From Candidatus Freyarchaeum deiterrae (GTDB lineage: Archaea > Asgardarchaeota > Jordiarchaeia > Jordiarchaeales > Jordiarchaeaceae), in the NCBI GenBank assembly GCA_037305845.1, contig CP147778.1, forward strand, positions 1,056,001-1,120,000: DNA of 64,000 bases. The letters are read 5' to 3'. Positions 1 to 64,000 of the stretch are shown here, piece after piece. Under the pieces are notes generated by a model. That model did no database searches and was not told the origin of the DNA. It saw nothing but the letters and a program-made list of their open reading frames with translations. A program made the position numbers and the translations under genes. Every line of letters starts with the position of its first letter. The stretch's first letter is position 1.

Positions 1-117
1 AAAAGTTGGATAATCGGTTCATGAAGGAAGATTAATTTGCAATACCCTCTTTTCCTTCCCTTTTTCTTTTTTTATTTTGTTTAAGGTTTTTGGGCCTTTA
101 TTTTGATAGAATCCGCT

Positions 118-267
118 CTACACAGCTATTTCTTCGATTCTTATGTCTGCTATGGTGCGGGCTAGTGTGTATCTGTATTTTCTTACATTCTCTTCCTTAT
201 CCTCAGTAAGGGTATCATAGACGTCTTTTAACTGGTTAAGGATGACTTTTGTAGTTGTTCTGTCCAT
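118..267 (-). CDS. Small hypothetical protein, 49 aa (MDRTTTKVILNQLKDVYDTLTEDKEENVRKYRYTLARTIADIRIEEIAV)
   Basis: Hand-translated, below the ORF-track cutoff; purine-rich GGAAGGCGA upstream of ATG; T-rich tract downstream; divergent from the AAA ATPase. Confidence 0.5.
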   Translation of the reverse strand: MDRTTTKVILNQLKDVYDTLTEDKEENVRKYRYTLARTIADIRIEEIAV

Positions 268-298
268 TTTTTTATCGCCTTCCTTTTTTTTCCTCAAT

Positions 299-409
299 TG
301 TATGTAAGTTATGTGGTTTTTTCAATTATTAATTTACATACTTTTACAATGTTTACATACACAGTCTATACGTACACTAGTTACATTAATAAGGCTTTCG
401 AAACATACA
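299..409. promoter_or_regulatory. Cluster of TTACATAC(A)-like boxes in a divergent intergenic region
   Basis: TGTATGTAA 299-307 (reverse), TTTACATAC 333-341, TTTACATACA 352-361, TACGTACA 369-376, TTACATTA 381-388, AACATACA 402-409. Confidence 0.45.
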
Positions 410-438
410 TTAAATTAAGAAACTTGGGGAAAGATCCT

Positions 439-1713
439 ATGAGTTATGACATACTCATTAAGAAGGACAAATACAAACAGTTCCATCTAAAAGGAAACCC
501 TTTCGTAAAAACTTCTGCGGAAGCTATGACCGAAGAGGAGATACTTGAAACTCTAGTGTTTACAGCAGAAGACGAATCGATAGCCACAAACATAGACATT
601 GTTCTCAGCGGAGGCGGAGCGACCATCAGCTTGGTGGGTGACTACGGGACTGGGAAAAGCGTTAGAGCTGTAGCCATAGCTGAAACTTTTAAGAAACATG
701 GCGGATTGGTTTTCTTATGCAAGGTTCCCAGTGGAGACCCTGTTAGATACGCGAACGCACTTTTTGAATCAGTATGTCCCGAAGCACTCTCTCTAAAACT
801 CCCCGTTGAAGATAAAGATTTTATTTTTGAAATTCGGGAATACTATAAAAATTTGAATATAAAAAATTTGGAGTTTGATTCTCATAAGGCGGGGAGAGAT
901 TTAGCAAGCGTTTTTTCTATTTTGAGTAAAAACGATTATTCTACCTGTTTTATCATAGACGAGTTTGAAGAGTTAATTTCTGCGGGAAATGAGAAAGAAA
1001 TTAGAGAAGCCTTTACTCTTACTAGGGAATATCTTTCAAGGGTTCACGGTTTAAAGAAACACATCACGGTTATTTGTAGCAGCCCAAAATCTTGGCAGAT
1101 GGTTAAAGATATTCATCCAGCTGTTATCTCAAGGATTATGGCTGAGATAGAATTTGAAGAACTTGATAATAATTCGGCTGTTGAACTGGTTAGCAAGAGA
1201 CTGAAAATATATAGAGAGGATAACCCTCCGAATCCCATTTTCCCTTTTACAAAGGAGGTTATTGAGAAAGCTAATGAGGTAGCCTATCATAATCCTCGCT
1301 ACTTACTAGTTATTCTACGAAGCACACTTGAGGCAGCCTTAAAAAGGGAGAGTAGTCAGAGTGTAGAGCTTCAAGATTTAGATACAGGCATTCGTCTGGC
1401 CAGAGGAAAGCTCAGCACGAGTATTCTTAAGAGAATGAAGGAAGAACTGACTACTAGGGAACTCGACATTTTCTTGAAAATCTGCGAAAAGTTTGGCGGC
1501 GGACCAGTTTTTGCCAGTCAGTTAGCCGAATCTTTGGATATTGACCAAGGGAATATTTCAAGGTACCTCAACAAGTTGTCTAAAATAGGGTATTTAGATC
1601 AAAATAGAGAGGGGCAGAAGGTCTTGTTCGAAGCAAAAGAACTCTATAAAGTAGTTTTCGCTAGGAAGAAAACCACCAAGATTGAGGTTAAACCTGATAA
1701 AGGTGAAGAATAA
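439..1713 (+). CDS. AAA+/P-loop ATPase with C-terminal winged HTH (ExeA/Cdc6-like architecture)
   Basis: N-terminal LKGNPF, Walker A GDYGTGKS, Walker B FIIDEFE, lid HNPR, wHTH ASQLAESLDIDQGNISRYLNKL; start moved to ATG 439. Confidence 0.75.
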   Translation: MSYDILIKKDKYKQFHLKGNPFVKTSAEAMTEEEILETLVFTAEDESIATNIDIVLSGGGATISLVGDYGTGKSVRAVAIAETFKKHGGLVFLCKVPSGDPVRYANALFESVCPEALSLKLPVEDKDFIFEIREYYKNLNIKNLEFDSHKAGRDLASVFSILSKNDYSTCFIIDEFEELISAGNEKEIREAFTLTREYLSRVHGLKKHITVICSSPKSWQMVKDIHPAVISRIMAEIEFEELDNNSAVELVSKRLKIYREDNPPNPIFPFTKEVIEKANEVAYHNPRYLLVILRSTLEAALKRESSQSVELQDLDTGIRLARGKLSTSILKRMKEELTTRELDIFLKICEKFGGGPVFASQLAESLDIDQGNISRYLNKLSKIGYLDQNREGQKVLFEAKELYKVVFARKKTTKIEVKPDKGEE

Positions 1714-1743
1714 AAAAAATCTTTTTAAAATATTAAAGAAATT

Positions 1744-3543
1744 TTAGTCTTTACCAATTGGAATATAATAGTATTCTCCTTGTTCCTTTTGTGACCTATC
1801 TAGTCTTGAATCTGCCTTGTTAATTCTAGGTCTGCCATTTTCTGGATCTCTACGGAAGGTTATGTTTAAAGCTTTAAGGAATTGATTCATGCCTGTCCTG
1901 AGGTCGGTGGGTGCCGAGGCTTCACCTTCTACTCCGGGTATCCCACTAAAGACCATAAGGCTATCTGAGAGGCTGTCTACGCCAATAATGTCATGCTCAA
2001 CAATAAAAGAAGCGACCTGCCAGTTTTCAATAAAGCGTCTGACTACTCGCGCCATTATAAGCCTCTGTTCCGATGATAGAAAGGCGCTAGGTTCATCAAG
2101 AAGATAAATGTCTGCTTCTCGGGATAAACAAGCTGCTATAGCGGCACTCTGGAGTTCTCCACCGCTTAGTTCTTTAACCGATCTATCGAGCAAATTTTCC
2201 AGTTCTAAGGGTTTGATTACATCAGACTTGAATACACTACTATTTGCTCTTTTTCCTCCAGCCTCTCGGAGTAACATTTCTATTGTTCCTTCGTAGTTAG
2301 CACTAAGGTATTGGGGTTTGTAGCTGACTTTTATGTCTTTTTCGGGCGGTTCACCTTCATCAGGCGGAATCTCCCCAGCGAGTAATTTGATGAAAGTCGT
2401 TTTACCAATTCCGTTTGGTCCTATTATTCCCACTACTTCTCCTCTGTGGATTTTACCACTCTGAACCTTTAATGAGAAACCATCGTAGCCTTTTTTCATT
2501 TGTCCAAATGAAAGAAGAACTTCTTGCCCTTCCCATCCTCCAGAAGGTGTAGGTCGTGTGTGAAATCTAATGGGCTCTGTACGAAAACGCAGATTTTCAT
2601 CTGGAAGAAATCCAGCAAGGTAGATGTTTATTCCCTCTCTGGCACCGTGCGGATTTGAAGCCACGCCATAGGCTCCGGGAACGCCGTAGAACATGCATAC
2701 AGCGTCGCTTAGATAGTCTACTAGGGCTAGATCATGTTCTACACATATTACCGTTTTTTTCTCGTCAGCAAGTCTTCTTATTACTCGTGCTATGTTTAGG
2801 CGCTGGTAGATGTCTTCGTAGCTCGATGGTTCGTCAAAGAGATAGACATCAGCATCCCTTTCAACGGTAGCAGCTATAGCAACTCTTTGGAGTTCACCGC
2901 CGCTTAGAACTTTAAGTTCTCTGTCAAATAGTCTTTTTAACTCTAATTCTTCTGCGAGTTTTCCTATTATTCCTCTTTCGTCGACTTTTTCTAGGAGTTC
3001 CCCCGCCATTCCCTTTGCTACCTCTGGTAGCCGGGTAATGTTTTGGGGTTTATGAACTATTCGTAGTTCGCCGGTAGACATTTTTTCGAAGTAAGGTTGT
3101 AACTCGCTACCGCGGTAGTATTTGATTATACTATCCCACTCTGGGGGATTTTCATAGTTACCCAGATTTGGTTTAATTTCGCCAGACAGTATCCTAACTG
3201 CTGTGGTTTTACCTACACCGTTTGGACCTATTAATCCAGTTACCTTTTCGGGCTTGGGTATAGGCAAACGGTAGAGTTTGAAAGCGTTCGGACCGTACCG
3301 GTGTGTTAAATTTTCTTCCAGCTCTTCTGGAAGATTGATAATATTTATGGCTTTAAAGGGGCACTTCTTGGTACATAGTGCAGTTCCTTGACATAGCTTT
3401 TCTGATATTATTGCCTGACCGGTGTCTGGATCGAAGGTAATGGCTTCTTCTCCCATTCTCACTACTGGACAGAATCTGTAGCATTCTTTTTGGCAGTCTT
3501 TTGGTTTGCAACGTTCTCTGTCGACTATTGCTATTCTCACCAT
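1744..3543 (-). CDS. rli: Ribosome recycling factor ABCE1/RLI
   Basis: N-terminal Fe-S domain; two ABC domains (GPNGVGKT, GPNGIGKT, LSGGELQ twice); C-terminal TFRRDP..GRPRIN..GEYYY. Confidence 0.97.
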   Translation of the reverse strand: MVRIAIVDRERCKPKDCQKECYRFCPVVRMGEEAITFDPDTGQAIISEKLCQGTALCTKKCPFKAINIINLPEELEENLTHRYGPNAFKLYRLPIPKPEKVTGLIGPNGVGKTTAVRILSGEIKPNLGNYENPPEWDSIIKYYRGSELQPYFEKMSTGELRIVHKPQNITRLPEVAKGMAGELLEKVDERGIIGKLAEELELKRLFDRELKVLSGGELQRVAIAATVERDADVYLFDEPSSYEDIYQRLNIARVIRRLADEKKTVICVEHDLALVDYLSDAVCMFYGVPGAYGVASNPHGAREGINIYLAGFLPDENLRFRTEPIRFHTRPTPSGGWEGQEVLLSFGQMKKGYDGFSLKVQSGKIHRGEVVGIIGPNGIGKTTFIKLLAGEIPPDEGEPPEKDIKVSYKPQYLSANYEGTIEMLLREAGGKRANSSVFKSDVIKPLELENLLDRSVKELSGGELQSAAIAACLSREADIYLLDEPSAFLSSEQRLIMARVVRRFIENWQVASFIVEHDIIGVDSLSDSLMVFSGIPGVEGEASAPTDLRTGMNQFLKALNITFRRDPENGRPRINKADSRLDRSQKEQGEYYYIPIGKD

Positions 3544-3848
3544 ATGCAGCCCTCAACACTTAGTTTAGCTTTAATGAAAATGCTCTTAATTAACAGTTTA
3601 TTTAATGCTGATTCTATTCTCTTTTAGGGGGTTTCAGCATTCCATCTTTACGTTTGGGAAGACACCTAATAATCTTTTTTAGTTGACTGATTTTTTAAAG
3701 GCCGATATTCCCCAAGATATTTTTTGGGGAAACTTGCGACTTAGATTTTTATTTAGTTTTCTATTTTATATTTATATAATTTTTTATATTTTCTTATTTA
3801 ATTCGCTTAGTTTTTATATTAAACTCTACACCAATCTTTGGTGGTTAA

Positions 3849-4025
3849 ATGGTCAAGGTAAAAATTGTTCTGGCAGCCCTACTAACAGTAGTACTGTTAG
3901 CCCTAGTCGTGGCTCCGTTTGTGGGAACGGGACTAGTCAGCGCTGCGACTTTAGCACCGTACGGATCATGGTTCTGTTGGCCATGGTTCGGCTGGATATT
4001 CCCAGTGCTCCCATATCCCATCTGA
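3849..4025 (+). CDS. 58-aa precursor: signal peptide plus Trp/Pro-rich peptide (MVKVKIVLAALLTVVLLALVVAPFVGTGLVSA-ATLAPYGSWFCWPWFGWIFPVLPYPI)
   Basis: Hand-translated; TATA-like TTTTTATATT 3811-3820; GGTGGT SD-like motif; basic n-region, long hydrophobic h-region and VSA-A cleavage motif; own terminator. Confidence 0.75.
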   Translation: MVKVKIVLAALLTVVLLALVVAPFVGTGLVSAATLAPYGSWFCWPWFGWIFPVLPYPI

Positions 4026-4034
4026 AGCATCTAT

Positions 4035-4065
4035 GAGGTTGCTGATAGCACCTCCTCCTTTTTTT
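4035..4065 (+). terminator. Hairpin plus T-run after the small peptide gene
   Basis: GAGG-T-TGCT-gat-AGCA-CCTC stem followed by CTCC and T7. Confidence 0.55.
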
Positions 4066-4363
4066 ATCCATTTCAATTAAGTTAGTTTAAATTTCAAGTT
4101 ACTTCACTGCTCTCTTAGGAAAAGATTTTTATAATTAAATAAGTCGAAAACCCCTTTTTTTGTTTCCCCAGGTTTAAGAAATTAAGAGGGATATTCGTCT
4201 ACTAGAGCTAAAACAGCCCGTGTTTTGTTTTTAATTTTAGAATTCAAGGTAATTGTAAGGGTGAGGAAAAATTTAAACGATATTGGTTAATCTTAAATTT
4301 AGTTTGTCTCTCAATTATTCATGTATCGTACATTTCTAGATTTTGGTTGACAAGGTGTTTTAA

Positions 4364-5131
4364 TTGGTGGAAACATGGCGCTTTTTGGATTTGGGAATAG
4401 TTGATCCTCCGACTAGCGGTGCAGTGGGTGAAGCTATTCTGTTAGCGCGTTCAAAGAAGATGGTTCCAGATACCCTATTTCTATATCAGAGGGATCCGCC
4501 GGCGTGTTCTATAGGTTACTTTCAAGCGGTAGAGAATGTGGTAGATGTTGAGGAGTGTAAAAGACTAGGTGTTGATATTTGTAGAAGGATAACGGGAGGA
4601 GGGGCGATTTACTCGGACGTAGAGAATCTCACCTACAACATTGTTGTGAGTGAGAGTAACAAGAAAATACCTCAAGATATTTTGAAATCATACGAGGTAC
4701 TTTGCGGCGGTTTAGTTGAAAGCCTAAAAATGCTCGGACTGGATGCGAGATTCAAACCCGTGAACGATATTCTAGTTGACGAAAAAAAAATCAGTGGAAG
4801 TTCCCAGACGAGAAGAAAAAAAGTTGTACTACATCACGGAACGCTTCTCGTAAAAACAGACATAAAAACCATGTCGAAAGTATTAAAGGTATCAAAAGAA
4901 AAAATGAGCGACAAAACCGCTAAATCCGTTGAAGAAAGAGTCATAAATCTAGAAACATTGTTAAAAAAGAAGCCAGACATAGAAATGATAAAAAAATTAT
5001 TAAAAAGAGGGTTTGAAAAAGCTCTGGATATAGAACTTATACCAAGCGAACTCTCAGAGCACGAAAAGCGACTAACTGATGAACTTAAAAAAGAAAAATA
5101 TTCTACCAAAGAATGGAACTTCCGACGCTGA
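4364..5131 (+). CDS. lplA: Lipoate/octanoate-protein ligase catalytic domain (LplA/LipM family)
   Basis: RRITGGGAIY, NDIL..KKISGSSQ, LHHGTLL motifs; ends with EWNFRR. Confidence 0.9.
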   Translation: MVETWRFLDLGIVDPPTSGAVGEAILLARSKKMVPDTLFLYQRDPPACSIGYFQAVENVVDVEECKRLGVDICRRITGGGAIYSDVENLTYNIVVSESNKKIPQDILKSYEVLCGGLVESLKMLGLDARFKPVNDILVDEKKISGSSQTRRKKVVLHHGTLLVKTDIKTMSKVLKVSKEKMSDKTAKSVEERVINLETLLKKKPDIEMIKKLLKRGFEKALDIELIPSELSEHEKRLTDELKKEKYSTKEWNFRR

Positions 5132-5147
5132 AAATAAGCTCTTTTTT

Positions 5148-6176
5148 TTAAATTTTCTCTCTTATTCTTGCTTCAAATTCACTGGGCAACGCACAACAAG
5201 AAGCATACCTTTCGATTTTTAAACCAAGCTCTTCCGCCTTTTTTAATGCTGGTGGCGTAGGCATTCCCATTCTATCAACCACATTTAAAGCCAAAAGGTC
5301 TAATACTCTTCTCTTGATTCCACTTGGGCGCATACATCCAAGAGATATGGAGGTTTTTCTGAGCATCAACCGCGCAACCGCAATTATCTTCATCACTGTT
5401 TCAGCACTAGGGGGAGTAACCTCCTCCATAAGTGTGCCGGGTGTTGGAATTATTGTTATAAAGACTAATATCTCAGGATTAATTTTCTCTATTATTTTAA
5501 GGGCATTGATTTCACCACTTATCTTTCCAAAATTTAAACCAATGCAAATATGTGGAACAATATGTTTTATTCCCGCATTTAAATGGTTATAAAGAGCCCT
5601 CTCATAATCCTCAACTGTTTTATTTAGCCCATAAACGCCATTTATGGTTTCGTTATCACCAATCACATCAATTGAAGCTACATCGATTTTAGCTTCCGAC
5701 AACCTCGCAGCCAGATCCGAGTTCAACAATCCAGTATGCACATTCAGAACAAGATCGGTATCCTCTTTGACTCGTTTAATTACATCCACATATTGTTCGA
5801 GTGGAACATAACCATCTATGGTATTCCCACCACTTATTAGGCAACCCACCGCACCTTCACGGTATAAATCCAAACATACTTGATAAAGTTGATCAGGAGT
5901 CATCGCAGGTATCATGTGTTGAAGGTAGTGATGGTTACAATGAGCGCACCTTAAGTTACAGGATTCTCCTGTTATGGATATTGAAGGAAACATTTGTGAT
6001 GGATAATAAGTACGTAGAACGCGTCCCACTTCACGGTCAGTTACTATCCTAGACACGCTTAACAATTTCTCAAAATTTTTACCGTCAACGTTTAACAGGC
6101 TTTGCGCTTCCTGAGAGGTAATTTTCCTATTCAAAGCCTGATTTAGAAGAACCGTAATATTTTTTTGTGCTTCCAC
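5148..6176 (-). CDS. lipS1: Radical SAM protein, LipS1-type archaeal lipoyl synthase component
   Basis: CNLRCAHC radical SAM motif, plus GCMR and C-terminal CC motifs described for T. kodakarensis LipS1; adjacent to lplA. Confidence 0.75.
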   Translation of the reverse strand: MEAQKNITVLLNQALNRKITSQEAQSLLNVDGKNFEKLLSVSRIVTDREVGRVLRTYYPSQMFPSISITGESCNLRCAHCNHHYLQHMIPAMTPDQLYQVCLDLYREGAVGCLISGGNTIDGYVPLEQYVDVIKRVKEDTDLVLNVHTGLLNSDLAARLSEAKIDVASIDVIGDNETINGVYGLNKTVEDYERALYNHLNAGIKHIVPHICIGLNFGKISGEINALKIIEKINPEILVFITIIPTPGTLMEEVTPPSAETVMKIIAVARLMLRKTSISLGCMRPSGIKRRVLDLLALNVVDRMGMPTPPALKKAEELGLKIERYASCCALPSEFEARIREKI

Positions 6177-6248
6177 TTCTGTTCACACAAACAATTCTTT
6201 TCTGTGTTCTTCCAGACATTTACCCAATATAAATATGAGGGTTTCAAA

Positions 6249-7292
6249 ATGCATAAGGAAATACCGCAAATGGCTAAGGTTAAGGCAGAACTCCTGGAAA
6301 ACGGAGCAATATTCGTATCAAATGTTAAGGACCTAACCTTCCTTGCAGATCGCTCAACCGCAGGTCCAAGTACAGGTCTTAACAGTATTTTTCTCCGTTT
6401 CGATGATGGAAGACTAGTACGCCTTAGATTAGCGGAAACCCAGCAAGAAACACCCTACACTTACGATGTTAAACGCAAAATGATTCAGAAGAAAGAGAAG
6501 GATTGGTATCCCGCAAAACAGGTTGAAAGCCTTCTTCACTGCCCAGAACAGGCATTTCTTAACTTGGATTCAACCTGTATATACCACTGCAAGTTCTGTG
6601 CAACTCCCCTAATACAATCCCATATTTCACACAGAACCCTTAAGCCCCAAGTAGTGACGAGAACCATTAAGCGTGTAGCGGACAAAGGTTTAAGTGGTGT
6701 AGCACTCACAACAGGCGTTTTCTCCTCGCCCACTGAGAGTGTGAAACATATGTGTCTAGTAGTGAAGGCAATACGCAAAGAATTCGGAGACGCCCTCCCT
6801 ATCGGAGTCGAACCCTTCGTCGAAGAAGAGAAACATGTGGATATGCTATACGCCGCCGGAGCAGACGAGATGAAAATCAACGTTGAAACTTATGACCCAG
6901 AAATCTTCGCGATTGTTTGCAGCGAACTCGACTACAAAAATAATCTAAGAATGATTAAATACGCAGGGAAAGTCTTTGGAGAAAACCGAGTCTGCTCAAA
7001 CATCATAATCGGACTCGGTGAAAAAGAGGAAACAATTAACGAGGGCGCAGAAGCACTTGCGGATTGGGGAGTGATCGCATCCCTAAGACCTCTGAACTTA
7101 AACCCTCTAATCAAAACATCATTACAAGAAGTCTTAAGCAATAGAGCCTCACGTCCATCAGCTGAAAAATTAATCTTACACGCAGTAAAACATAAGGAAA
7201 TCCTTGAGAAAAGAAGCTTAAACGTAACCAAGTTCAGAACCATGTGCCTAAGATGCACAGGTTGCGACATCGTACCCCAGAGAGACCTGTGA
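6249..7292 (+). CDS. Radical SAM protein with C-terminal CxxCxxC (resembles MSMEG_0568-like family)
   Basis: CIYHCKFC motif, N-terminal TAGPS, C-terminal CLRCTGC; start moved to ATG 6249. Confidence 0.8.
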   Translation: MHKEIPQMAKVKAELLENGAIFVSNVKDLTFLADRSTAGPSTGLNSIFLRFDDGRLVRLRLAETQQETPYTYDVKRKMIQKKEKDWYPAKQVESLLHCPEQAFLNLDSTCIYHCKFCATPLIQSHISHRTLKPQVVTRTIKRVADKGLSGVALTTGVFSSPTESVKHMCLVVKAIRKEFGDALPIGVEPFVEEEKHVDMLYAAGADEMKINVETYDPEIFAIVCSELDYKNNLRMIKYAGKVFGENRVCSNIIIGLGEKEETINEGAEALADWGVIASLRPLNLNPLIKTSLQEVLSNRASRPSAEKLILHAVKHKEILEKRSLNVTKFRTMCLRCTGCDIVPQRDL

Positions 7293-7306
7293 AAAGGAGC
7301 TAGAGT

Positions 7307-8200
7307 ATGCCTAGAGTAATCCACCCTCAACAAGTAAACCTCGTAAAAACCAAGGAAAAAGAAAACGTAAAAACCCTAAAAAAGAGAAGGGTGTTCCACA
7401 CTACAAGATACATAATAGTCCAGTCACCGAAAGGACTCTCAGTATACGAAATCAAAACCACAGGCGACAGCCTGATAAGAACAATATCAAACGCAATACT
7501 GCTAAGTGACGAGGAAGAAACACTAACCATAGACTGCCCTGACATCGATCCCACACAAAAAACCGAAATCATAAAAAACACTATGAAACACCTAAAAAAA
7601 GAAACACTAAGCATAGTTTACAAATCAAAATATGAACACACAGGAATTGCGCTGTTCGAACCTCAAAACACAACAGTAGGAATAATAGAGATTGTACCGC
7701 CCCCAGCCAAACTAGTTGATCAAGCACAAAACGCCCAAAAACAGGGACTAATACGCAAAGACACAAAATTCGAAACAAAGACAATTAACATCCTAGACGA
7801 AATACCCAATACAAACCTACCGGTGATTTATCCCTGCAGCGCGAGCACAGGAAAAGACTTTATTTTCTTAGACACCAACCCTGAAAGAGTAGCATCACTC
7901 AAGGAACAAGCCCTTGTAATAGGCTGCCCAATAACCTTCGAAACCGTCAAAGAACTAAACCCACAAATAACAGTAAAAAAAATTGATGTATGCCCGGCAC
8001 ACTACGCAAGAAAAGAAACTACACCAAACGACTTCTACATTGTAAGATGCTGCCGCGCGAGCACCCAAGGAACACAAATATACTCACCAAAAAACAAACC
8101 CATAATAGCCCTAGAATGGGGACCCACTATAGAAAATTTCCTAGACGCAATCTACTTAGGAACCCTAATAAAAAAACACCCCAACTACCCTCTTTTTTAA
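7307..8200 (+). CDS. Hypothetical protein with spaced Cys motifs (YPC, IGC, DVCP, RCC), possibly Fe-S binding
   Basis: 297-aa ORF with AGGAG SD, 14 nt after the radical SAM gene. Confidence 0.7.
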   Translation: MPRVIHPQQVNLVKTKEKENVKTLKKRRVFHTTRYIIVQSPKGLSVYEIKTTGDSLIRTISNAILLSDEEETLTIDCPDIDPTQKTEIIKNTMKHLKKETLSIVYKSKYEHTGIALFEPQNTTVGIIEIVPPPAKLVDQAQNAQKQGLIRKDTKFETKTINILDEIPNTNLPVIYPCSASTGKDFIFLDTNPERVASLKEQALVIGCPITFETVKELNPQITVKKIDVCPAHYARKETTPNDFYIVRCCRASTQGTQIYSPKNKPIIALEWGPTIENFLDAIYLGTLIKKHPNYPLF

Positions 8201-8402
8201 AACCAAAAACCCGCAAAACCAAAACCAATACACCCTGCCTTCAAACCCAAACCACTCACACGCCACAGGAACTCCGATATTCTAAATTTTTATATACTCT
8301 AGCTTCCCTTATTCTCTATTATCTCCAAATTCGTTAAAAATATATATTCTTTATAGATTTTTTAAAAAATCATATAATCTCAACTTTCTATGTCCAATTT
8401 AA

Positions 8403-8442
8403 GAAAAGTTTATAAGTTCATCGGAAAATAGTTACTTCCGAT
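8403..8442 (+). promoter_or_regulatory. BRE-TATA promoter with palindromic operator
   Basis: GAAAAG-TTTATAA 8403-8415; inverted repeat ATCGGAA-N9-TTCCGAT 8420-8442; no convincing protein gene downstream on +. Confidence 0.6.
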
Positions 8443-8700
8443 AGAAAAAACAACTAAACAAATAGTTAAACTCTAAAAACGGTTCAAAACGAGCCGAATG
8501 GAGTTTTACACTAAATTCCCTCTCTCCCTCCTAAAGCTCCCCTCCCCTCCGCGGAGGGGGGCTCCAAATGTTACATGCTTATCTCCCTCTCTCCCTCCTT
8601 AGAGGCCCTCCTCCCTTCTTTGGGAGGAGGGGTTTAAAATTTCATGCTTATCTCTCTCCCTCCCTCCCTCATTACTTTTCCTTACTTTTGTTTTACTTGA
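8440..8700 (+). ncRNA. Candidate structured ncRNA with three C/U-rich repeats separated by hairpins
   Basis: Hairpins 8468-8506, 8542-8561, 8606-8631; CCCTCTCTCCCTCCT at 8518 and 8585; CATGCTTATCT at 8574 and 8643; T-rich end. Confidence 0.5.
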
Positions 8701-8803
8701 TTGGTGGTCTTTTTTGGTGTTTGTATTTTTTGTTTCTAGTTTGATTAAGTTTATTTTTCAAGTATGGAACAAAATGGGAATTGAAAGAGTGCAGAGGGGG
8801 TGA

Positions 8804-11065
8804 TTATATTTTGATTTCTTTGCTCTTGGAGAAGACCATTGGTGTTATTATTTCTTGGTTGAATTTGATGTAGCCTTGTTGTTCGGAGACTATGGCTACT
8901 ATTTCTTCTCTGGAGGTTACGGGTGCAAATAGTACTTCTTCTTTGTCCCTTATTACGCACCAAATGTCTTTGTTGGGGTAGTTGAGAAATTTTACGTTTC
9001 CCTGTCTTGAGAAGTGTTTTATGACAGATTCGAAAACTTTCATATCAATGTTTGAGGCGACGGTTGTTTTGAAATCCTTGATGTTCAGTAGCTCTTCCAA
9101 AATTTCTGGGATGGGTTCGGGGGATATTATTATCATGTTTTTCTTTGTTCTCTTAGCCATGGATTTGGTGTGGGCTATGATGGCTTTCTCTCCTATTAAG
9201 GGCCATGTTTTTGTGTCCATGGTAAAGGAGTTGTAGGAGGCTTCCCATATTTTTCTTAGGATTTCCTCTTTTTTCCCGACTTGTGAGGTAATGTTTTCGG
9301 ATTTTTCGATTAGGTCTTTAAGGTTTTTATCCACGATTTCCTTTGATTCCGTGTAGCTTTTCGTTATGATTGAAGCTATTTTTTCTTCGAAGGGGCTGAG
9401 TTCTTCTATGTAGGGGGAGGTTTGTTGGTTTATGGATGTGGAGAAATCAACGTAAAGCCCATCGATCATTTTATCGTATTCGAAGGCGTTGCTCTGTAAT
9501 AGTTGGGCGAGTTTCTTTCGGAGATAGAGAACGCTGTATTCTAGCAGTTTGATTCTGTTCCTGATGTTATTCTTATGTGTGGAAAAAAGTTCCTTTGATC
9601 CATTTTCAAATGAGGATAAGGCCTCGTTGACGTTTTTATAAGCATTGTCGATGTAGTTTCCTATCTCTTGCTCCAGCTGGGCGCTTACCTTTTCATAATC
9701 ATCGCTGTTATTTCTAATTATTTCCGAAACTCTATCAGAGATTTTGGATTCTATTGGAGGATATTTCAGTGTAATGCGTTCCTTGACTTTCTGCTCAACA
9801 TTGCTGATCTCGACTTTTGCATCGTTGGTTTTTTCATCTAGGAAAGTTGAGAAACTTTTGCTAATCTGTTCGGTGATTTCATTCGCTGAAGAAATCTGGT
9901 CCGATATAGCTTTTCGGTAATCAGCGTTCAAATTTTTAACCGTCTCATATATGTTCTTGGTCTGTCCATTCAATTCATCAAGAAAAGCGTCTCCTTTTAG
10001 AATTGCACCGGTAAAGGCTTTTTTACGAGGAGATAGAGAGGATACGGAATTAGACAAGTCTTGGGAAACGTTCTGTAATCCTTCAATAATGCTCCTTACT
10101 CTGGGTTCGAATGAAGCCAGCACATCCAAATACTCGTTGCGTAAACCATTAAGAGTCTCTAAATATTTATTTTTAAAAGATTCCGCTTTTTCACCTGTAA
10201 TATCCAAAATAGTCTTGAGTAAATCAAGAATACTTGCCTCAACCTCTTCAACGGATTTTCTTAAATCGTTTGAATCCTCATCCATGATAACTCTGATCTT
10301 ATTATTTAAATCGGAATTATTTTTCTCATGCCTTGAACGGTGGTCAGTCAAGATGGATGCGAACTGCAACTTAATAAGTTCGAATCGGCTATGAATATCT
10401 TTTATAAAAGCGGAAAGCGTATTACCCGTCAGATCTACCAGAGAAGAAATATCTCCCTCTACATTAGAAGTAAATTCAGAGGTAATATCTAAAAGATTGA
10501 AACTTTTTTTCTCCTCCAAACGCTCAATATCATTCATGCTTACAATTCCCGTAGAGAGCGTAGAGTGTATAGCCTCCTCAATGGAAACACTTAAACCCCT
10601 GAAAGCATCGGCACTCTCCTCAAACCTAGAAGCCATAATTTTGGAAAAATCCTCAACGAAGGACTTTAAATTCTCCACCCGTGTATGCGTCACATGAGAA
10701 ATCTCTTCAACCGATGAATTCTTACCCTTCTCAAGTCTCTCGAAAAGATCCTGATACCTTAAACCCACAGTGTCTCGCAAATCCTCAAAAGAGCTACTCA
10801 AATCTTCATAAGTAATCAGAAACCCAGCCAAAAAAGGATTCAAAGCCACAAAACCCTCCACTTCACCGGGAGTCTTTCTTACAAAACGCAATTCCACCAA
10901 GCGATCCAGAATACTCTTGCAAGCATCCACAGACAATCCAGTCAAGAAAGAGACGTCACCCAAAGCTAAACGACTCGCACCCAAAACAGCCAAATAAACT
11001 TTAACCTCATCTTCTCTCAAATCCAATTTCTTCATAAACTCCGAAATAACCTCGTCCAAACCCAT
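8804..11065 (-). CDS. TrmB-like HTH + long alpha-helical/coiled-coil region + C-terminal TrmB/PLD-like domain
   Basis: N-terminal LREDEVKVYLAVL..DVSFLTGL..ILDRLVELRFV; about 500 aa of amphipathic helices; C-terminal AKRTKKNMIIISP..VIRDKEEVLFAP. Confidence 0.7.
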   Translation of the reverse strand: MGLDEVISEFMKKLDLREDEVKVYLAVLGASRLALGDVSFLTGLSVDACKSILDRLVELRFVRKTPGEVEGFVALNPFLAGFLITYEDLSSSFEDLRDTVGLRYQDLFERLEKGKNSSVEEISHVTHTRVENLKSFVEDFSKIMASRFEESADAFRGLSVSIEEAIHSTLSTGIVSMNDIERLEEKKSFNLLDITSEFTSNVEGDISSLVDLTGNTLSAFIKDIHSRFELIKLQFASILTDHRSRHEKNNSDLNNKIRVIMDEDSNDLRKSVEEVEASILDLLKTILDITGEKAESFKNKYLETLNGLRNEYLDVLASFEPRVRSIIEGLQNVSQDLSNSVSSLSPRKKAFTGAILKGDAFLDELNGQTKNIYETVKNLNADYRKAISDQISSANEITEQISKSFSTFLDEKTNDAKVEISNVEQKVKERITLKYPPIESKISDRVSEIIRNNSDDYEKVSAQLEQEIGNYIDNAYKNVNEALSSFENGSKELFSTHKNNIRNRIKLLEYSVLYLRKKLAQLLQSNAFEYDKMIDGLYVDFSTSINQQTSPYIEELSPFEEKIASIITKSYTESKEIVDKNLKDLIEKSENITSQVGKKEEILRKIWEASYNSFTMDTKTWPLIGEKAIIAHTKSMAKRTKKNMIIISPEPIPEILEELLNIKDFKTTVASNIDMKVFESVIKHFSRQGNVKFLNYPNKDIWCVIRDKEEVLFAPVTSREEIVAIVSEQQGYIKFNQEIITPMVFSKSKEIKI

Positions 11066-11421
11066 AAAAATTCCCCGACATACTAATTAAATGAAAAATA
11101 ACAACAAAATATATATCTCTTTTGAAGAAAAAGGCAAAACAAACCTAGATAAAAACAAAAGAACAGCCTTATAACAATCCAATTTCAAGACAAACATCAT
11201 TAATATCTATTTGCACCCAAATCACCCAACCTATTAATAACAAGCACTTCAATTGTCAAATTAAATATTCGAACGCATCACTCAAAGTCAATACAAGTTT
11301 ATAGCTGAATAAGACTGTTTGAAAGCATCATTCCAAAAAAGAGATAAACATATATCCATGTCGCCGTAAATTTGAAAATGTTTATAACCGCTAGAAAACA
11401 AAAGCGCGAAGATGAGGGAAG

Positions 11422-12612
11422 ATGGCATACTACGACCCAAACGACCCCGATATGAAGACAATAAAAGTTGAGTACGATGTTAAAAAACTAGTGGAATCCC
11501 TAAGAAATTCAAGCTGGGGCATTCGACAGGCTGCGGCAAACGCCCTCGTAAAGATCGGAGAAGCGGCAGTAGAACCACTTATCGGAGCACTAAATGATAA
11601 TAGTCATACCCGAATAACATCAATATGGGCACTGGGAGAAATAGGAGACAAAAGAGCCACAGAACCACTCACACAAGCACTAAAAGACAACGATTGGCAT
11701 GTGCGAGAAGCCGCAGCAATAGCCCTCGGAAACATAAAAGACGAGAGAGCGGTACAACCACTAATACAAGCACTAAGGGATGAAGATGCCGATGTTTGGA
11801 TCAAAGCAGTCACGGCACTAGGAGAAACAGGAAAACCAGCAGTAGAACCACTAATCGGGGCATTAAAAGATGAAAACAAAAACGTTCGATGGGGAGCAGC
11901 GCAAGCGCTAGGAAAGATAAAAGACAAAAGAGCCGCAGAACCACTCGCACAAGCACTAAAAGACCAAGACAAAAGTGTCTGTAAAAGCGCCGCACAAGCA
12001 CTGGGAGAAATAGGAGACAAAAGAACTGTGGAACCACTAATACAAACACTAAAAAATGAAAACAAGGACATCCAAGTGGAAGCAGCGCAAGCGCTAGGAA
12101 AGACAAAAGACAAAAGAGCGGTACAACCACTAACACAACTATTAAAGGACAAAGACAAGGATATCCGTAAAAGCGCCGCACAAGCACTGGGGGAAATAGG
12201 AGACGAAAAGGCGTCAGAACCACTCGCACAAGCACTAAAAGACGAAGACGAAGACGAGGATGTGAAAGCAGAAGCAACACTAGCCCTAGTAAAAATGAAA
12301 GACGAGAGAGCGGTACAACCACTAACACAATTTCTGAAAAGCGAAGATAGAAGGATTCGAAAAAGAGTAACAGATACCCTCATAGAAATAGGAGAACCAG
12401 CGGTACAACCATTAATACAAGCACTAAAAGACAAAGACGACCGCGCTCGATACAGAGCAGCATGGACACTAGGAGAAATAGGAGACACAAGAGCTGAAAA
12501 ACCGCTAACACAAACGCTAAACAACGACACAGAAATAGAAGTCAAACTATTCGCAGAAAAAGCACTAGAAAAACTCAAAACAAAAAAAGGCGAAATGAAA
12601 CCAAACTACTAA
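11422..12612 (+). CDS. PBS-lyase-type HEAT-repeat protein
   Basis: About 12 31-aa repeats with consensus VRxxAAxALGEIGDxRAVEPLxQALKD. Confidence 0.93.
   Translation: MAYYDPNDPDMKTIKVEYDVKKLVESLRNSSWGIRQAAANALVKIGEAAVEPLIGALNDNSHTRITSIWALGEIGDKRATEPLTQALKDNDWHVREAAAIALGNIKDERAVQPLIQALRDEDADVWIKAVTALGETGKPAVEPLIGALKDENKNVRWGAAQALGKIKDKRAAEPLAQALKDQDKSVCKSAAQALGEIGDKRTVEPLIQTLKNENKDIQVEAAQALGKTKDKRAVQPLTQLLKDKDKDIRKSAAQALGEIGDEKASEPLAQALKDEDEDEDVKAEATLALVKMKDERAVQPLTQFLKSEDRRIRKRVTDTLIEIGEPAVQPLIQALKDKDDRARYRAAWTLGEIGDTRAEKPLTQTLNNDTEIEVKLFAEKALEKLKTKKGEMKPNY
11600..12520 (+). repeat. Tandem ~93-bp coding repeats, including a 186-bp duplicated block
   Basis: GCAGCGCAAGCGCTAGGAAAGA at 11896 and 12082; GTAAAAGCGCCGCACAAGCACTGGG at 11981 and 12167. 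Confidence 0.85.
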
Positions 12613-12829
12613 ACCACTACTCAAACTCAACTAAACATCGCAAAAAAAATTATTATACAACATGTTTCAAAAAACACAAACCAGACAAACTGTTATAGTA
12701 AACATTCATATTTTTTGAAACTTACAAGCAACCACAGAATCACTTCTTATAAATTAATCCGAAAATATAAATCCCTCAACCTTAAATTCGGGAACTATAG
12801 CCTCCATCATTTAGTCTTGTTATGCGATT

Positions 12830-13075
12830 GAAAAATCGCAAGAGGGAAAAATATATGGAAAACTCCTGAGAAAATAAGTCGCTTTCCCCCACCACAAGCA
12901 GTGGAAGGGGAATTAGATTGCGGTGTTCATCCAGCTAGAAAACGAGGGGTGGCTTCATCGCCAACACATAAAAGTGCGCTGGGAGAGGGGAGATAAAACA
13001 TAGGGGAGGAGGGCGTGAAATTGGGAGGAGGGGAAGTCATGCACATATTAGTCGGCTCGGCCATGTTTACTCTCT
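12830..13075 (-). ncRNA. Second C-rich candidate ncRNA (alternatively a 45-aa Pro/Ser-rich ORF at 12927-13064)
   Basis: Minus-strand CGAAAAC-TATATA promoter at about 13091-13105; motifs CATGACTTCCCCTCCTCCC, GCCCTCCTCCCCC and TATGTTTTATCTCCCCTCTCCC resemble the 8440-8700 element; terminal hairpin 12883-12912. Confidence 0.4.
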
Positions 13076-13328
13076 TTTGCTTTCTTTGTGCATATATAGT
13101 TTTCGGAAGATTTTGTATTTTTCGCAAAAATATTTTGTTTTTCACTTTTATTTGTATCTTATTCTTGAGAGATTCGCAAAAAAGGCGCGTTTTTAGTTAG
13201 AAGTTCAAAAAATTTTACACATTTTCAGCCGTTTACTGAAATATTTAATCTCTAATTGGGCGCCCTATTTTAGGAACCTAAGGTTTACATTTTTAGATAT
13301 ATTGTTTTGCGGTTCTCAGTTTTTTATC

Positions 13329-13658
13329 CTATTTTATTTTTGTCCCAGCTGGGGTCTCCTCTTCCGGTGTTATTAGTATTGGTCGTCCGTTTAGGTCGGC
13401 TGCTAGTATCATTCCTCTGGATTCGAGTCCCATCAATTCTTTGGGTTCCAGATTGACTAGTACGACTACGTTTTTGCCGGTTAGATCCTCGGGTTTCAGG
13501 TATTCGGCCACACCGGCTACGATTTGTCTAGTCTCTCCTTGCCCTATTTCCACTTTCATGTTTATGAGTTTTTTAGCGGTTGGGACTTTTTCTGCTTTTA
13601 TTATTTTTCCTATTCTTAGGTCCATTTTTTGGAATTCTTTGAGGGTTATTGTGGTCAT
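13329..13658 (-). CDS. Stand-alone tRNA-binding OB-fold (MetRS beta subunit / Trbp111 / CsaA family)
   Basis: MDLRIGKI, RQIVAG, NLEPKELMGLESRGMILAA. Confidence 0.9.
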   Translation of the reverse strand: MTTITLKEFQKMDLRIGKIIKAEKVPTAKKLINMKVEIGQGETRQIVAGVAEYLKPEDLTGKNVVVLVNLEPKELMGLESRGMILAADLNGRPILITPEEETPAGTKIK

Positions 13659-13750
13659 TTTTCCACTTCTACTTTCGCTTTCCTTAGTTTAATTGTTAGT
13701 TATGTTTATTAGTTTTAATGGGTGGCTGGGAGTGTTTTTTTGTTTTGTGG

Positions 13751-14971
13751 TTATTGAACTAGTTGGAGGTGGCGGAGTTGGTTAAGTAGGTTTAGGAGTT
13801 GTCTATCTCCTTTTGCTGCTGCCTTTAGGAAGATTCCTATTTTTTTTCCGGCGGTAAGTTCTACTACGTTTTGTCCGGTGAGTATTTGTGCGAGTTTGTC
13901 GAGCAGCGAGTCTTCGGCTTCTGCCAGTAGTTTTTGTAGGTCTAGCATTTGTTCGAATTCTTTCTGGTATTTTTCTTTCCATCGCTCTTCATAGAGTGAG
14001 AGGGCTTCTTCGCTGGTGTCTTCTTCGGTTATGGCTTCTGTTGCTACTTCTCCAGCTATGCTTCCACAGACTATCGCGTATCCCATGCCCCCGCCAGTAA
14101 TGGGGTGGACTTGTCCTGCTGCGTCTCCTACTAGCATTAGGTTATCCTGTACGTTTTTGGGATTGGGGCCTCCCATGGGTAGGGCTCCGACTCGGAATTC
14201 TATTACTTTAGCGTTTTCGCAGATTTCTTTGCCTCGGGGGTTGTGTTTGATGAAGTCTTGTAGGTATTCAAAGGCGGTTTTTTCTCCCATTCCTCCTCCT
14301 ATTCCTAGTCCGATGTTGGCTCGGTTTTCGCTTTTGGGGAAGACCCATACGTATCCACGGGGGGAGACTTGTTTTCCGAGGTAGAATTCAAGTAGGTCAG
14401 TGTCGTCTATTTTAACGTTTACCATTTCATATTGTGCACAGCTTTCTATGTCTTTGATTTTGACATTTTTTCTTAGTCCGGAAAGTTTTGCTATTGTACT
14501 GTTAACTCCGTCTGCGCCTACTACCACTTTGGCTTCTATTTCGACTTTTTCACCGAGTCTTCTGCCTATTATCCCGCTGATTTGATCATTTTTGTATAGA
14601 AATTCGGTGACGTTTACTCCTACAAGGGCTTCAGCACCAGCCTCACAGGCCTTCGCTAGTAGTTCCTTGTCGAATATGCGGCGATCAATAATATATCCTT
14701 CTGGTTCTGATTTAGCATAGTCCACTTTGGCTAGGTTGGGGCTGTAGATGCGGAATCCGCGGATGGTATTGATTACTGCATTTTTAGGAACGTCAATTTC
14801 AGCGATTGAAGGCCCGGTTTTTCCAAGGGCTTCTCCGCAGTGCACGGGAATGCCTACGTGGGTTTTACGATCTATGATTAAAACTTTGCCGCCTTTTTTC
14901 AGGGCGGACATGGCTGTTGAGGTTCCTCCAGGTCCTGCTCCTACTACTAATAAATCGGTTTTGAGTTCCAT
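13751..14971 (-). CDS. Geranylgeranyl reductase family (probable digeranylgeranylglycerophospholipid reductase)
   Basis: GAGPGG, PVHCGE, DRRIFD, GADG, GYVWVFPK, GDAAGQVHPITGGG. Confidence 0.9.
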   Translation of the reverse strand: MELKTDLLVVGAGPGGTSTAMSALKKGGKVLIIDRKTHVGIPVHCGEALGKTGPSIAEIDVPKNAVINTIRGFRIYSPNLAKVDYAKSEPEGYIIDRRIFDKELLAKACEAGAEALVGVNVTEFLYKNDQISGIIGRRLGEKVEIEAKVVVGADGVNSTIAKLSGLRKNVKIKDIESCAQYEMVNVKIDDTDLLEFYLGKQVSPRGYVWVFPKSENRANIGLGIGGGMGEKTAFEYLQDFIKHNPRGKEICENAKVIEFRVGALPMGGPNPKNVQDNLMLVGDAAGQVHPITGGGMGYAIVCGSIAGEVATEAITEEDTSEEALSLYEERWKEKYQKEFEQMLDLQKLLAEAEDSLLDKLAQILTGQNVVELTAGKKIGIFLKAAAKGDRQLLNLLNQLRHLQLVQ

Positions 14972-15160
14972 TTATATCACCTAATGAATGGGTCTGAAAT
15001 TGATAATCTGTTACAGGAAAGGTTTTATGAATTGCGGAAATGCGACTCTTATTTATCTTTTTAACTCTCCGAGGTGGGGATGGATAAAAGTGAGAATTCT
15101 AGTTATATTCTTGAGGAAATATAAAGGTAAATGTGCTTGGTTCCTATTTAAAATGATGGT

Positions 15161-15340
15161 TTAAGATGTTTTTTCCTCAATTATTATTGCACCTATAGGA
15201 CAGACTTTGAAACATACTCCACAATTGTTACAGGTTTGAACATCTACCACCGCCTCGTGTTCTTCGATACATACAGCATTCCTTGGGCATACGCTTGCAC
15301 ATGCTGCACATATTCCGCAAAGTTCTCTCTTGATTTTCAT
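15161..15340 (-). CDS. 2x[4Fe-4S] ferredoxin, 59 aa
   Basis: Hand-translated MKIKRELCGICAACASVCPRNAV...TCNNCGVCFKVCPIGAI; two CxxCxxCxxxCP motifs; upstream of the reductase gene on the same strand. Confidence 0.92.
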   Translation of the reverse strand: MKIKRELCGICAACASVCPRNAVCIEEHEAVVDVQTCNNCGVCFKVCPIGAIIIEEKTS

Positions 15341-15631
15341 TGAGCTACTTCCTGAATTTGTTTAGTTATATTCCCAATGAAGATTTAAATTATTATCTTT
15401 ATCTCCCTTTAGACTTCTTATACTTATTGTTGTAGATACTTAAATTAATTTAGGGAGTTGTAATAGCCTAGTTGTCTATAAGGGGAAAAATTATTTAAAG
15501 AAAATCTTTTTTACCCCACATGTAATACTGACATATAATTAAAATACAAAATTTGAAAGGAAAAGTGAAGTGTTAAAAAATTCATCTGTACTCCCAATCT
15601 TTTACACTATATTTGTAATGAGATAGTAGAT

Positions 15632-15691
15632 ATGCCTAAAACTTTAGTTTGCAACTACTGTTCAAGAGTGCTAATACCACTATGGAGGTGA
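15632..15691 (+). CDS. Candidate leader peptide/uORF MPKTLVCNYCSRVLIPLWR
   Basis: ATG about 20 nt after TATA-like CTATATTT; its stop codon lies within the lysW SD GGAGGTGA. Confidence 0.35.
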   Translation: MPKTLVCNYCSRVLIPLWR

Positions 15692-15698
15692 TTGGATT

Positions 15699-15872
15699 AT
15701 GGTCAAGTGTAAATGTCCAGAATGTGGCGCTAATTTAGACCTCGAAGACCCAGTTGTAAGAGAAATAGTTGAGTGCCCAGATTGCGGAGCCGAGCTTGAA
15801 GTGGTAAGCGTAGAAACGAATAAAGTTAGTCTGAAAACCGCAGAGATTGAGGGCGAAGACTGGGGAGAATAA
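15699..15872 (+). CDS. lysW: Amino-group carrier protein LysW
   Basis: Hand-translated MVKCKCPECGA...ECPDCGAELEV...EGEDWGE; EDWGE C-terminus; SD GGAGGTGA. Confidence 0.97.
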   Translation: MVKCKCPECGANLDLEDPVVREIVECPDCGAELEVVSVETNKVSLKTAEIEGEDWGE

Positions 15873-15923
15873 ATAGAGCGATAGATTTTAATCGGCGAAA
15901 TCAACAAAAGAAGGTACTAAAGG

Positions 15924-16778
15924 TTGAAAACTATTGGTATGATAATCGATCGAGTAAGATGGGACGAGAAGTCTCTGATCGAAGCCGCAAAACGAAAAAA
16001 CATCAAATTAGTTCTGATCGATGGAAAAGACATCTTCTTAGAAGCTACAGGGGATTGTGATCGCATACCCGAGGCTGACATATATCTTCAGCGCACGGTG
16101 AGCACTTTCAAGGGTCTCTACATCACAAAAATTTTGGAGAGCAAGGGTAAACCTGTGGTTAATTCCTATGCGGTGTCCAGCGTCTGTGCAGATAAGCTTC
16201 TCACAACCCTAGCCCTAAGGAAAGCAGGCATACCCAGCCCCAGAACTTTTGTAGCTTTCGATATCGACGCCGCTCTTAACACTTTGGAGGAGTTGGGATA
16301 CCCTGCGATAATTAAACCAGTGTTTGGGAGCTGGGGAAGACTGATAGCCCCCCTAAAGGATCCCCAATCCGCTAAAGCCATATTAGAGAGCAGAGAATCT
16401 ATGGGAGCGCTTTACCAAATTTATTATATTCAGGAATTTGTGAATAAAATGAATAATAGGGATATTAGAAGTTTTGTCATAGGCGATAAGGTTGTTACAG
16501 CGATATATCGTATTGCTGGCCAGGATGAATGGCGAACAAACACTGCCCTCGGGGGAAGAGCGGAACAGTGTCCGGTAACCCCCGAAATAGAGGATTTAAG
16601 TTTGAGGGCCGCCAAAGCCCTCGGAGAAGGAGTATTTGGAGTTGACATATTAGAAACCTCAGAGAATATGTTTGTTAATGAAGTTAATCACACAATGGAA
16701 TACCATACTACTGTGCCTTTAACTGGTGTGGACATTCCCGGAATGTTAATAGATTATTGTTTGGAGATAGTGAAATGA
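15924..16778 (+). CDS. lysX: LysW-amino acid ligase (ATP-grasp, LysX/ArgX)
   Basis: IKPVFGSWGRL, YIQEFV, RDIR, WRTNTALGG, EVNHTME; follows lysW. Confidence 0.93.
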   Translation: MKTIGMIIDRVRWDEKSLIEAAKRKNIKLVLIDGKDIFLEATGDCDRIPEADIYLQRTVSTFKGLYITKILESKGKPVVNSYAVSSVCADKLLTTLALRKAGIPSPRTFVAFDIDAALNTLEELGYPAIIKPVFGSWGRLIAPLKDPQSAKAILESRESMGALYQIYYIQEFVNKMNNRDIRSFVIGDKVVTAIYRIAGQDEWRTNTALGGRAEQCPVTPEIEDLSLRAAKALGEGVFGVDILETSENMFVNEVNHTMEYHTTVPLTGVDIPGMLIDYCLEIVK

Positions 16779-17824
16779 GAGTTGGAATTGTTGGAGCTTC
16801 AGGGTACACGGGTGGAGACCTAACAAGACTGTTACTCTTTCACCCCGACGCGGAATTAACCTGTGTAACGTCTAGACAGTTTTCTGGAAAATATTTGAGC
16901 AGCCTGCATCCGAATCTAAGAGGTATAAGCCAAATAAAGTTTGAGGACTACAACGTGAACACTGTTACCGATAAATGCGACTACGCCTTCCTCGCAGTGC
17001 CGCATCGAGCCTCTATGAGCATTATGCCTGAATTACTGGAAACTGGATTAAAGATAATAGATTTGAGCGCTGATTTCAGAATAAAAAACCTGGAAACCTA
17101 CGAGTACTACTATGGTAAACATGAACACCCAGAACTTCTAGAAAAATCAGTCTACGGCATCTCCGAACTCCACAAAGAAGAAATCAAAAAAGCCAAACTG
17201 GTTTCCTGCCCCGGATGCATGGCTTCAAGCGCCATACTCGGCGCCGCACCTATGATGGGTACTGGAGCTGTGGACTTGGAGAAAATAGTAATCGATTCCA
17301 AAGTAGGATCCTCAGCTTCGGGAAGGGAATTCTCTCTCTCAACACATCACCCAGAAAGGGCGAACGTTGTAAGACCTTACAAGGCCACCAACCATAGGCA
17401 CACTGCCGAGATGGAGCAGGAACTAAGTGCGTTGGCCGGAAAGCAGGTGAAGGTTGCATTTTCCGCTCACGCAGTGGACATGGTAAGGGGCATTCTAACG
17501 ACTATACATCTGTTTCTTGAAAAGGAGCTAACCGAACAAGAAGTTTGGGGCACTCTCCGAGAATTCTATACAGGTCAGCCGTTCATAAGACTCATTAAGC
17601 AGAAAACAGGAATCTACAGACTACCCGACCCCAAAGTCGTTGTAGGAACTAACTACTGTGATATAGGATTCGAAATAGACGAGCATATGCCTCGTATAGT
17701 GATTTTTTCTGCTATAGATAATTTAATTAAAGGTGCGGCGGGGCAGGCGGTTCAGTGTATGAACATTATGGAAGGAATAGATGAAACCAGGGGTCTAACA
17801 TTTCCAGGACTTCACCCATATTGA
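16775..17824 (+). CDS. lysY: LysW-aminoacyl-phosphate reductase (LysY/ArgC)
   Basis: GASGYTG, DLSADFR, CPGC, HHPER, DNLIKGAAGQAVQ; ATGA overlap with lysX. Confidence 0.93.
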   Translation: MRVGIVGASGYTGGDLTRLLLFHPDAELTCVTSRQFSGKYLSSLHPNLRGISQIKFEDYNVNTVTDKCDYAFLAVPHRASMSIMPELLETGLKIIDLSADFRIKNLETYEYYYGKHEHPELLEKSVYGISELHKEEIKKAKLVSCPGCMASSAILGAAPMMGTGAVDLEKIVIDSKVGSSASGREFSLSTHHPERANVVRPYKATNHRHTAEMEQELSALAGKQVKVAFSAHAVDMVRGILTTIHLFLEKELTEQEVWGTLREFYTGQPFIRLIKQKTGIYRLPDPKVVVGTNYCDIGFEIDEHMPRIVIFSAIDNLIKGAAGQAVQCMNIMEGIDETRGLTFPGLHPY

Positions 17825-17836
17825 GGACGCGATTAG

Positions 17837-18649
17837 ATGAGAATAGTTGTGAAAATAGGTGGAAGTCTTATTGACGAGGATCTATCTCCTCTCGCTCGAG
17901 ACATAAAAGAGGTGGGTAAGGAGCACCAAATAGTCATAGTACATGGCGGAGCAAAGATTGTTACAGAAATAGCGGAAAAACTGGGTAAGGAGCAGAAATT
18001 CGTTACATCTCCCACCGGATTCAGAAGTAGATACACAGATGCTGAAACCGCAGATATTTACACTATGGTCATAGGAGGCACAGTAAACAAAAAGCTGGTT
18101 ACCATTCTCCTAAAAGAGGGAGTTAACAGCGTGGGACTCTCTGGAATGGACGGAGGACTGCTGGTAGCAGAAAGAAAATCACGTATTAAGGTTAAAGAGG
18201 GAAACAAGGTACTTTTAATAGATGGAGACTACACCGGAAAGGTTGTAGAGGTTAATTCGAAACTCTTAGAATTACTACTAAATGCAGGGTATGTTCCAGT
18301 CATTGGAGCAGTAGCAATCGGTAAAGAAGGAGAAAACCTGAACGTGGACGGGGATAGGGCAGCAGCCAGTGTTGCTGGAGCCATCAAAGCGGAAAAATTA
18401 TTAGATATGACGGATGTGCCGGGAGTTCTTGAGAATGAAAAAGTGATAACAAAACTGAATAAGGCAGAGGCGAAGCAGACCATGGAGAAAGTTGGCCCCG
18501 GAATGCGCAGAAAGATCTTTGCAGCATTAGAAGCAATTGAAGAGGGCGTACCAGAAGTAATTATAGCGTCAGGAATTGGAGAGCACCCCATCCTTGATGC
18601 TTTAAAAGAAAAAAACTGTACGGTGATCACGGATGAATCAAGCGAATGA
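17837..18649 (+). CDS. lysZ: LysW-amino acid kinase (LysZ/ArgB)
   Basis: VVKIGGS, VHGG, SRYTD, NVDGDRAAA, GPGMRRK. Confidence 0.93.
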   Translation: MRIVVKIGGSLIDEDLSPLARDIKEVGKEHQIVIVHGGAKIVTEIAEKLGKEQKFVTSPTGFRSRYTDAETADIYTMVIGGTVNKKLVTILLKEGVNSVGLSGMDGGLLVAERKSRIKVKEGNKVLLIDGDYTGKVVEVNSKLLELLLNAGYVPVIGAVAIGKEGENLNVDGDRAAASVAGAIKAEKLLDMTDVPGVLENEKVITKLNKAEAKQTMEKVGPGMRRKIFAALEAIEEGVPEVIIASGIGEHPILDALKEKNCTVITDESSE

Positions 18650-19820
18650 TAAATCAAGATATGTTCATCTGGAAGACACTTTCGAGGCCCAGACCTATGC
18701 CAAAAGACCGGTTGTAATTGTGAGAGGCAAAGGAGCCTTGGTCTGGGATACAGAAGGTAAAGAATATATAGACTGTGTAGCCGGTCACGGAGTAAGTCTT
18801 ACGGGACATTGCCATCCCAAAATTGTAGAAGCCATAAAAAGACAGGCTGAAAAACTCATAACCTGCCCGGGCATATTATACAATGATGCCAGAGCAGAAC
18901 TGGTAGAAAAACTGGCAAAAATAGCTCCTAAAGGCTTAACAAGAACCTTTCTTTCAAACAGTGGAACTGAGGCAGTTGAATGCGCTATAAAAGTAGCCCG
19001 AAAGTATACCGGAAAGAAAGAGATTATAGCTATGACTAAGGGATTTCATGGTCGTTCTCTAGGGGCACTATCAGCCACTTGGGAAAAAAAATACAGAGAA
19101 CCTTTTGAGCCTCTTGTTCCAGGATTCAATCATGTAAAATTCGGCGACGCAGACGAGGTTCGAGAAGCTATAAACGAAAACACAGCCGCAGTGATAGTAG
19201 AACCAGTACAAGGGGAAGCGGGTATTTATCCTGCACCAGAAGGTTACTTGAAAGAGTTAAGAGAGATCTGTGATGAAAAGGATGTTTTACTCATATTTGA
19301 TGAGATCCAGAGCGGACTTGGTAGAACCGGTGAAATGTTTGCATGCATGCATTGGGGAGTGACTCCAGACATAATGACCCTAGCTAAGGGAATCGCTGGA
19401 GGCGTACCCATGGGAGCCACTATTGCCAGAGAAGAAGTAATGAATTCCCTCAAAGAGGGTGAACATGGCACAACCTTTGGTGGAAATCCCCTCGCATGCG
19501 CTGCCGCAAATACTACACTAGATGTCATAGTAGAGGAAAAACTCCCCCAAAGATCTAAGGAACTGGGATTACGTTTAAAGAACGAATTAGAAGCGGTTAA
19601 GCAGAACTCTAAAGCCGTCAAAGAGATTAGAGCACTGGGTTTAATGGTCGGAGTCGAGCTGCGTTTCAAAGTCAAGGACTATGTGTTAAAGTCTCTGGAA
19701 AAGGGACTACTGGTTTTAACTTCAGGACTAACCATTCTAAGATTACTGCCCCCTCTAGTTATTGAGGAAGAGCAGGTTGATAAAACAGCGGAGATTTTGG
19801 CGCAGATATTGGAGACCTGA
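18633..19820 (+). CDS. lysJ: LysW-semialdehyde transaminase (LysJ/ArgD, class III PLP)
   Basis: SNSGTEAVE, FHGRS, DEIQSGLGRTG, LAKGIAGG, HGTTFGGNP. Confidence 0.93.
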   Translation: MNQANDKSRYVHLEDTFEAQTYAKRPVVIVRGKGALVWDTEGKEYIDCVAGHGVSLTGHCHPKIVEAIKRQAEKLITCPGILYNDARAELVEKLAKIAPKGLTRTFLSNSGTEAVECAIKVARKYTGKKEIIAMTKGFHGRSLGALSATWEKKYREPFEPLVPGFNHVKFGDADEVREAINENTAAVIVEPVQGEAGIYPAPEGYLKELREICDEKDVLLIFDEIQSGLGRTGEMFACMHWGVTPDIMTLAKGIAGGVPMGATIAREEVMNSLKEGEHGTTFGGNPLACAAANTTLDVIVEEKLPQRSKELGLRLKNELEAVKQNSKAVKEIRALGLMVGVELRFKVKDYVLKSLEKGLLVLTSGLTILRLLPPLVIEEEQVDKTAEILAQILET

Positions 19821-19823
19821 AAC

Positions 19824-20882
19824 ATGGATCCTCAAGATTTTCTAAAACGAATGCTCGAAATTTACAGCCCCTCGGGGCAAGAAGCTGAACTCGCTAAATT
19901 TCTTCAAACCCAAATGAACACCATGGGTTTTGAAACGGAAATAGATGAAGTTGGAAACGTTATCGGCAGAATCGGGAAGGGTGAACCGACTCTACTACTC
20001 AGCGGTCACATGGATACCGTAACTAAGGAACTACCAGTCCAAGTCATCGATAGTGAATTAACAGGTAGAGGCGCAGTTGATGCAAAATCTTCTCTTGCAG
20101 CTCTAATACTTGCAGCCTCGATTTTTGTTGATCAGAAAATTAGCGGAAGTATACTGGTTGTGGGCACGGTACAAGAGGAAGGAACATCCAGTGGTATAAA
20201 AAACATAGTAGATAAAGGGTTAAAGGCGGACTACTCGATTTTTGGCGAACCGTGCAATACCAATTTTATTGTAGTAGGTTACAAAGGAAGTTTAGAAATA
20301 GAACTTGAGGTCAGAACTAAACCCGGTCATCCAGCTAATCCTACGGTAAGAAACGCTAACGAGGAATTAATATCCATTTGGCTAAGGATAAAGGATGAAC
20401 TAGGAAAATACCAATCCAAATCAAATTATGACTCGGTAAACGTATCACTGGGCCGATTGAATGGTAGAGACAATCAAAGCGTAGCAGAAATAAGGGTTAG
20501 GATACCATTCAAAATGAGCTGCAGTGATACCTATGAAATGATAAATCGTGTAGTTCAAGATTATTGTGAAAAAAATACTGACATTGTGTGCACAACCAGA
20601 CTGATTGATACCACAGAGCCTTACGAGGCTGAAAAAAAATCGCCTCTAATAGAGGCGTTGAGAAATTCAATAAAGCAGATTACAGGGGAGGACGCCCGCT
20701 TAATAAAAAAAACTGGAACCGGCGATATGAACATTTATGGAAACAGCATAAAAACCTCAGCAGTCACCTATGGTCCAGGTGACCCCCGCCTAGACCATAC
20801 AGACCATGAAAGAATATCTATAAAACAGTTTTTAGACACCATAAAAATTCTAACTAGGACAATCGAAAAACTGGTACTATAG
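19824..20882 (+). CDS. lysK: LysW-lysine/ornithine hydrolase (LysK, M20 family)
   Basis: GHMDTV, GRGAVDAK, QEE, GEP, KTGTGDMN, YGPGD..LDHT. Confidence 0.92.
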   Translation: MDPQDFLKRMLEIYSPSGQEAELAKFLQTQMNTMGFETEIDEVGNVIGRIGKGEPTLLLSGHMDTVTKELPVQVIDSELTGRGAVDAKSSLAALILAASIFVDQKISGSILVVGTVQEEGTSSGIKNIVDKGLKADYSIFGEPCNTNFIVVGYKGSLEIELEVRTKPGHPANPTVRNANEELISIWLRIKDELGKYQSKSNYDSVNVSLGRLNGRDNQSVAEIRVRIPFKMSCSDTYEMINRVVQDYCEKNTDIVCTTRLIDTTEPYEAEKKSPLIEALRNSIKQITGEDARLIKKTGTGDMNIYGNSIKTSAVTYGPGDPRLDHTDHERISIKQFLDTIKILTRTIEKLVL

Positions 20883-20888
20883 AGCATT

Positions 20889-21956
20889 TCAAATGCGTTC
20901 TGGTTCTCTTTCCTTCTTATCTTTTCTTTCTTTGATTTTTTTCTCAAGCTCAGACACAAACGGAACCATATCCTCCGAAGGTTCAAAGGGTACAACTCGC
21001 TTCAATGGCCTCATCCACTCTAAAACCAGCGGAGCCTGCCCCAACAAACCAATTATATTTAGAACAGCCTCTTTATTAACCTCAGAAAAAGTGTTTGCTA
21101 AAGAACCAGCGACGGTTTCAAGATCTCCTTTTTGTAAAACATAAGACTTTTCCAGTGTTAGTGACTTGCTAAACATTATAGGTCCTATTTTAGTATCTCT
21201 TTTGCTATCAAAATGAATTTCACCGTTAAGAGTGCAGACATAAGCATTGTTTATATCGGCTTTAAAGCGGCCATTCCACGTAGTTTCCCATTTTTCCTCA
21301 TCACTTCTCTTCTTAGCTGCATGCCTTAGTATTATCCTGCACTTATCACCCATAGGTATGGCTATCACAGAATGTCTTGATTCACCGAACTTAATAACCT
21401 CACTATAAAGAGGAGTTAGAAGTTCTTCAACCCTTTTCCGGAAATCTTTCACTTTAAAACCCAGAAACGTATTCTCAGATAAACTTCTATTCATAGTGCC
21501 TACTATTTTTCCCTCAGTAAAGTCATACTTGGAAAGGGCATTGCAATTAGGACAGGCAAACGAACCAAAGACCCCCCCTTCGGTTTCAACAAATTCCTCT
21601 TCTATCTCCGAATCTAGGAAGAATGCTGCATTACATTTGGGGCAACTTACAATCACTGGCAAAATATTTATAGAACCACGATTTTTGTTAGCATCCACTA
21701 ATCTCTCCGTTTCTTCATATATCGGTTGAACATACACATTAGTAACATCTGCTAAACCCTTCAAAGCCTCTTCCTTATTATTAACAAGAAAATTTCTAAC
21801 AACCCTACGAATAATTTTTTCTCTTTCACTCTTGGCCTCGTCGGAGGTCTCCTTAGCTCTCATAATAATATTTTCCGCTTCTCTCTTAGCAGTCTCCAAA
21901 ATCGAATCTGCTTTCTTTCTAGCGTCAGAAATAATCTTATCAGCTTCCATGGACAA
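20889..21956 (-). CDS. Hypothetical: N-terminal ATPase-stator-like coiled coil + CxxC..CxxC zinc ribbon + unknown domain
   Basis: EADKIISDARKKADSILETAKREAENII; CPKC...CPNC. Confidence 0.7.
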   Translation of the reverse strand: MSMEADKIISDARKKADSILETAKREAENIIMRAKETSDEAKSEREKIIRRVVRNFLVNNKEEALKGLADVTNVYVQPIYEETERLVDANKNRGSINILPVIVSCPKCNAAFFLDSEIEEEFVETEGGVFGSFACPNCNALSKYDFTEGKIVGTMNRSLSENTFLGFKVKDFRKRVEELLTPLYSEVIKFGESRHSVIAIPMGDKCRIILRHAAKKRSDEEKWETTWNGRFKADINNAYVCTLNGEIHFDSKRDTKIGPIMFSKSLTLEKSYVLQKGDLETVAGSLANTFSEVNKEAVLNIIGLLGQAPLVLEWMRPLKRVVPFEPSEDMVPFVSELEKKIKERKDKKEREPERI

Positions 21957-22263
21957 AACTACACTCTCCCTAAACCTTGCCTATAAAAGAAAGGGGTTTC
22001 AAGCAAAACTTACCTAATCTTTGCAAAATATTTTTCCTAATTGCACTCTCATAAAAGCATTCACAAAGCTAATTATTATTATTACAAACCTAATATGATA
22101 AGCGTTTCGATTAATAATATATAAAAAGAGTTAAAACCACTGCAAGTTTAAAGGAAAAAAACCGCAAATCTTTATAAAGGAATAAGTATAAAAATGACGA
22201 AACAACAATTCCGCCAAAAGTAATTGCGGATAAGTGTAAAATAGTTAATTCGGAAGGAGAAAA

Positions 22264-22683
22264 ATGTCGCGAAGAAGGAGAAGAAGTTCAAGAAGAACTC
22301 CAAGACGAGAATCAAGAAGCCTAGCACTGATTGGCGCGATACTGCTGATAGTAAGCCCATTTGTACCAAACATAGCTTTTGGATCGTATACCTCACCCGG
22401 TCAGACATTCCCACAGCTAACAGGTGGTATTGGGTGGTGGTTCCTTAGTCTCTGGGGAATTATTGCTTTGATAATGGGTATGCTTGCCCTAATCGGTTTA
22501 CTTATAGATTCTGGCGACGTAACTATGATTCTTTGTGTACTCGGTGGTATCATAGGTTTACTCATAGGAATATTGAATTTAATTTGGTTCATAACGGGAG
22601 GAATAATTCTAGCCTTTGCACCAGCTACTGCACTACTGGGTGGTTTACTAACTTTACTTGGAGCACTAAGAATCAGAGTTTAA
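22264..22683 (+). CDS. Small membrane protein (about 4 TM helices) with Arg/Ser-rich N-terminus
   Basis: SD AAGGAG; MSRRRRRSSRRTPRRESRS followed by hydrophobic helices; T-run after the stop. Confidence 0.75.
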   Translation: MSRRRRRSSRRTPRRESRSLALIGAILLIVSPFVPNIAFGSYTSPGQTFPQLTGGIGWWFLSLWGIIALIMGMLALIGLLIDSGDVTMILCVLGGIIGLLIGILNLIWFITGGIILAFAPATALLGGLLTLLGALRIRV

Positions 22684-22867
22684 ATGGCACAACCTCTTCC
22701 TTTTTTTTTAATATATTCTCGAATTCTTGAAAAAGAAAAGTAGAAGAGAAATTCTACTCAAAAAATGTTTCAGATTATTTTCTTGCAATCTTCTAGTTTA
22801 TAGTCTCGTACCAGTTAACATATATATGTCAAAATAATCAATATTAATTCGAGAATGTTGCTTTTTT

Positions 22868-22885
22868 TATGTCATTTTTGACATA
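22868..22885. promoter_or_regulatory. Palindrome TATGTCA-N4-TGACATA upstream of the pur operon promoter
   Basis: Perfect 7-bp inverted repeat with nearby ACAT/ATGT half sites; BRE-TATA GAAAAAAAGTTTTATA at about 22924-22939. Confidence 0.45.
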
Positions 22886-23022
22886 TTTATTTTTACAAGT
22901 TTATGTTTATTTACATGAACATTGAAAAAAAGTTTTATATTGTTTGTGTAGATAGTTGGAGTTGTTGGAGTCTTGGGTCTTCCGCGATTTAGAATTAATA
23001 AATGTTGCTCGGAGATAGAAAT

Positions 23023-23775
23023 ATGCCTAACCCTTCGGGTAAGGTTCTTTCTGAGGGCAAAACTAAGATCGTGCGTGAAACTGAACGCAGCGATGTGGTC
23101 CTCTTAGAATTCAAGGACAGTATTACTGCTCTTGATGGAGAGAAAAAGGACATTTTAAGAGGAAAAGCCGTAATAAATTCGCATATATCAGCCTACTTTT
23201 TAGAATTATTGGAAAAAAACGGGGTTCCCACTCACATTATTGAATTTGTTGAACCGAACATGATGATAGCAAAGAAGCTAAGGATGATACCTGTAGAGGT
23301 TGTTTGTAGAAATATTGCTGCGGGGCATTTTGTTAAAAATTTTCCTGTAGCAGAAGGGACGCCGCTAAATCCGCCAATCGTAGAATTTTATCTTAAAGAT
23401 GACACCCGCCATGATCCTATGCTTAATGAGGATCATTTTGTAGTTTTGGGACTTGCTTCTCGAGAGGAAGTTAAAAAGATTAAGGAACTCGCTCTTAAGA
23501 CGAATAAGGTTTTATGTAAGGATTTAAAGGCTAAGGGCCTTATTCTTGTGGATTTCAAGATAGAAGTAGGGCGAGGATCAAATGGCAAAGTTTATGTTGG
23601 GGATGAAATTAACGCTGACTCTATGAGACTCTGGGAAGTCGGCACCAACAGAATTCTGGATAAGGATGTTTACAGAAAAGGTGGATCAATGGAAGAGGTT
23701 TTGAACACTTACGTTCAACTTTATGAAAAGCTTTTAGGAAAAACGCCAGCCATCGGAGGAATCCTAAATGGATAA
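23023..23775 (+). CDS. purC: SAICAR synthase
   Basis: EGKTK, FKDSITA, IPVEVVCRN, VDFKIE, DEINADSMRLW, DKDVYR. Confidence 0.96.
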   Translation: MPNPSGKVLSEGKTKIVRETERSDVVLLEFKDSITALDGEKKDILRGKAVINSHISAYFLELLEKNGVPTHIIEFVEPNMMIAKKLRMIPVEVVCRNIAAGHFVKNFPVAEGTPLNPPIVEFYLKDDTRHDPMLNEDHFVVLGLASREEVKKIKELALKTNKVLCKDLKAKGLILVDFKIEVGRGSNGKVYVGDEINADSMRLWEVGTNRILDKDVYRKGGSMEEVLNTYVQLYEKLLGKTPAIGGILNG

Positions 23776-24025
23776 TTATGTGTTAGAAATTGTGATAGAG
23801 AACAAGCCTGCTGCAAGAGACCCCGAAGGGGAAACTATACTCAAAGATTTAATGAATCAGAATGGGTTTGAAATGGTTAAAAATGTACGCTCAGGAAAAT
23901 TCCTCCGAGTAAATCTAGAGGCTGAGAGCAGGGAAGAAGCCAAGAATATTGTTTACAGAATGTGTAACGATTTAAGGATTTTCAATCCAGTTATTCACGT
24001 AGTCACAATAAACGTGAAGGATTAG
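23768..24025 (+). CDS. purS: FGAM synthase subunit PurS
   Basis: RDPEGETI, VRSGK, FNPVIH. Confidence 0.93.
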   Translation: MDNYVLEIVIENKPAARDPEGETILKDLMNQNGFEMVKNVRSGKFLRVNLEAESREEAKNIVYRMCNDLRIFNPVIHVVTINVKD

Positions 24026-24080
24026 TAAAATAATCATACAATCCAAATAATGTAGGTTTAGTCCCCCTGAGGAGATATTT

Positions 24081-24782
24081 ATGAAAGTAGCGGTTATTAG
24101 ATTCCCTGGTTCAAATTGTGACTTAGACGCAGTACATGTGCTCAGGAATGTTATAGGACTGGAAACAGAGCTGGTGTGGCATAAGGATTTCAAGGACGGG
24201 GACTTCGATGCTGTTATACTTCCTGGTGGTTTTTCTTATGGGGATGCTTTGAGGGCGGGAGTCATAGCCGCGTACAGCCCTGCTATGAAACTGGTAAAAG
24301 AAATGGCTAAAGATGGAAAGCCAGTTTTAGGAATATGTAACGGTTTCCAAACCTTGGTTGAATCAGGCTTACTCAGCGGAGCCTTGCTGAAAAATGATTG
24401 TCTCACATTTGTATGTAAATGGGTTACACTCCGTGTTGATAACACGGAAACCATGTTCACCGAAATGATGGAAAGGGGCCAAATAGTTAGAATGCCCATA
24501 GCTCATGGTGAAGGACGATATTATAATGATGAGGAAGCTATTCGTGAAATGGAGGAAAATCATCAGATTGTTTTTCGATACTCCGATGATAACGGTAAAT
24601 TAACACCTGATTCGAATCCCAACGGATCGGTCGAGAATATAGCGGGTATTTGCAATTTGGAGCGAAACGTTGTGGGTTTAATGCCCCACCCTGAAAGAGC
24701 CTCCGAGCCTATTCTTAGTCCCTTTAAAACGGACCACGGGAAACTACTGTTCGAATCCATGATTAATGCGATTAAAGGATGA
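24081..24782 (+). CDS. purQ: FGAM synthase glutaminase subunit PurQ
   Basis: FPGSNCD, PGGFSYGD, GICNGFQ, AHGEG, MPHPER. Confidence 0.97.
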   Translation: MKVAVIRFPGSNCDLDAVHVLRNVIGLETELVWHKDFKDGDFDAVILPGGFSYGDALRAGVIAAYSPAMKLVKEMAKDGKPVLGICNGFQTLVESGLLSGALLKNDCLTFVCKWVTLRVDNTETMFTEMMERGQIVRMPIAHGEGRYYNDEEAIREMEENHQIVFRYSDDNGKLTPDSNPNGSVENIAGICNLERNVVGLMPHPERASEPILSPFKTDHGKLLFESMINAIKG

Positions 24783-27009
24783 GGCGATTGTAGTGACAAT
24801 AGTTGATGGGGTTCAAGTAGACTTAAAACCCGAAGAGTTGAAACAGGCAGAAAAAATACTGAGAAAAAAGCCTAATGCTGTAGAAGCGGGCATGATAGAT
24901 ATTATGTGGTCCGAGCATTGTTCTTACAAATCTTCAAGACCAATTCTAAAGCTACTCCCCAAGAAAGGTTCTAGAGTTGTAGTTGGACCAGGGTATGATG
25001 CCGGGGTTGTCGACATCGGAGACGATTATGTTGTGGTTTTCAAAATTGAGTCACACAATCATCCATCGGCAATTGAACCCTATAACGGAGCAGCTACTGG
25101 AATAGGTGGAATAATTCGTGATATTTTATGTATGGGGGCACGTCCCATCGCTCTGCTTGACCCCCTACGTTTCGGCTCTCTAAAAAGTCCCCATTCACGC
25201 TGGCTCTTTAAATATGTAGTGAAGGGCATAGCTGATTATGGAAACTGCACTGGTATCCCCACTGTGCGTGGCGAAGTAGAATTTGATGAAAGCTTTGAAT
25301 CAAACTGCCTAGTAAACGTAACATGTGTTGGTATCGCGAAGAAAGGTGATATCTTTTTAGCTGAAGCAAAGTATCCAGGAGACGCGGTTATTCTTGCAGG
25401 TGGCTCCACGGGGAGAGACGGCATCCATGGTGTTACATTCGCCTCTCGGGCACTAACCGAGCAATCTGAGGAAGATCGCCCAGCGGTTCAGGTCGGCGAT
25501 CCCTTTACAAAAAAATTAATCATTGATGCTACGCTCGAAATTTTGAAAACAGGTTTTGTACACGGGTTAAAAGATCTTGGTGGAGGGGGTTTAACCTGCG
25601 CTTCCTCAGAAATGGCGAATAAGGGGGGTACAGGGATTGATATTGAGCTTTCAAAAGTTCACTTGAGGGAGAAAGGGCTTACACCCTTCGATATAATGCT
25701 TTCTGAATCGCAGGAACGTATGCTATTTATTGTAGATCCGAGTGGAGTGGAAACTGTTACAGGGATACTGAACAAGTATGGCTTAGCTTGGAGTAATGTA
25801 GGCAAGGTCACTGAGTCCAGTTATGTTAACGTCTTTCAAAATGGCTCGTTGGTGGCTAAAGTCCCTGCTAAACTATTAGCGGAAGCCCCCACAATAGAGA
25901 GAAAAGCTGAAAAACCATCTTACATAGATGCATTGCAGGCAGTCGAAAAACCTCAGATGCCTGACAATCTATCCGAAACCCTGATTCAACTAATGGCTTC
26001 TGAAAACATTGCTAATAAGGAATGGGTTTATCGTCAGTATGACCATGAAGTAGGCATTGGGAGCATAGTTAAATGCGGAGAAGCAGATGCGGGGGTGCTT
26101 AGAATACTGGGCGAGGATAAGGGTATTGCGGTTTCTAGCGACTGCAACTCTAAACATTGCTATCTTGATCCCTATAATGGGGGGGCCGGTGCTGTGGCTG
26201 AATCTTGTAGAAACGTTGCAGCAGTAGGTGCCCTTCCTATAGCAATGGTAGATGGTTTGAATTTTGGTAACCCTGAAAAAGCGGATGTTTTTTGGCAGTT
26301 TAAAGAAGCGGTACGCGGAATGTCAGATATGTGCAAGGTTATGCAAACACCATGTGTGGGAGGAAATGTGAGTTTTTACAACGAAGACGAAGTGACAAAA
26401 AAGGCAGTAAAACCCACACCAATCGTTGTCGCACTCGGAGTTTTAAACACGCTTAAAAATATTGTAACGTTAACATTCAAAAATGTTAATGACTGCATTT
26501 TATTAATAGGAGAAACTTTGCCCGAAATGGGTGGCTCTGAGTACTATTATTCGATTCACGGTATTGAAGGAGGAATAGCTCCCAAGGTGGATATGAAAAG
26601 AGAGAAAAGCACCATTGACTTTGTTTTATCGTCGATACAGAAGAATTATGTTAACGCGGTCCACGACTGTTCAAAAGGTGGGCTTGGAGTGGCTCTTTCC
26701 CTGATGAGTGTAAAAAGCGACCGTGGCATTGAGATAGACCTCAGTAAAACTAATATAGGAAAACTGAGATTGGACGAGCTGTTATTTTCCGAGAGTCACT
26801 CTCGATTCATCGTAACCACTCCAGAATCTAATGTCAAAGATCTCCTTGAACTTGCTAAGAGACAAGGCATACCCGCATACCATATAGGAAATGTTAGTAG
26901 TTCGTCTCAAGTTGTATTTCGTTATGAAGATAATCAAATTGTAAATTGTGATTTAAAAAATATGAAAACAGCTTGGGAAAATACGATACCTTCGTTTATG
27001 GGGCTTTAA
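24766..27009 (+). CDS. purL: FGAM synthase subunit PurL
   Basis: WSEHCSYKS, ESHNHPS, TGRDGIHG, SESQERM, GGNVSFYN. Confidence 0.97.
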   Translation: MRLKDEAIVVTIVDGVQVDLKPEELKQAEKILRKKPNAVEAGMIDIMWSEHCSYKSSRPILKLLPKKGSRVVVGPGYDAGVVDIGDDYVVVFKIESHNHPSAIEPYNGAATGIGGIIRDILCMGARPIALLDPLRFGSLKSPHSRWLFKYVVKGIADYGNCTGIPTVRGEVEFDESFESNCLVNVTCVGIAKKGDIFLAEAKYPGDAVILAGGSTGRDGIHGVTFASRALTEQSEEDRPAVQVGDPFTKKLIIDATLEILKTGFVHGLKDLGGGGLTCASSEMANKGGTGIDIELSKVHLREKGLTPFDIMLSESQERMLFIVDPSGVETVTGILNKYGLAWSNVGKVTESSYVNVFQNGSLVAKVPAKLLAEAPTIERKAEKPSYIDALQAVEKPQMPDNLSETLIQLMASENIANKEWVYRQYDHEVGIGSIVKCGEADAGVLRILGEDKGIAVSSDCNSKHCYLDPYNGGAGAVAESCRNVAAVGALPIAMVDGLNFGNPEKADVFWQFKEAVRGMSDMCKVMQTPCVGGNVSFYNEDEVTKKAVKPTPIVVALGVLNTLKNIVTLTFKNVNDCILLIGETLPEMGGSEYYYSIHGIEGGIAPKVDMKREKSTIDFVLSSIQKNYVNAVHDCSKGGLGVALSLMSVKSDRGIEIDLSKTNIGKLRLDELLFSESHSRFIVTTPESNVKDLLELAKRQGIPAYHIGNVSSSSQVVFRYEDNQIVNCDLKNMKTAWENTIPSFMGL

Positions 27010-27011
27010 AT

Positions 27012-28457
27012 ATGATTGAACAAAATTGTTTAGATAAGCCGCGTGAACACTGCGGAGTAATAGGAGTTTATGCACCGGACAAATCGATTCAGGTTTCAAG
27101 ATACGCGTTTGATGGCTTGATTGGTCTTCAGCACAGAGGACAGGAATCCGCGGGAATATACGTGCAAAATGGTAAAGGGATCACGGGCCATAAGGACATG
27201 GGTCTTGCCAGCACAGTTTTCACAAAGAAAATTCTGTCCACGCTCTATGGGAACAAGGCAATAGCACATGTCAGATATAGTACCACGGCAGATAGCAATA
27301 TTGAGAATGCGCAGCCCAAAAAGTTCGTTTCTACTCTAGGTTCCTACGCCATCGCCTTTAACGGAACAATAACCAATTTCCTTAAACTAAGAGAGATATT
27401 AGAGGATAAAGGTCATGTTTTCCACACAGAATCAGACACGGAAACAATAGCTCACGTCTTAGCAGCAAATCTGCTGGAAACAGATGATTACAGCCAAGCA
27501 ATAGTCAGAAGTATGAACCAGTTGAAAGGCTCTTACTCTATGGCCATACTGAATGAAAAAGGCGAGCTTTATGCCGTGCGTGACCCATTAGGATTCAAAC
27601 CATTATGCATAGGAAGAGTTAACGGAATTTACATGATTTCCTCCGAAACTGCAGCTATTGAATCCCTCAACGGAACCATTTTAGAAGACGTAAAACCAGG
27701 CCAAGTAAAACTTATTACCGATAGTGGCCCCGTAACACAAGCAGTTGTCAAGGCAGATAGACGTGCCCGTTGTATGTTTGAGTTTGTTTACTTCTCAAGA
27801 ACCGACACCAGATTTGATGGTATATCAATTTACAAGGTTCGGGAAAGACTAGGAAAAATACTCGCTCAAATCCACCCAGTAGATGCAGATATTGTTGTCC
27901 CTGTTCCTGATTCAGGTAGAACTGCTGCGACTGGATATGCGTATGAGTCAGGTATACCCCTGGGAGAAGGCTTAATTAAAAATCGTTACGTTTGGCGAAC
28001 CTTCATTATGCCTGTACAGGTAGAGAGAGAAGACCAGGTTAAACTGAAACTTAACCCGGTCAGAGAACTTATTGATGGAAAAGACGTTGTACTCATGGAC
28101 GATTCTATAGTTAGAGCCACCACCATGAAGAGAATAGTTGACCTCGTTAGAAATGCAGGTGCTAGAAAAGTTCACGTGATGGTTAGCTGCCCACCCATCA
28201 TAGCCCCATGTTACATGGGAATAGATTTCCCAACCAGCCGTGAATTGATTGCTTCAAATCAAACAGTCGAAGAAATTAAAAAATTTGTCGACGCTGACTC
28301 ACTCGGTTATATGACAATTGATGGGCTAATGGAGGGCATTGGATTACCGGAAAACGAGCTTTGCATGGCTTGTCTTAACAAGAAATACCCCGTTGAGTCC
28401 TTAGACACCGATTCCCTGGAGAGCCAGCTCGGAGGTATAAAAAAAATTGAAGTTTAA
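27012..28457 (+). CDS. purF: Amidophosphoribosyltransferase (canonical copy)
   Basis: propeptide-EHCGVIG, LQHRGQE, HVRYST, CMFEFVYF, DDSIVRATT, Fe-S Cys motifs. Confidence 0.95.
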   Translation: MIEQNCLDKPREHCGVIGVYAPDKSIQVSRYAFDGLIGLQHRGQESAGIYVQNGKGITGHKDMGLASTVFTKKILSTLYGNKAIAHVRYSTTADSNIENAQPKKFVSTLGSYAIAFNGTITNFLKLREILEDKGHVFHTESDTETIAHVLAANLLETDDYSQAIVRSMNQLKGSYSMAILNEKGELYAVRDPLGFKPLCIGRVNGIYMISSETAAIESLNGTILEDVKPGQVKLITDSGPVTQAVVKADRRARCMFEFVYFSRTDTRFDGISIYKVRERLGKILAQIHPVDADIVVPVPDSGRTAATGYAYESGIPLGEGLIKNRYVWRTFIMPVQVEREDQVKLKLNPVRELIDGKDVVLMDDSIVRATTMKRIVDLVRNAGARKVHVMVSCPPIIAPCYMGIDFPTSRELIASNQTVEEIKKFVDADSLGYMTIDGLMEGIGLPENELCMACLNKKYPVESLDTDSLESQLGGIKKIEV

Positions 28458-29790
28458 AGAAAAATGCGGTGTATTCGGAATCTACGCCTTTGACGAAAAG
28501 TGGAATGTTTCAAGATTTTTGTATTACGGTCTGATCGCGTCGCAGAATAGGGGGCAAGAAACCTGTGGAATAGCTGCTTTCAACGGAAACGAAATTAGAT
28601 GCGTCAAAGGCAAGGGAATGGCGGAAGAAGTTTTTTCATCAGAAAAGTTGGAGAAGGTACCTGGCTGGATAGGAATAGGAAACGTTTGTCCATTTAACCC
28701 AGAATCCACAGATAACATACAGCCAGTCAGCGATAGTGATTCCGGACTAGCTTTCAGCTACAATGGGAAAATTCTTAATTTCAAAGAAATTTCTCCTAAT
28801 TCGAATGTCGGCAAGAATGAAGACGCGAATGTTGCCGCAAGGTTATTGTCTAAGGAATTAGAGAAGAGCGATCCCTTAGAAGCGACTGAGAGCGTTATGG
28901 AGAAGTTTAAGGGTGCTTACTCATTCACAGCCATTACCAAAAGGGGGGAGATGATTGCAGCTCGAGACCCGATGGGCGTAAAGCCCCTCTGTATAGGGAG
29001 CTTTGGTTTCGATCACGGAGCTGTAGCCTCCGAGAGCGCGTCATTAGATGTTATAGGTGCCGACTACAAGGCGCCAATAAAACCCGGAGAAATTTATGTC
29101 TTCACACCTTACAGTATAGAAAGAAAGCAGGCCTTCAAACCGGAGCCTCGTTACTGCGCCTTTGAGTATGTGTATTTTGCGCGCCCAGATTCCCTGATAA
29201 ATGATAAGTCGGTTTACGAAGCCAGAATGAAGATCGGAGAATACCTTGCCAAAGAGTTTCCAGTGAACGCTGACATTGTTATAGGGGTTCCTGAAACCGC
29301 TATACCATTCGCTATGGCTTATTCGGACTACACGGGTATTCCCATAGAAATGGGATTCGTAAGAACCGGCCGAGCGGTACGAACCGCAATAAAGCCTACA
29401 CAATTTGAACGGCTTGTGGGAGTACAACTTAAGCTAAATCCAATCCGTCACGCTATTAGAGGAAAGAAAGTAGTTTTAATTGATGACAGCGTAGTTAGAG
29501 GGACCACAACTAGAAACATTGTTAATTTAATGCGCAACCGTATAGGAGCTAAGGAAGTTCATGTAAGAATTGGCAGTCCCCGATTGATTTCTCCTTGCCC
29601 ATTCGGTGTTGAAGTTCCTGAGAAAGACGAACTTATCGCGGCTAACTTGTCAGCAGAGGAAGTAAGCAAGGTTGTTGGCGCAGACACTTTTGCTTGGCTA
29701 TCACTTGAAGGTGTTATCAATTCAACAGGATTCCCAAAGGAGAAATTATGTTTAGGATGCTTTACAGGTGAATACCCCCTTGGAGAGTAA
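28447..29790 (+). CDS. purF: Second amidophosphoribosyltransferase with divergent glutaminase motifs
   Basis: EKCGVFG, CAFEYVYFARPDS and DDSVVRGTT present, but SQNRGQE and GNVCP replace LQHRGQE and HVRYST. Confidence 0.88.
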   Translation: MKFKEKCGVFGIYAFDEKWNVSRFLYYGLIASQNRGQETCGIAAFNGNEIRCVKGKGMAEEVFSSEKLEKVPGWIGIGNVCPFNPESTDNIQPVSDSDSGLAFSYNGKILNFKEISPNSNVGKNEDANVAARLLSKELEKSDPLEATESVMEKFKGAYSFTAITKRGEMIAARDPMGVKPLCIGSFGFDHGAVASESASLDVIGADYKAPIKPGEIYVFTPYSIERKQAFKPEPRYCAFEYVYFARPDSLINDKSVYEARMKIGEYLAKEFPVNADIVIGVPETAIPFAMAYSDYTGIPIEMGFVRTGRAVRTAIKPTQFERLVGVQLKLNPIRHAIRGKKVVLIDDSVVRGTTTRNIVNLMRNRIGAKEVHVRIGSPRLISPCPFGVEVPEKDELIAANLSAEEVSKVVGADTFAWLSLEGVINSTGFPKEKLCLGCFTGEYPLGE

Positions 29791-29795
29791 TAAAA

Positions 29796-31274
29796 ATGGT
29801 TAAAGTTCTACTTGTGGGAAATGGAGCGAGAGAACACTCCATTGCAGACGCATTAGCAAGAAGCACACACGACCCCAAGATTTATTCTGCGGCAAGCGAA
29901 AAAAATCCAGGAATAGTTCGCATATGTGAAGAAACAGGCGGAGAAATCATTCTAGGAAAGCCAACAGACCCAAAATTCGTAGCCGAGACCGCCCAAAAAC
30001 TCTCGGTAGATTTCGTCTTCATAGGACCTGAGGAACCACAGTTCCTTGGTGTAGCGGATGAGGTTGAAAAACAAGGAATCCCCTGTATAGGAGCAAAAAA
30101 AGGCCCCGCAGAGATTGAAATGTCCAAAGCATTTATGCGGAGACTAATGTGGAAGTATGACATACCCGGAAGGCTAAGATTTATGGCGTTTAAGAACGTT
30201 GAGGACGCCATAGCATACATAAATGAATTTGCTGAGAGTGTAGCTCTAAAGCCCGCACGGCAGGCAGGGGGAAAGGGAGTAAAGGTCATTTCCGACTTAC
30301 AAGCATATCTCCAAGAGGAAAAAGCCGAAGTTAAAAGAAAGCACGCCCAAGACATATACGAAAAACACATGCAACCATATGACGACATTGAAGACCGAAT
30401 ACTAATAGAACAGAAAGTAGAAGGCCCAGAATACACGATACAGTGCTTCACGGACGGAAAAACCGTAAAGCCCCTACCACTAGTTCAGGACAATAAAAAC
30501 GCATACGAGATGGATGTAGGACCGGAAACTGGCGGCATGGGCAGTATAGGAGGACCGGGATTAACGCTCCCCTTCATAAATGGAGAGGAGTACAAACAAT
30601 CAGCCGCGATAGTGGAAATGACAGTGAAAGCTATAAATAAAGAATTGAACCAACCCTACCGCGGAGTAATAGCAGGTCAAATGATGCTAACCGCCCTATG
30701 GGGACCCACAATAATCGAGTTTTACTCCAGATTCGGAGACCCAGAAGCCGTAAACGTATTTCCAATACTTGAGACGGATTTAGTGGATATCTCAGAAGCT
30801 ATAATAAGTGAAAAACTTCACAAAATCAATTTAAAATTCAAAGACACGGCAACAGTTGTAAAATGCGTGGCACCCAAGGGCTATCCTGACAGAAGGGATT
30901 TAGCAAAGGGTCATCCACTGAGCGTCGACGAAGCAGCAATCAAAAAAAGAGGCGCAAAAGTCTTCTACGGCTCAGTAGGATTAGAAAACGGAGAAATAAT
31001 CACAGGTGGATCACGAGCTGTAGAAATTTATGCTGATGCTGATACAATTCCAGAAGCATCAGAAATAGCAGAAAGCTGCGTAGATAGTATTAAACTCAAG
31101 GACAACTGGGGATTATTCCACAGGTCGGACATCGGTAGCGAAACACTCTTGGAAAAGAGAGTTGAGTTAGCACAATTGATTCGAGAGATATACAATTATC
31201 GCAAAGAAAAAAGGCTTATAGGAAAACAAGTGGATTGGATACCCGGAAGGGGACGTATAGAATACCAAGCTTAA
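29796..31274 (+). CDS. purD: Phosphoribosylamine-glycine ligase
   Basis: GNGAREH, GPEEP, AGGKGV, GPETGGMG, RFGDPE. Confidence 0.95.
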   Translation: MVKVLLVGNGAREHSIADALARSTHDPKIYSAASEKNPGIVRICEETGGEIILGKPTDPKFVAETAQKLSVDFVFIGPEEPQFLGVADEVEKQGIPCIGAKKGPAEIEMSKAFMRRLMWKYDIPGRLRFMAFKNVEDAIAYINEFAESVALKPARQAGGKGVKVISDLQAYLQEEKAEVKRKHAQDIYEKHMQPYDDIEDRILIEQKVEGPEYTIQCFTDGKTVKPLPLVQDNKNAYEMDVGPETGGMGSIGGPGLTLPFINGEEYKQSAAIVEMTVKAINKELNQPYRGVIAGQMMLTALWGPTIIEFYSRFGDPEAVNVFPILETDLVDISEAIISEKLHKINLKFKDTATVVKCVAPKGYPDRRDLAKGHPLSVDEAAIKKRGAKVFYGSVGLENGEIITGGSRAVEIYADADTIPEASEIAESCVDSIKLKDNWGLFHRSDIGSETLLEKRVELAQLIREIYNYRKEKRLIGKQVDWIPGRGRIEYQA

Positions 31275-31407
31275 ATTCTTTTATTATTCCACCCTAATAA
31301 GAGATTTAGATTCTTACAAAGACTTTTTAAACCAGTTCAATTTAGAACAAAGAAGTGAATATTACTGAGAATTTTCAGTAAAGAGAAGAGAAGAAGGGTG
31401 TAAAATT

Positions 31408-31812
31408 ATGGCTGAAAAGAAACCTTTGGTCTCCATAATCATGGGCAGCGAATCCGACAAGGAAATATCTGCGAAGGCTGTTGAGGTTTTAAAGAGCAGT
31501 AATATACCTCACGAGGTAAAAGTGATTTCTGCCCACAGGAATCCAAAAGAATTGGAGAAGTATATATCTGAAACAAAATCAGTAATTTTCATCGCAATAG
31601 CGGGGCTAGCCGCTCACCTACCTGGATTTATAGCCTCGAGAACCGAGAAACCGGTCATCGGAGTACCTGTAAGTTCTAAACTAGGGGGTCTGGATTCTCT
31701 ACTCTCAATAGTGCAGATGCCTTCAGGTGTACCTGTAGCTTGCGTAGGTATTGACAATGCCCAAAACGCGGCTTTCTTAGCATTGAGAATATTAAAACTG
31801 GCAGGATATTAA
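31408..31812 (+). CDS. purE: AIR carboxylase / N5-CAIR mutase
   Basis: [35 protein letters not shown]. Confidence 0.95.
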
Positions 31813-31843
31813 AAAGCTCTTAAGGAATGGAGGCTTCATAATA

Positions 31844-33229
31844 GTGGATTTCCAAATAGTTATTGTGGGAGCGGGGCCAGCGGGATTAGCCGCAGCCTAT
31901 GAACTCACAAAAAATGGAGTTAGAAACATTGCAGTCATAGACCAAGGTAAAGCCGCCACCAAAAGACAATGCCCCATGATTAATAATTACAAAATGTGCG
32001 CACACTGCGCGGTATGCGATATAATGTGCGGAGTGGGTGGAGCAGGTACCTATTCCAGCGGGCTTTTAAATTTGAGTCCCTTCATAGGCGGAGACTTAAC
32101 TGAATTCACTAAAAACGAAGAAGAGGCGTGGGAACTCGTTAATCTTGTAGATCAGATATTCATTGAAAATGGCGCACCGAATAACCTCTTTAAACCAGAA
32201 AAAGATAAGGTCGAAGAGCTCGAGAGAAAGGCTTCTTCTGCGGATATTAAGTTCATACCAATAACTCAAAGGCTTATTGGCACTGATAACGCGTGCAAGG
32301 TAATTGATGGAATTCATTCTCGATTGGAGAGTAGAGGAGTGAAATTCCTTCTTAAAACCAGAGTCAAAGATGTAAAAGAGGGAGAAATATTACTTGACAA
32401 CGATGAGAAACTAAAATTCGAATACTGTATTCTCTCGCCTGGAAGATCGGGAATGAAATGGCTTGAAGGACAGATGCACAATATCGGTATCAAAACCCAA
32501 TATCTGCCCGTGGATATAGGTGTAAGAGTAGAGGTCCCAGCAAGTATAATGGAGCCAATATGCAGCATACAACGTGATCCCAAGTTTCACATTCGCACAT
32601 CAACTTTTGATGATTTTGTGAGAACCTTCTGTGTAAACCACAGAGGATTTGTGGTCATGGAAGTTTACGAGGATCACGTTGGTGTAAACGGATACTCGTT
32701 TATGGAGAAAAAGTCGGATAACACAAATTTTGCTTTATTAGTAAGAGTGGGGCTCACCGAGCCCCTTGAAGACAGTACGGCTTACGGCCGATCAATAGCT
32801 ACGCAGATTACGATTCTGGGTGGAGGGAAGCCGCTTCTCCAAAGGTTGGGAGACCTGAGAAGAGGAAGAAGATCTTATTGGTCAAGAATTGAGAGGGGAG
32901 CGGTAAATCCGACACTTCTCTCAGTAAATCCAGGGGATGTGTCAATCGGGATTCCCTATAGACTTTTGACAGATATACTTGAAAGTTTAGAAAAACTTGA
33001 TAAAGTCATTCCAGGAGTTGCGGGTGACTCCACACTACTTTATGCTCCTGAGATTAAATATTCTGCAAAAAAGGTTCTCACAGATAAAAACTTGGAAACA
33101 GGAATATCCAACCTATTTGTCGCGGGAGACGGCGCCGGCGTTTCAAGAGGTATAGTGACCGCGGCAGCCACAGGAATTATAGCAGCACGAGGCATACTCC
33201 AAAAGATTGGTTCAGATAAATCTAGTTAA
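31844..33229 (+). CDS. FAD-dependent oxidoreductase with N-terminal Cys cluster (COG2509-like)
   Basis: GAGPAG, CP..CAHCAVCDIMCGVGGAG, DIGVRVE, VRTFC, VNG, AGDGAGVSRG. Confidence 0.85.
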   Translation: MDFQIVIVGAGPAGLAAAYELTKNGVRNIAVIDQGKAATKRQCPMINNYKMCAHCAVCDIMCGVGGAGTYSSGLLNLSPFIGGDLTEFTKNEEEAWELVNLVDQIFIENGAPNNLFKPEKDKVEELERKASSADIKFIPITQRLIGTDNACKVIDGIHSRLESRGVKFLLKTRVKDVKEGEILLDNDEKLKFEYCILSPGRSGMKWLEGQMHNIGIKTQYLPVDIGVRVEVPASIMEPICSIQRDPKFHIRTSTFDDFVRTFCVNHRGFVVMEVYEDHVGVNGYSFMEKKSDNTNFALLVRVGLTEPLEDSTAYGRSIATQITILGGGKPLLQRLGDLRRGRRSYWSRIERGAVNPTLLSVNPGDVSIGIPYRLLTDILESLEKLDKVIPGVAGDSTLLYAPEIKYSAKKVLTDKNLETGISNLFVAGDGAGVSRGIVTAAATGIIAARGILQKIGSDKSS

Positions 33230-33492
33230 ACTTCGTGAATTCATGAAAGTAGTGAGAAAGAGTTATATCTGCATAAAATTTTTTTTGGGCCAAAACATAA
33301 TAACAATAGAAAATCGCTGTGTCTGTAGAGTAAGTTTTCAAAACTTTTTCTTTAGAGTAAGGGCGAAATTTAATCAACTAGAATGTGAATTATAAATATT
33401 GCAATAATTCCATATACTCTTTTAAAGAAAAGATATAGAAAAGAAGAAAATCTTCCGGTAAAAATGAAGCTATTAACGGAGGCAAAGTTTTA

Positions 33493-34035
33493 ATGAGCTT
33501 TGAAAACAGAGGATGGGGCGATTTGGAAACCCTTCAGAATGTTAATGAGTGTTTTAAGCGTCTAAAACTAGGATTGGAAGATTTAATGAATAATAAATTT
33601 GAGGACGCTTTATCCGCTTTATCCGACGCCTCGACACTCATATACATAAATCTTAACCGTACTTTTTCCAGTGATATTGACTCTAAACATGCATGGGGGG
33701 TTGCCGTGCAATTTGACCTATTAGTTATTTCGCTGTCGCTAAGTTTTCTTGCACGCATGAAACAAGATGGGGAAGAAGCAAAAGAGAGTCTGGGTGGAGC
33801 AACATCGCTCGTTGCACTCATCACGGGCTTCTTGAATCCTATGATAAAAAGTGTAATTGAACAAGAACAGAGAACAGAGGGTTTTAGGTTGAATGAAAAG
33901 GATAGATCTCTATTGGGATATATGATTCAACTAAATGAAGTCGTTAGAGAATTCAGAAGACAATTTGAAGTAGTTAAAAAAGTAAGCACTAATGAGCAAA
34001 AACCAAAAAAAGTTGGAAAAAGAAAAGAATTTTGA
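33493..34035 (+). CDS. Hypothetical helical protein
   Basis: 180-aa ORF with GGAGG SD. Confidence 0.65.
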   Translation: MSFENRGWGDLETLQNVNECFKRLKLGLEDLMNNKFEDALSALSDASTLIYINLNRTFSSDIDSKHAWGVAVQFDLLVISLSLSFLARMKQDGEEAKESLGGATSLVALITGFLNPMIKSVIEQEQRTEGFRLNEKDRSLLGYMIQLNEVVREFRRQFEVVKKVSTNEQKPKKVGKRKEF

Positions 34036-34046
34036 GATTAAAGATA

Positions 34047-36080
34047 TTATTTAGTTACTGCAATTTCTTCCTGATTTTTTGAAAGCAATTTTCCCTCGTT
34101 GGTAAGGATCTCGGCATGAGCAGTGTACTTTCCTGCCGGATAGCCCTTAAATTCGAATATGCACCCGGTCTTTATTACGCTATCAGGCACAATGTTCACA
34201 GTTGTTTGCTTTTGATTTAGTTTATTCCCATTCTCGTCTTCTAACCAGTAAATAAGCGTAACATCAGAATATCCTTTGTACATATCGTTAACAATCCAGA
34301 TAACCCCTTTATCACCCGCCCTCACCACATCTTCAACCTCAATGCTTACGAGCACAGGCTGGTATCCCGTCTTGACGGCATAGTAACCCTTTTTTGGCTG
34401 GCGGTAATAGTCCACAACACTCCAAGTTATTGCGGGCCAGCAGTCGACAAACATAAACTGGAATATTCCAGTCATCGGGTTATACTTTGCCCGTCTGTAG
34501 GTCTCGATAGCATACTTAAGGAGCTTATACTGGTAGTTTTGACTGTTAATAATAAAATCTTCAAGAGAGTTTCCGAGTTTTATTTTAGCCATATTAAAGG
34601 TCTGCATGTGTTGAAAGTCATGAAAAGCCCACCTCTTCCAGTTAGGTGGCCACAAGTCCTCCGCAGCCATCATCTTTTTCATAGTTTCTATGTTTGGAAG
34701 TGCCTGAGCGCCGAATTCGTTACAGAAAGGCTGAGCTAAGAGCTTTGAGAACTTTTTGTAATCCTCCTCGTACCAACCGGGATAAGTATGAAACTCAGTC
34801 GTTGATCCAAGATCCACATAACGCGTGTTATCTTCTTCCGAAGCGGCGGTCAACAGTAGCGCATCAATACCTCTCAATTGATGTAAATCAGGCTCGTTAT
34901 GACAGCACCAAACAACGATGCAGGGATGATTGTAAAATGTCCTAACCATGTCCCTAATCTGAGTAGTAGCATTCCCAGCAAAATTGTCTGATCTTGAATA
35001 CCACCATTGTAAGGCGAAATCCTGCCAAACCATAATTCCATTCTCATCACAAGCAGAATAAAACTCCTCCCTGTTGACATGCGCGTGCACACGTACCGCG
35101 TTAACATTCGCGTCTTTGAGAAGCCTGATATCATTCGCAATCATTTCAGCGGTATATTCTGAAAGCCACTGCGTTGGAATAATATTAGTCCCTCTAACAA
35201 AAATTCTACTTCCATTAAGATACCAATTATAGCCAGAATCTATCATGACTTCTCGAATACCAAACCGCTCCCTTACCGAATCAAGTACGCATTCTCCATC
35301 TTTAATAACCACAGTTAAATAATACAAATTCTGATTCCCATGGTCCCAAGTCCACCAAAATTCTGGCCTTTTAATAGTCTGTACAAAAAATTCCCTATTT
35401 ATGCCCTTACCCAAAAAAACCCGTCTACACGCTGATAATTTATTATTAGAAGAAAAGTTTGCAGGCTCAATTTCTATTTCAATCGTTATTTCTTTAGGGT
35501 CACCAAAATTTTCTATCTCACTATCCACAATTATCCTAGCAAGTTTCTCGGATTCAATTTTTGGAGAGATTTTAACTTTAGATATTCTGATTTTGTTCGT
35601 TATTAGCAAACAAATATCGTTCCATATTCCTCCTGTATTGTAATCCTGACCGTGCTCTGGATCCCAAGAACCGGGACGGCAATCATGGTGGTTTAGAACA
35701 CCTTTAATTAACGTTTTATGACTGGGCCAAACAGGTTTTTCTTCCTTTGGTGAATTCACTCTTACAAGCAGAGAATTATCTTCCTTGATGACCTTGGTTA
35801 CGTTAAACATGAAGGGTTGAAAATAGCCCTCATGATGACCGATAAAAACATCATTAAGATAAACATCAGAAAAATAGTCGACACCCTTGAAACTAAGCCA
35901 AAACTCTTTATCAACTGGTCTTTCGTCTAACTGAAAATCTCTCTGAAAATAAACAGTTCCAGAAAAATCCAGTCCCCTGAGATACCAATTCGCTGGAAGC
36001 AGTATCTCCTTCCAATCTGAATCATTATTCGGAACAGATTCTAAACTATATCTCCATTTTCCATTTAAGCTAATCAGCAT
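34047..36080 (-). CDS. Glycoside hydrolase family 2 (beta-mannosidase-like)
   Basis: SLNGKW, FKGVDY, HEGYF, FGIR, RGTN, VRVHAH, WCCHNEP (acid/base), NEFGAQA (nucleophile). Confidence 0.9.
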   Translation of the reverse strand: MLISLNGKWRYSLESVPNNDSDWKEILLPANWYLRGLDFSGTVYFQRDFQLDERPVDKEFWLSFKGVDYFSDVYLNDVFIGHHEGYFQPFMFNVTKVIKEDNSLLVRVNSPKEEKPVWPSHKTLIKGVLNHHDCRPGSWDPEHGQDYNTGGIWNDICLLITNKIRISKVKISPKIESEKLARIIVDSEIENFGDPKEITIEIEIEPANFSSNNKLSACRRVFLGKGINREFFVQTIKRPEFWWTWDHGNQNLYYLTVVIKDGECVLDSVRERFGIREVMIDSGYNWYLNGSRIFVRGTNIIPTQWLSEYTAEMIANDIRLLKDANVNAVRVHAHVNREEFYSACDENGIMVWQDFALQWWYSRSDNFAGNATTQIRDMVRTFYNHPCIVVWCCHNEPDLHQLRGIDALLLTAASEEDNTRYVDLGSTTEFHTYPGWYEEDYKKFSKLLAQPFCNEFGAQALPNIETMKKMMAAEDLWPPNWKRWAFHDFQHMQTFNMAKIKLGNSLEDFIINSQNYQYKLLKYAIETYRRAKYNPMTGIFQFMFVDCWPAITWSVVDYYRQPKKGYYAVKTGYQPVLVSIEVEDVVRAGDKGVIWIVNDMYKGYSDVTLIYWLEDENGNKLNQKQTTVNIVPDSVIKTGCIFEFKGYPAGKYTAHAEILTNEGKLLSKNQEEIAVTK

Positions 36081-36300
36081 CTGTATTCTCCCTTGTCCGG
36101 TTTTTATCCAGCAATACTCATCGACTAAAAGGCTTCAGGAATAATTTGTATATAAATTGCTGTAGTTCAAGTTTCTTTAAAAAAGATTTGCGGTCTTTTC
36201 CCGTTTCCATTCATAAATAAATTGTCTTTAAATAGCAAATAGCAGATAATAGGAATGCCAACTCAACGAATTTTCACTAAAAAATAGGACAGTTAACAAA

Positions 36301-36828
36301 GTGAAAAGATCAAGTTTCTGGTTGATTCCACCAAAAGATTTGAGACAAAAATGCTTAGAGTTTATAATTCTGGAAGGATACTTTAACCCAAAAACATTCT
36401 CAGAATTAGAATACGCTCTACACAACCAGGAGTATCCTCACAATGCCCTCATTCGGGAGTTGTGTAGAAATATTAGATGCCCTGAAATCTGCGAAAAATG
36501 TCAAGCCAAATGTACATGGAAAAAATTCTGCGAAAAAATAAAAAATCTACACATTGAGAGAAGCCCGCCATGTGTAAGAAAAGCTTTCAAGCTTGGAAGA
36601 TTTGGAATAGTTATAACTTACTTTAGTTTACTGGGTCTCCTTTCAAACACAATAGGCGAGTACCCAATGATAAAATGTCTCGATATGAAAAAACAGAACC
36701 TGTGCCAAACAGATAATCTCTGCAAAAATATCGAATCAGGAAATTTAACCGAGTATTATAATATACGTCTAACAAAAAAGATTACAGAGGAGATAAAAGG
36801 ACATAGATCCCAAATTTTGAGGAAATAA
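36301..36828 (+). CDS. Cys-rich protein resembling the primase large subunit C-terminal (Fe-S) region
   Basis: SPPCVRK and KCLDMKKQNLC..LC patterns; extra CPEICEKC. Confidence 0.45.
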   Translation: MKRSSFWLIPPKDLRQKCLEFIILEGYFNPKTFSELEYALHNQEYPHNALIRELCRNIRCPEICEKCQAKCTWKKFCEKIKNLHIERSPPCVRKAFKLGRFGIVITYFSLLGLLSNTIGEYPMIKCLDMKKQNLCQTDNLCKNIESGNLTEYYNIRLTKKITEEIKGHRSQILRK

Positions 36829-36856
36829 AAAGATAAATGTTTATAAAATATTTATG

Positions 36857-37948
36857 TCACTCTTTTTTCCAGAGCTTTAGAGCAATTTCAGACGCACGAT
36901 GTTTCTGCCACAACTCGAGATACCTCAGTATGTTCTCATCATTTTTGTAAACATCAAACACTATATCATACTTCGCTTTCAAAACCGGGAGAAAAGAACT
37001 CTGCAAAGCTTCTTCATAATCACTAAGCCCTTCTAAGTCGTCCTCACCGAGAACTTTGATAATCGTCTTCGCTGCTAGTTCACCAGATTCAAGAGCGTAA
37101 GGAATTCCTTTGCCAGATATAGCATCAACAAAACCAGCAGCATCGCCCACAGCCACCACACCGTTCTCATGAAGCATCTCACGACTTTTCAAAGGAACTA
37201 AGTGAGCCGCGGTTCTAATGGTCTCACCACTCGATAACACTTTGCTCACGGGCTCGTAGTCGAGAAATTTTTGGAAAGACTTCCTCGTATTAGCAATCTC
37301 CGAGAGGAGACAACCCCACCCCAAACTTATTACATTTTTTTTGGGAAAAGCCCAACCATACCCATACTTGCTTATATCTTTTCCAAAATAAAAATTGATG
37401 GTTTTTTCGCCGATAATCTCAGCTATTCTCTCCTCGTTGGAAAGAATTTCTTTTTGCACAGTCAAGTAAACTTCACTCGGTTTAAACGGGCTCCAACCTA
37501 TGGATCTTAGTGTAGAGGAAGTAACCCCGTCAGCCGCCACAACAAGTTTAGCTTCAACCTTACCCTTTCTAAGTTTAAGCTGATAAACACCATTTTTCTG
37601 AATAACATTCTTTAGAGTCTGAGACTCCGAAAGTTTGGCACCAGCCTCAGCTGCGAGATTTTGAAAATAGGCATCAAATTTTAAACGCCACACCACTGCT
37701 CCCGGACCGATCCTACGATAAACCTTCCCAGAAGTGTGATAAAGCACTATTGTCTCCACTTCGCGTTCTATTAACTCAATTGGAAGTTTGTATTTGGGCA
37801 CAAGAGTTAATTCTATAGCGCCACCACACGGCTTGTATCGAGGTATTTCCTCCTTATCAATCAAAAGCACTTTATATCCAGCCTCTGCAACAAGTCTAGC
37901 AGACATAGAGCCCGAAGGCCCGGCACCTACAACTGCGACGTCATACAA
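36857..37948 (-). CDS. Geranylgeranyl reductase family flavoprotein
   Basis: GAGPSG, PRYKPCGG, AADG, GYGWAFPK, GDAAGFVDAISGKGI. Confidence 0.9.
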   Translation of the reverse strand: MYDVAVVGAGPSGSMSARLVAEAGYKVLLIDKEEIPRYKPCGGAIELTLVPKYKLPIELIEREVETIVLYHTSGKVYRRIGPGAVVWRLKFDAYFQNLAAEAGAKLSESQTLKNVIQKNGVYQLKLRKGKVEAKLVVAADGVTSSTLRSIGWSPFKPSEVYLTVQKEILSNEERIAEIIGEKTINFYFGKDISKYGYGWAFPKKNVISLGWGCLLSEIANTRKSFQKFLDYEPVSKVLSSGETIRTAAHLVPLKSREMLHENGVVAVGDAAGFVDAISGKGIPYALESGELAAKTIIKVLGEDDLEGLSDYEEALQSSFLPVLKAKYDIVFDVYKNDENILRYLELWQKHRASEIALKLWKKE

Positions 37949-38158
37949 ATAGCTGAACCCTCATAGAAACTCTCTGAACTGGAAAATTATTGAACACTAT
38001 CTGGTTAATATACTTTTGGGAGAGTATATATATTATTATTCTGCAAAAACGGGAAACCCATCCAATATCATTCCCCTTTTCGTTTTCCAAGTCAATGAAA
38101 GCTTTTTATAGATGAAAGAAGTAATTTAAGAGTGGATTCTGAATAGGAGGAAAGCAAA

Positions 38159-38401
38159 ATGCCCAGAAAGAAAGATGAAACAGTAATTCCTGTCGCACCC
38201 ATCGACAGACTGATGAGACTCGCAGGAGCAGACCGAGTCTCAGAAAGCGGAGCCGCAGCACTGGCGAAAATACTAGAGGAACTCGGACTCGAAATAGCAC
38301 GATTAGCAGACGAAATGGCAAAACACACAGGCAGAAAAACAATAAAAGAAGAAGACATAAACTTAGCATACAAAACCTGGAAAAAAGCAAAATACCCGTA
38401 A
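38159..38401 (+). CDS. Archaeal histone (HMf-like) with short basic extensions
   Basis: IPVAPIDRLMR.AGADRVS...AKHTGRKTIKEEDI; SD AGGAGG. Confidence 0.95.
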   Translation: MPRKKDETVIPVAPIDRLMRLAGADRVSESGAAALAKILEELGLEIARLADEMAKHTGRKTIKEEDINLAYKTWKKAKYP

Positions 38402-38565
38402 CATAACAAACCATCATTAAACCCCAAAAAAAAGAATGTCGACCAACAACATCCTTGCCAAATATGGAAATTCAACAAGCTCTTAAAAAACTTTTACCAA
38501 GAAACTTTGAAGTCTAATCTACCAAGCCTTTTGAAATTTAAATTTCAAAAATAAAGAAATTGGTT

Positions 38566-40794
38566 TTATCTTTGAACACGAAGCTCATATCTCAGAACAT
38601 CGCCCATCTTCTCAATCTCGGAAATGTGGTAAATGCTGCCTCCGCTCTTTTCAGCTATGCTGGTAGCGATTTTCTTCCTCCAGTTCTTCATCAGAGCATG
38701 GCTCTCAGGGCGAATAACAACCGTACGAATATTCTCTTTCTTCAGCATCTTAGCAATCTCCTCAACCTCAAAAAGCAATTGATTATAAGACTCCATCTCA
38801 GAACGCATCTGCTGAACATATGAATAACGCTTACCCGCAGAAGCGCCAGCATTTAACGGAACATTCGCACCTCCGTCACTGAGGCATACGAGGAAGGGTA
38901 TTACTTTGTTGTCTTTCATTTTTTCTCGTTTTAGTACTTCGAGTCCTTTAGCTAGTCCTGCGGCTAAGGGTGTCCAGCTTCCAGATTTTATGGTTAAGAG
39001 TTTTGCTGTTACGCTTTGTAGGTTTACTGTTGGGTACTGCATTATCGCTGCATCGTATCCCTTGAATACTACTAAGCCTACTCTGTCTCTTTGGCGGTAG
39101 GCTTCGTCGTGTAATGAGAGAATGACTTGTTTAACTTTTTTGAGATTTTTGAACATTGAGCCACTGGCGTCAAGCACAAAAACTATGGATAGAGGCGCTC
39201 TGTATTCAAAGATTTTTTCGCGTATGTCCTGTGATTTGATGTTAACCGCGAGGTCTTTTTTGGTTCTGCTTTTCTGGTAGGGTGAAGAGGCTCTTATTGA
39301 CGCATCTAGAGCTATGTGTTTGGTTTTTTCTTTTGGGATTTTGTAGAAGACATATCTACCTTTGTCGGAGCTTCCTTTTGCTTTTAGTCTTCTTCCCATG
39401 AAGCTGGGTTCGTCCTTTCTGAAGAAGCTTTTATACTGGCGTTTAAAAAATTCTCCGAGTAGGTTGCTTTTTTTTAGTTCTTCTATTTCTTCCCCGGTTA
39501 GTTTATCGAAGCGTGGGTCTCTAATGTTTATAATTCCGTCTCGGTCTTGACTATCTTGTTGCTGCTGCTGTGTGTAGCGGTTCCAGAGACCTTGGTTAGG
39601 AAAGTCTTGGTTTGCGGATTCGGATTGCATTGTTTCATCGAATGGCTTGTTTCGCATGGTTTTTCCTGACGCTTCATCACCATTGGTCTCTTCTTGTGGA
39701 CCGTTCATTTCGGCGTCATTTCGAAAAAAACCCATCGATTCCTGTTGTTTAACTTCGTTTAGCGCCTTTTCAAAGCCTTCTGCTATTCTCTTGTTTACCG
39801 CTTCTGCCTCTTCGAATTCAAATTTTCTGATTCTGTGGCCCAAGGCTAGCTCGGCAGCCTTTAATATGTCTTGTTCGTTTACTTGTTTCCTTCCATCTAG
39901 AGCTGCTAATGCTTTAGAGCAGCGCATTACTGTGATGTCTCCTCTGTGGGTGCCCACCCCCAGCTCTAGGCACATTTTCACAGTAGTCATTAGTAGGTAC
40001 TCGGGGATTTTGACTTCGGGGAGGATTTCTTGGGCTTTTGTTATGCTTTTTTGAAGTTTTTCTTCTTCATCTTGCCATTTTACGATGAATTCGCTCTGGC
40101 CTTTGTCGAATTCCTCAATGCGGTTTAGTATTTCTAATCTCTGTTTAATATCTTTAATAGCCATGATTTCTACCTGTAGGCCTATTCGGTCTAGGATTTG
40201 GGGTCTCAGTTCACCTTCCTCGGGGTTCATGCTACCAACCAGTACGAAGTTTGATGGGTGAGAAACAGATACGCCTTCTCGCTCCACAGTGTTTACACCG
40301 AAAGCTGCGGCGTCCAGCAAGTCATCTACTATATGGTCGCTCAGGAGGTTGATTTCGTCCACATAGAGTATTTGTCGATTAGCGTCTGCTAGTATTCCTG
40401 GCTCTAGGGCTTTTACACCCTCTTTTATTGCTCTCTCAATATCCAGTGATCCTACAACTCGGTCTTCCGTGACACCAAGGGGTATTTCAACAACTCTCAT
40501 TCTTCTGACTTCATGTTCTAGGTTATTGTCTTCTACCTTGGCTTTGCACATTTCGCACATTGATGAGGGATCAGAAGGGTCACAGTTGAAAGGACAGCTC
40601 TTCATAAACTCCATTTCGGGTAATAGCGCCGCCAGTGCTCTTACAGCAGTAGATTTCCCGGTTCCTTTCTCCCCGCGAATCAGCACTCCGCCTATTTTTG
40701 GGTCTATAACATTCAGAACTAGAGCAAGCTTCATGTTGATTTGGCCCACTATAGCCGTGAAGGGAAAAACCAACTTTTTATATCGAACAGGCAT
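38566..40794 (-). CDS. Chelatase ChlI/ChlD-like AAA+ ATPase fused to a vWA domain
   Basis: [43 protein letters not shown]; MIDAS DASGS, TPL, SDG. Confidence 0.9.
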
Positions 40795-41197
40795 TTTCCT
40801 TGTCGCTCCGCAGAGTTATGGACAGAAAAAAAATTTTTTTTATTTTTTAATCCGCCCCGTTACCTTTATGAGCTAATGGGGACAATTACTAAAAACCATA
40901 GTTCCTTTTTAACCTTTATCATAAATATAGCATTATTGTATTTTGTTTACGTTTTCATTTCATAAAAAGTTCATTCTCAGTGGTTTTTTCAAATTTAGCA
41001 TTGATCTACTAAGTTTTTATTTTATCAGAAACCAAAGGCAGAGTGGGAAGTTTAGATCGTTGGTTTAACACTCGTTTTTTGAAGTGTAACAATAATCTAT
41101 AAGTTGTTTATACCCCAATCGAAAACGTAAAATATAAGAAGATACAAAATAGTTTACCAAGAATTAACCCTTTTTGGGACATAGGGGACTAAAGAGT

Positions 41198-42223
41198 ATG
41201 GGCATTGGCGGTTTTGTATTGCAATTGGGTAGTATTGATATTGGAACTCTAATGATCTTAATGTTGGTCGCGGTTTTTATACTGCTGATAGTAATCGTGC
41301 GGAATGTCAGAATACTCAAGGAATATGAAAGAGCCGTTATCTTCCGCCTAGGAAAAGTAGCTGGAAATAAGGGTCCGGGAATCGTGTTCCTCTTACCCGG
41401 CTTAGACCGATCAATAAAAGTTGACCTAAGAGAAACTTTCTTCGAGATTCGAAGACAACTCTGTATAACGGGGGATAACAGTCCTCTGGATATTGATGTT
41501 TTGTTTTATTATAGAGTTATTAATCCTGAGGACAGTGTGGTTAAGATTAGGGATTTTCGTGGTGCGGCTCTTGGTATTGCTCAAACTACTTTGAGGTCGG
41601 TTATTGGTGATATTATGCTTGATGACGTGCTTGCTAAGAGGGAGTATATTAACACAGTTCTCAGAGACAAGCTGGATGAAATGACTGAGAGGTGGGGCGT
41701 TAAAGTTACTAGCGTTGAAATTCGTGAAATTCTTCCTCCTTCCCGAGTACAGAATGCAATGGTTAGGCAGATGGAGGCGGAGCGTATCAGGCGTGCCATG
41801 GTTATTGAGGCGGATGGTAAGAAGGAGGCGACGATTAAGATAGCGGAGGGTGATGCCCGTTCTGCGATTCTTAAAGCAGAGGGTGATAGAGAGGCGACTA
41901 TTCTAGAGGCGGAGGGTATAAAGCAGGGGAGTATGCTAGAGGCGGAGGGTGATGCGACTGCTCTTGGCAATGTCTTCGATGTTGTAAAGGATATTGATAG
42001 TAAAACCATGGCTTTGCAGTATCTGAAAGCTTTGGGTGCTCTTGGTAATAATGAGCAGACACGTATCATATTCCCACTGGATTTCACAAGTCTTGGCGAA
42101 ACAGTTTCAGAGCATATTGAGAGAGCCTCCTTAGAGGTAGATCCCATTCCAAAGAAAAAAGGCAAAAAGAAAGAATCTGATAAAGGAGATTCAGAAGATT
42201 TGCAAATAGAAGGCGAGTTATAG
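41198..42223 (+). CDS. SPFH/Band 7 (stomatin-like) membrane protein
   Basis: N-terminal TM, EYERAVIFRLG, AQTTLRSVIG, WGVKVTSVEI, QMEAER, AEG repeats. Confidence 0.92.
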   Translation: MGIGGFVLQLGSIDIGTLMILMLVAVFILLIVIVRNVRILKEYERAVIFRLGKVAGNKGPGIVFLLPGLDRSIKVDLRETFFEIRRQLCITGDNSPLDIDVLFYYRVINPEDSVVKIRDFRGAALGIAQTTLRSVIGDIMLDDVLAKREYINTVLRDKLDEMTERWGVKVTSVEIREILPPSRVQNAMVRQMEAERIRRAMVIEADGKKEATIKIAEGDARSAILKAEGDREATILEAEGIKQGSMLEAEGDATALGNVFDVVKDIDSKTMALQYLKALGALGNNEQTRIIFPLDFTSLGETVSEHIERASLEVDPIPKKKGKKKESDKGDSEDLQIEGEL

Positions 42224-42224
42224 A

Positions 42225-42542
42225 CTAAACGCCTTTTATTTTTTTCTTCAAGGTATCAAGATCTTCCACTTTTAAAACGATGGGTAGTTCCACATATTCC
42301 GGTAAGCCGTGTGTGATTTCTTCCATGAGATAGATTAGCGCTTCTTTTGAGGTTAGGGTTCGTTTTTCTAAGCTTGCATCCTGTAAGGTAAACGATACTT
42401 CTACCCAATTTTCTTTACTCACAGAATCGGTTGGAAACAGACAATAAACATAATCATTTGTGCTGATAATTATTGAGGGAGTGTTGGACCAGGCTTCATC
42501 GATGTGTTTGACCATTTTACTGATATTTTCAGCTTTCGACAT
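42225..42542 (-). CDS. Hypothetical protein
   Basis: 105-aa ORF with GGTGGA SD-like motif. Confidence 0.65.
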   Translation of the reverse strand: MSKAENISKMVKHIDEAWSNTPSIIISTNDYVYCLFPTDSVSKENWVEVSFTLQDASLEKRTLTSKEALIYLMEEITHGLPEYVELPIVLKVEDLDTLKKKIKGV

Positions 42543-42812
42543 CAATCCACCAACTTTCAATTTGAGAAGGGTTAATCATTTGGAATTACTTAGTTAATAT
42601 AGAATAAAGTAAGCGCATAAATAAAAAGTTGTCTTTTATTCGCTGTTATAATCCTTACCTCTTTTACAATTTTCCTTAAAAATTATGTTTATATGTTGCA
42701 AGTTCCTAGATTAATTCGTGTAACTTTTTGTTCATTTGCAATGATTTGAAAAGTATATTTGAAAGTAAGTTCCTATGAAAAATTGTGGTAAAGCTAAGAG
42801 AGGAAGAACGAT

Positions 42813-43604
42813 ATGAGTGTTAAACTCTGTCCAAGCTGCGGAAAACCTAGTAAGACAGGTATGAAATATTGCATGTACTGCGGTACAAGTCTGGAGAAAA
42901 AGGATGATTGGTTTAATGAAGGAAAAAAGGCTGATTGGTACCCTGAAGAAAAAAAGGAAATTCCTAAAATTGAACCACCACCCGCACCCGTCAAAGAGCC
43001 AGTAGAGGTAGATGAAATTCCAGAGGATATTAAAACTCAGCTAGAGTTGAGGTCGAAGTTAGAAGAAATCATAGGTGAAACTTCAAATCTTACAGGGGAT
43101 ATAGATAAGCTGATGGAGGGATTATCAGGCGAAATTTCAATTGAGGATTACAAAAACAAAATAAAAGCACTAAAAAACAGAGTTATAGAATTAAAGAAAG
43201 AAAGGGAAGAAGTTGAGAAGCTAATAAAGCCTTTACCATTAGAACAACTACTGCGACAAAGAGAGGGATTAAAGGATCGTCTAGAGAAACTAAAGGAAGT
43301 CTATAAATCTAAGGAGATAACTAATGAAACATTCGAAAAGCTTCGCAAAGAATACGAATCAGAATTCGATGAAATAAAGAAAAAACACAGAATAGAAAAG
43401 GATAGAGTTGAGAATTGGATTGCAGACCTTGAAAGAGATAGAAAGAAAAACCAAGAAGAGCTAGAACTGCTATACGCAAGGTACAAAACCGGAGAAGTAA
43501 ATGAGAATGAGTACCAGAAAAACAAAGAGGAACTGAAAAAAGAACTTAAAAAAACCCAGGTAAGCTTGGAAAACTTTAGAGTGGAGATGCGCCAATGGGG
43601 CTAA
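42813..43604 (+). CDS. Zinc ribbon + CdvA-like coiled-coil protein
   Basis: CPSCG..CMYCG; Pro-rich linker; repeated LxxxYxxGEIxxExY motifs (YKSKEITNETFEKL, YKTGEVNENEY). Confidence 0.65.
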   Translation: MSVKLCPSCGKPSKTGMKYCMYCGTSLEKKDDWFNEGKKADWYPEEKKEIPKIEPPPAPVKEPVEVDEIPEDIKTQLELRSKLEEIIGETSNLTGDIDKLMEGLSGEISIEDYKNKIKALKNRVIELKKEREEVEKLIKPLPLEQLLRQREGLKDRLEKLKEVYKSKEITNETFEKLRKEYESEFDEIKKKHRIEKDRVENWIADLERDRKKNQEELELLYARYKTGEVNENEYQKNKEELKKELKKTQVSLENFRVEMRQWG

Positions 43605-43841
43605 AAAAACAGGGACAGATAATTTAAAGATTAAAAAATCAACATTTTTGTATCATTTATTAATTTTCTGTTCTCTCGATTAAGTAAATATATATTCTAT
43701 AAATAAATTTTGATAAATTTCTTTTTTCCATAAATAATAATAGAAAAATGAAAAACCGTTAAGGGGAACAAAAGTATCGGAAAGTTTATTTATTCGTATT
43801 TATTTTTCTTTCTTAAACATCTGTGTAGGAGTTGTCAAATT

Positions 43842-44183
43842 TTGGTTGGAAAAATATGCCAACCCTCATGTCAATTTTTCCAGTGTGCACAGAATTCCAT
43901 GGAAGCAAGAAGAAATAACCGCGGAACAGTGTTACTTTGCGCCTGGGGAGGCGACACCTGCGTAGGCGCCCAATGCGTTTACGCGAATTGTATTCGAAAG
44001 AAGTTAAAGTCGGATTTAACGTGTGGCCTCGAACCCCAGAAACCTCAACAGGAACAAGTCAGAAAAGTCGAACCGCAACTAGTGGTAGAGCCGAAAAAAG
44101 AGGGAAATTGGACTTTGGATAAAGTTCCTGTAAAGTCAAAAGCTTTGAAAAAGATTAAAGGCCTAGATTATGACTTGGACTAA
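43842..44183 (+). CDS. Small Cys-rich (probable Zn-binding) protein
   Basis: CQPSCQFFQC...CAWGGDTCVGAQCVYANC...CGL; SD AGGAG. Confidence 0.7.
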   Translation: MVGKICQPSCQFFQCAQNSMEARRNNRGTVLLCAWGGDTCVGAQCVYANCIRKKLKSDLTCGLEPQKPQQEQVRKVEPQLVVEPKKEGNWTLDKVPVKSKALKKIKGLDYDLD

Positions 44184-44459
44184 GACTCAAGGTTCTTATT
44201 TTTGACTCCTTTATTTTTTCTAAACAATTTTAATTTATAATTTTTTTATTATTATACTGAACTAGTAGTGTTATTTTTCATTTTATGAACATAAATCATT
44301 TTATACCTGATTAAATTCTGTTTCAAATATTGCAGATTTTTGCTTAGCTGGGGTTATTGTAAATTATTATTTAACTGTTAACCGACGCGATCTTCAAGCC
44401 AAAGCCGAAGCGGGTTAAACAACAACAATATTAATTTAGAAAGCGTATTTGAGGGTTTA

Positions 44460-45398
44460 TTACACTTGGTAGTTTAGAAATGTGTCCAAGCGAGATTTGG
44501 TTCTTTTATACTCTGGTGCTTCATTGCTTATCAGAAGATTTTTTATTTTTTTGGTTTCATTGATTCTCGCTTCTGTACTATCTTTTTCGTTTTTAGATTC
44601 GCAAATTATGGTGAACTTTTCAAGAAAATTTTGTTCTTTTAAGAAGGATAGAATAAATCTCCAAGGAAGTTGATTTTGTTTATTATCAAGTGTAGTATGG
44701 GCTTTCTCTCCTCTTCTTGTGGTAATAATCCCTGAGATATGTATGGGTACCCTGTATTTTTTGAGGTCGATGTTATTTTCTATTAATTCTAGTCTGTGCA
44801 GCAGACCAGCTTCGGTTGTTACCATTCCACCTCTGGCAAAATCGTGGGCGATATCCCAGCAAATTAAACACCCGTTTTCACCCGCAACTCTAATGAGTGT
44901 ATCAAAATCCGCAAATGATTTAACCTTCCCTGCAACTTCTGGCGCTAGCATAGTTTTGAATCCTCTATCCTCTCTGGCTTTCATAACTTCTTTTAGTAGA
45001 GTCTTGACTCTTTTTTCGCTGTCTCTGGCTTTCATTGAGCCGCAGTGAAATGTGATGTGAGTGGCTCCTAGTACGTCGCCTAGTTTTAGGTTAATACTAA
45101 AGTGAGCCTTAGTATTTTTTATACGCTTGGGGTTGGTAGTAGTTAAACTTATGATGTATGGGGCATGCGCACTCACTTGCAAGCCGCGAAGCTTTTCTGC
45201 AATTATTTCTGTTTGCTCCACGGAGGGATACAAGGGGGCGGAGCTACCCTTGGGGGCGTAAAGTACATTGCCCAGAAATAGTATTTCAAGAGCGTTAAAT
45301 CCGTTTTCGTTGAATTTGTTTGCTATATTCGAAACTTTTTCGGCCCCCGTATACACGGACAAATGAAATGCAGAAAATCCCAAAAACAATTTTTTCAC
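44460..45398 (-). CDS. Endonuclease IV-like TIM-barrel protein
   Basis: SAHAPY, FHCG, PEVAGK, DIAHDFAR, HISG, ICES. Confidence 0.82.
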   Translation of the reverse strand: MKKLFLGFSAFHLSVYTGAEKVSNIANKFNENGFNALEILFLGNVLYAPKGSSAPLYPSVEQTEIIAEKLRGLQVSAHAPYIISLTTTNPKRIKNTKAHFSINLKLGDVLGATHITFHCGSMKARDSEKRVKTLLKEVMKAREDRGFKTMLAPEVAGKVKSFADFDTLIRVAGENGCLICWDIAHDFARGGMVTTEAGLLHRLELIENNIDLKKYRVPIHISGIITTRRGEKAHTTLDNKQNQLPWRFILSFLKEQNFLEKFTIICESKNEKDSTEARINETKKIKNLLISNEAPEYKRTKSRLDTFLNYQV

Positions 45399-45652
45399 CA
45401 GATTAGGATGGGGATAATTAGGAATGGGGGATACTATTATTCTTTTTTAATATTCGAAAAACTGATTGTATATCTTCTCTTTTTTATTAATTATGTAAAT
45501 ATTATCTTTTTGGATAAGTTTATATGGCTGTTTATACAAACTACTATTGAAGTGTAATGTATTTATGTTCACTGAAGTGTAGTTAACTACACTAAACCAA
45601 CGGAATATAGATGAGGGAGAGCAAAGCAGAAGAAAAACCGAGGCATAAAAAA

Positions 45653-46654
45653 GTGAAAATAAAAATAAAAACTCCAAGCAGATTACACTTCACTCTCATC
45701 GATTTAAATGGATCACTAGGCAGAATCGACGGAGGAATAGGAGTAACACTCAACTATCCGAATGTGATAATCGAAGCTGAACCCGCAGACAACATAGTAG
45801 TTGAAGGCGAAAAAAGAGAGTTAGTAGAGTCGATTACTAGAAATGCCGTTAACAAAATCTCTCCCGGAAATGGTATAAGAATAAAGGTCATTTCCACAAT
45901 ACCGGAACACGTTGGTTTGGGATCAAAAACACAACTCTCATTAGCAATTGCGACAGCAGTTAACAGAATTAGTGGAAGTAACTTCTCAGTAAGAGAACTG
46001 GTTAGAATAATTAGCCGAGCTGGTACCTCCGGCATAGGTGTTGCTGCTTTTGAACGGGGAGGTTTTATATTAGATAGTGGTCACACTTTTGGGCCGGGAA
46101 AACAGAAGGAGAAGTTTTCTCCATCATCGGCATCACATGCTCCGCCCGCACCAGTAATAATTAGACAAGATGTTCCCGAAGACTGGTTCTTTGTAATCGG
46201 AATATCTAATGTAGATAAGGGGGCGCATGGGGCTAGAGAAGTAGAAATTTTTGAAAAATGTTGCCCTGTCCCCGTAGGAGAAGTAGAAAAACTTAGTCAT
46301 TTAATCTTGATGAAAACTCTGCCCGCCTTAGTGGACAAAGACATTGAAACATTTGGAAACAGTCTTTATGAAATACAAAAAATCGGGTTTAAAAAAATTG
46401 AAGTTGGGCTTCAAGACCCCGTAGTAAAGAAGTTAATGGATTTCATGATGGTAAAAGGAGCCTATGGTTCAGGTGTAAGTTCATTTGGACCAGCTGTTTA
46501 TGGATTAGTAAGTGGAATAGAAAACGCTGAAAAATTATCCTTGGAAACCGATTTGTTCCTCAAGAACCACACTGGAGGAGAGGTTTTCATTTCGGGGGTT
46601 AACAATAACGGTGTGGAAGTAAAAGAAGCAAATTTACTACTGACGAGCAATTAG
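45653..46654 (+). CDS. mptG: Beta-ribofuranosylaminobenzene 5'-phosphate (RFAP) synthase
   Basis: TPSRLHFTLIDLNG..GRIDGG, HVGLGSKTQ, TSGIG, GGFILDSGH, SSFGP; likely GTG start at 45653. Confidence 0.88.
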   Translation: MKIKIKTPSRLHFTLIDLNGSLGRIDGGIGVTLNYPNVIIEAEPADNIVVEGEKRELVESITRNAVNKISPGNGIRIKVISTIPEHVGLGSKTQLSLAIATAVNRISGSNFSVRELVRIISRAGTSGIGVAAFERGGFILDSGHTFGPGKQKEKFSPSSASHAPPAPVIIRQDVPEDWFFVIGISNVDKGAHGAREVEIFEKCCPVPVGEVEKLSHLILMKTLPALVDKDIETFGNSLYEIQKIGFKKIEVGLQDPVVKKLMDFMMVKGAYGSGVSSFGPAVYGLVSGIENAEKLSLETDLFLKNHTGGEVFISGVNNNGVEVKEANLLLTSN

Positions 46655-46699
46655 TCTTTATTCAATTTAAAACAGGGTTTTCTTACCAGAGGGTTACCA

Positions 46700-47782
46700 A
46701 TGGTTAGAGTCTGTGGAATCGATCCGGGAACTGGATCGTGGGATTTTATAGGATTGAATAACGGAAAAGTGACTCTGGATACCTCAATTCCCACAAAGAA
46801 TATTGTTTCAAATCCCTCGCTAGTAATTGATGTGATAAAGTCAATGGGCAATCTAGACTTGGTAGTTGCTCCAAGTGGGTATGGTTTACCGCTCACTAGA
46901 ATCGACGAACTTGACGAAAAAAAAACTTTTCTTCTTACACTGAAGAGAGAAGAGGATAGGAAGCTGATCGGGCTTAGCGAAGTAATTAAGCTGCTTATCG
47001 AGGAGAGAATTAATGGGTACTTCATTCCGGGAATTAAACATTTACCTACTGTTCCCAAATTTAGAAAAGTTGGTAAAATAGATATGGGGACATCAGACAA
47101 ACTCTGCAGCGTTGCACTTGCACTCTATGAGGAATCCAAAAGGTTGCATAAAGATTATAGTGAAATATCATTTATTCTTGTTGAGATAGGAAGCGGTTTT
47201 ACTGCAGTTATGGGTGTAAAGGATGGGAAAATAGTAGATGCGGTGGGTGGAGCGGAGGGAGGTATTGGCTTTCTGGCCTGCGGTGGTTTAGACGCAGAAG
47301 TAGCCTACTTGCTAGGCAAATTCGACAAAAATTTGATCTACACCGGTGGAGCCTCATACATCGCTGGTTACGATGGGCTAAGTCCTGAGGAATTCGAAAT
47401 CATGGCTGCAAGAGGAGATGAGAGGTTCACGCTGGCCTGGGAAGCTCTTCTAGAAAGCGCGGTCAAGGATGTAGCAGCTATCAATGTATCCGTTGAGGGA
47501 ACGCCTCAAATACTTTTGGCAGGCAAGCTGTCAAGAGTTGACAGAATCCAAAAAGAACTCGGTATGAGATTATCGTCCTTTGCGGATGTCCGAAGGGTTG
47601 AGGGATTCGCTCAAATTGCAAAAGAAGCGGCGCAAGGAGCAGCCCTAATAGCTGACGGATTGGCTGGAGGCAATAACAAAAGCTTGGTTGATTCTCTTAA
47701 AATCAGAGAGGCAACGGGAACTGTTCTTGACTATATTTATTTTAAAGAAATTGAAGAATTGAGGGAAAGAATTGGAGTATAA
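46700..47782 (+). CDS. DUF1464-like ASKHA-fold protein (putative kinase)
   Basis: GIDPGT, APSGYG, IDMGTSDK, EIGSGF, AKEAAQGAALIADG. Confidence 0.8.
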   Translation: MVRVCGIDPGTGSWDFIGLNNGKVTLDTSIPTKNIVSNPSLVIDVIKSMGNLDLVVAPSGYGLPLTRIDELDEKKTFLLTLKREEDRKLIGLSEVIKLLIEERINGYFIPGIKHLPTVPKFRKVGKIDMGTSDKLCSVALALYEESKRLHKDYSEISFILVEIGSGFTAVMGVKDGKIVDAVGGAEGGIGFLACGGLDAEVAYLLGKFDKNLIYTGGASYIAGYDGLSPEEFEIMAARGDERFTLAWEALLESAVKDVAAINVSVEGTPQILLAGKLSRVDRIQKELGMRLSSFADVRRVEGFAQIAKEAAQGAALIADGLAGGNNKSLVDSLKIREATGTVLDYIYFKEIEELRERIGV

Positions 47783-48503
47783 TGTAGCATGGTGTATCAC
47801 AGGAGCTGGCCACTTTCTCTTGGAGAGCTTTGAGGTTTTCCTCAAGTTGGTCAAAAATAGGGATGTAAAGGTTACTACTCTTATGTCAGGCGCCGGTGAA
47901 GAGGTAGCATGTGTTTATGGAGTTCTTGACAAGCTTAACCAAATTTCCCCTGGGGGTTATTATCAGGAAATAATTCTGGAGAGAGAGCAGGGGAAGGGAT
48001 TTCCGAAAGCAGGTAGGCTTGCGAGAGGGACTTATGCGGCTCTAGTGATTTCTCCGGCGACAGCTAATACTGTTGCAAAGATGGTGTATGGGATAGCAGA
48101 TACATTGGTAACCTCTGCCTTTGCTCAAGCACAAAAGGGGAATGTACCGGCTTTCATTGTACCCACAGACTATAAAGAGGGAACGATTGCAACCAAGCTA
48201 CCAACGGTGATAGACTATGACGTTTGTGTAGGATGTGATAATTGTTTCCCACTCGAGAAGTGTCCCAGCAATGCGATAAAGATGGTTGAAAAACCCACTA
48301 TAGATTTAACCCTTTGTCGAGGCTGCAAAACTTGTATAGACCTTTGTATGTATGGAGCTATTAGCTTTGGAAAAGAAATAGAAACCAGAGTACGAAAGAT
48401 AGATGAGGAGAACGTTCATAAAATATCACTTTTCGAGGGAGTGACGATCCTAAAAAATCCCTACGAAATTTATGACACTATTTCATCTCTGGATGTGAGT
48501 TAG
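47772..48503 (+). CDS. dmrX: Dihydromethanopterin reductase (DmrX/AfpA flavoprotein with ferredoxin domain)
   Basis: AWCITGAGH, PATANTVAK..GIADTLVT, two ferredoxin Cys motifs. Confidence 0.85.
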   Translation: MEYNVAWCITGAGHFLLESFEVFLKLVKNRDVKVTTLMSGAGEEVACVYGVLDKLNQISPGGYYQEIILEREQGKGFPKAGRLARGTYAALVISPATANTVAKMVYGIADTLVTSAFAQAQKGNVPAFIVPTDYKEGTIATKLPTVIDYDVCVGCDNCFPLEKCPSNAIKMVEKPTIDLTLCRGCKTCIDLCMYGAISFGKEIETRVRKIDEENVHKISLFEGVTILKNPYEIYDTISSLDVS

Positions 48504-50060
48504 TTGAAGGTTTTGTTGGTTACTGGGAGGCTGGCCAGGGAATCTGTAGAAAAAGCTGCAGCGCAAAGTGGGATAGACGCTGATGTAATCGAGTTGCCTG
48601 TTTCCGTAGCAGCGTTTCTATCCCCACAAGTGATTGCCGCACAGTTAAAGGGTAAAATATTCAAAGATTATGATTTTGTAATTGTTCCAGGACTCGTCAA
48701 AGGAGATACTAGTATAATAGAGAATGAAATAAAAATTCCAGCTTTTAAAGGCCCGAAGTATGCCTCAGATATTCCAATGATCTTAAATAATCCAGAAATT
48801 CCCCTATCAAAGCTCTATCCCGCGGATTACATTTTCAAAAAAAGCGGAGAGGAGGAGTATAGAGAGATAGTTTCACAATTGGAGAGGAATACTAGTGAAA
48901 GTTCCAGAAATTTCAGAGTAGGGAAGGAAATTGAACCAGTTTATTTAGGTCTGGATTTCCCCCCAAGAATTTTGGCTGAAATAGTTGACGCTCCTAAATT
49001 AACTTTGGAAAAAGCGATTGCAATTGCCGAATACTACGCAAATTCGGGGGCGAGCATGATTGATATAGGAGCGGTTGTGGGTGAAGATAATTCGAGTAAA
49101 CTCCGAGAAATAGTTTCCACGATTAAGGAAAAATTTTCTTTGCCGGTAAGTATAGATTCTCTGCTTCCATCAGAGATCGAAGCGGGGGTTGAGGCGGGAG
49201 CGGATCTTGTTTTAAGCTTGGATAATGGGAATATAAAAGAGTTAGAGTCTTTACCAAAGGATGTGGGCGTCGTTTTGCTTCCAACTAATGTAAGGGAGGG
49301 ATACCTGCCAAACACAGCCAAGGAGAGAGTTGAAAGTTTGTTGAGTCTTTACCAAAATGCTGAAAGACTTGGATTTAAAAAGATAATAGTAGACCCGCTC
49401 CTTGAATCTCCCATTAACCCAGGAGTAGCGAAATCCTTGGAGTCCTACAGTTTGTTCAGAAAGAATAATCAATCTGTACCCATGATGTTTGGAGTGGGAA
49501 ACGTTACCGAATTTATGGATGTTGACAGCGTAGGAGTTAATGGTCTTCTAGCTTGCTTGGCAGTAGAGCTGAGAGTATCACTCCTTCTTACTACGGAGCA
49601 TAGTATTAAAACAAGGCATAGCATATACGAGCTTGACCGGACGATAATGATGGCATTTCTAGCCTCAAAGAAGGATAAACCCTTAAAGGATTTGGGATTG
49701 AATTTACTCAAATCAAAGAGTAAAACGGAGCATGTAGAACCCAGTATTGAAAAAGTTGAGGTAATAGAAGCTGGTACTGCTGACGAGTTCTACACCTCAG
49801 ATCCCGAGGGATATTTCAAAATATGGGTTAACCATGAAGAAGGGAAATTATACTTATCTTTTAACAGCTCCCGGTCAGATAGAGCGCTGGTGTTTAGGGG
49901 AGTATCTGCGGAGGCTCTAGGCAAGAAAATTATTTCATTGGGTCTGATTAGTAGACTGGATCACGCTCTATATGTTGGGAGAGAGTTAAGTAAGGCTGAA
50001 ACATGTTTACTCTTGGGTAAGAGTTACTCTCAGGATATGAATATTTTTGGTGAGGATTAA
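48504..50060 (+). CDS. Archaeal dihydropteroate synthase-like protein with N- and C-terminal accessory domains (MptH-like)
   Basis: LLVTGRLA, AEIVDAP, IDIG, SIDS, DPLL, GNVTEFMDVDS.GVN, KDLG, DPEGYF, HALYVGREL. Confidence 0.85.
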   Translation: MKVLLVTGRLARESVEKAAAQSGIDADVIELPVSVAAFLSPQVIAAQLKGKIFKDYDFVIVPGLVKGDTSIIENEIKIPAFKGPKYASDIPMILNNPEIPLSKLYPADYIFKKSGEEEYREIVSQLERNTSESSRNFRVGKEIEPVYLGLDFPPRILAEIVDAPKLTLEKAIAIAEYYANSGASMIDIGAVVGEDNSSKLREIVSTIKEKFSLPVSIDSLLPSEIEAGVEAGADLVLSLDNGNIKELESLPKDVGVVLLPTNVREGYLPNTAKERVESLLSLYQNAERLGFKKIIVDPLLESPINPGVAKSLESYSLFRKNNQSVPMMFGVGNVTEFMDVDSVGVNGLLACLAVELRVSLLLTTEHSIKTRHSIYELDRTIMMAFLASKKDKPLKDLGLNLLKSKSKTEHVEPSIEKVEVIEAGTADEFYTSDPEGYFKIWVNHEEGKLYLSFNSSRSDRALVFRGVSAEALGKKIISLGLISRLDHALYVGRELSKAETCLLLGKSYSQDMNIFGED

Positions 50061-50062
50061 AA

Positions 50063-51028
50063 ATGGTGGAACTTCCGGATGTTCAAAACCAGGAAGCATT
50101 GTTGCCCATAGGCTTAGATAAAGTGGGCTTGATTGGTATAGTTAAACGTGTCAAAATAACTCGCAATAACGAGGAAATCATTCTTCTGCCTTCAATTTCT
50201 GCTTTTATAGACCTTCCGAGGAACATGAGAGGGATTCACATGTCCAGAAGCATCGAAACCATAGAGGGCATAATAGAAGAAATCTCTTATCGCCCTGTGG
50301 GAAGTATTGAGAGCTTTTGTGAGAAATTGGTTAAAATGCTTCTCGAAAAACATGACTACGCTTCACACGCCTCGGTTATAATGGAGAGCCCTCTGGTGTT
50401 GGATGTAAGAAGTGGAGAAACAGAAGTCAAAAGACAAAAGACTTACAGGGTCTATGCCAAAGGTATGGGAGAAAGAAAGAATGGAGAAATTGTTACCAGA
50501 ACCTTTTTAGGAGTAAGCGGCGAAGGCATGACGGTCTGTCCCTGCGGGCAGGAAATCACAAGAGAATACTCAAAAACAATGCTCAGAAAAAGAGCCAAGG
50601 AGTTCAATATCAATGAGGAGACCATAGACAAAATCCTAAACCTTGTACCCATAGCATCGCACAGTCAAAGATGCAGAGCAAAAATTATAATAGAAACTCC
50701 TAAAGAAAATGCGTTAAACATAAATGAACTCATTCAGATAATTGAAGAATCTATGAGCGGAGTAACACAAGACGTTTTAAAAAGACCGGACGAAGCCCGC
50801 CTAATCCGAATAGCACATCTTAACCCAAAATTCATCGAAGACACCGCCCGGCAGATAATTTACAGAAGCGCTCAAGAGTTTAAAGACTTACCAGATGCAA
50901 CAGAGATAAGCGTTGAAGTGGAAAGTATGGAATCTGTTCACGGCTACAACGCCTTTGCAACAAAAACCGCAACTCTAGGAGAGATAAAAGAAACATTAGA
51001 ACTAGAAAAACCAACAAAGGGATTATAA
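50063..51028 (+). CDS. mptA: GTP cyclohydrolase MptA (FolE2 family)
   Basis: LPDVQ, RGIHMSR, MTVCPC, SHSQR, LKRPDE, NPKFIED, ESVH. Confidence 0.92.
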   Translation: MVELPDVQNQEALLPIGLDKVGLIGIVKRVKITRNNEEIILLPSISAFIDLPRNMRGIHMSRSIETIEGIIEEISYRPVGSIESFCEKLVKMLLEKHDYASHASVIMESPLVLDVRSGETEVKRQKTYRVYAKGMGERKNGEIVTRTFLGVSGEGMTVCPCGQEITREYSKTMLRKRAKEFNINEETIDKILNLVPIASHSQRCRAKIIIETPKENALNINELIQIIEESMSGVTQDVLKRPDEARLIRIAHLNPKFIEDTARQIIYRSAQEFKDLPDATEISVEVESMESVHGYNAFATKTATLGEIKETLELEKPTKGL

Positions 51029-51102
51029 CATCGCAAGCAATCTAAAAATCGGAGAGGCATAACAAAAATAATAAATGTAGAGAAAATCTTAGGTGCACCA
51101 AA

Positions 51103-52125
51103 TTGGAATACGCACAACCAATTCTGGAGGGAGATTTTATTGAAGACAAAAATAATCTTATTTTTGATGTCAAAGGGCTGATACATCCTCTGGACAGAGT
51201 GATAGCCTACTTGAGGTACTACCCTGATGCTGAGGGCGAGAGAATCAGAAAGAACGGTAAACGGTATAGGAAGGTCTACTCGTTAGAGGATAGAGCAAAA
51301 TACCTGTATGAACATTTTCCAGAGTACATGTACTTCGACTCGGTATTCGGTGTGGAACTTGAGGGAGTTCTCAGAAATCAGATATTGAAAGTTTACAATC
51401 CTATAGATAGACTTCAAAAGTTGTTATCTCAGAGTCCTTCAGATGATATGACAAATAGCGTAATACTTTTTGCGGAAACCCTTCAAGAAGAATCTAGGGT
51501 ACCGATGAACAAAATGGGAGTATCGGGATCAGTCTTGGTCGATTTAGCAAAGCCAGAATCAGACATAGATATGATAGTCTACGGGGAAAAAAATTGCCGC
51601 GTAGCATATGAAGCGATAAGAAGGCTTTTCGATAAAAATTCCCTTATAAAAGCCTACAATGAAGGGGAGCTGAGGAAACTATATGAATTCAGAGTTAAAG
51701 ATACTCTGATGAGTTATGAAGACTTTTTATTTAGCGAAAAAAGAAAGTGCATGTCAGGAGAAATAAAAGGGAAAGACTTTTTCATGCGTTTCCTTAAGGA
51801 ACCGAGCGAAATATCGGAGAGATACGGTGATGCAAAGTATGTATCCTTAAATAATGCAAGGATAGAGGGAGTAGTGCTCGACGATAAAGAAGCCATATTT
51901 ACTCCCTGCAGATACATTGTAGAACACACCAAAACACTGAAGGGAAAGGCCCCTAAGATTAGGGAGATAGTATCCTTTCGAGGACGCTTCTGCGACCATG
52001 TTAGAGAGAAAGAAAGATTCATAGCCCAAGGAAAGATTGAGAAAGTAATCACAAAAAATGAGACTTACCATAGAATAATCTTGGGAGGAGAAAAGGAGGA
52101 TTTTTTAATCGTTAAACGATCCTGA
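51103..52125 (+). CDS. Predicted nucleotidyltransferase (Pol-beta superfamily, COG1665-like), copy 1
   Basis: GVSGSVLV...SDIDMIVYG; N-terminal VKGLIHP..IAYLRY; C-terminal OB-like AQGKIE. Confidence 0.8.
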   Translation: MEYAQPILEGDFIEDKNNLIFDVKGLIHPLDRVIAYLRYYPDAEGERIRKNGKRYRKVYSLEDRAKYLYEHFPEYMYFDSVFGVELEGVLRNQILKVYNPIDRLQKLLSQSPSDDMTNSVILFAETLQEESRVPMNKMGVSGSVLVDLAKPESDIDMIVYGEKNCRVAYEAIRRLFDKNSLIKAYNEGELRKLYEFRVKDTLMSYEDFLFSEKRKCMSGEIKGKDFFMRFLKEPSEISERYGDAKYVSLNNARIEGVVLDDKEAIFTPCRYIVEHTKTLKGKAPKIREIVSFRGRFCDHVREKERFIAQGKIEKVITKNETYHRIILGGEKEDFLIVKRS

Positions 52126-52165
52126 CGTAAAAAATGTTTCCCATAAACTAATTGAGGAGTGAAAG

Positions 52166-53200
52166 TTGCGCAAAGAAAAGGATAGAGATTATATTCGAAC
52201 ATTCGAAGACCTTTTCTTCTGTGTTGTAGGGTACACACATCCTTCGGATAGAATTCTAGCCTACCTAAAGTACATGCCAAGCCCCGAGGGAAAATGGGGG
52301 CATGAACAACGGTTCAAGCGTATGTTAAAACAGTATGACGCACAGTCTGTAGCTGAAGGCTTCAAACTGCTAGAGAAAAAATATCCCAGTTATCTCTATA
52401 GAGACCTAATCAACGGCATTATATTTTCAGCAGTACCATTAGAATCCATAGCCGAAAGATACCATCCGGAAGAAAAAGTGAAAGAACTCATCAAAAGGAA
52501 AAACCTTGACCCCCTAGAAAAGAAAGCGATTTCACTCATAAAAACAATATCGAAACAGAGTGAGGTACCCACAGAGAAATACGGAGTAACAGGATCTATA
52601 CTTATCAGTATTCACAACCCCGATTTTTCTGATATAGACCTGACGATTTACGGAAGAGAAAACGCTCTAGCAACCAAAGAAGCGATACTAGAACTAAACA
52701 AGAAAAAAGTGTTAAACAGCTTTCAAGGAAAAGAAGCCGAGGAGTGGATTAAAAAAAAGGAGGGAATGTTCCAGCTAAACACTAAGCAAGCAAAGCTGCT
52801 ACTAGAAAGAAAATGGAACATAGGGTTCTACAAGGGAACACGCTTCTCCATCCATCCAATAAGAGAAGAATCAGAAATAAAAGAAGAGTACGGATCAAAA
52901 AAGTATAAGGGAAAAGGGTTTTCTCTAGTAGAAGCTATTGTAGAAAACGCTGATGAATCTCTTTACCTACCATGCAAATATGAGATAAGAAGTACTAAAA
53001 TACTTGAAGGAGAAAGAGTAGAAAACATAAATGAAGTTACATCATATGAAGGAATCTTTTGCCACTTCGCAGAAAAGGGAGAGAGAGTAAGAGCCAAAGG
53101 AAAACTGGAAGAGGTAATACCAAAAATGGGAGAACCTTACTATAGAATACTAATAGGGTCACCAGAAGCTCAAGCAAAAGACTTTATACATGTAGTATAG
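52166..53200 (+). CDS. Predicted nucleotidyltransferase (COG1665-like), copy 2
   Basis: GVTGSILI...SDIDLTIYG; VVGYTHP..LAYLKY; AKGKLE. Confidence 0.8.
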   Translation: MRKEKDRDYIRTFEDLFFCVVGYTHPSDRILAYLKYMPSPEGKWGHEQRFKRMLKQYDAQSVAEGFKLLEKKYPSYLYRDLINGIIFSAVPLESIAERYHPEEKVKELIKRKNLDPLEKKAISLIKTISKQSEVPTEKYGVTGSILISIHNPDFSDIDLTIYGRENALATKEAILELNKKKVLNSFQGKEAEEWIKKKEGMFQLNTKQAKLLLERKWNIGFYKGTRFSIHPIREESEIKEEYGSKKYKGKGFSLVEAIVENADESLYLPCKYEIRSTKILEGERVENINEVTSYEGIFCHFAEKGERVRAKGKLEEVIPKMGEPYYRILIGSPEAQAKDFIHVV

Positions 53201-53209
53201 CAGTGAAAG

Positions 53210-53542
53210 CTACTTACTCTTTAAGTCTTCAATTAATTGATTTCCTTCAAGTTTTAATTTGTTCCAAGCACTTTCGAACTCTGGATCACACTCACCATCC
53301 GCAGCACACTTGTTATACAGCTCAATGAACTTGATGAAACTAGTAAATATAGGTAAACTAAGAAGTTTCATTTGTTGTGAGTTAACATTAACATAGGAAA
53401 TAATAGCAGAGTCCACCACCGAGGAAACACCTAAAATGTCCCTTAGAACCACTTTTCCTTCAACCTGTTCAGCGTAAACAACATCAGTCGCAACAACAGA
53501 CGACTTTACACTATCTGATACAGAAACTTTAAACTCACACAT
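53210..53542 (-). CDS. CooT-family nickel-binding protein with C-terminal extension
   Basis: Starts MCEFKV; DVV..LRDILG pattern; SD GGGAGG. Confidence 0.75.
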   Translation of the reverse strand: MCEFKVSVSDSVKSSVVATDVVYAEQVEGKVVLRDILGVSSVVDSAIISYVNVNSQQMKLLSLPIFTSFIKFIELYNKCAADGECDPEFESAWNKLKLEGNQLIEDLKSK

Positions 53543-53690
53543 AGAATAGACCTCCCATCATTTTATAAAGAAGTTAATGGATTTGAAATACTTTTCCTAA
53601 ATGGATTTAATTTATGGCGAACTCCAATTACCTAGCCTTAATTAACTTAAATTTTGGAATATTTTTCTAATTTAAGCTTGTTTTACACAA

Positions 53691-53767
53691 TGGGGAGCCG
53701 GGTTTTTAGACAAAGTTTTATATTCTTTTCAAATTAAATTTATAGGAATAAAAAGTGTGGCTCCCCA
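53691..53767. repeat. Perfect 9-bp inverted repeat flanking an AT-rich promoter region
   Basis: TGGGGAGCC 53691-53699 and GGCTCCCCA 53759-53767. Confidence 0.6.
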
Positions 53768-53870
53768 GAGCTGTGAAAGAAAGGTTTTGATAACCGAATA
53801 TTTTTAAAGAGAAAGTGAAAAGAATAAGCGTAAAAAGAAGCTCAAAAATTATGCGGGAGATAAAAGTGAA

Positions 53871-54548
53871 GTGTTAAGAAAGGATAAAACCCCGAAATGT
53901 ACTTTTCACCCAGACATAACTGCAGTAGGTAAATGTGATAAATGTGGACGCCCCTTCTGTAATATATGCCTTGATGAGACAAAGAAACCAGTAGGGAAGA
54001 GATGCGTAGAGTGTCTCACAGCAAAAGATTTGCGGCAAAAAACCAGTATAATGAAAAATGCTACCCTTTACGTAGCATTGGCGGCATGTATCGTTTTGGC
54101 AATCTATGGTATCCTGCCAAATCAGTCGTCTTCATCTACCTTAATTGCAGCGGCAATTTCAGGACCGTGGTGGTGGATTGCTGTAGCTAGTTTGCAAAGT
54201 CAGGCGCCTACATCCACTGTTTATGTGGCTTTAGTTGCTGGTGCTGGTTTTGCCGTATGGGCTGCGTATAGTACTAGGGGCGCTCTAAGGCTTCGTAGGA
54301 TTTTACCAGAACATGGATTCTGCCCGAAATGTGGCAATGTAGTTTTTGGTAAAGACACCTGTCCAAATTGTGGGAAAGAAATTCTAATTTCTCCTCCAGC
54401 TTATCCGGATATCCTTTGGCTCAGAGAATACTTGAGGATGAAAGAAAAAGTTGCAATCGACTATGATGAAGAATTAGAGAAGAGGAAAAAAGTGCTCAGA
54501 ACTAAGTACAGAGGGAGGAGAAAAAAAGTGGTTAGACCAGAAGAGTAG
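53871..54548 (+). CDS. B-box-like zinc finger + membrane helices + zinc ribbon protein
   Basis: CTFHP..CDKCGRPFCNIC..CVEC; TM segments; CPKCG..CPNCG. Confidence 0.75.
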   Translation: MLRKDKTPKCTFHPDITAVGKCDKCGRPFCNICLDETKKPVGKRCVECLTAKDLRQKTSIMKNATLYVALAACIVLAIYGILPNQSSSSTLIAAAISGPWWWIAVASLQSQAPTSTVYVALVAGAGFAVWAAYSTRGALRLRRILPEHGFCPKCGNVVFGKDTCPNCGKEILISPPAYPDILWLREYLRMKEKVAIDYDEELEKRKKVLRTKYRGRRKKVVRPEE

Positions 54549-54631
54549 GAGTTATCCTTTGGTTCTCCGTTCTCAATGTTGCGTATAATTATTTTTTTTA
54601 AGAAAAATTTTGAGAAGAGGTCCTGTCTTAT

Positions 54632-55753
54632 TTAAAGATTTGCGCTTGCGTGCATTAATACGTCTACATCTGATTCAAAAAAGGCCAGGCTAGCAACAGA
54701 CCCTATGATTCCCATTTTCCCTGTTACTTCAAATACATCTATCCCACATTTTTTTGCTGTCTTTAGGGCGTCGTCGATTTTCACTTCTTCTGCTCTCACG
54801 CTGTTTGCAAATTTTTTAAGCTCATTTGGAATGTTTAATCCGTGGAGAACCGAAACAGCAGTGTTTTCTGAAAGAGTTGTTGCCCTAAGGAAGTCTATCG
54901 ACCTGTTAATTATTTCATCATATTTTGTAGGGTCTATAGCAATTTCTAAGAAACTAGCAGCGTTTCCCGCCGTTTTGTATTTTATGTTAGGATTTAACAT
55001 CACCACTTTGTGACTGATTTTTTCTACGCTTTCACCGAGGTGGTCTAGAAGTGATAATGAAAGAGCCCAAGTTGCTCCGTCATCTTCTGTGTCAGTATCA
55101 TCAATTCCTATGGTCAAGTGTTCCAATGCATCAGTAAAGATCCTACCTTCGTAGTAGCCTTCCTTCTCCTCAAGTTCGACGCGTAACACGCCTTTTGCGT
55201 TTTTCATTGTTTCGGTTAATGAGTGAGCCGGACCTCCAAAAGCTTTTAGCGTTTGGACAACTTTATCTCCTTGCAAATCTACTCTTTCGACCACTACGGA
55301 GGATCCCGTCGGTTTATCAATTTCCTTTTGAGGTGTACGTCCAAGCCGAAACTTTTCTCTAAGCATAAGGCCCTCGTATCTAGTACCAGTTATGGCACAT
55401 TCGGCTTTCTTATGTGTAAATGCACAGAACATAACCGCCCCCTCGCTGCTGCAACTGTGATATATCTCGCCAATTTCGTGAGTCTTGTCTATGGTAGTGA
55501 AAATTCGCTTACAAGCGGAATAAGGTAAACTAGGTTTTAATCTGAAAGCATATCTTGCAGGTTTGCGACCGCTTGCACCCTCCACAAGTTCTATCTGTTG
55601 TTCTTCAAGTAGTCTTTTCATCCAGTCCTGAACTGTACTTCTAGGAAGCCCCGTTTCAAGAATTATATCCTGGACTGTGAAGCTGCCTACCTCATCTGTC
55701 AATCTACGAACCAAACCTATGCATAGTTTACGTTTTTCAAGAATCTTAGACAT
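54632..55753 (-). CDS. HTH fused to a methanogenesis-marker-11/TiaS-N-like domain
   Basis: HTH VQDIILETGLPRSTVQDW; IGIDDTD..DGATW, YKTAGN, GIIGSVAS. Confidence 0.7.
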   Translation of the reverse strand: MSKILEKRKLCIGLVRRLTDEVGSFTVQDIILETGLPRSTVQDWMKRLLEEQQIELVEGASGRKPARYAFRLKPSLPYSACKRIFTTIDKTHEIGEIYHSCSSEGAVMFCAFTHKKAECAITGTRYEGLMLREKFRLGRTPQKEIDKPTGSSVVVERVDLQGDKVVQTLKAFGGPAHSLTETMKNAKGVLRVELEEKEGYYEGRIFTDALEHLTIGIDDTDTEDDGATWALSLSLLDHLGESVEKISHKVVMLNPNIKYKTAGNAASFLEIAIDPTKYDEIINRSIDFLRATTLSENTAVSVLHGLNIPNELKKFANSVRAEEVKIDDALKTAKKCGIDVFEVTGKMGIIGSVASLAFFESDVDVLMHASANL

Positions 55754-55909
55754 AATTGCATTCTTCCATAATCATAATGAACAATTATAGAGTTAATAAA
55801 AAAAATTGCGATACTCCAGTAAAAAATAATAGAAAAATACGTTAAGGTAAGTAAAAGCAACACATAATTTTGAATGATTGTATTCAGAAATAATTGAAGT
55901 TTAAACATT

Positions 55910-57163
55910 TCAAGTCTTAGATAGGATTCGAGTCCAATCTATTGGACGTTCTTTTCCACATTTGGGTTGAAGAGGGCAGCCAGGACACAGGGTTAAGTAG
56001 ACTTCCTCCACATTCTTTCTAGTTAGTTGGCAAATAGTTCCATTTTTTAACAAATCTTCTATGGTTTTAACTATTTTCTCGGCTGGTATTTCAAGATCTT
56101 GAGCAATTTCGATAATGGTTCTTGGTTTTTTATACCAGTATAGATATTCTAATATTATGCTTTTTGCTTCGCCAAATTTTTCGATAAGAATGCGAGATAA
56201 TCGGGCCTCGTCACTCTCTGACTCCAAGACTGAAGAAGTTTTTGAACGGGGTATTTCTTTAAGGGGTTCGATTGTTTTATTATACATGGTGGTGGTTTCG
56301 GATTCTAGAGGTGTATAACTTTCAGCGGATACCAAATTGCTTTGGGACTCTGATTGTTTAGCGGATATTTTTTGGAGCCTTTTCATTAATTCGGAAACTT
56401 CCGGAGTAGAAGCGGCCTTCTCGACGGGTTTTGGTTTTTTTTCTTCTATTTCTTTTTTTACCGCTTCTTCGGGTACTGAAAATGACTGAACGACCTTAAA
56501 TTCTTTAATCTGGTTATATAGTTGTTGTAGCTCTCTTAGCTCATCTCTTAGGTCAGATTGCGTATCATCGGGAGCTGTTGTAACATCCTTTTGAGCTCGA
56601 ATACGTTCCTCGAGTTGTTTCTGTTTGGCTATTACAGTTTCTATCTTTTCTATAGTTGAATTCGTTTCCCCTTCTCTTTCTAATTCTGCTACCAGCCGCT
56701 TTTCTTCATCGTAAAATTTTTTCAATTCTTTTTCCAGATTTGAAGCATCCGAATTCTCAGTACTCTTCCCACGACCCGCCTCAGCTATTCTCTCCTCAAT
56801 GTTTTTTATGGCTTTTTGTACAATTCTTCGATAGCTCGATTTTAGATTATCGGAAAAGGTTGCATCTCTATCTTTTCCCAATAGAAGCTCCGCCTCTTCC
56901 TTCAGTGACTCTACGAATAACCCTTCAGCCTCTTTAAAACTTAGCACTATACCAAGCATAGATAACGCATCATTTTCGCCAATTGCATAATACAATATTT
57001 TAATGACACTCGTAGAAAAATATTGTATAGTTCTCGCTTCTATTTCCATTCCTGAGAAAATACCCAAAATATCATCAGGAGTCACCTCATTAGTATGAAG
57101 AATAGAAAAATCCAATGAAGTATTTTCATCTGAAAAACTAACACCAAAGATTCCCAAGGGCAT
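55910..57163 (-). CDS. Hypothetical: N-terminal alpha/beta domain + coiled coil + wHTH with terminal Cys motif
   Basis: TIIEIAQDLEIPAEKIVKTIEDLLKNG; CPGCPLQPKC. Confidence 0.7.
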   Translation of the reverse strand: MPLGIFGVSFSDENTSLDFSILHTNEVTPDDILGIFSGMEIEARTIQYFSTSVIKILYYAIGENDALSMLGIVLSFKEAEGLFVESLKEEAELLLGKDRDATFSDNLKSSYRRIVQKAIKNIEERIAEAGRGKSTENSDASNLEKELKKFYDEEKRLVAELEREGETNSTIEKIETVIAKQKQLEERIRAQKDVTTAPDDTQSDLRDELRELQQLYNQIKEFKVVQSFSVPEEAVKKEIEEKKPKPVEKAASTPEVSELMKRLQKISAKQSESQSNLVSAESYTPLESETTTMYNKTIEPLKEIPRSKTSSVLESESDEARLSRILIEKFGEAKSIILEYLYWYKKPRTIIEIAQDLEIPAEKIVKTIEDLLKNGTICQLTRKNVEEVYLTLCPGCPLQPKCGKERPIDWTRILSKT

Positions 57164-57370
57164 ACTAAATCTACCTTGAAAGCGTTTTATAAATATACAT
57201 ATGAGATTAATAAATAAATTATTGGGAGAAGGATAACTATATTTCTTCGACAGTTTTACTGCACATATGGTTTAACTTTAATGGGGGTAAACTTTAAGGA
57301 TTCAGAAATGAAGAATTCCTTCTATTTATTATTGTAAAGCTTCACCATTTATAAAATTTTTTTAAATGTT

Positions 57371-58321
57371 CTAAAAACGGAAATCTTCAAGTAATGCCAC
57401 AAAAATTGAAGAGGCGGTAAGATCTGCAGTTGCACCGGGATTCATTTTACCTTTGAATCCTTGCAATTCTTCATCAAGTTTCCAACACATGGCTTTTCCA
57501 GTCTCTTTTAGCAAACCACCTTCTTCAAGAATTTTTGTCGCCCTTTCACTAACCTCCACTGCTTTTTCCCTACTCATTTTCCTTTGAATCAGAGAATCAG
57601 GGTTCTTTGAAAGTATTTCTAAAAAAGTATGCACTGTGGCTACGTTTACATCCATAGATTCTTTATAAATTTTCAAGAATGTAGGATAGCCTACTTCGAA
57701 GGTAATTTTCATACCTGTTATCCACTCTTTACTGATGTCGTCCCGTTCAGCGCTTATTCTGAAAATATCCTGCAAAATAATACCATCCTCTTTGATAAGG
57801 GATTTTGATAGCTTGTTTGTAGCATCGTATTTCTCGACCTTCCCCAAACCACCAGGATGAGCAATATCAATTGCTTCATAAACATCTAGTGTGTCATCGC
57901 TCGTGGTGTTTTCCATTACTCTTTCAACATTCCCTCTTAACTTATCTGGTGTAACTCTTCCGTGTGTAAGGGTTATGCCCGCAGCTACAGCTAAGGGAAC
58001 AAAAAGAAAAATAGTTCCCAAGTTAACGTTTCCGCCGTGCTGCCAATTGGCTGTATCCCTTACCGCTCCTAGAATATGTTTTCCCACTTTAGTTTCGTTC
58101 AGATTAATCTTACCAGAAGTTACTAGGCATCCATTTAAAGCGGCTCTTTTAATACTGGGGCCAATAGCTACTGCCCCCGCGAGAAAGTGTTCATAACGAG
58201 TTCTGGTGGTATCACGAATGCGGTGAACGTTTCCAGGTTTAGGATAACCGCTAACTTCTAGTAGTACCGCTAATGTAGCACACTGTTGAACCAAAGAGGA
58301 GAATTTTCCTCCCTTCTGCAA
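57371..58321 (-). CDS. citG: Archaeal CitG-family triphosphoribosyl transferase
   Basis: LEVSGYPKPGNVHR, NVNLG, PDSLIQRK, NPGATADL. Confidence 0.87.
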   Translation of the reverse strand: MQKGGKFSSLVQQCATLAVLLEVSGYPKPGNVHRIRDTTRTRYEHFLAGAVAIGPSIKRAALNGCLVTSGKINLNETKVGKHILGAVRDTANWQHGGNVNLGTIFLFVPLAVAAGITLTHGRVTPDKLRGNVERVMENTTSDDTLDVYEAIDIAHPGGLGKVEKYDATNKLSKSLIKEDGIILQDIFRISAERDDISKEWITGMKITFEVGYPTFLKIYKESMDVNVATVHTFLEILSKNPDSLIQRKMSREKAVEVSERATKILEEGGLLKETGKAMCWKLDEELQGFKGKMNPGATADLTASSIFVALLEDFRF

Positions 58322-58535
58322 TCTTTTCCGCTCCTTCAGAATCAGAAATGAATTAGAGAGATATTTTAAACTTTTGCTTTAGTAGTTCTTTAATATCAAT
58401 TTGCCACTTTAAATAAATGTTCGAAGGGCGAAGATATCTCATGAGCCAGTGAAGTATATAATTTTTATTATTGTTTGATTCCGCGAAAATTATTTAACTT
58501 AGTAAGGATTATTAGCAAAATACTGTATACACTGA

Positions 58536-58631
58536 AGCCAGGTGGTGTAGCGGTCAAGCATAGGGGCCTCTGGAACTCTTATGAGTAGGAGTAAGCCTCG
58601 GACAGCAGTTCGAATCTGCTCCTGGCTACCA
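58536..58631 (+). tRNA. tRNA-Gln(CUG) with a 20-nt intron at 37/38 (58574-58593) and encoded CCA
   Basis: Acceptor AGCCAGG/CCTGGCT; anticodon stem GGGGC/GCCTC around CT-CTG-G; T-arm AGCAG-TTCGAAT-CTGCT; relaxed bulge-helix-bulge. Confidence 0.93.
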
Positions 58632-58878
58632 ATTTTTACTCTGAATTTTTATTAGTTTCAGAAGTTCCACTGAAAGGGAGAATGCTTCATTTATTTTTTG
58701 TTCCTTTTTATGCGAGTATTAATTTGTTTTTATTTTTATTTACTTTATTGCGATATTCATTTCAATTAGAGAAAAAAAGTTATTAACGAGAAGCTCCCTT
58801 TTTAAATTAACAGGGTGTTACACGGGTGGTCAATCCGTAAAAACCTTAGGTAATTACTGTTGGAGAGAGGTTACCTGA

Positions 58879-59382
58879 ATGATTCATAATATATACATCC
58901 TCCAGCGTGAAGGACTCTGCGTTCTCCACCGGAAATATGGAAGTTTGGAAGCCGATGAAGACTTGGTTTCCGGATTTTTAAGCGCTATGACCAGTTTTGG
59001 AAAAAACATTAGCGGAAAAGAAGTAGAAAGTGTTATCTTTGGCGATAAAAAATTTGTTTCGATTCCCTCAGAGCACTTAATCTTTGTATCCTATTGCGAT
59101 ACTGGAGATGAAGTCAAAAACGTTCTCTCAAACGTCAGGGATAATTTCATTAAATCCTACGGAAATCTACAAGGATGGGACGGAGAAAGAGGCGCTTTCG
59201 AAAGCTTTTTGACTAAACTTGATGAGATAGTGGGCTCAAGAGGAAAAGAGGGTATCTTCCACTCAGATTCAACAGAGGAAATTTTGAATAATTTAAAACA
59301 GGGTAAAGTATCGGCTAAAGAGGCCACAGATAGAATTCTGGATTATTACCTCAAAAAATTGCATGAGAATAAAGAGGGTTAA
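58879..59382 (+). CDS. Longin-like domain protein with short C-terminal helical motif, copy 1
   Basis: MIHNIYIL..GLCVLHRKY..DEDLVSGFLSAMTSF longin-type pattern; C-terminal EEILNNLKQGKVSAKEA. Confidence 0.75.
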   Translation: MIHNIYILQREGLCVLHRKYGSLEADEDLVSGFLSAMTSFGKNISGKEVESVIFGDKKFVSIPSEHLIFVSYCDTGDEVKNVLSNVRDNFIKSYGNLQGWDGERGAFESFLTKLDEIVGSRGKEGIFHSDSTEEILNNLKQGKVSAKEATDRILDYYLKKLHENKEG

Positions 59383-59481
59383 TAATAAAAGCCGAAATTA
59401 AGAAATTTAAAAATTTAGATTAAAATTAGGTTTGTTTTGCCATTTTAATTCTCCTCCCTTGTTAAGTTTCTCTTGCCTATA

Positions 59482-59627
59482 CTATAGGTAAGATTCGACC
59501 TTTTCTACACGCTCCATACCTCTATGAAGTTTACCAGTTCTTTGTTTTTTATGCAGTCTAAAATTTTGTGAAGCCCCTCTTTTGATAACGGTGGTTTTCC
59601 AACAGTCATGCCGGGAGCATTACATTC
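59482..59627 (-). pseudogene. Truncated, frameshifted copy of the 3' half of the 60406-60732 gene
   Basis: Translates to ECNAPGMTVGKPPLSKEGLHKILDCIKNKELVNFIEVWSV* versus intact ECNAPRKAVGKPPLSKEELHKILEDLKNKELVNLTEVWSATEKSESYL. Confidence 0.8.
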
Positions 59628-59783
59628 GTTTTTTATTTTTTAATTTATATCATAATATATTAGTGATATTTGTTATAGAAAAAGGGTTATTAATGCTGAG
59701 TACATCTAAAAATTAGGGAGTTTTAATATAGTGGGCGGCTTGTAAAAATTTATTAGTGGTACTGTTGGAGAGATGTTACCCAA

Positions 59784-60332
59784 ATGATATATGATGTATA
59801 CATTCTAGTGCGTGACGGGCGTTGTATTCTCCACCGGAAATATGGAAGTTTGGAAGCCGATGAAGACTTGGTTTCCGGATTTTTGAGCGCATTGTCCAGT
59901 TTTGGAAAAAACATTAGCGGGGAAGAGGTAGAAAGTATTAATTTTGGCGATAAAAAATTTGTTTCGATTCCCTCAGAGCACTTAATCTTTGTATCCTATT
60001 CTGATAAAGAAGATGAAGTAGGAAATGTTCTCTCACACGTCAGGGATGATTTCATTAGCTACTATGGACCCCTACGAGAATGGGACGGAGAAAGAGGCGT
60101 TTTTAAAAACTTTTTAGCTACTCTCGATGAGATAGTGGGTGCAAAGGGAAAAGAGGGTATCTTCCATTTAGGTTCAACAGAGGAAATTTTGAATAATTTA
60201 AAGCAGGGTAATCTATCGGCTAAAGAGGCCACAGATAGAATTCTGGATTATTACCTCAAAAAATCGCATGAGAATAAAGAGGAGCAAGAAAAGCCGGAAT
60301 CCAGAAAGTTAAAGAGCCAGATTGGGATGTAA
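59784..60332 (+). CDS. Longin-like domain protein, copy 2
   Basis: Closely similar paralog of 58879-59382, with long identical nucleotide blocks. Confidence 0.75.
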   Translation: MIYDVYILVRDGRCILHRKYGSLEADEDLVSGFLSALSSFGKNISGEEVESINFGDKKFVSIPSEHLIFVSYSDKEDEVGNVLSHVRDDFISYYGPLREWDGERGVFKNFLATLDEIVGAKGKEGIFHLGSTEEILNNLKQGNLSAKEATDRILDYYLKKSHENKEEQEKPESRKLKSQIGM

Positions 60333-60405
60333 TTGAAAAGTTCAGATTAAAATTGCGTTTGTTTTAATTTCTCAGTTCTCATTCCTTGTTTGGTTTTTCT
60401 GACGC

Positions 60406-60732
60406 CTATAGGTAAGATTCGGACTTTTCTGTGGCGCTCCACACCTCTGTGAGGTTTACTAGTTCTTTGTTTTTTAAGTCTTCTAAAATTTTGTGAAGTT
60501 CCTCTTTTGATAACGGTGGTTTTCCAACAGCCTTACGGGGGGCATTACATTCAGTGTAAAGGTTTTCGAATATTTTCCTTCCTTTTCCTATTATACTTAG
60601 GACAGTTAATTCTTCCTCTGAGAGTTTTTGTAGAGATTCTTTGGGTTTGGGAGTTAAGCCTTTTTTTCTCTCCAAGTATTCATCTTTCTTGACTTCTTTT
60701 TTGGGTTCTCCACTTTTCTCTTTTTTAAGCAA
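60406..60732 (-). CDS. Small winged-helix-like protein with Lys/Glu-rich N-terminus
   Basis: LSEEELTVLSII...LSKEELHKILEDLKNKELV; SD GGAGG. Confidence 0.65.
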   Translation of the reverse strand: MLKKEKSGEPKKEVKKDEYLERKKGLTPKPKESLQKLSEEELTVLSIIGKGRKIFENLYTECNAPRKAVGKPPLSKEELHKILEDLKNKELVNLTEVWSATEKSESYL

Positions 60733-61040
60733 GTTATTTTTCCTCCAGTCCTTATCATCGTTTATATGTTTAATATATTTTTAGCGTTTTAAAAGTTATA
60801 TTTTTAACTTTTGGTGTTTCTACCATTTTTGAATTGCTAATGTCTAATAGGTTATTATAATTGTCTAGGGTTATGAAAATTTGTGTTTTTAGGTATCATA
60901 ATTAGCTTTTAAAGGAAAAAATCGTTAAAATTCGAACTTGATGCACCCTTTAAACTGGTGTCGTTAAGAGCAGGCGGGTTGTTCCGATATGCATAAATAT
61001 TTTAGTGAGAAGAAGCCCATAGCGAAGTGGGGCATTTAAA

Positions 61041-61637
61041 GTGAACATTCTCAATATCCGAAGAAAAATTTTTCACATGCTGGCTTTCCTTTTTGCCTTA
61101 CTATATCTTGGAGGAGGCTGGTTACCAGCAGCCACACTATCCATTTCAACTCTGGTGCTTTTTGCAATTATTGAGATGTGGAGATTGAGAAACCCCGATT
61201 TTCCTCTAAAGATTATGGTTAGTAAAATAATTAAACCTGATGAGAAAAATAGAGTGGCAGCATACTTCTACTTTGTTTTAGCTTCAACGATTCTCATATT
61301 TCTTTTTCCAGCGTACGTAATGATAATTTCAGTGTTAGTGGGAGGCATTGCGGACGCTGCAGCAGCAATTGTGGGATACGAATATGGGAAGCACCATTAT
61401 GAAGTTAGAGGAAACGTAAAATCCTTTGAAGGACTTATTGCCGGTGGTTCGCTAGCCTTTCTAATCACTTTTGGAGCAATGTTCTTTTTTAAAGGATTTT
61501 TCCCAGTCACCGCTCTAATCGTTGCACTTGTTTTTGTAGCCCTAGATTACTTCACCCCACCAATAAATGATAACTTACTCAATCCAATAAGTATTGCTAT
61601 AACACTTACCCTCTGCTCACTAGTACTAACAATTTAG
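61041..61637 (+). CDS. CTP-dependent polyprenol/phytol/dolichol kinase family membrane protein
   Basis: RRKIFH, ADAAAAIVG..YG, KSFEG, NDNL. Confidence 0.82.
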   Translation: MNILNIRRKIFHMLAFLFALLYLGGGWLPAATLSISTLVLFAIIEMWRLRNPDFPLKIMVSKIIKPDEKNRVAAYFYFVLASTILIFLFPAYVMIISVLVGGIADAAAAIVGYEYGKHHYEVRGNVKSFEGLIAGGSLAFLITFGAMFFFKGFFPVTALIVALVFVALDYFTPPINDNLLNPISIAITLTLCSLVLTI

Positions 61638-61854
61638 TTTCTAGTCACCCTTTAAGCATCATCTCTACGAATTTTCACCGAGAAACAGAATTTACTCGTA
61701 TTGGTTTTTGGAACCTTTCAAAGCTAGTTCGACTTCGAATTATAATAATTAGATCCATGAGGACATTTGCAGTACCTATTATTTATGGCTTTAATTGGTA
61801 TTAGATTTATATGGAATGCCAACCATTAATTTATGAGTTTTGAGGTGTTCTGTT

Positions 61855-62424
61855 TTGAAGCTGATTGTGGCGGTTACAGGTGCAAGCGGTGTAGTTTATG
61901 CATATAATCTTTTGAAGGAACTGAAAAAATTAAACGTTGAAGTTTTACTTATTATTTCCGAGGCGGCAAAGAAGATTATTGATGTGGAATTAGATGTTAC
62001 ATGGAGGGAGTTTTCCAAACTTTCATCCAGAATATTTGACAATTCTGATCTTGCGGCGAGTTTAGCTAGTGGGTCTTTTCTAGTAGATGGTATGATTATA
62101 GTACCTTGTTCCATGGCGACTCTAGCAGCGGTGGCTCATGGGTGCTCTGATAATCTGATTAGAAGAGCGGCGGACTGTACCCTAAAAGAAAATAGGCTTC
62201 TCATATTGGTTCCTCGTGAGACACCTCTAGGCTTATCTGGTCTAGAAAACATGATGAAAGCTAAAATGGCGGGGGCGGTTATTCTTCCTGCCATGCCTGG
62301 ATTCTATCATAAACCGAAAAATTTGGAGGATCTTGTAAACTTCGTAGTGGGCAAAATTCTGGATATATTAAAACTAGAAAATAACCTCTATCAGAGGTGG
62401 GGAACTGATGAGTGCAAAGAATAA
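61855..62424 (+). CDS. ubiX: Flavin prenyltransferase UbiX
   Basis: VTGASG, ASGS, PCSM.TL, RAAD..LKE, PRETP, PGFYH; TTG start after GAGGTG. Confidence 0.93.
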   Translation: MKLIVAVTGASGVVYAYNLLKELKKLNVEVLLIISEAAKKIIDVELDVTWREFSKLSSRIFDNSDLAASLASGSFLVDGMIIVPCSMATLAAVAHGCSDNLIRRAADCTLKENRLLILVPRETPLGLSGLENMMKAKMAGAVILPAMPGFYHKPKNLEDLVNFVVGKILDILKLENNLYQRWGTDECKE

Positions 62425-62527
62425 AAAATTTTTCGTTAATATCCAAGGACTGCGGGGTGAGGCAGAGGAGTCTCAAACACCAGTAAATCAAACGTGGTTA
62501 TTCCTCAAAAATTAAAAAAGATTCGCG

Positions 62528-62803
62528 TTAATAGGTATACAGCTTCAAGAAAAATATATTCAAATCCGTTAAACAGCGATAGAGCTCAGCAAAATTATCT
62601 GTTTTTAGAGTGTAGTAAGCACACTTTTTCCCGGAACCTTCCGGAGGTTCTACTTCGATATAAACGGTATTGTATACTAAAAATGCACAATTGATTTGGG
62701 ATATCGGAATTTCGAAACGTTGGTTATCATTCGTAATTACTATTTTATCGGGATAGATTTCATAGTTTATTCCCTTGCAAAGAGATTCGGGCACCGTATC
62801 CAC
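62528..62803 (-). CDS. Small hypothetical protein, possibly a PH-like fold
   Basis: Beta-rich pattern (IYPDKIVI, FEIPISQI) followed by a C-terminal helix. Confidence 0.5.
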   Translation of the reverse strand: MDTVPESLCKGINYEIYPDKIVITNDNQRFEIPISQINCAFLVYNTVYIEVEPPEGSGKKCAYYTLKTDNFAELYRCLTDLNIFFLKLYTY

Positions 62804-63001
62804 CTCACTTCTGATTACCTTATGGTTTTATTTATAGGTGTTCCAGTCCTAGAGTTTAGAGAGAGAATTTTCCAAATCTTGGTTAAATTAGATGGAAGAT
62901 TAGTGAAAAATAGATTAAAGTTAAGTTGTTTTGTTGTAACTTTTAAGTAGTGGATTGCACTATAATTTTAGTAGAACTTTTGGCAAATTTGGGGTTTGAG
63001 A

Positions 63002-63730
63002 ATGTCTTCAGAAGAGGAAATAAAAAATATAAAAATTAAACTGAATTCTGCGGCTGATTCAATTCGAGATTTTATGCTTCAACTAGGTAAACTTAGACAG
63101 GACTTACTTAATCTATCTTCAAACTTGGAAAAATTAACAATAACTCACGAATCAGAAAAAGATATAACAAAAATAAGTGAACTGCCTCCACCACCAACTC
63201 CTAAATCACCATCTGTTTCAACGCCAAAACCTGCAGAAGTAACTAGCATACCTAAAACAGTTGATGCTGTTCCAAAAAAAGACCTAAAGGCTGAACAAAA
63301 AGTTCCTGAAAAAGTGATCGCTCCACCAACAGCAAAAGAGCCCACTTCAGCCCCTGTGCAAAAACCCTTGAAAGCACCAGTAACCGAAACTGCCGCCGCT
63401 CCCAAACCTATCGTAGAGCAGCTAAAAACTGAGCAACTGAAATCAGTTTCAGATTTGGGAACCTCCGCCATCCCACTAAACAAAGTGGTTAGCCTGTTAA
63501 ATGAACTGGAGCAACTCTGTGAAGGCAGTTTGCCAGCAGAGGAAGTTGCAAACAAAATTGAAAGCACTAAGAAATCTTTACAATCCTTAGTCCTTTATCA
63601 CCCAGTTTATTACGAGATGGATAAAACTATTAAAAATTTCAGAACTACTTCCCCCAAGCAACCATTGAACCCAACCGACAAGGCAATGTTATTATCAAAG
63701 ATTCCAGAGTGGAAAAAAAGAATGATGTAA
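63002..63730 (+). CDS. Hypothetical: coiled coil + Pro/Thr/Ala-rich linker + helical domain
   Basis: LPPPPTPKSP and a PAK/PT-rich linker between two helical regions. Confidence 0.7.
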   Translation: MSSEEEIKNIKIKLNSAADSIRDFMLQLGKLRQDLLNLSSNLEKLTITHESEKDITKISELPPPPTPKSPSVSTPKPAEVTSIPKTVDAVPKKDLKAEQKVPEKVIAPPTAKEPTSAPVQKPLKAPVTETAAAPKPIVEQLKTEQLKSVSDLGTSAIPLNKVVSLLNELEQLCEGSLPAEEVANKIESTKKSLQSLVLYHPVYYEMDKTIKNFRTTSPKQPLNPTDKAMLLSKIPEWKKRMM

Positions 63731-63762
63731 TTTTTATTACTTTTTCCTAATTATTTTCTAGT

Positions 63763-64000
63763 CTAGGTTTCTCCCACAATTCTTATCTGGTTGAAGCTAA
63801 TCCAAGGCGATACCATATAAGCTATCTGGCGTATATTATTTCCAATGCTTTTTATGTCTTTAATCATGTTATAGATGTTCCCAGCTAGCATCGCCCCTTT
63901 AACCGCGTTCTTGATTTCACCCTTTTCAATCTTCCAACATGGAGTTGCGACTACGCTTACTTCACCAGATTCTGGATTGCTGGAATGAGCGCCTTGCACA
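63763..64000 (-). CDS. TldD/PmbA family protein, C-terminal fragment (runs off the window)
   Basis: GAHSSNPESGEVS..IEKGEI..AVKGAMLAGNI. Confidence 0.85.
   Translation of the reverse strand, partial: VQGAHSSNPESGEVSVVATPCWKIEKGEIKNAVKGAMLAGNIYNMIKDIKSIGNNIRQIAYMVSPWISFNQIRIVGET

Follow-up and report, generated by a model that had tools for sequence, protein, structure and literature searches.

The 604-bp gap between convergent genes for DUF7714 and a TrmB-HTH/coiled-coil protein very probably contains an RNA gene, hereafter RNA1, whose conservation points to a real, class-wide and previously undescribed candidate non-coding RNA. The window, i.e. the whole stretch of DNA analysed, comprises 64,000 nucleotides (positions 1,056,001-1,120,000) of a single-contig genome of 3,576,204 bp from the Freyarchaeia (Jordarchaeia), and RNA1 forms a stand-alone, promoter-bearing, non-coding unit at positions 8335-8715 of its plus strand (Table 1). 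The literature searched, with subscription papers largely outside it, yielded no regulatory small RNA of Asgard archaea, and the paper describing the complete 3.58-Mbp Freyarchaeum genome mentions no ncRNAs (PMC11291895). As to function, we tentatively favor the possibility that RNA1 is a convergent analog of the bacterial cuckoo/alpha-r14 anti-Shine-Dalgarno (anti-SD) sRNAs. Below, G000 denotes the genome under study, f1 its family/genus (six genomes), and f2 the sister family (five genomes).

Table 1. Features of the RNA1 locus and of RNA2, in window coordinates
Feature	Position	Strand	Remarks
DUF7714 gene	7307-8200	+	Constant RNA1 neighbor class-wide
Upstream dyad 1, consensus AAAAATATA-N7-TATATTTTT	8336-8361	+	Candidate transcription-factor site
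Upstream dyad 2, consensus TAGAAT-N6-ATTCTA	8373-8390	+	Immediately 5' of BRE; candidate activator site
BRE-TATA promoter	8403-8416 (BRE 8403-8408, TATA 8409-8416)	+	Near-invariant in f1, kept in f2
7-bp palindrome	8420-8442	.	Not conserved, probably chance
Predicted RNA1 transcript, ~275 nt	8440-8715	+	Inferred from archaeal promoter geometry and a conserved purine-rich start region
5' hairpin	8468-8507	+	Optional part
Module 1	8506-8532	+	Seed degenerate, core intact; single-stranded, unpaired probability 0.92
GC hairpin 1	8535-8563	+	11 bp, one U.G pair
Module 2	8574-8599	+	Full consensus bar one C-to-U seed change; unpaired probability 0.69
GC hairpin 2	8605-8633	+	10-11 bp
Module 3	8643-8670	+	Recognized from sequence
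U-rich tail ending in T6 run, candidate terminator	8672-8716	+	Sequence feature
TrmB-HTH/coiled-coil gene, 753 aa	8804-11065	-	Adjoins RNA1 in f1, RNA2 class-wide
RNA2: C/U-rich loop closed by terminal K-turn	12951-13062	-	Own promoter ~13092-13104

The strong BRE-TATA noted in the earlier, sequence-only reading of this DNA is present and conserved in both families, always directed toward the pyrimidine strand of the modules. The start of the predicted transcript is placed 24 nt after the TATA box and its probable end at the U-run; homologs have T-runs at a similar distance, a likeness confounded by the G+T-rich flank. That reading had also taken a 7-bp palindrome over the start site for the operator. 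The sequence exists, and is unique in the genome, but it is absent in all homologs, including L112 and the closest relative, L102, which has lost it even though its neighbor protein is 90% identical. Per 60 intergenic bp, chance gives 0.14 inverted repeats of 7 bp, or 0.022 when those containing GC are counted alone, and we reject the palindrome as an operator. Conserved instead in f1 are two AT-rich upstream dyads, which are the better operator candidates. Dyad 1 keeps a constant position 46-47 nt before the BRE in 14 f1 homologs, while its spacer varies freely and is flipped in L102; its right arm is degenerate in G000. Dyad 2 is held in position among f1 homologs and is a perfect dyad in L105 and L106. 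A PWM scan of the genome with the promoter matrices gave no convincing second site that would point to a regulon.

The 5' hairpin, the units repeating about every 68 nt and the GC hairpins described earlier were all found where they had been placed. The module cores begin at 8518 and 8585 with periods of 67 and 69 nt, the internal self-repeat of RNA1 reaches E=1e-7, and a genome-wide search for the 15-mer core returned exactly two occurrences in 3.58 Mb, both of them within RNA1. None of 200 shuffles folds as well as the plus strand (z=-4.85; minus strand, z=-1.72); the plus strand is the better folder in only 10 of 15 homologs. The module cores are predicted to be unpaired, with a mean probability of 0.87. 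The 5' hairpin is shared by G000, L102, L103, L106 and L112, replaced by a different hairpin in L108 and absent in the others.

Across homologs the number of modules ranges from 2 to 5 and their spacing from ~40 to 69 nt, both free to vary, and the hairpins between them differ in sequence and length. The modules themselves are strongly constrained. In the 25 intact f1 copies hardly any change falls within the last 17 positions, three positions upstream (A, C, A) never vary, and 13 of 17 substitutions are exchanges between C and U. Both variable positions of the seed are C/U, so that pairing to G is tolerated. The class-wide seed, CUYACCUCCCUC, is close to the 16S 3' tail, which in G000 ends in GAUCACCUCCUUC, and some module copies read UCACCUC(C), identical to that tail.

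On the proposed selection on RNA structure, with conserved linkers and hairpins that change in sequence while keeping their pairing, automated covariation analysis of f1 hairpin 1 (86% paired) gave no compensatory change; its homopolymer stems misalign, which makes that test uninformative. A strand test on the stems counted 13 G.U against 11 A.C pairs. The f2 RNA1 has a long-range helix of 13 bp, in which one change is compensatory and G.U pairs occur on the pyrimidine strand. This f2 version (L042-L045, downstream of DUF7714) is more compact than that of f1; its 13-bp helix puts the second C-rich tract in a loop and could make a pseudoknot together with a local hairpin.

The modules do not appear to be translated. 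As had been noted, there is no convincing ORF downstream of the promoter, and the transcribed part contains none of at least 60 aa. Short peptides beginning at the ATG of each module, of which ORFs of 18-20 aa had been named as possible products, are hardly credible. An ATG does precede 14 of the 25 intact modules, but AAG takes its place in seven and ACG in four, indels of 1-2 nt occur in the modules, and the predicted peptides run from 8 to 47 aa, so that neither start codon, frame nor length is conserved; several homologs lack a module ORF altogether, and no SD lies upstream of the module ATGs.

A plain DNA search for RNA1 found little, and homologs were retrieved by fetching the equivalent gap through its flanking genes and later with a covariance model. 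The model search across related genomes brought the count to 10 of 11 genomes of the class, all with RNA1 next to DUF7714 (6/6 in f1, 4/5 in f2, where the diverged homologs were detected with rough E-values). The fifth f2 genome gave no match to RNA1 and none to DUF7714 either. About ten further variants, in either orientation, come from metagenomes, in which 4 of 45 pattern matches were homologs and the remainder mostly microsatellites; a genome-contig search added one homolog, in a Jordarchaeia MAG of the same genus. Outside the class, RNA1 was found neither in 400 Asgard genomes with the f1-specific pattern nor in 30 with the model, and the covariance-model matches in L301, L303 and L304 were inspected and are not homologs. 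IMG/VR held no viral copies or targets, and Rfam gave no match to RNA1 at gathering score in the window and none among the weak hits. Each genome has a single copy at one syntenic site rather than dispersed copies, which rules out a MITE or REP-like repeat. An intergenic C-run/G-run repeat family with a terminal hairpin does exist in this genome (G000 3,391,168; 3,393,525; 3,401,509; 3,539,181; 3,559,715), mostly G-rich on the sense strand of the flanking genes and MITE- or REP-like in appearance.

Constant proximity to the 3' end of DUF7714 throughout the class would suit a cis element of the flanking gene, either a 3' UTR or an antisense attenuator. RNA1, however, has its own promoter, and its orientation relative to DUF7714 differs between lineages, being the same in G000, L102 and f2 and opposite in the other f1 genomes, which makes a cis element very unlikely. 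Promoter and modules invert as one cassette, and the unit is thus independent of its neighbors.

In the anti-SD reading that we favor, RNA1 would act in trans as an independent small RNA of the class, with transcription driven by its own BRE-TATA and probably controlled by factors bound at the two upstream dyads. The GC hairpins would act as spacers that hold 2-5 redundant C/U modules single-stranded. Since the module seed UYACCUCC matches the 16S 3' tail, it would most likely pair over 6-9 nt with the GGAGG-type SD sites of many mRNAs and so may block loading of the 30S subunit, much as cuckoo/alpha-r14 RNAs do in alphaproteobacteria. Those RNAs carry 2-4 modules with an invariant anti-SD motif and variable stems (PMC4615179), and three redundant anti-SD motifs were shown to silence mRNAs at the start region (PMC10746234). 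RNA1 has the same traits, namely a variable number of modules, an invariant unpaired anti-SD motif and variable stems, and it resembles the cuckoo/alpha-r14/CcsR/NfeR1 group also in its conserved gene neighborhood. It differs in being archaeal and in having a motif of 21-25 nt that lies between hairpins rather than in their loops. The cuckoo 9-mer CCUCCUCCC is not the f1 module, although RNA2 (see below) and the f2 RNA1 contain it or nearly so, and it does not occur in the loops of the adjacent hairpins. With no Rfam model matching RNA1, the likeness is one of analogy and not homology, and it would be a likeness of function.

Among archaeal RNAs the closest comparison is sRNA162 of Methanosarcina mazei, a trans-acting sRNA that masks a ribosome-binding site (PMC3510493) through a single-stranded linker between structured parts; there, however, one linker serves a specific target, whereas RNA1 has repeated modules and no identifiable target. 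The C-rich anti-SD sRNAs of Firmicutes (RNAIII, RsaE/RoxS, LhrC and the streptococcal csRNAs) use several unpaired UCCC or CCUCC seeds against multiple targets. Their seeds are shorter than those of RNA1, with which they have no sequence homology, and they belong to another domain of life. Two further comparisons were rejected. Like a CRISPR mini-array, RNA1 has an AT-rich conserved leader, repeats of ~26 nt and a period of ~68 nt, but its repeats are unstructured and its intervening segments are GC hairpins that are homologous across species and free in length (spacing ~40-69 nt), not unique, unstructured spacers of constant length, and no cas gene was present among the neighbors scanned. A C/D or H/ACA guide RNA is also rejected, as RNA1 has no conserved boxes and no K-turn, and its duplexes with rRNA are at shuffle level.

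Base-pairing partners were sought with our own home-made gene calls (3165 genes). GGAGG is clearly in use in this genome, most often 7 nt upstream of starts; 272 of the 3165 start regions can pair with the seed over at least 7 nt, the seed 7-mers (the two CCUCC-containing module ends) are enriched 7-9 fold at starts, and none of 20 shuffles shows as strong a preference for start over coding regions as the real module. This preference follows from the CCUCC (anti-SD) content of the module and is no proof of targeting. Conservation of targets was examined in one genome pair, 1.7 Mb of G005 against G000, covering 799 orthologous start regions or about a quarter of the genes, a comparison that depends on the same gene calls and is blind to generic SD binding. 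In these start regions module-complementary k-mers were kept no more often than matched k-mers (113 vs 138, 20 vs 28, 3 vs 6.4 and 1 vs 1.3), and conserved helices of at least 8 nt numbered 8 against 12-17 in controls; in 0.9 Mb of aligned coding DNA of the same pair the conservation of module complements lay within the shuffle range. Within the quarter of genes covered, the test excludes extended conserved targets in large numbers and leaves short generic SD pairing possible. A long mRNA target is rejected, the best duplexes in the genome equaling those of shuffles, and five relatives have no 21-mer complement with up to three mismatches at a conserved site. A guide role on rRNA fails likewise, as RNA1-rRNA duplexes are no better than shuffles.

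The specific partner suggested earlier was GGAGAGAGG, upstream of a longin gene. It is indeed located at 58862, but it is one of ~30 start-region 9-mer matches in the genome, and although four orthologs within one clade retain it, a single conserved 9-bp site compares with 1.3-2.8 expected by chance, and longin is not supported as a specific target. The locus itself holds a tandem longin-like gene pair (58879-59382 and 59784-60332, plus strand), and each genome of the genus has 12-17 matches related to it. Pairing to the start codon was rejected as well: the 5' CAU misses the register for AUG by two bases, its middle base is variable and not conserved, and a spacing of GGAGG, 5 nt and start occurs in 3 of ~400 genes. 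Likenesses of the module's 5' part to the 5' end of U1 snRNA, at 9 of 11 positions, and to a branch point with a polypyrimidine tract are regarded as coincidences, being post hoc, with matching bases that vary and a different f2 sequence. Three long hairpins with a C/U-rich loop (G000 215,343; 219,816; 223,206) have a 13-nt core in common with the module and lie beside sensor-like genes; they are absent from the five relatives and so cannot explain conservation of the module.

The proposal of a multi-site sRNA acting on ribosome-binding sites is thus supported in part: the evidence favors a structured ncRNA that stands alone and repeats single-stranded, anti-SD-like modules, while masking itself stays tentative, no conserved base-pairing target set having been detected. 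Against anti-SD pairing stands, in addition, an invariance over 17-25 nt that far exceeds what an anti-SD seed needs, in a genome with no long complement. In a second reading, nearly as likely, RNA1 is a multi-site protein decoy or scaffold with a CsrB-like logic. Each module of 21-25 nt would then be bound by one pyrimidine-binding protein whose footprint it is, such as a KH-domain factor that normally sits on the 16S 3' tail, and module copy number would set the capacity. Dim2/Pno1, Nob1, NusA and aCPSF1 are presumably among the candidates. A decoy is favored by a long invariant stretch for which no complement was found, by unpaired A residues outside the seed that never change, by free variation of copy number and spacing, by the agreement of seed plus trailer with the pre-16S 3' end (10 of 11 positions) and by similar tracts in RNA2 and RNA3. 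Against it, no candidate protein is tied to the motif, and pairing to G would account just as well for the C/U-only variation of the seed. The CsrB/RsmY/RsmZ sponges are stand-alone regulated genes with copy-number-variable repeats on small hairpins that present GGA loops to CsrA. RNA1 is like them in its stand-alone gene and variable repeats but differs in that its repeat is pyrimidine-rich; it has no GGA in loops or linkers, its G-rich arms are paired, and the RsmY model scored only 10.6 bits, on the opposite strand.

It seems unlikely that the module pairs over its full length with a long partner that the chromosome does not show, such as a viral or mobile-element RNA, a spliced or circularized junction, or rRNA during assembly. 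Long invariance is typical of guides, the lineage is rich in introns (PMC11291895), and 16S helix 34 offers a compact bulged match to the module of -24.6 kcal/mol; the bases needed for that match, however, vary among module copies, and the shuffle-level rRNA duplexes, the missing boxes and the IMG/VR result given above also argue against such a partner. It is quite unlikely that the locus is a DNA-level element (local origin, iteron array, H-DNA, G4 or cruciform) and not an RNA. A strong local switch from A+C to G+T (rank ~15, above the 95th percentile of convergent gaps), the AT-rich conserved block upstream, the f1 core as a perfect 17-nt mirror repeat (p ~0.014) and the strand counts in stems and folds reported above would all fit such an element. 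Dozens of such switches exist, though, many inside genes; the repeat spacing is not helically phased, the polarity of the promoter is fixed relative to the modules, and f2 has a compensatory change in its long-range helix. A triplex clamp is rejected because the mirror symmetry is lost in f2, and a main replication origin because the minimum of cumulative GC skew lies near 0/3.58 Mb and the maximum at 1.68 Mb, far from RNA1 at 1.064 Mb. The switches themselves, A+C-rich on the left and G+T-rich on the right with a decay over 2-3 kb, are independent of gene strand and lie atop one global origin/terminus pattern, with examples in the window at ~8550 and ~12900.

A second RNA, RNA2, lies 4.3 kb from RNA1, is found in 11 of 11 class genomes and is more conserved than RNA1. 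Its two ends come together in a K-turn of the standard pattern (helix, GAU loop, tandem G.A pairs, helix) whose flanking pairs covary, its predicted start is at or near its first base, and it has a D-like box at the 5' end and a C-like box at the 3' end. Hairpins have been inserted at one fixed point in two lineages. RNA2 has no Rfam match; a paralog lies at G000 3,246,283-3,246,399 (L318), and a weaker match occurs in one genome of another Asgard family (L293 1500-1605). One of its tracts agrees with the RNA1 module at 16 of 17 nt, which shares the top rank in a set of 3736 intergenic windows (block-shuffle p=0.01). A common ancestry of the two RNAs is plausible. Since RNA2 is clearly RNA-structured on the pyrimidine strand, it lends indirect support to RNA1 as an RNA. 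In relatives RNA2 is directly upstream of the TrmB/coiled-coil gene, and the HEAT-repeat gene found between them in G000 only (11422-12612, plus strand) therefore looks like an insertion. A doubtful extension would make RNA1, RNA2 and RNA3 an Asgard family of globally acting 16S-tail mimics that titrate SD-led mRNAs as a class or act as decoys for a 16S 3'-end factor, RNA2 and RNA3 being L7Ae-type K-turn RNPs with reversed box order; if true, this would be translational control of a kind not described in archaea.

A class-wide family with cuckoo architecture would show an independent origin of modular anti-SD regulation in the archaeal relatives of eukaryotes, and if RNA1 is instead a decoy, its bait sequence could be used directly to get at an Asgard RNA-binding protein. 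With promoter, module and homolog set defined, both readings can be tested. Elsewhere in the genome (G000 1,804,896-1,806,517, L117, and 1,836,144-1,839,888, L101), the 16S gene contains two insertions, one of ~32 nt in the loop of the terminal helix and one near position 270. A second copy of the 16S 3' end lies 30 kb downstream, ahead of the 23S, which suggests that an element of ~30 kb with a very long ORF of ~7200 codons has integrated in the rRNA operon. The window also encodes, at 298-1713 (plus strand), an AAA ATPase with a C-terminal helix-turn-helix, which has only weak Pfam hits and may be a remote Orc1/Cdc6-like protein.
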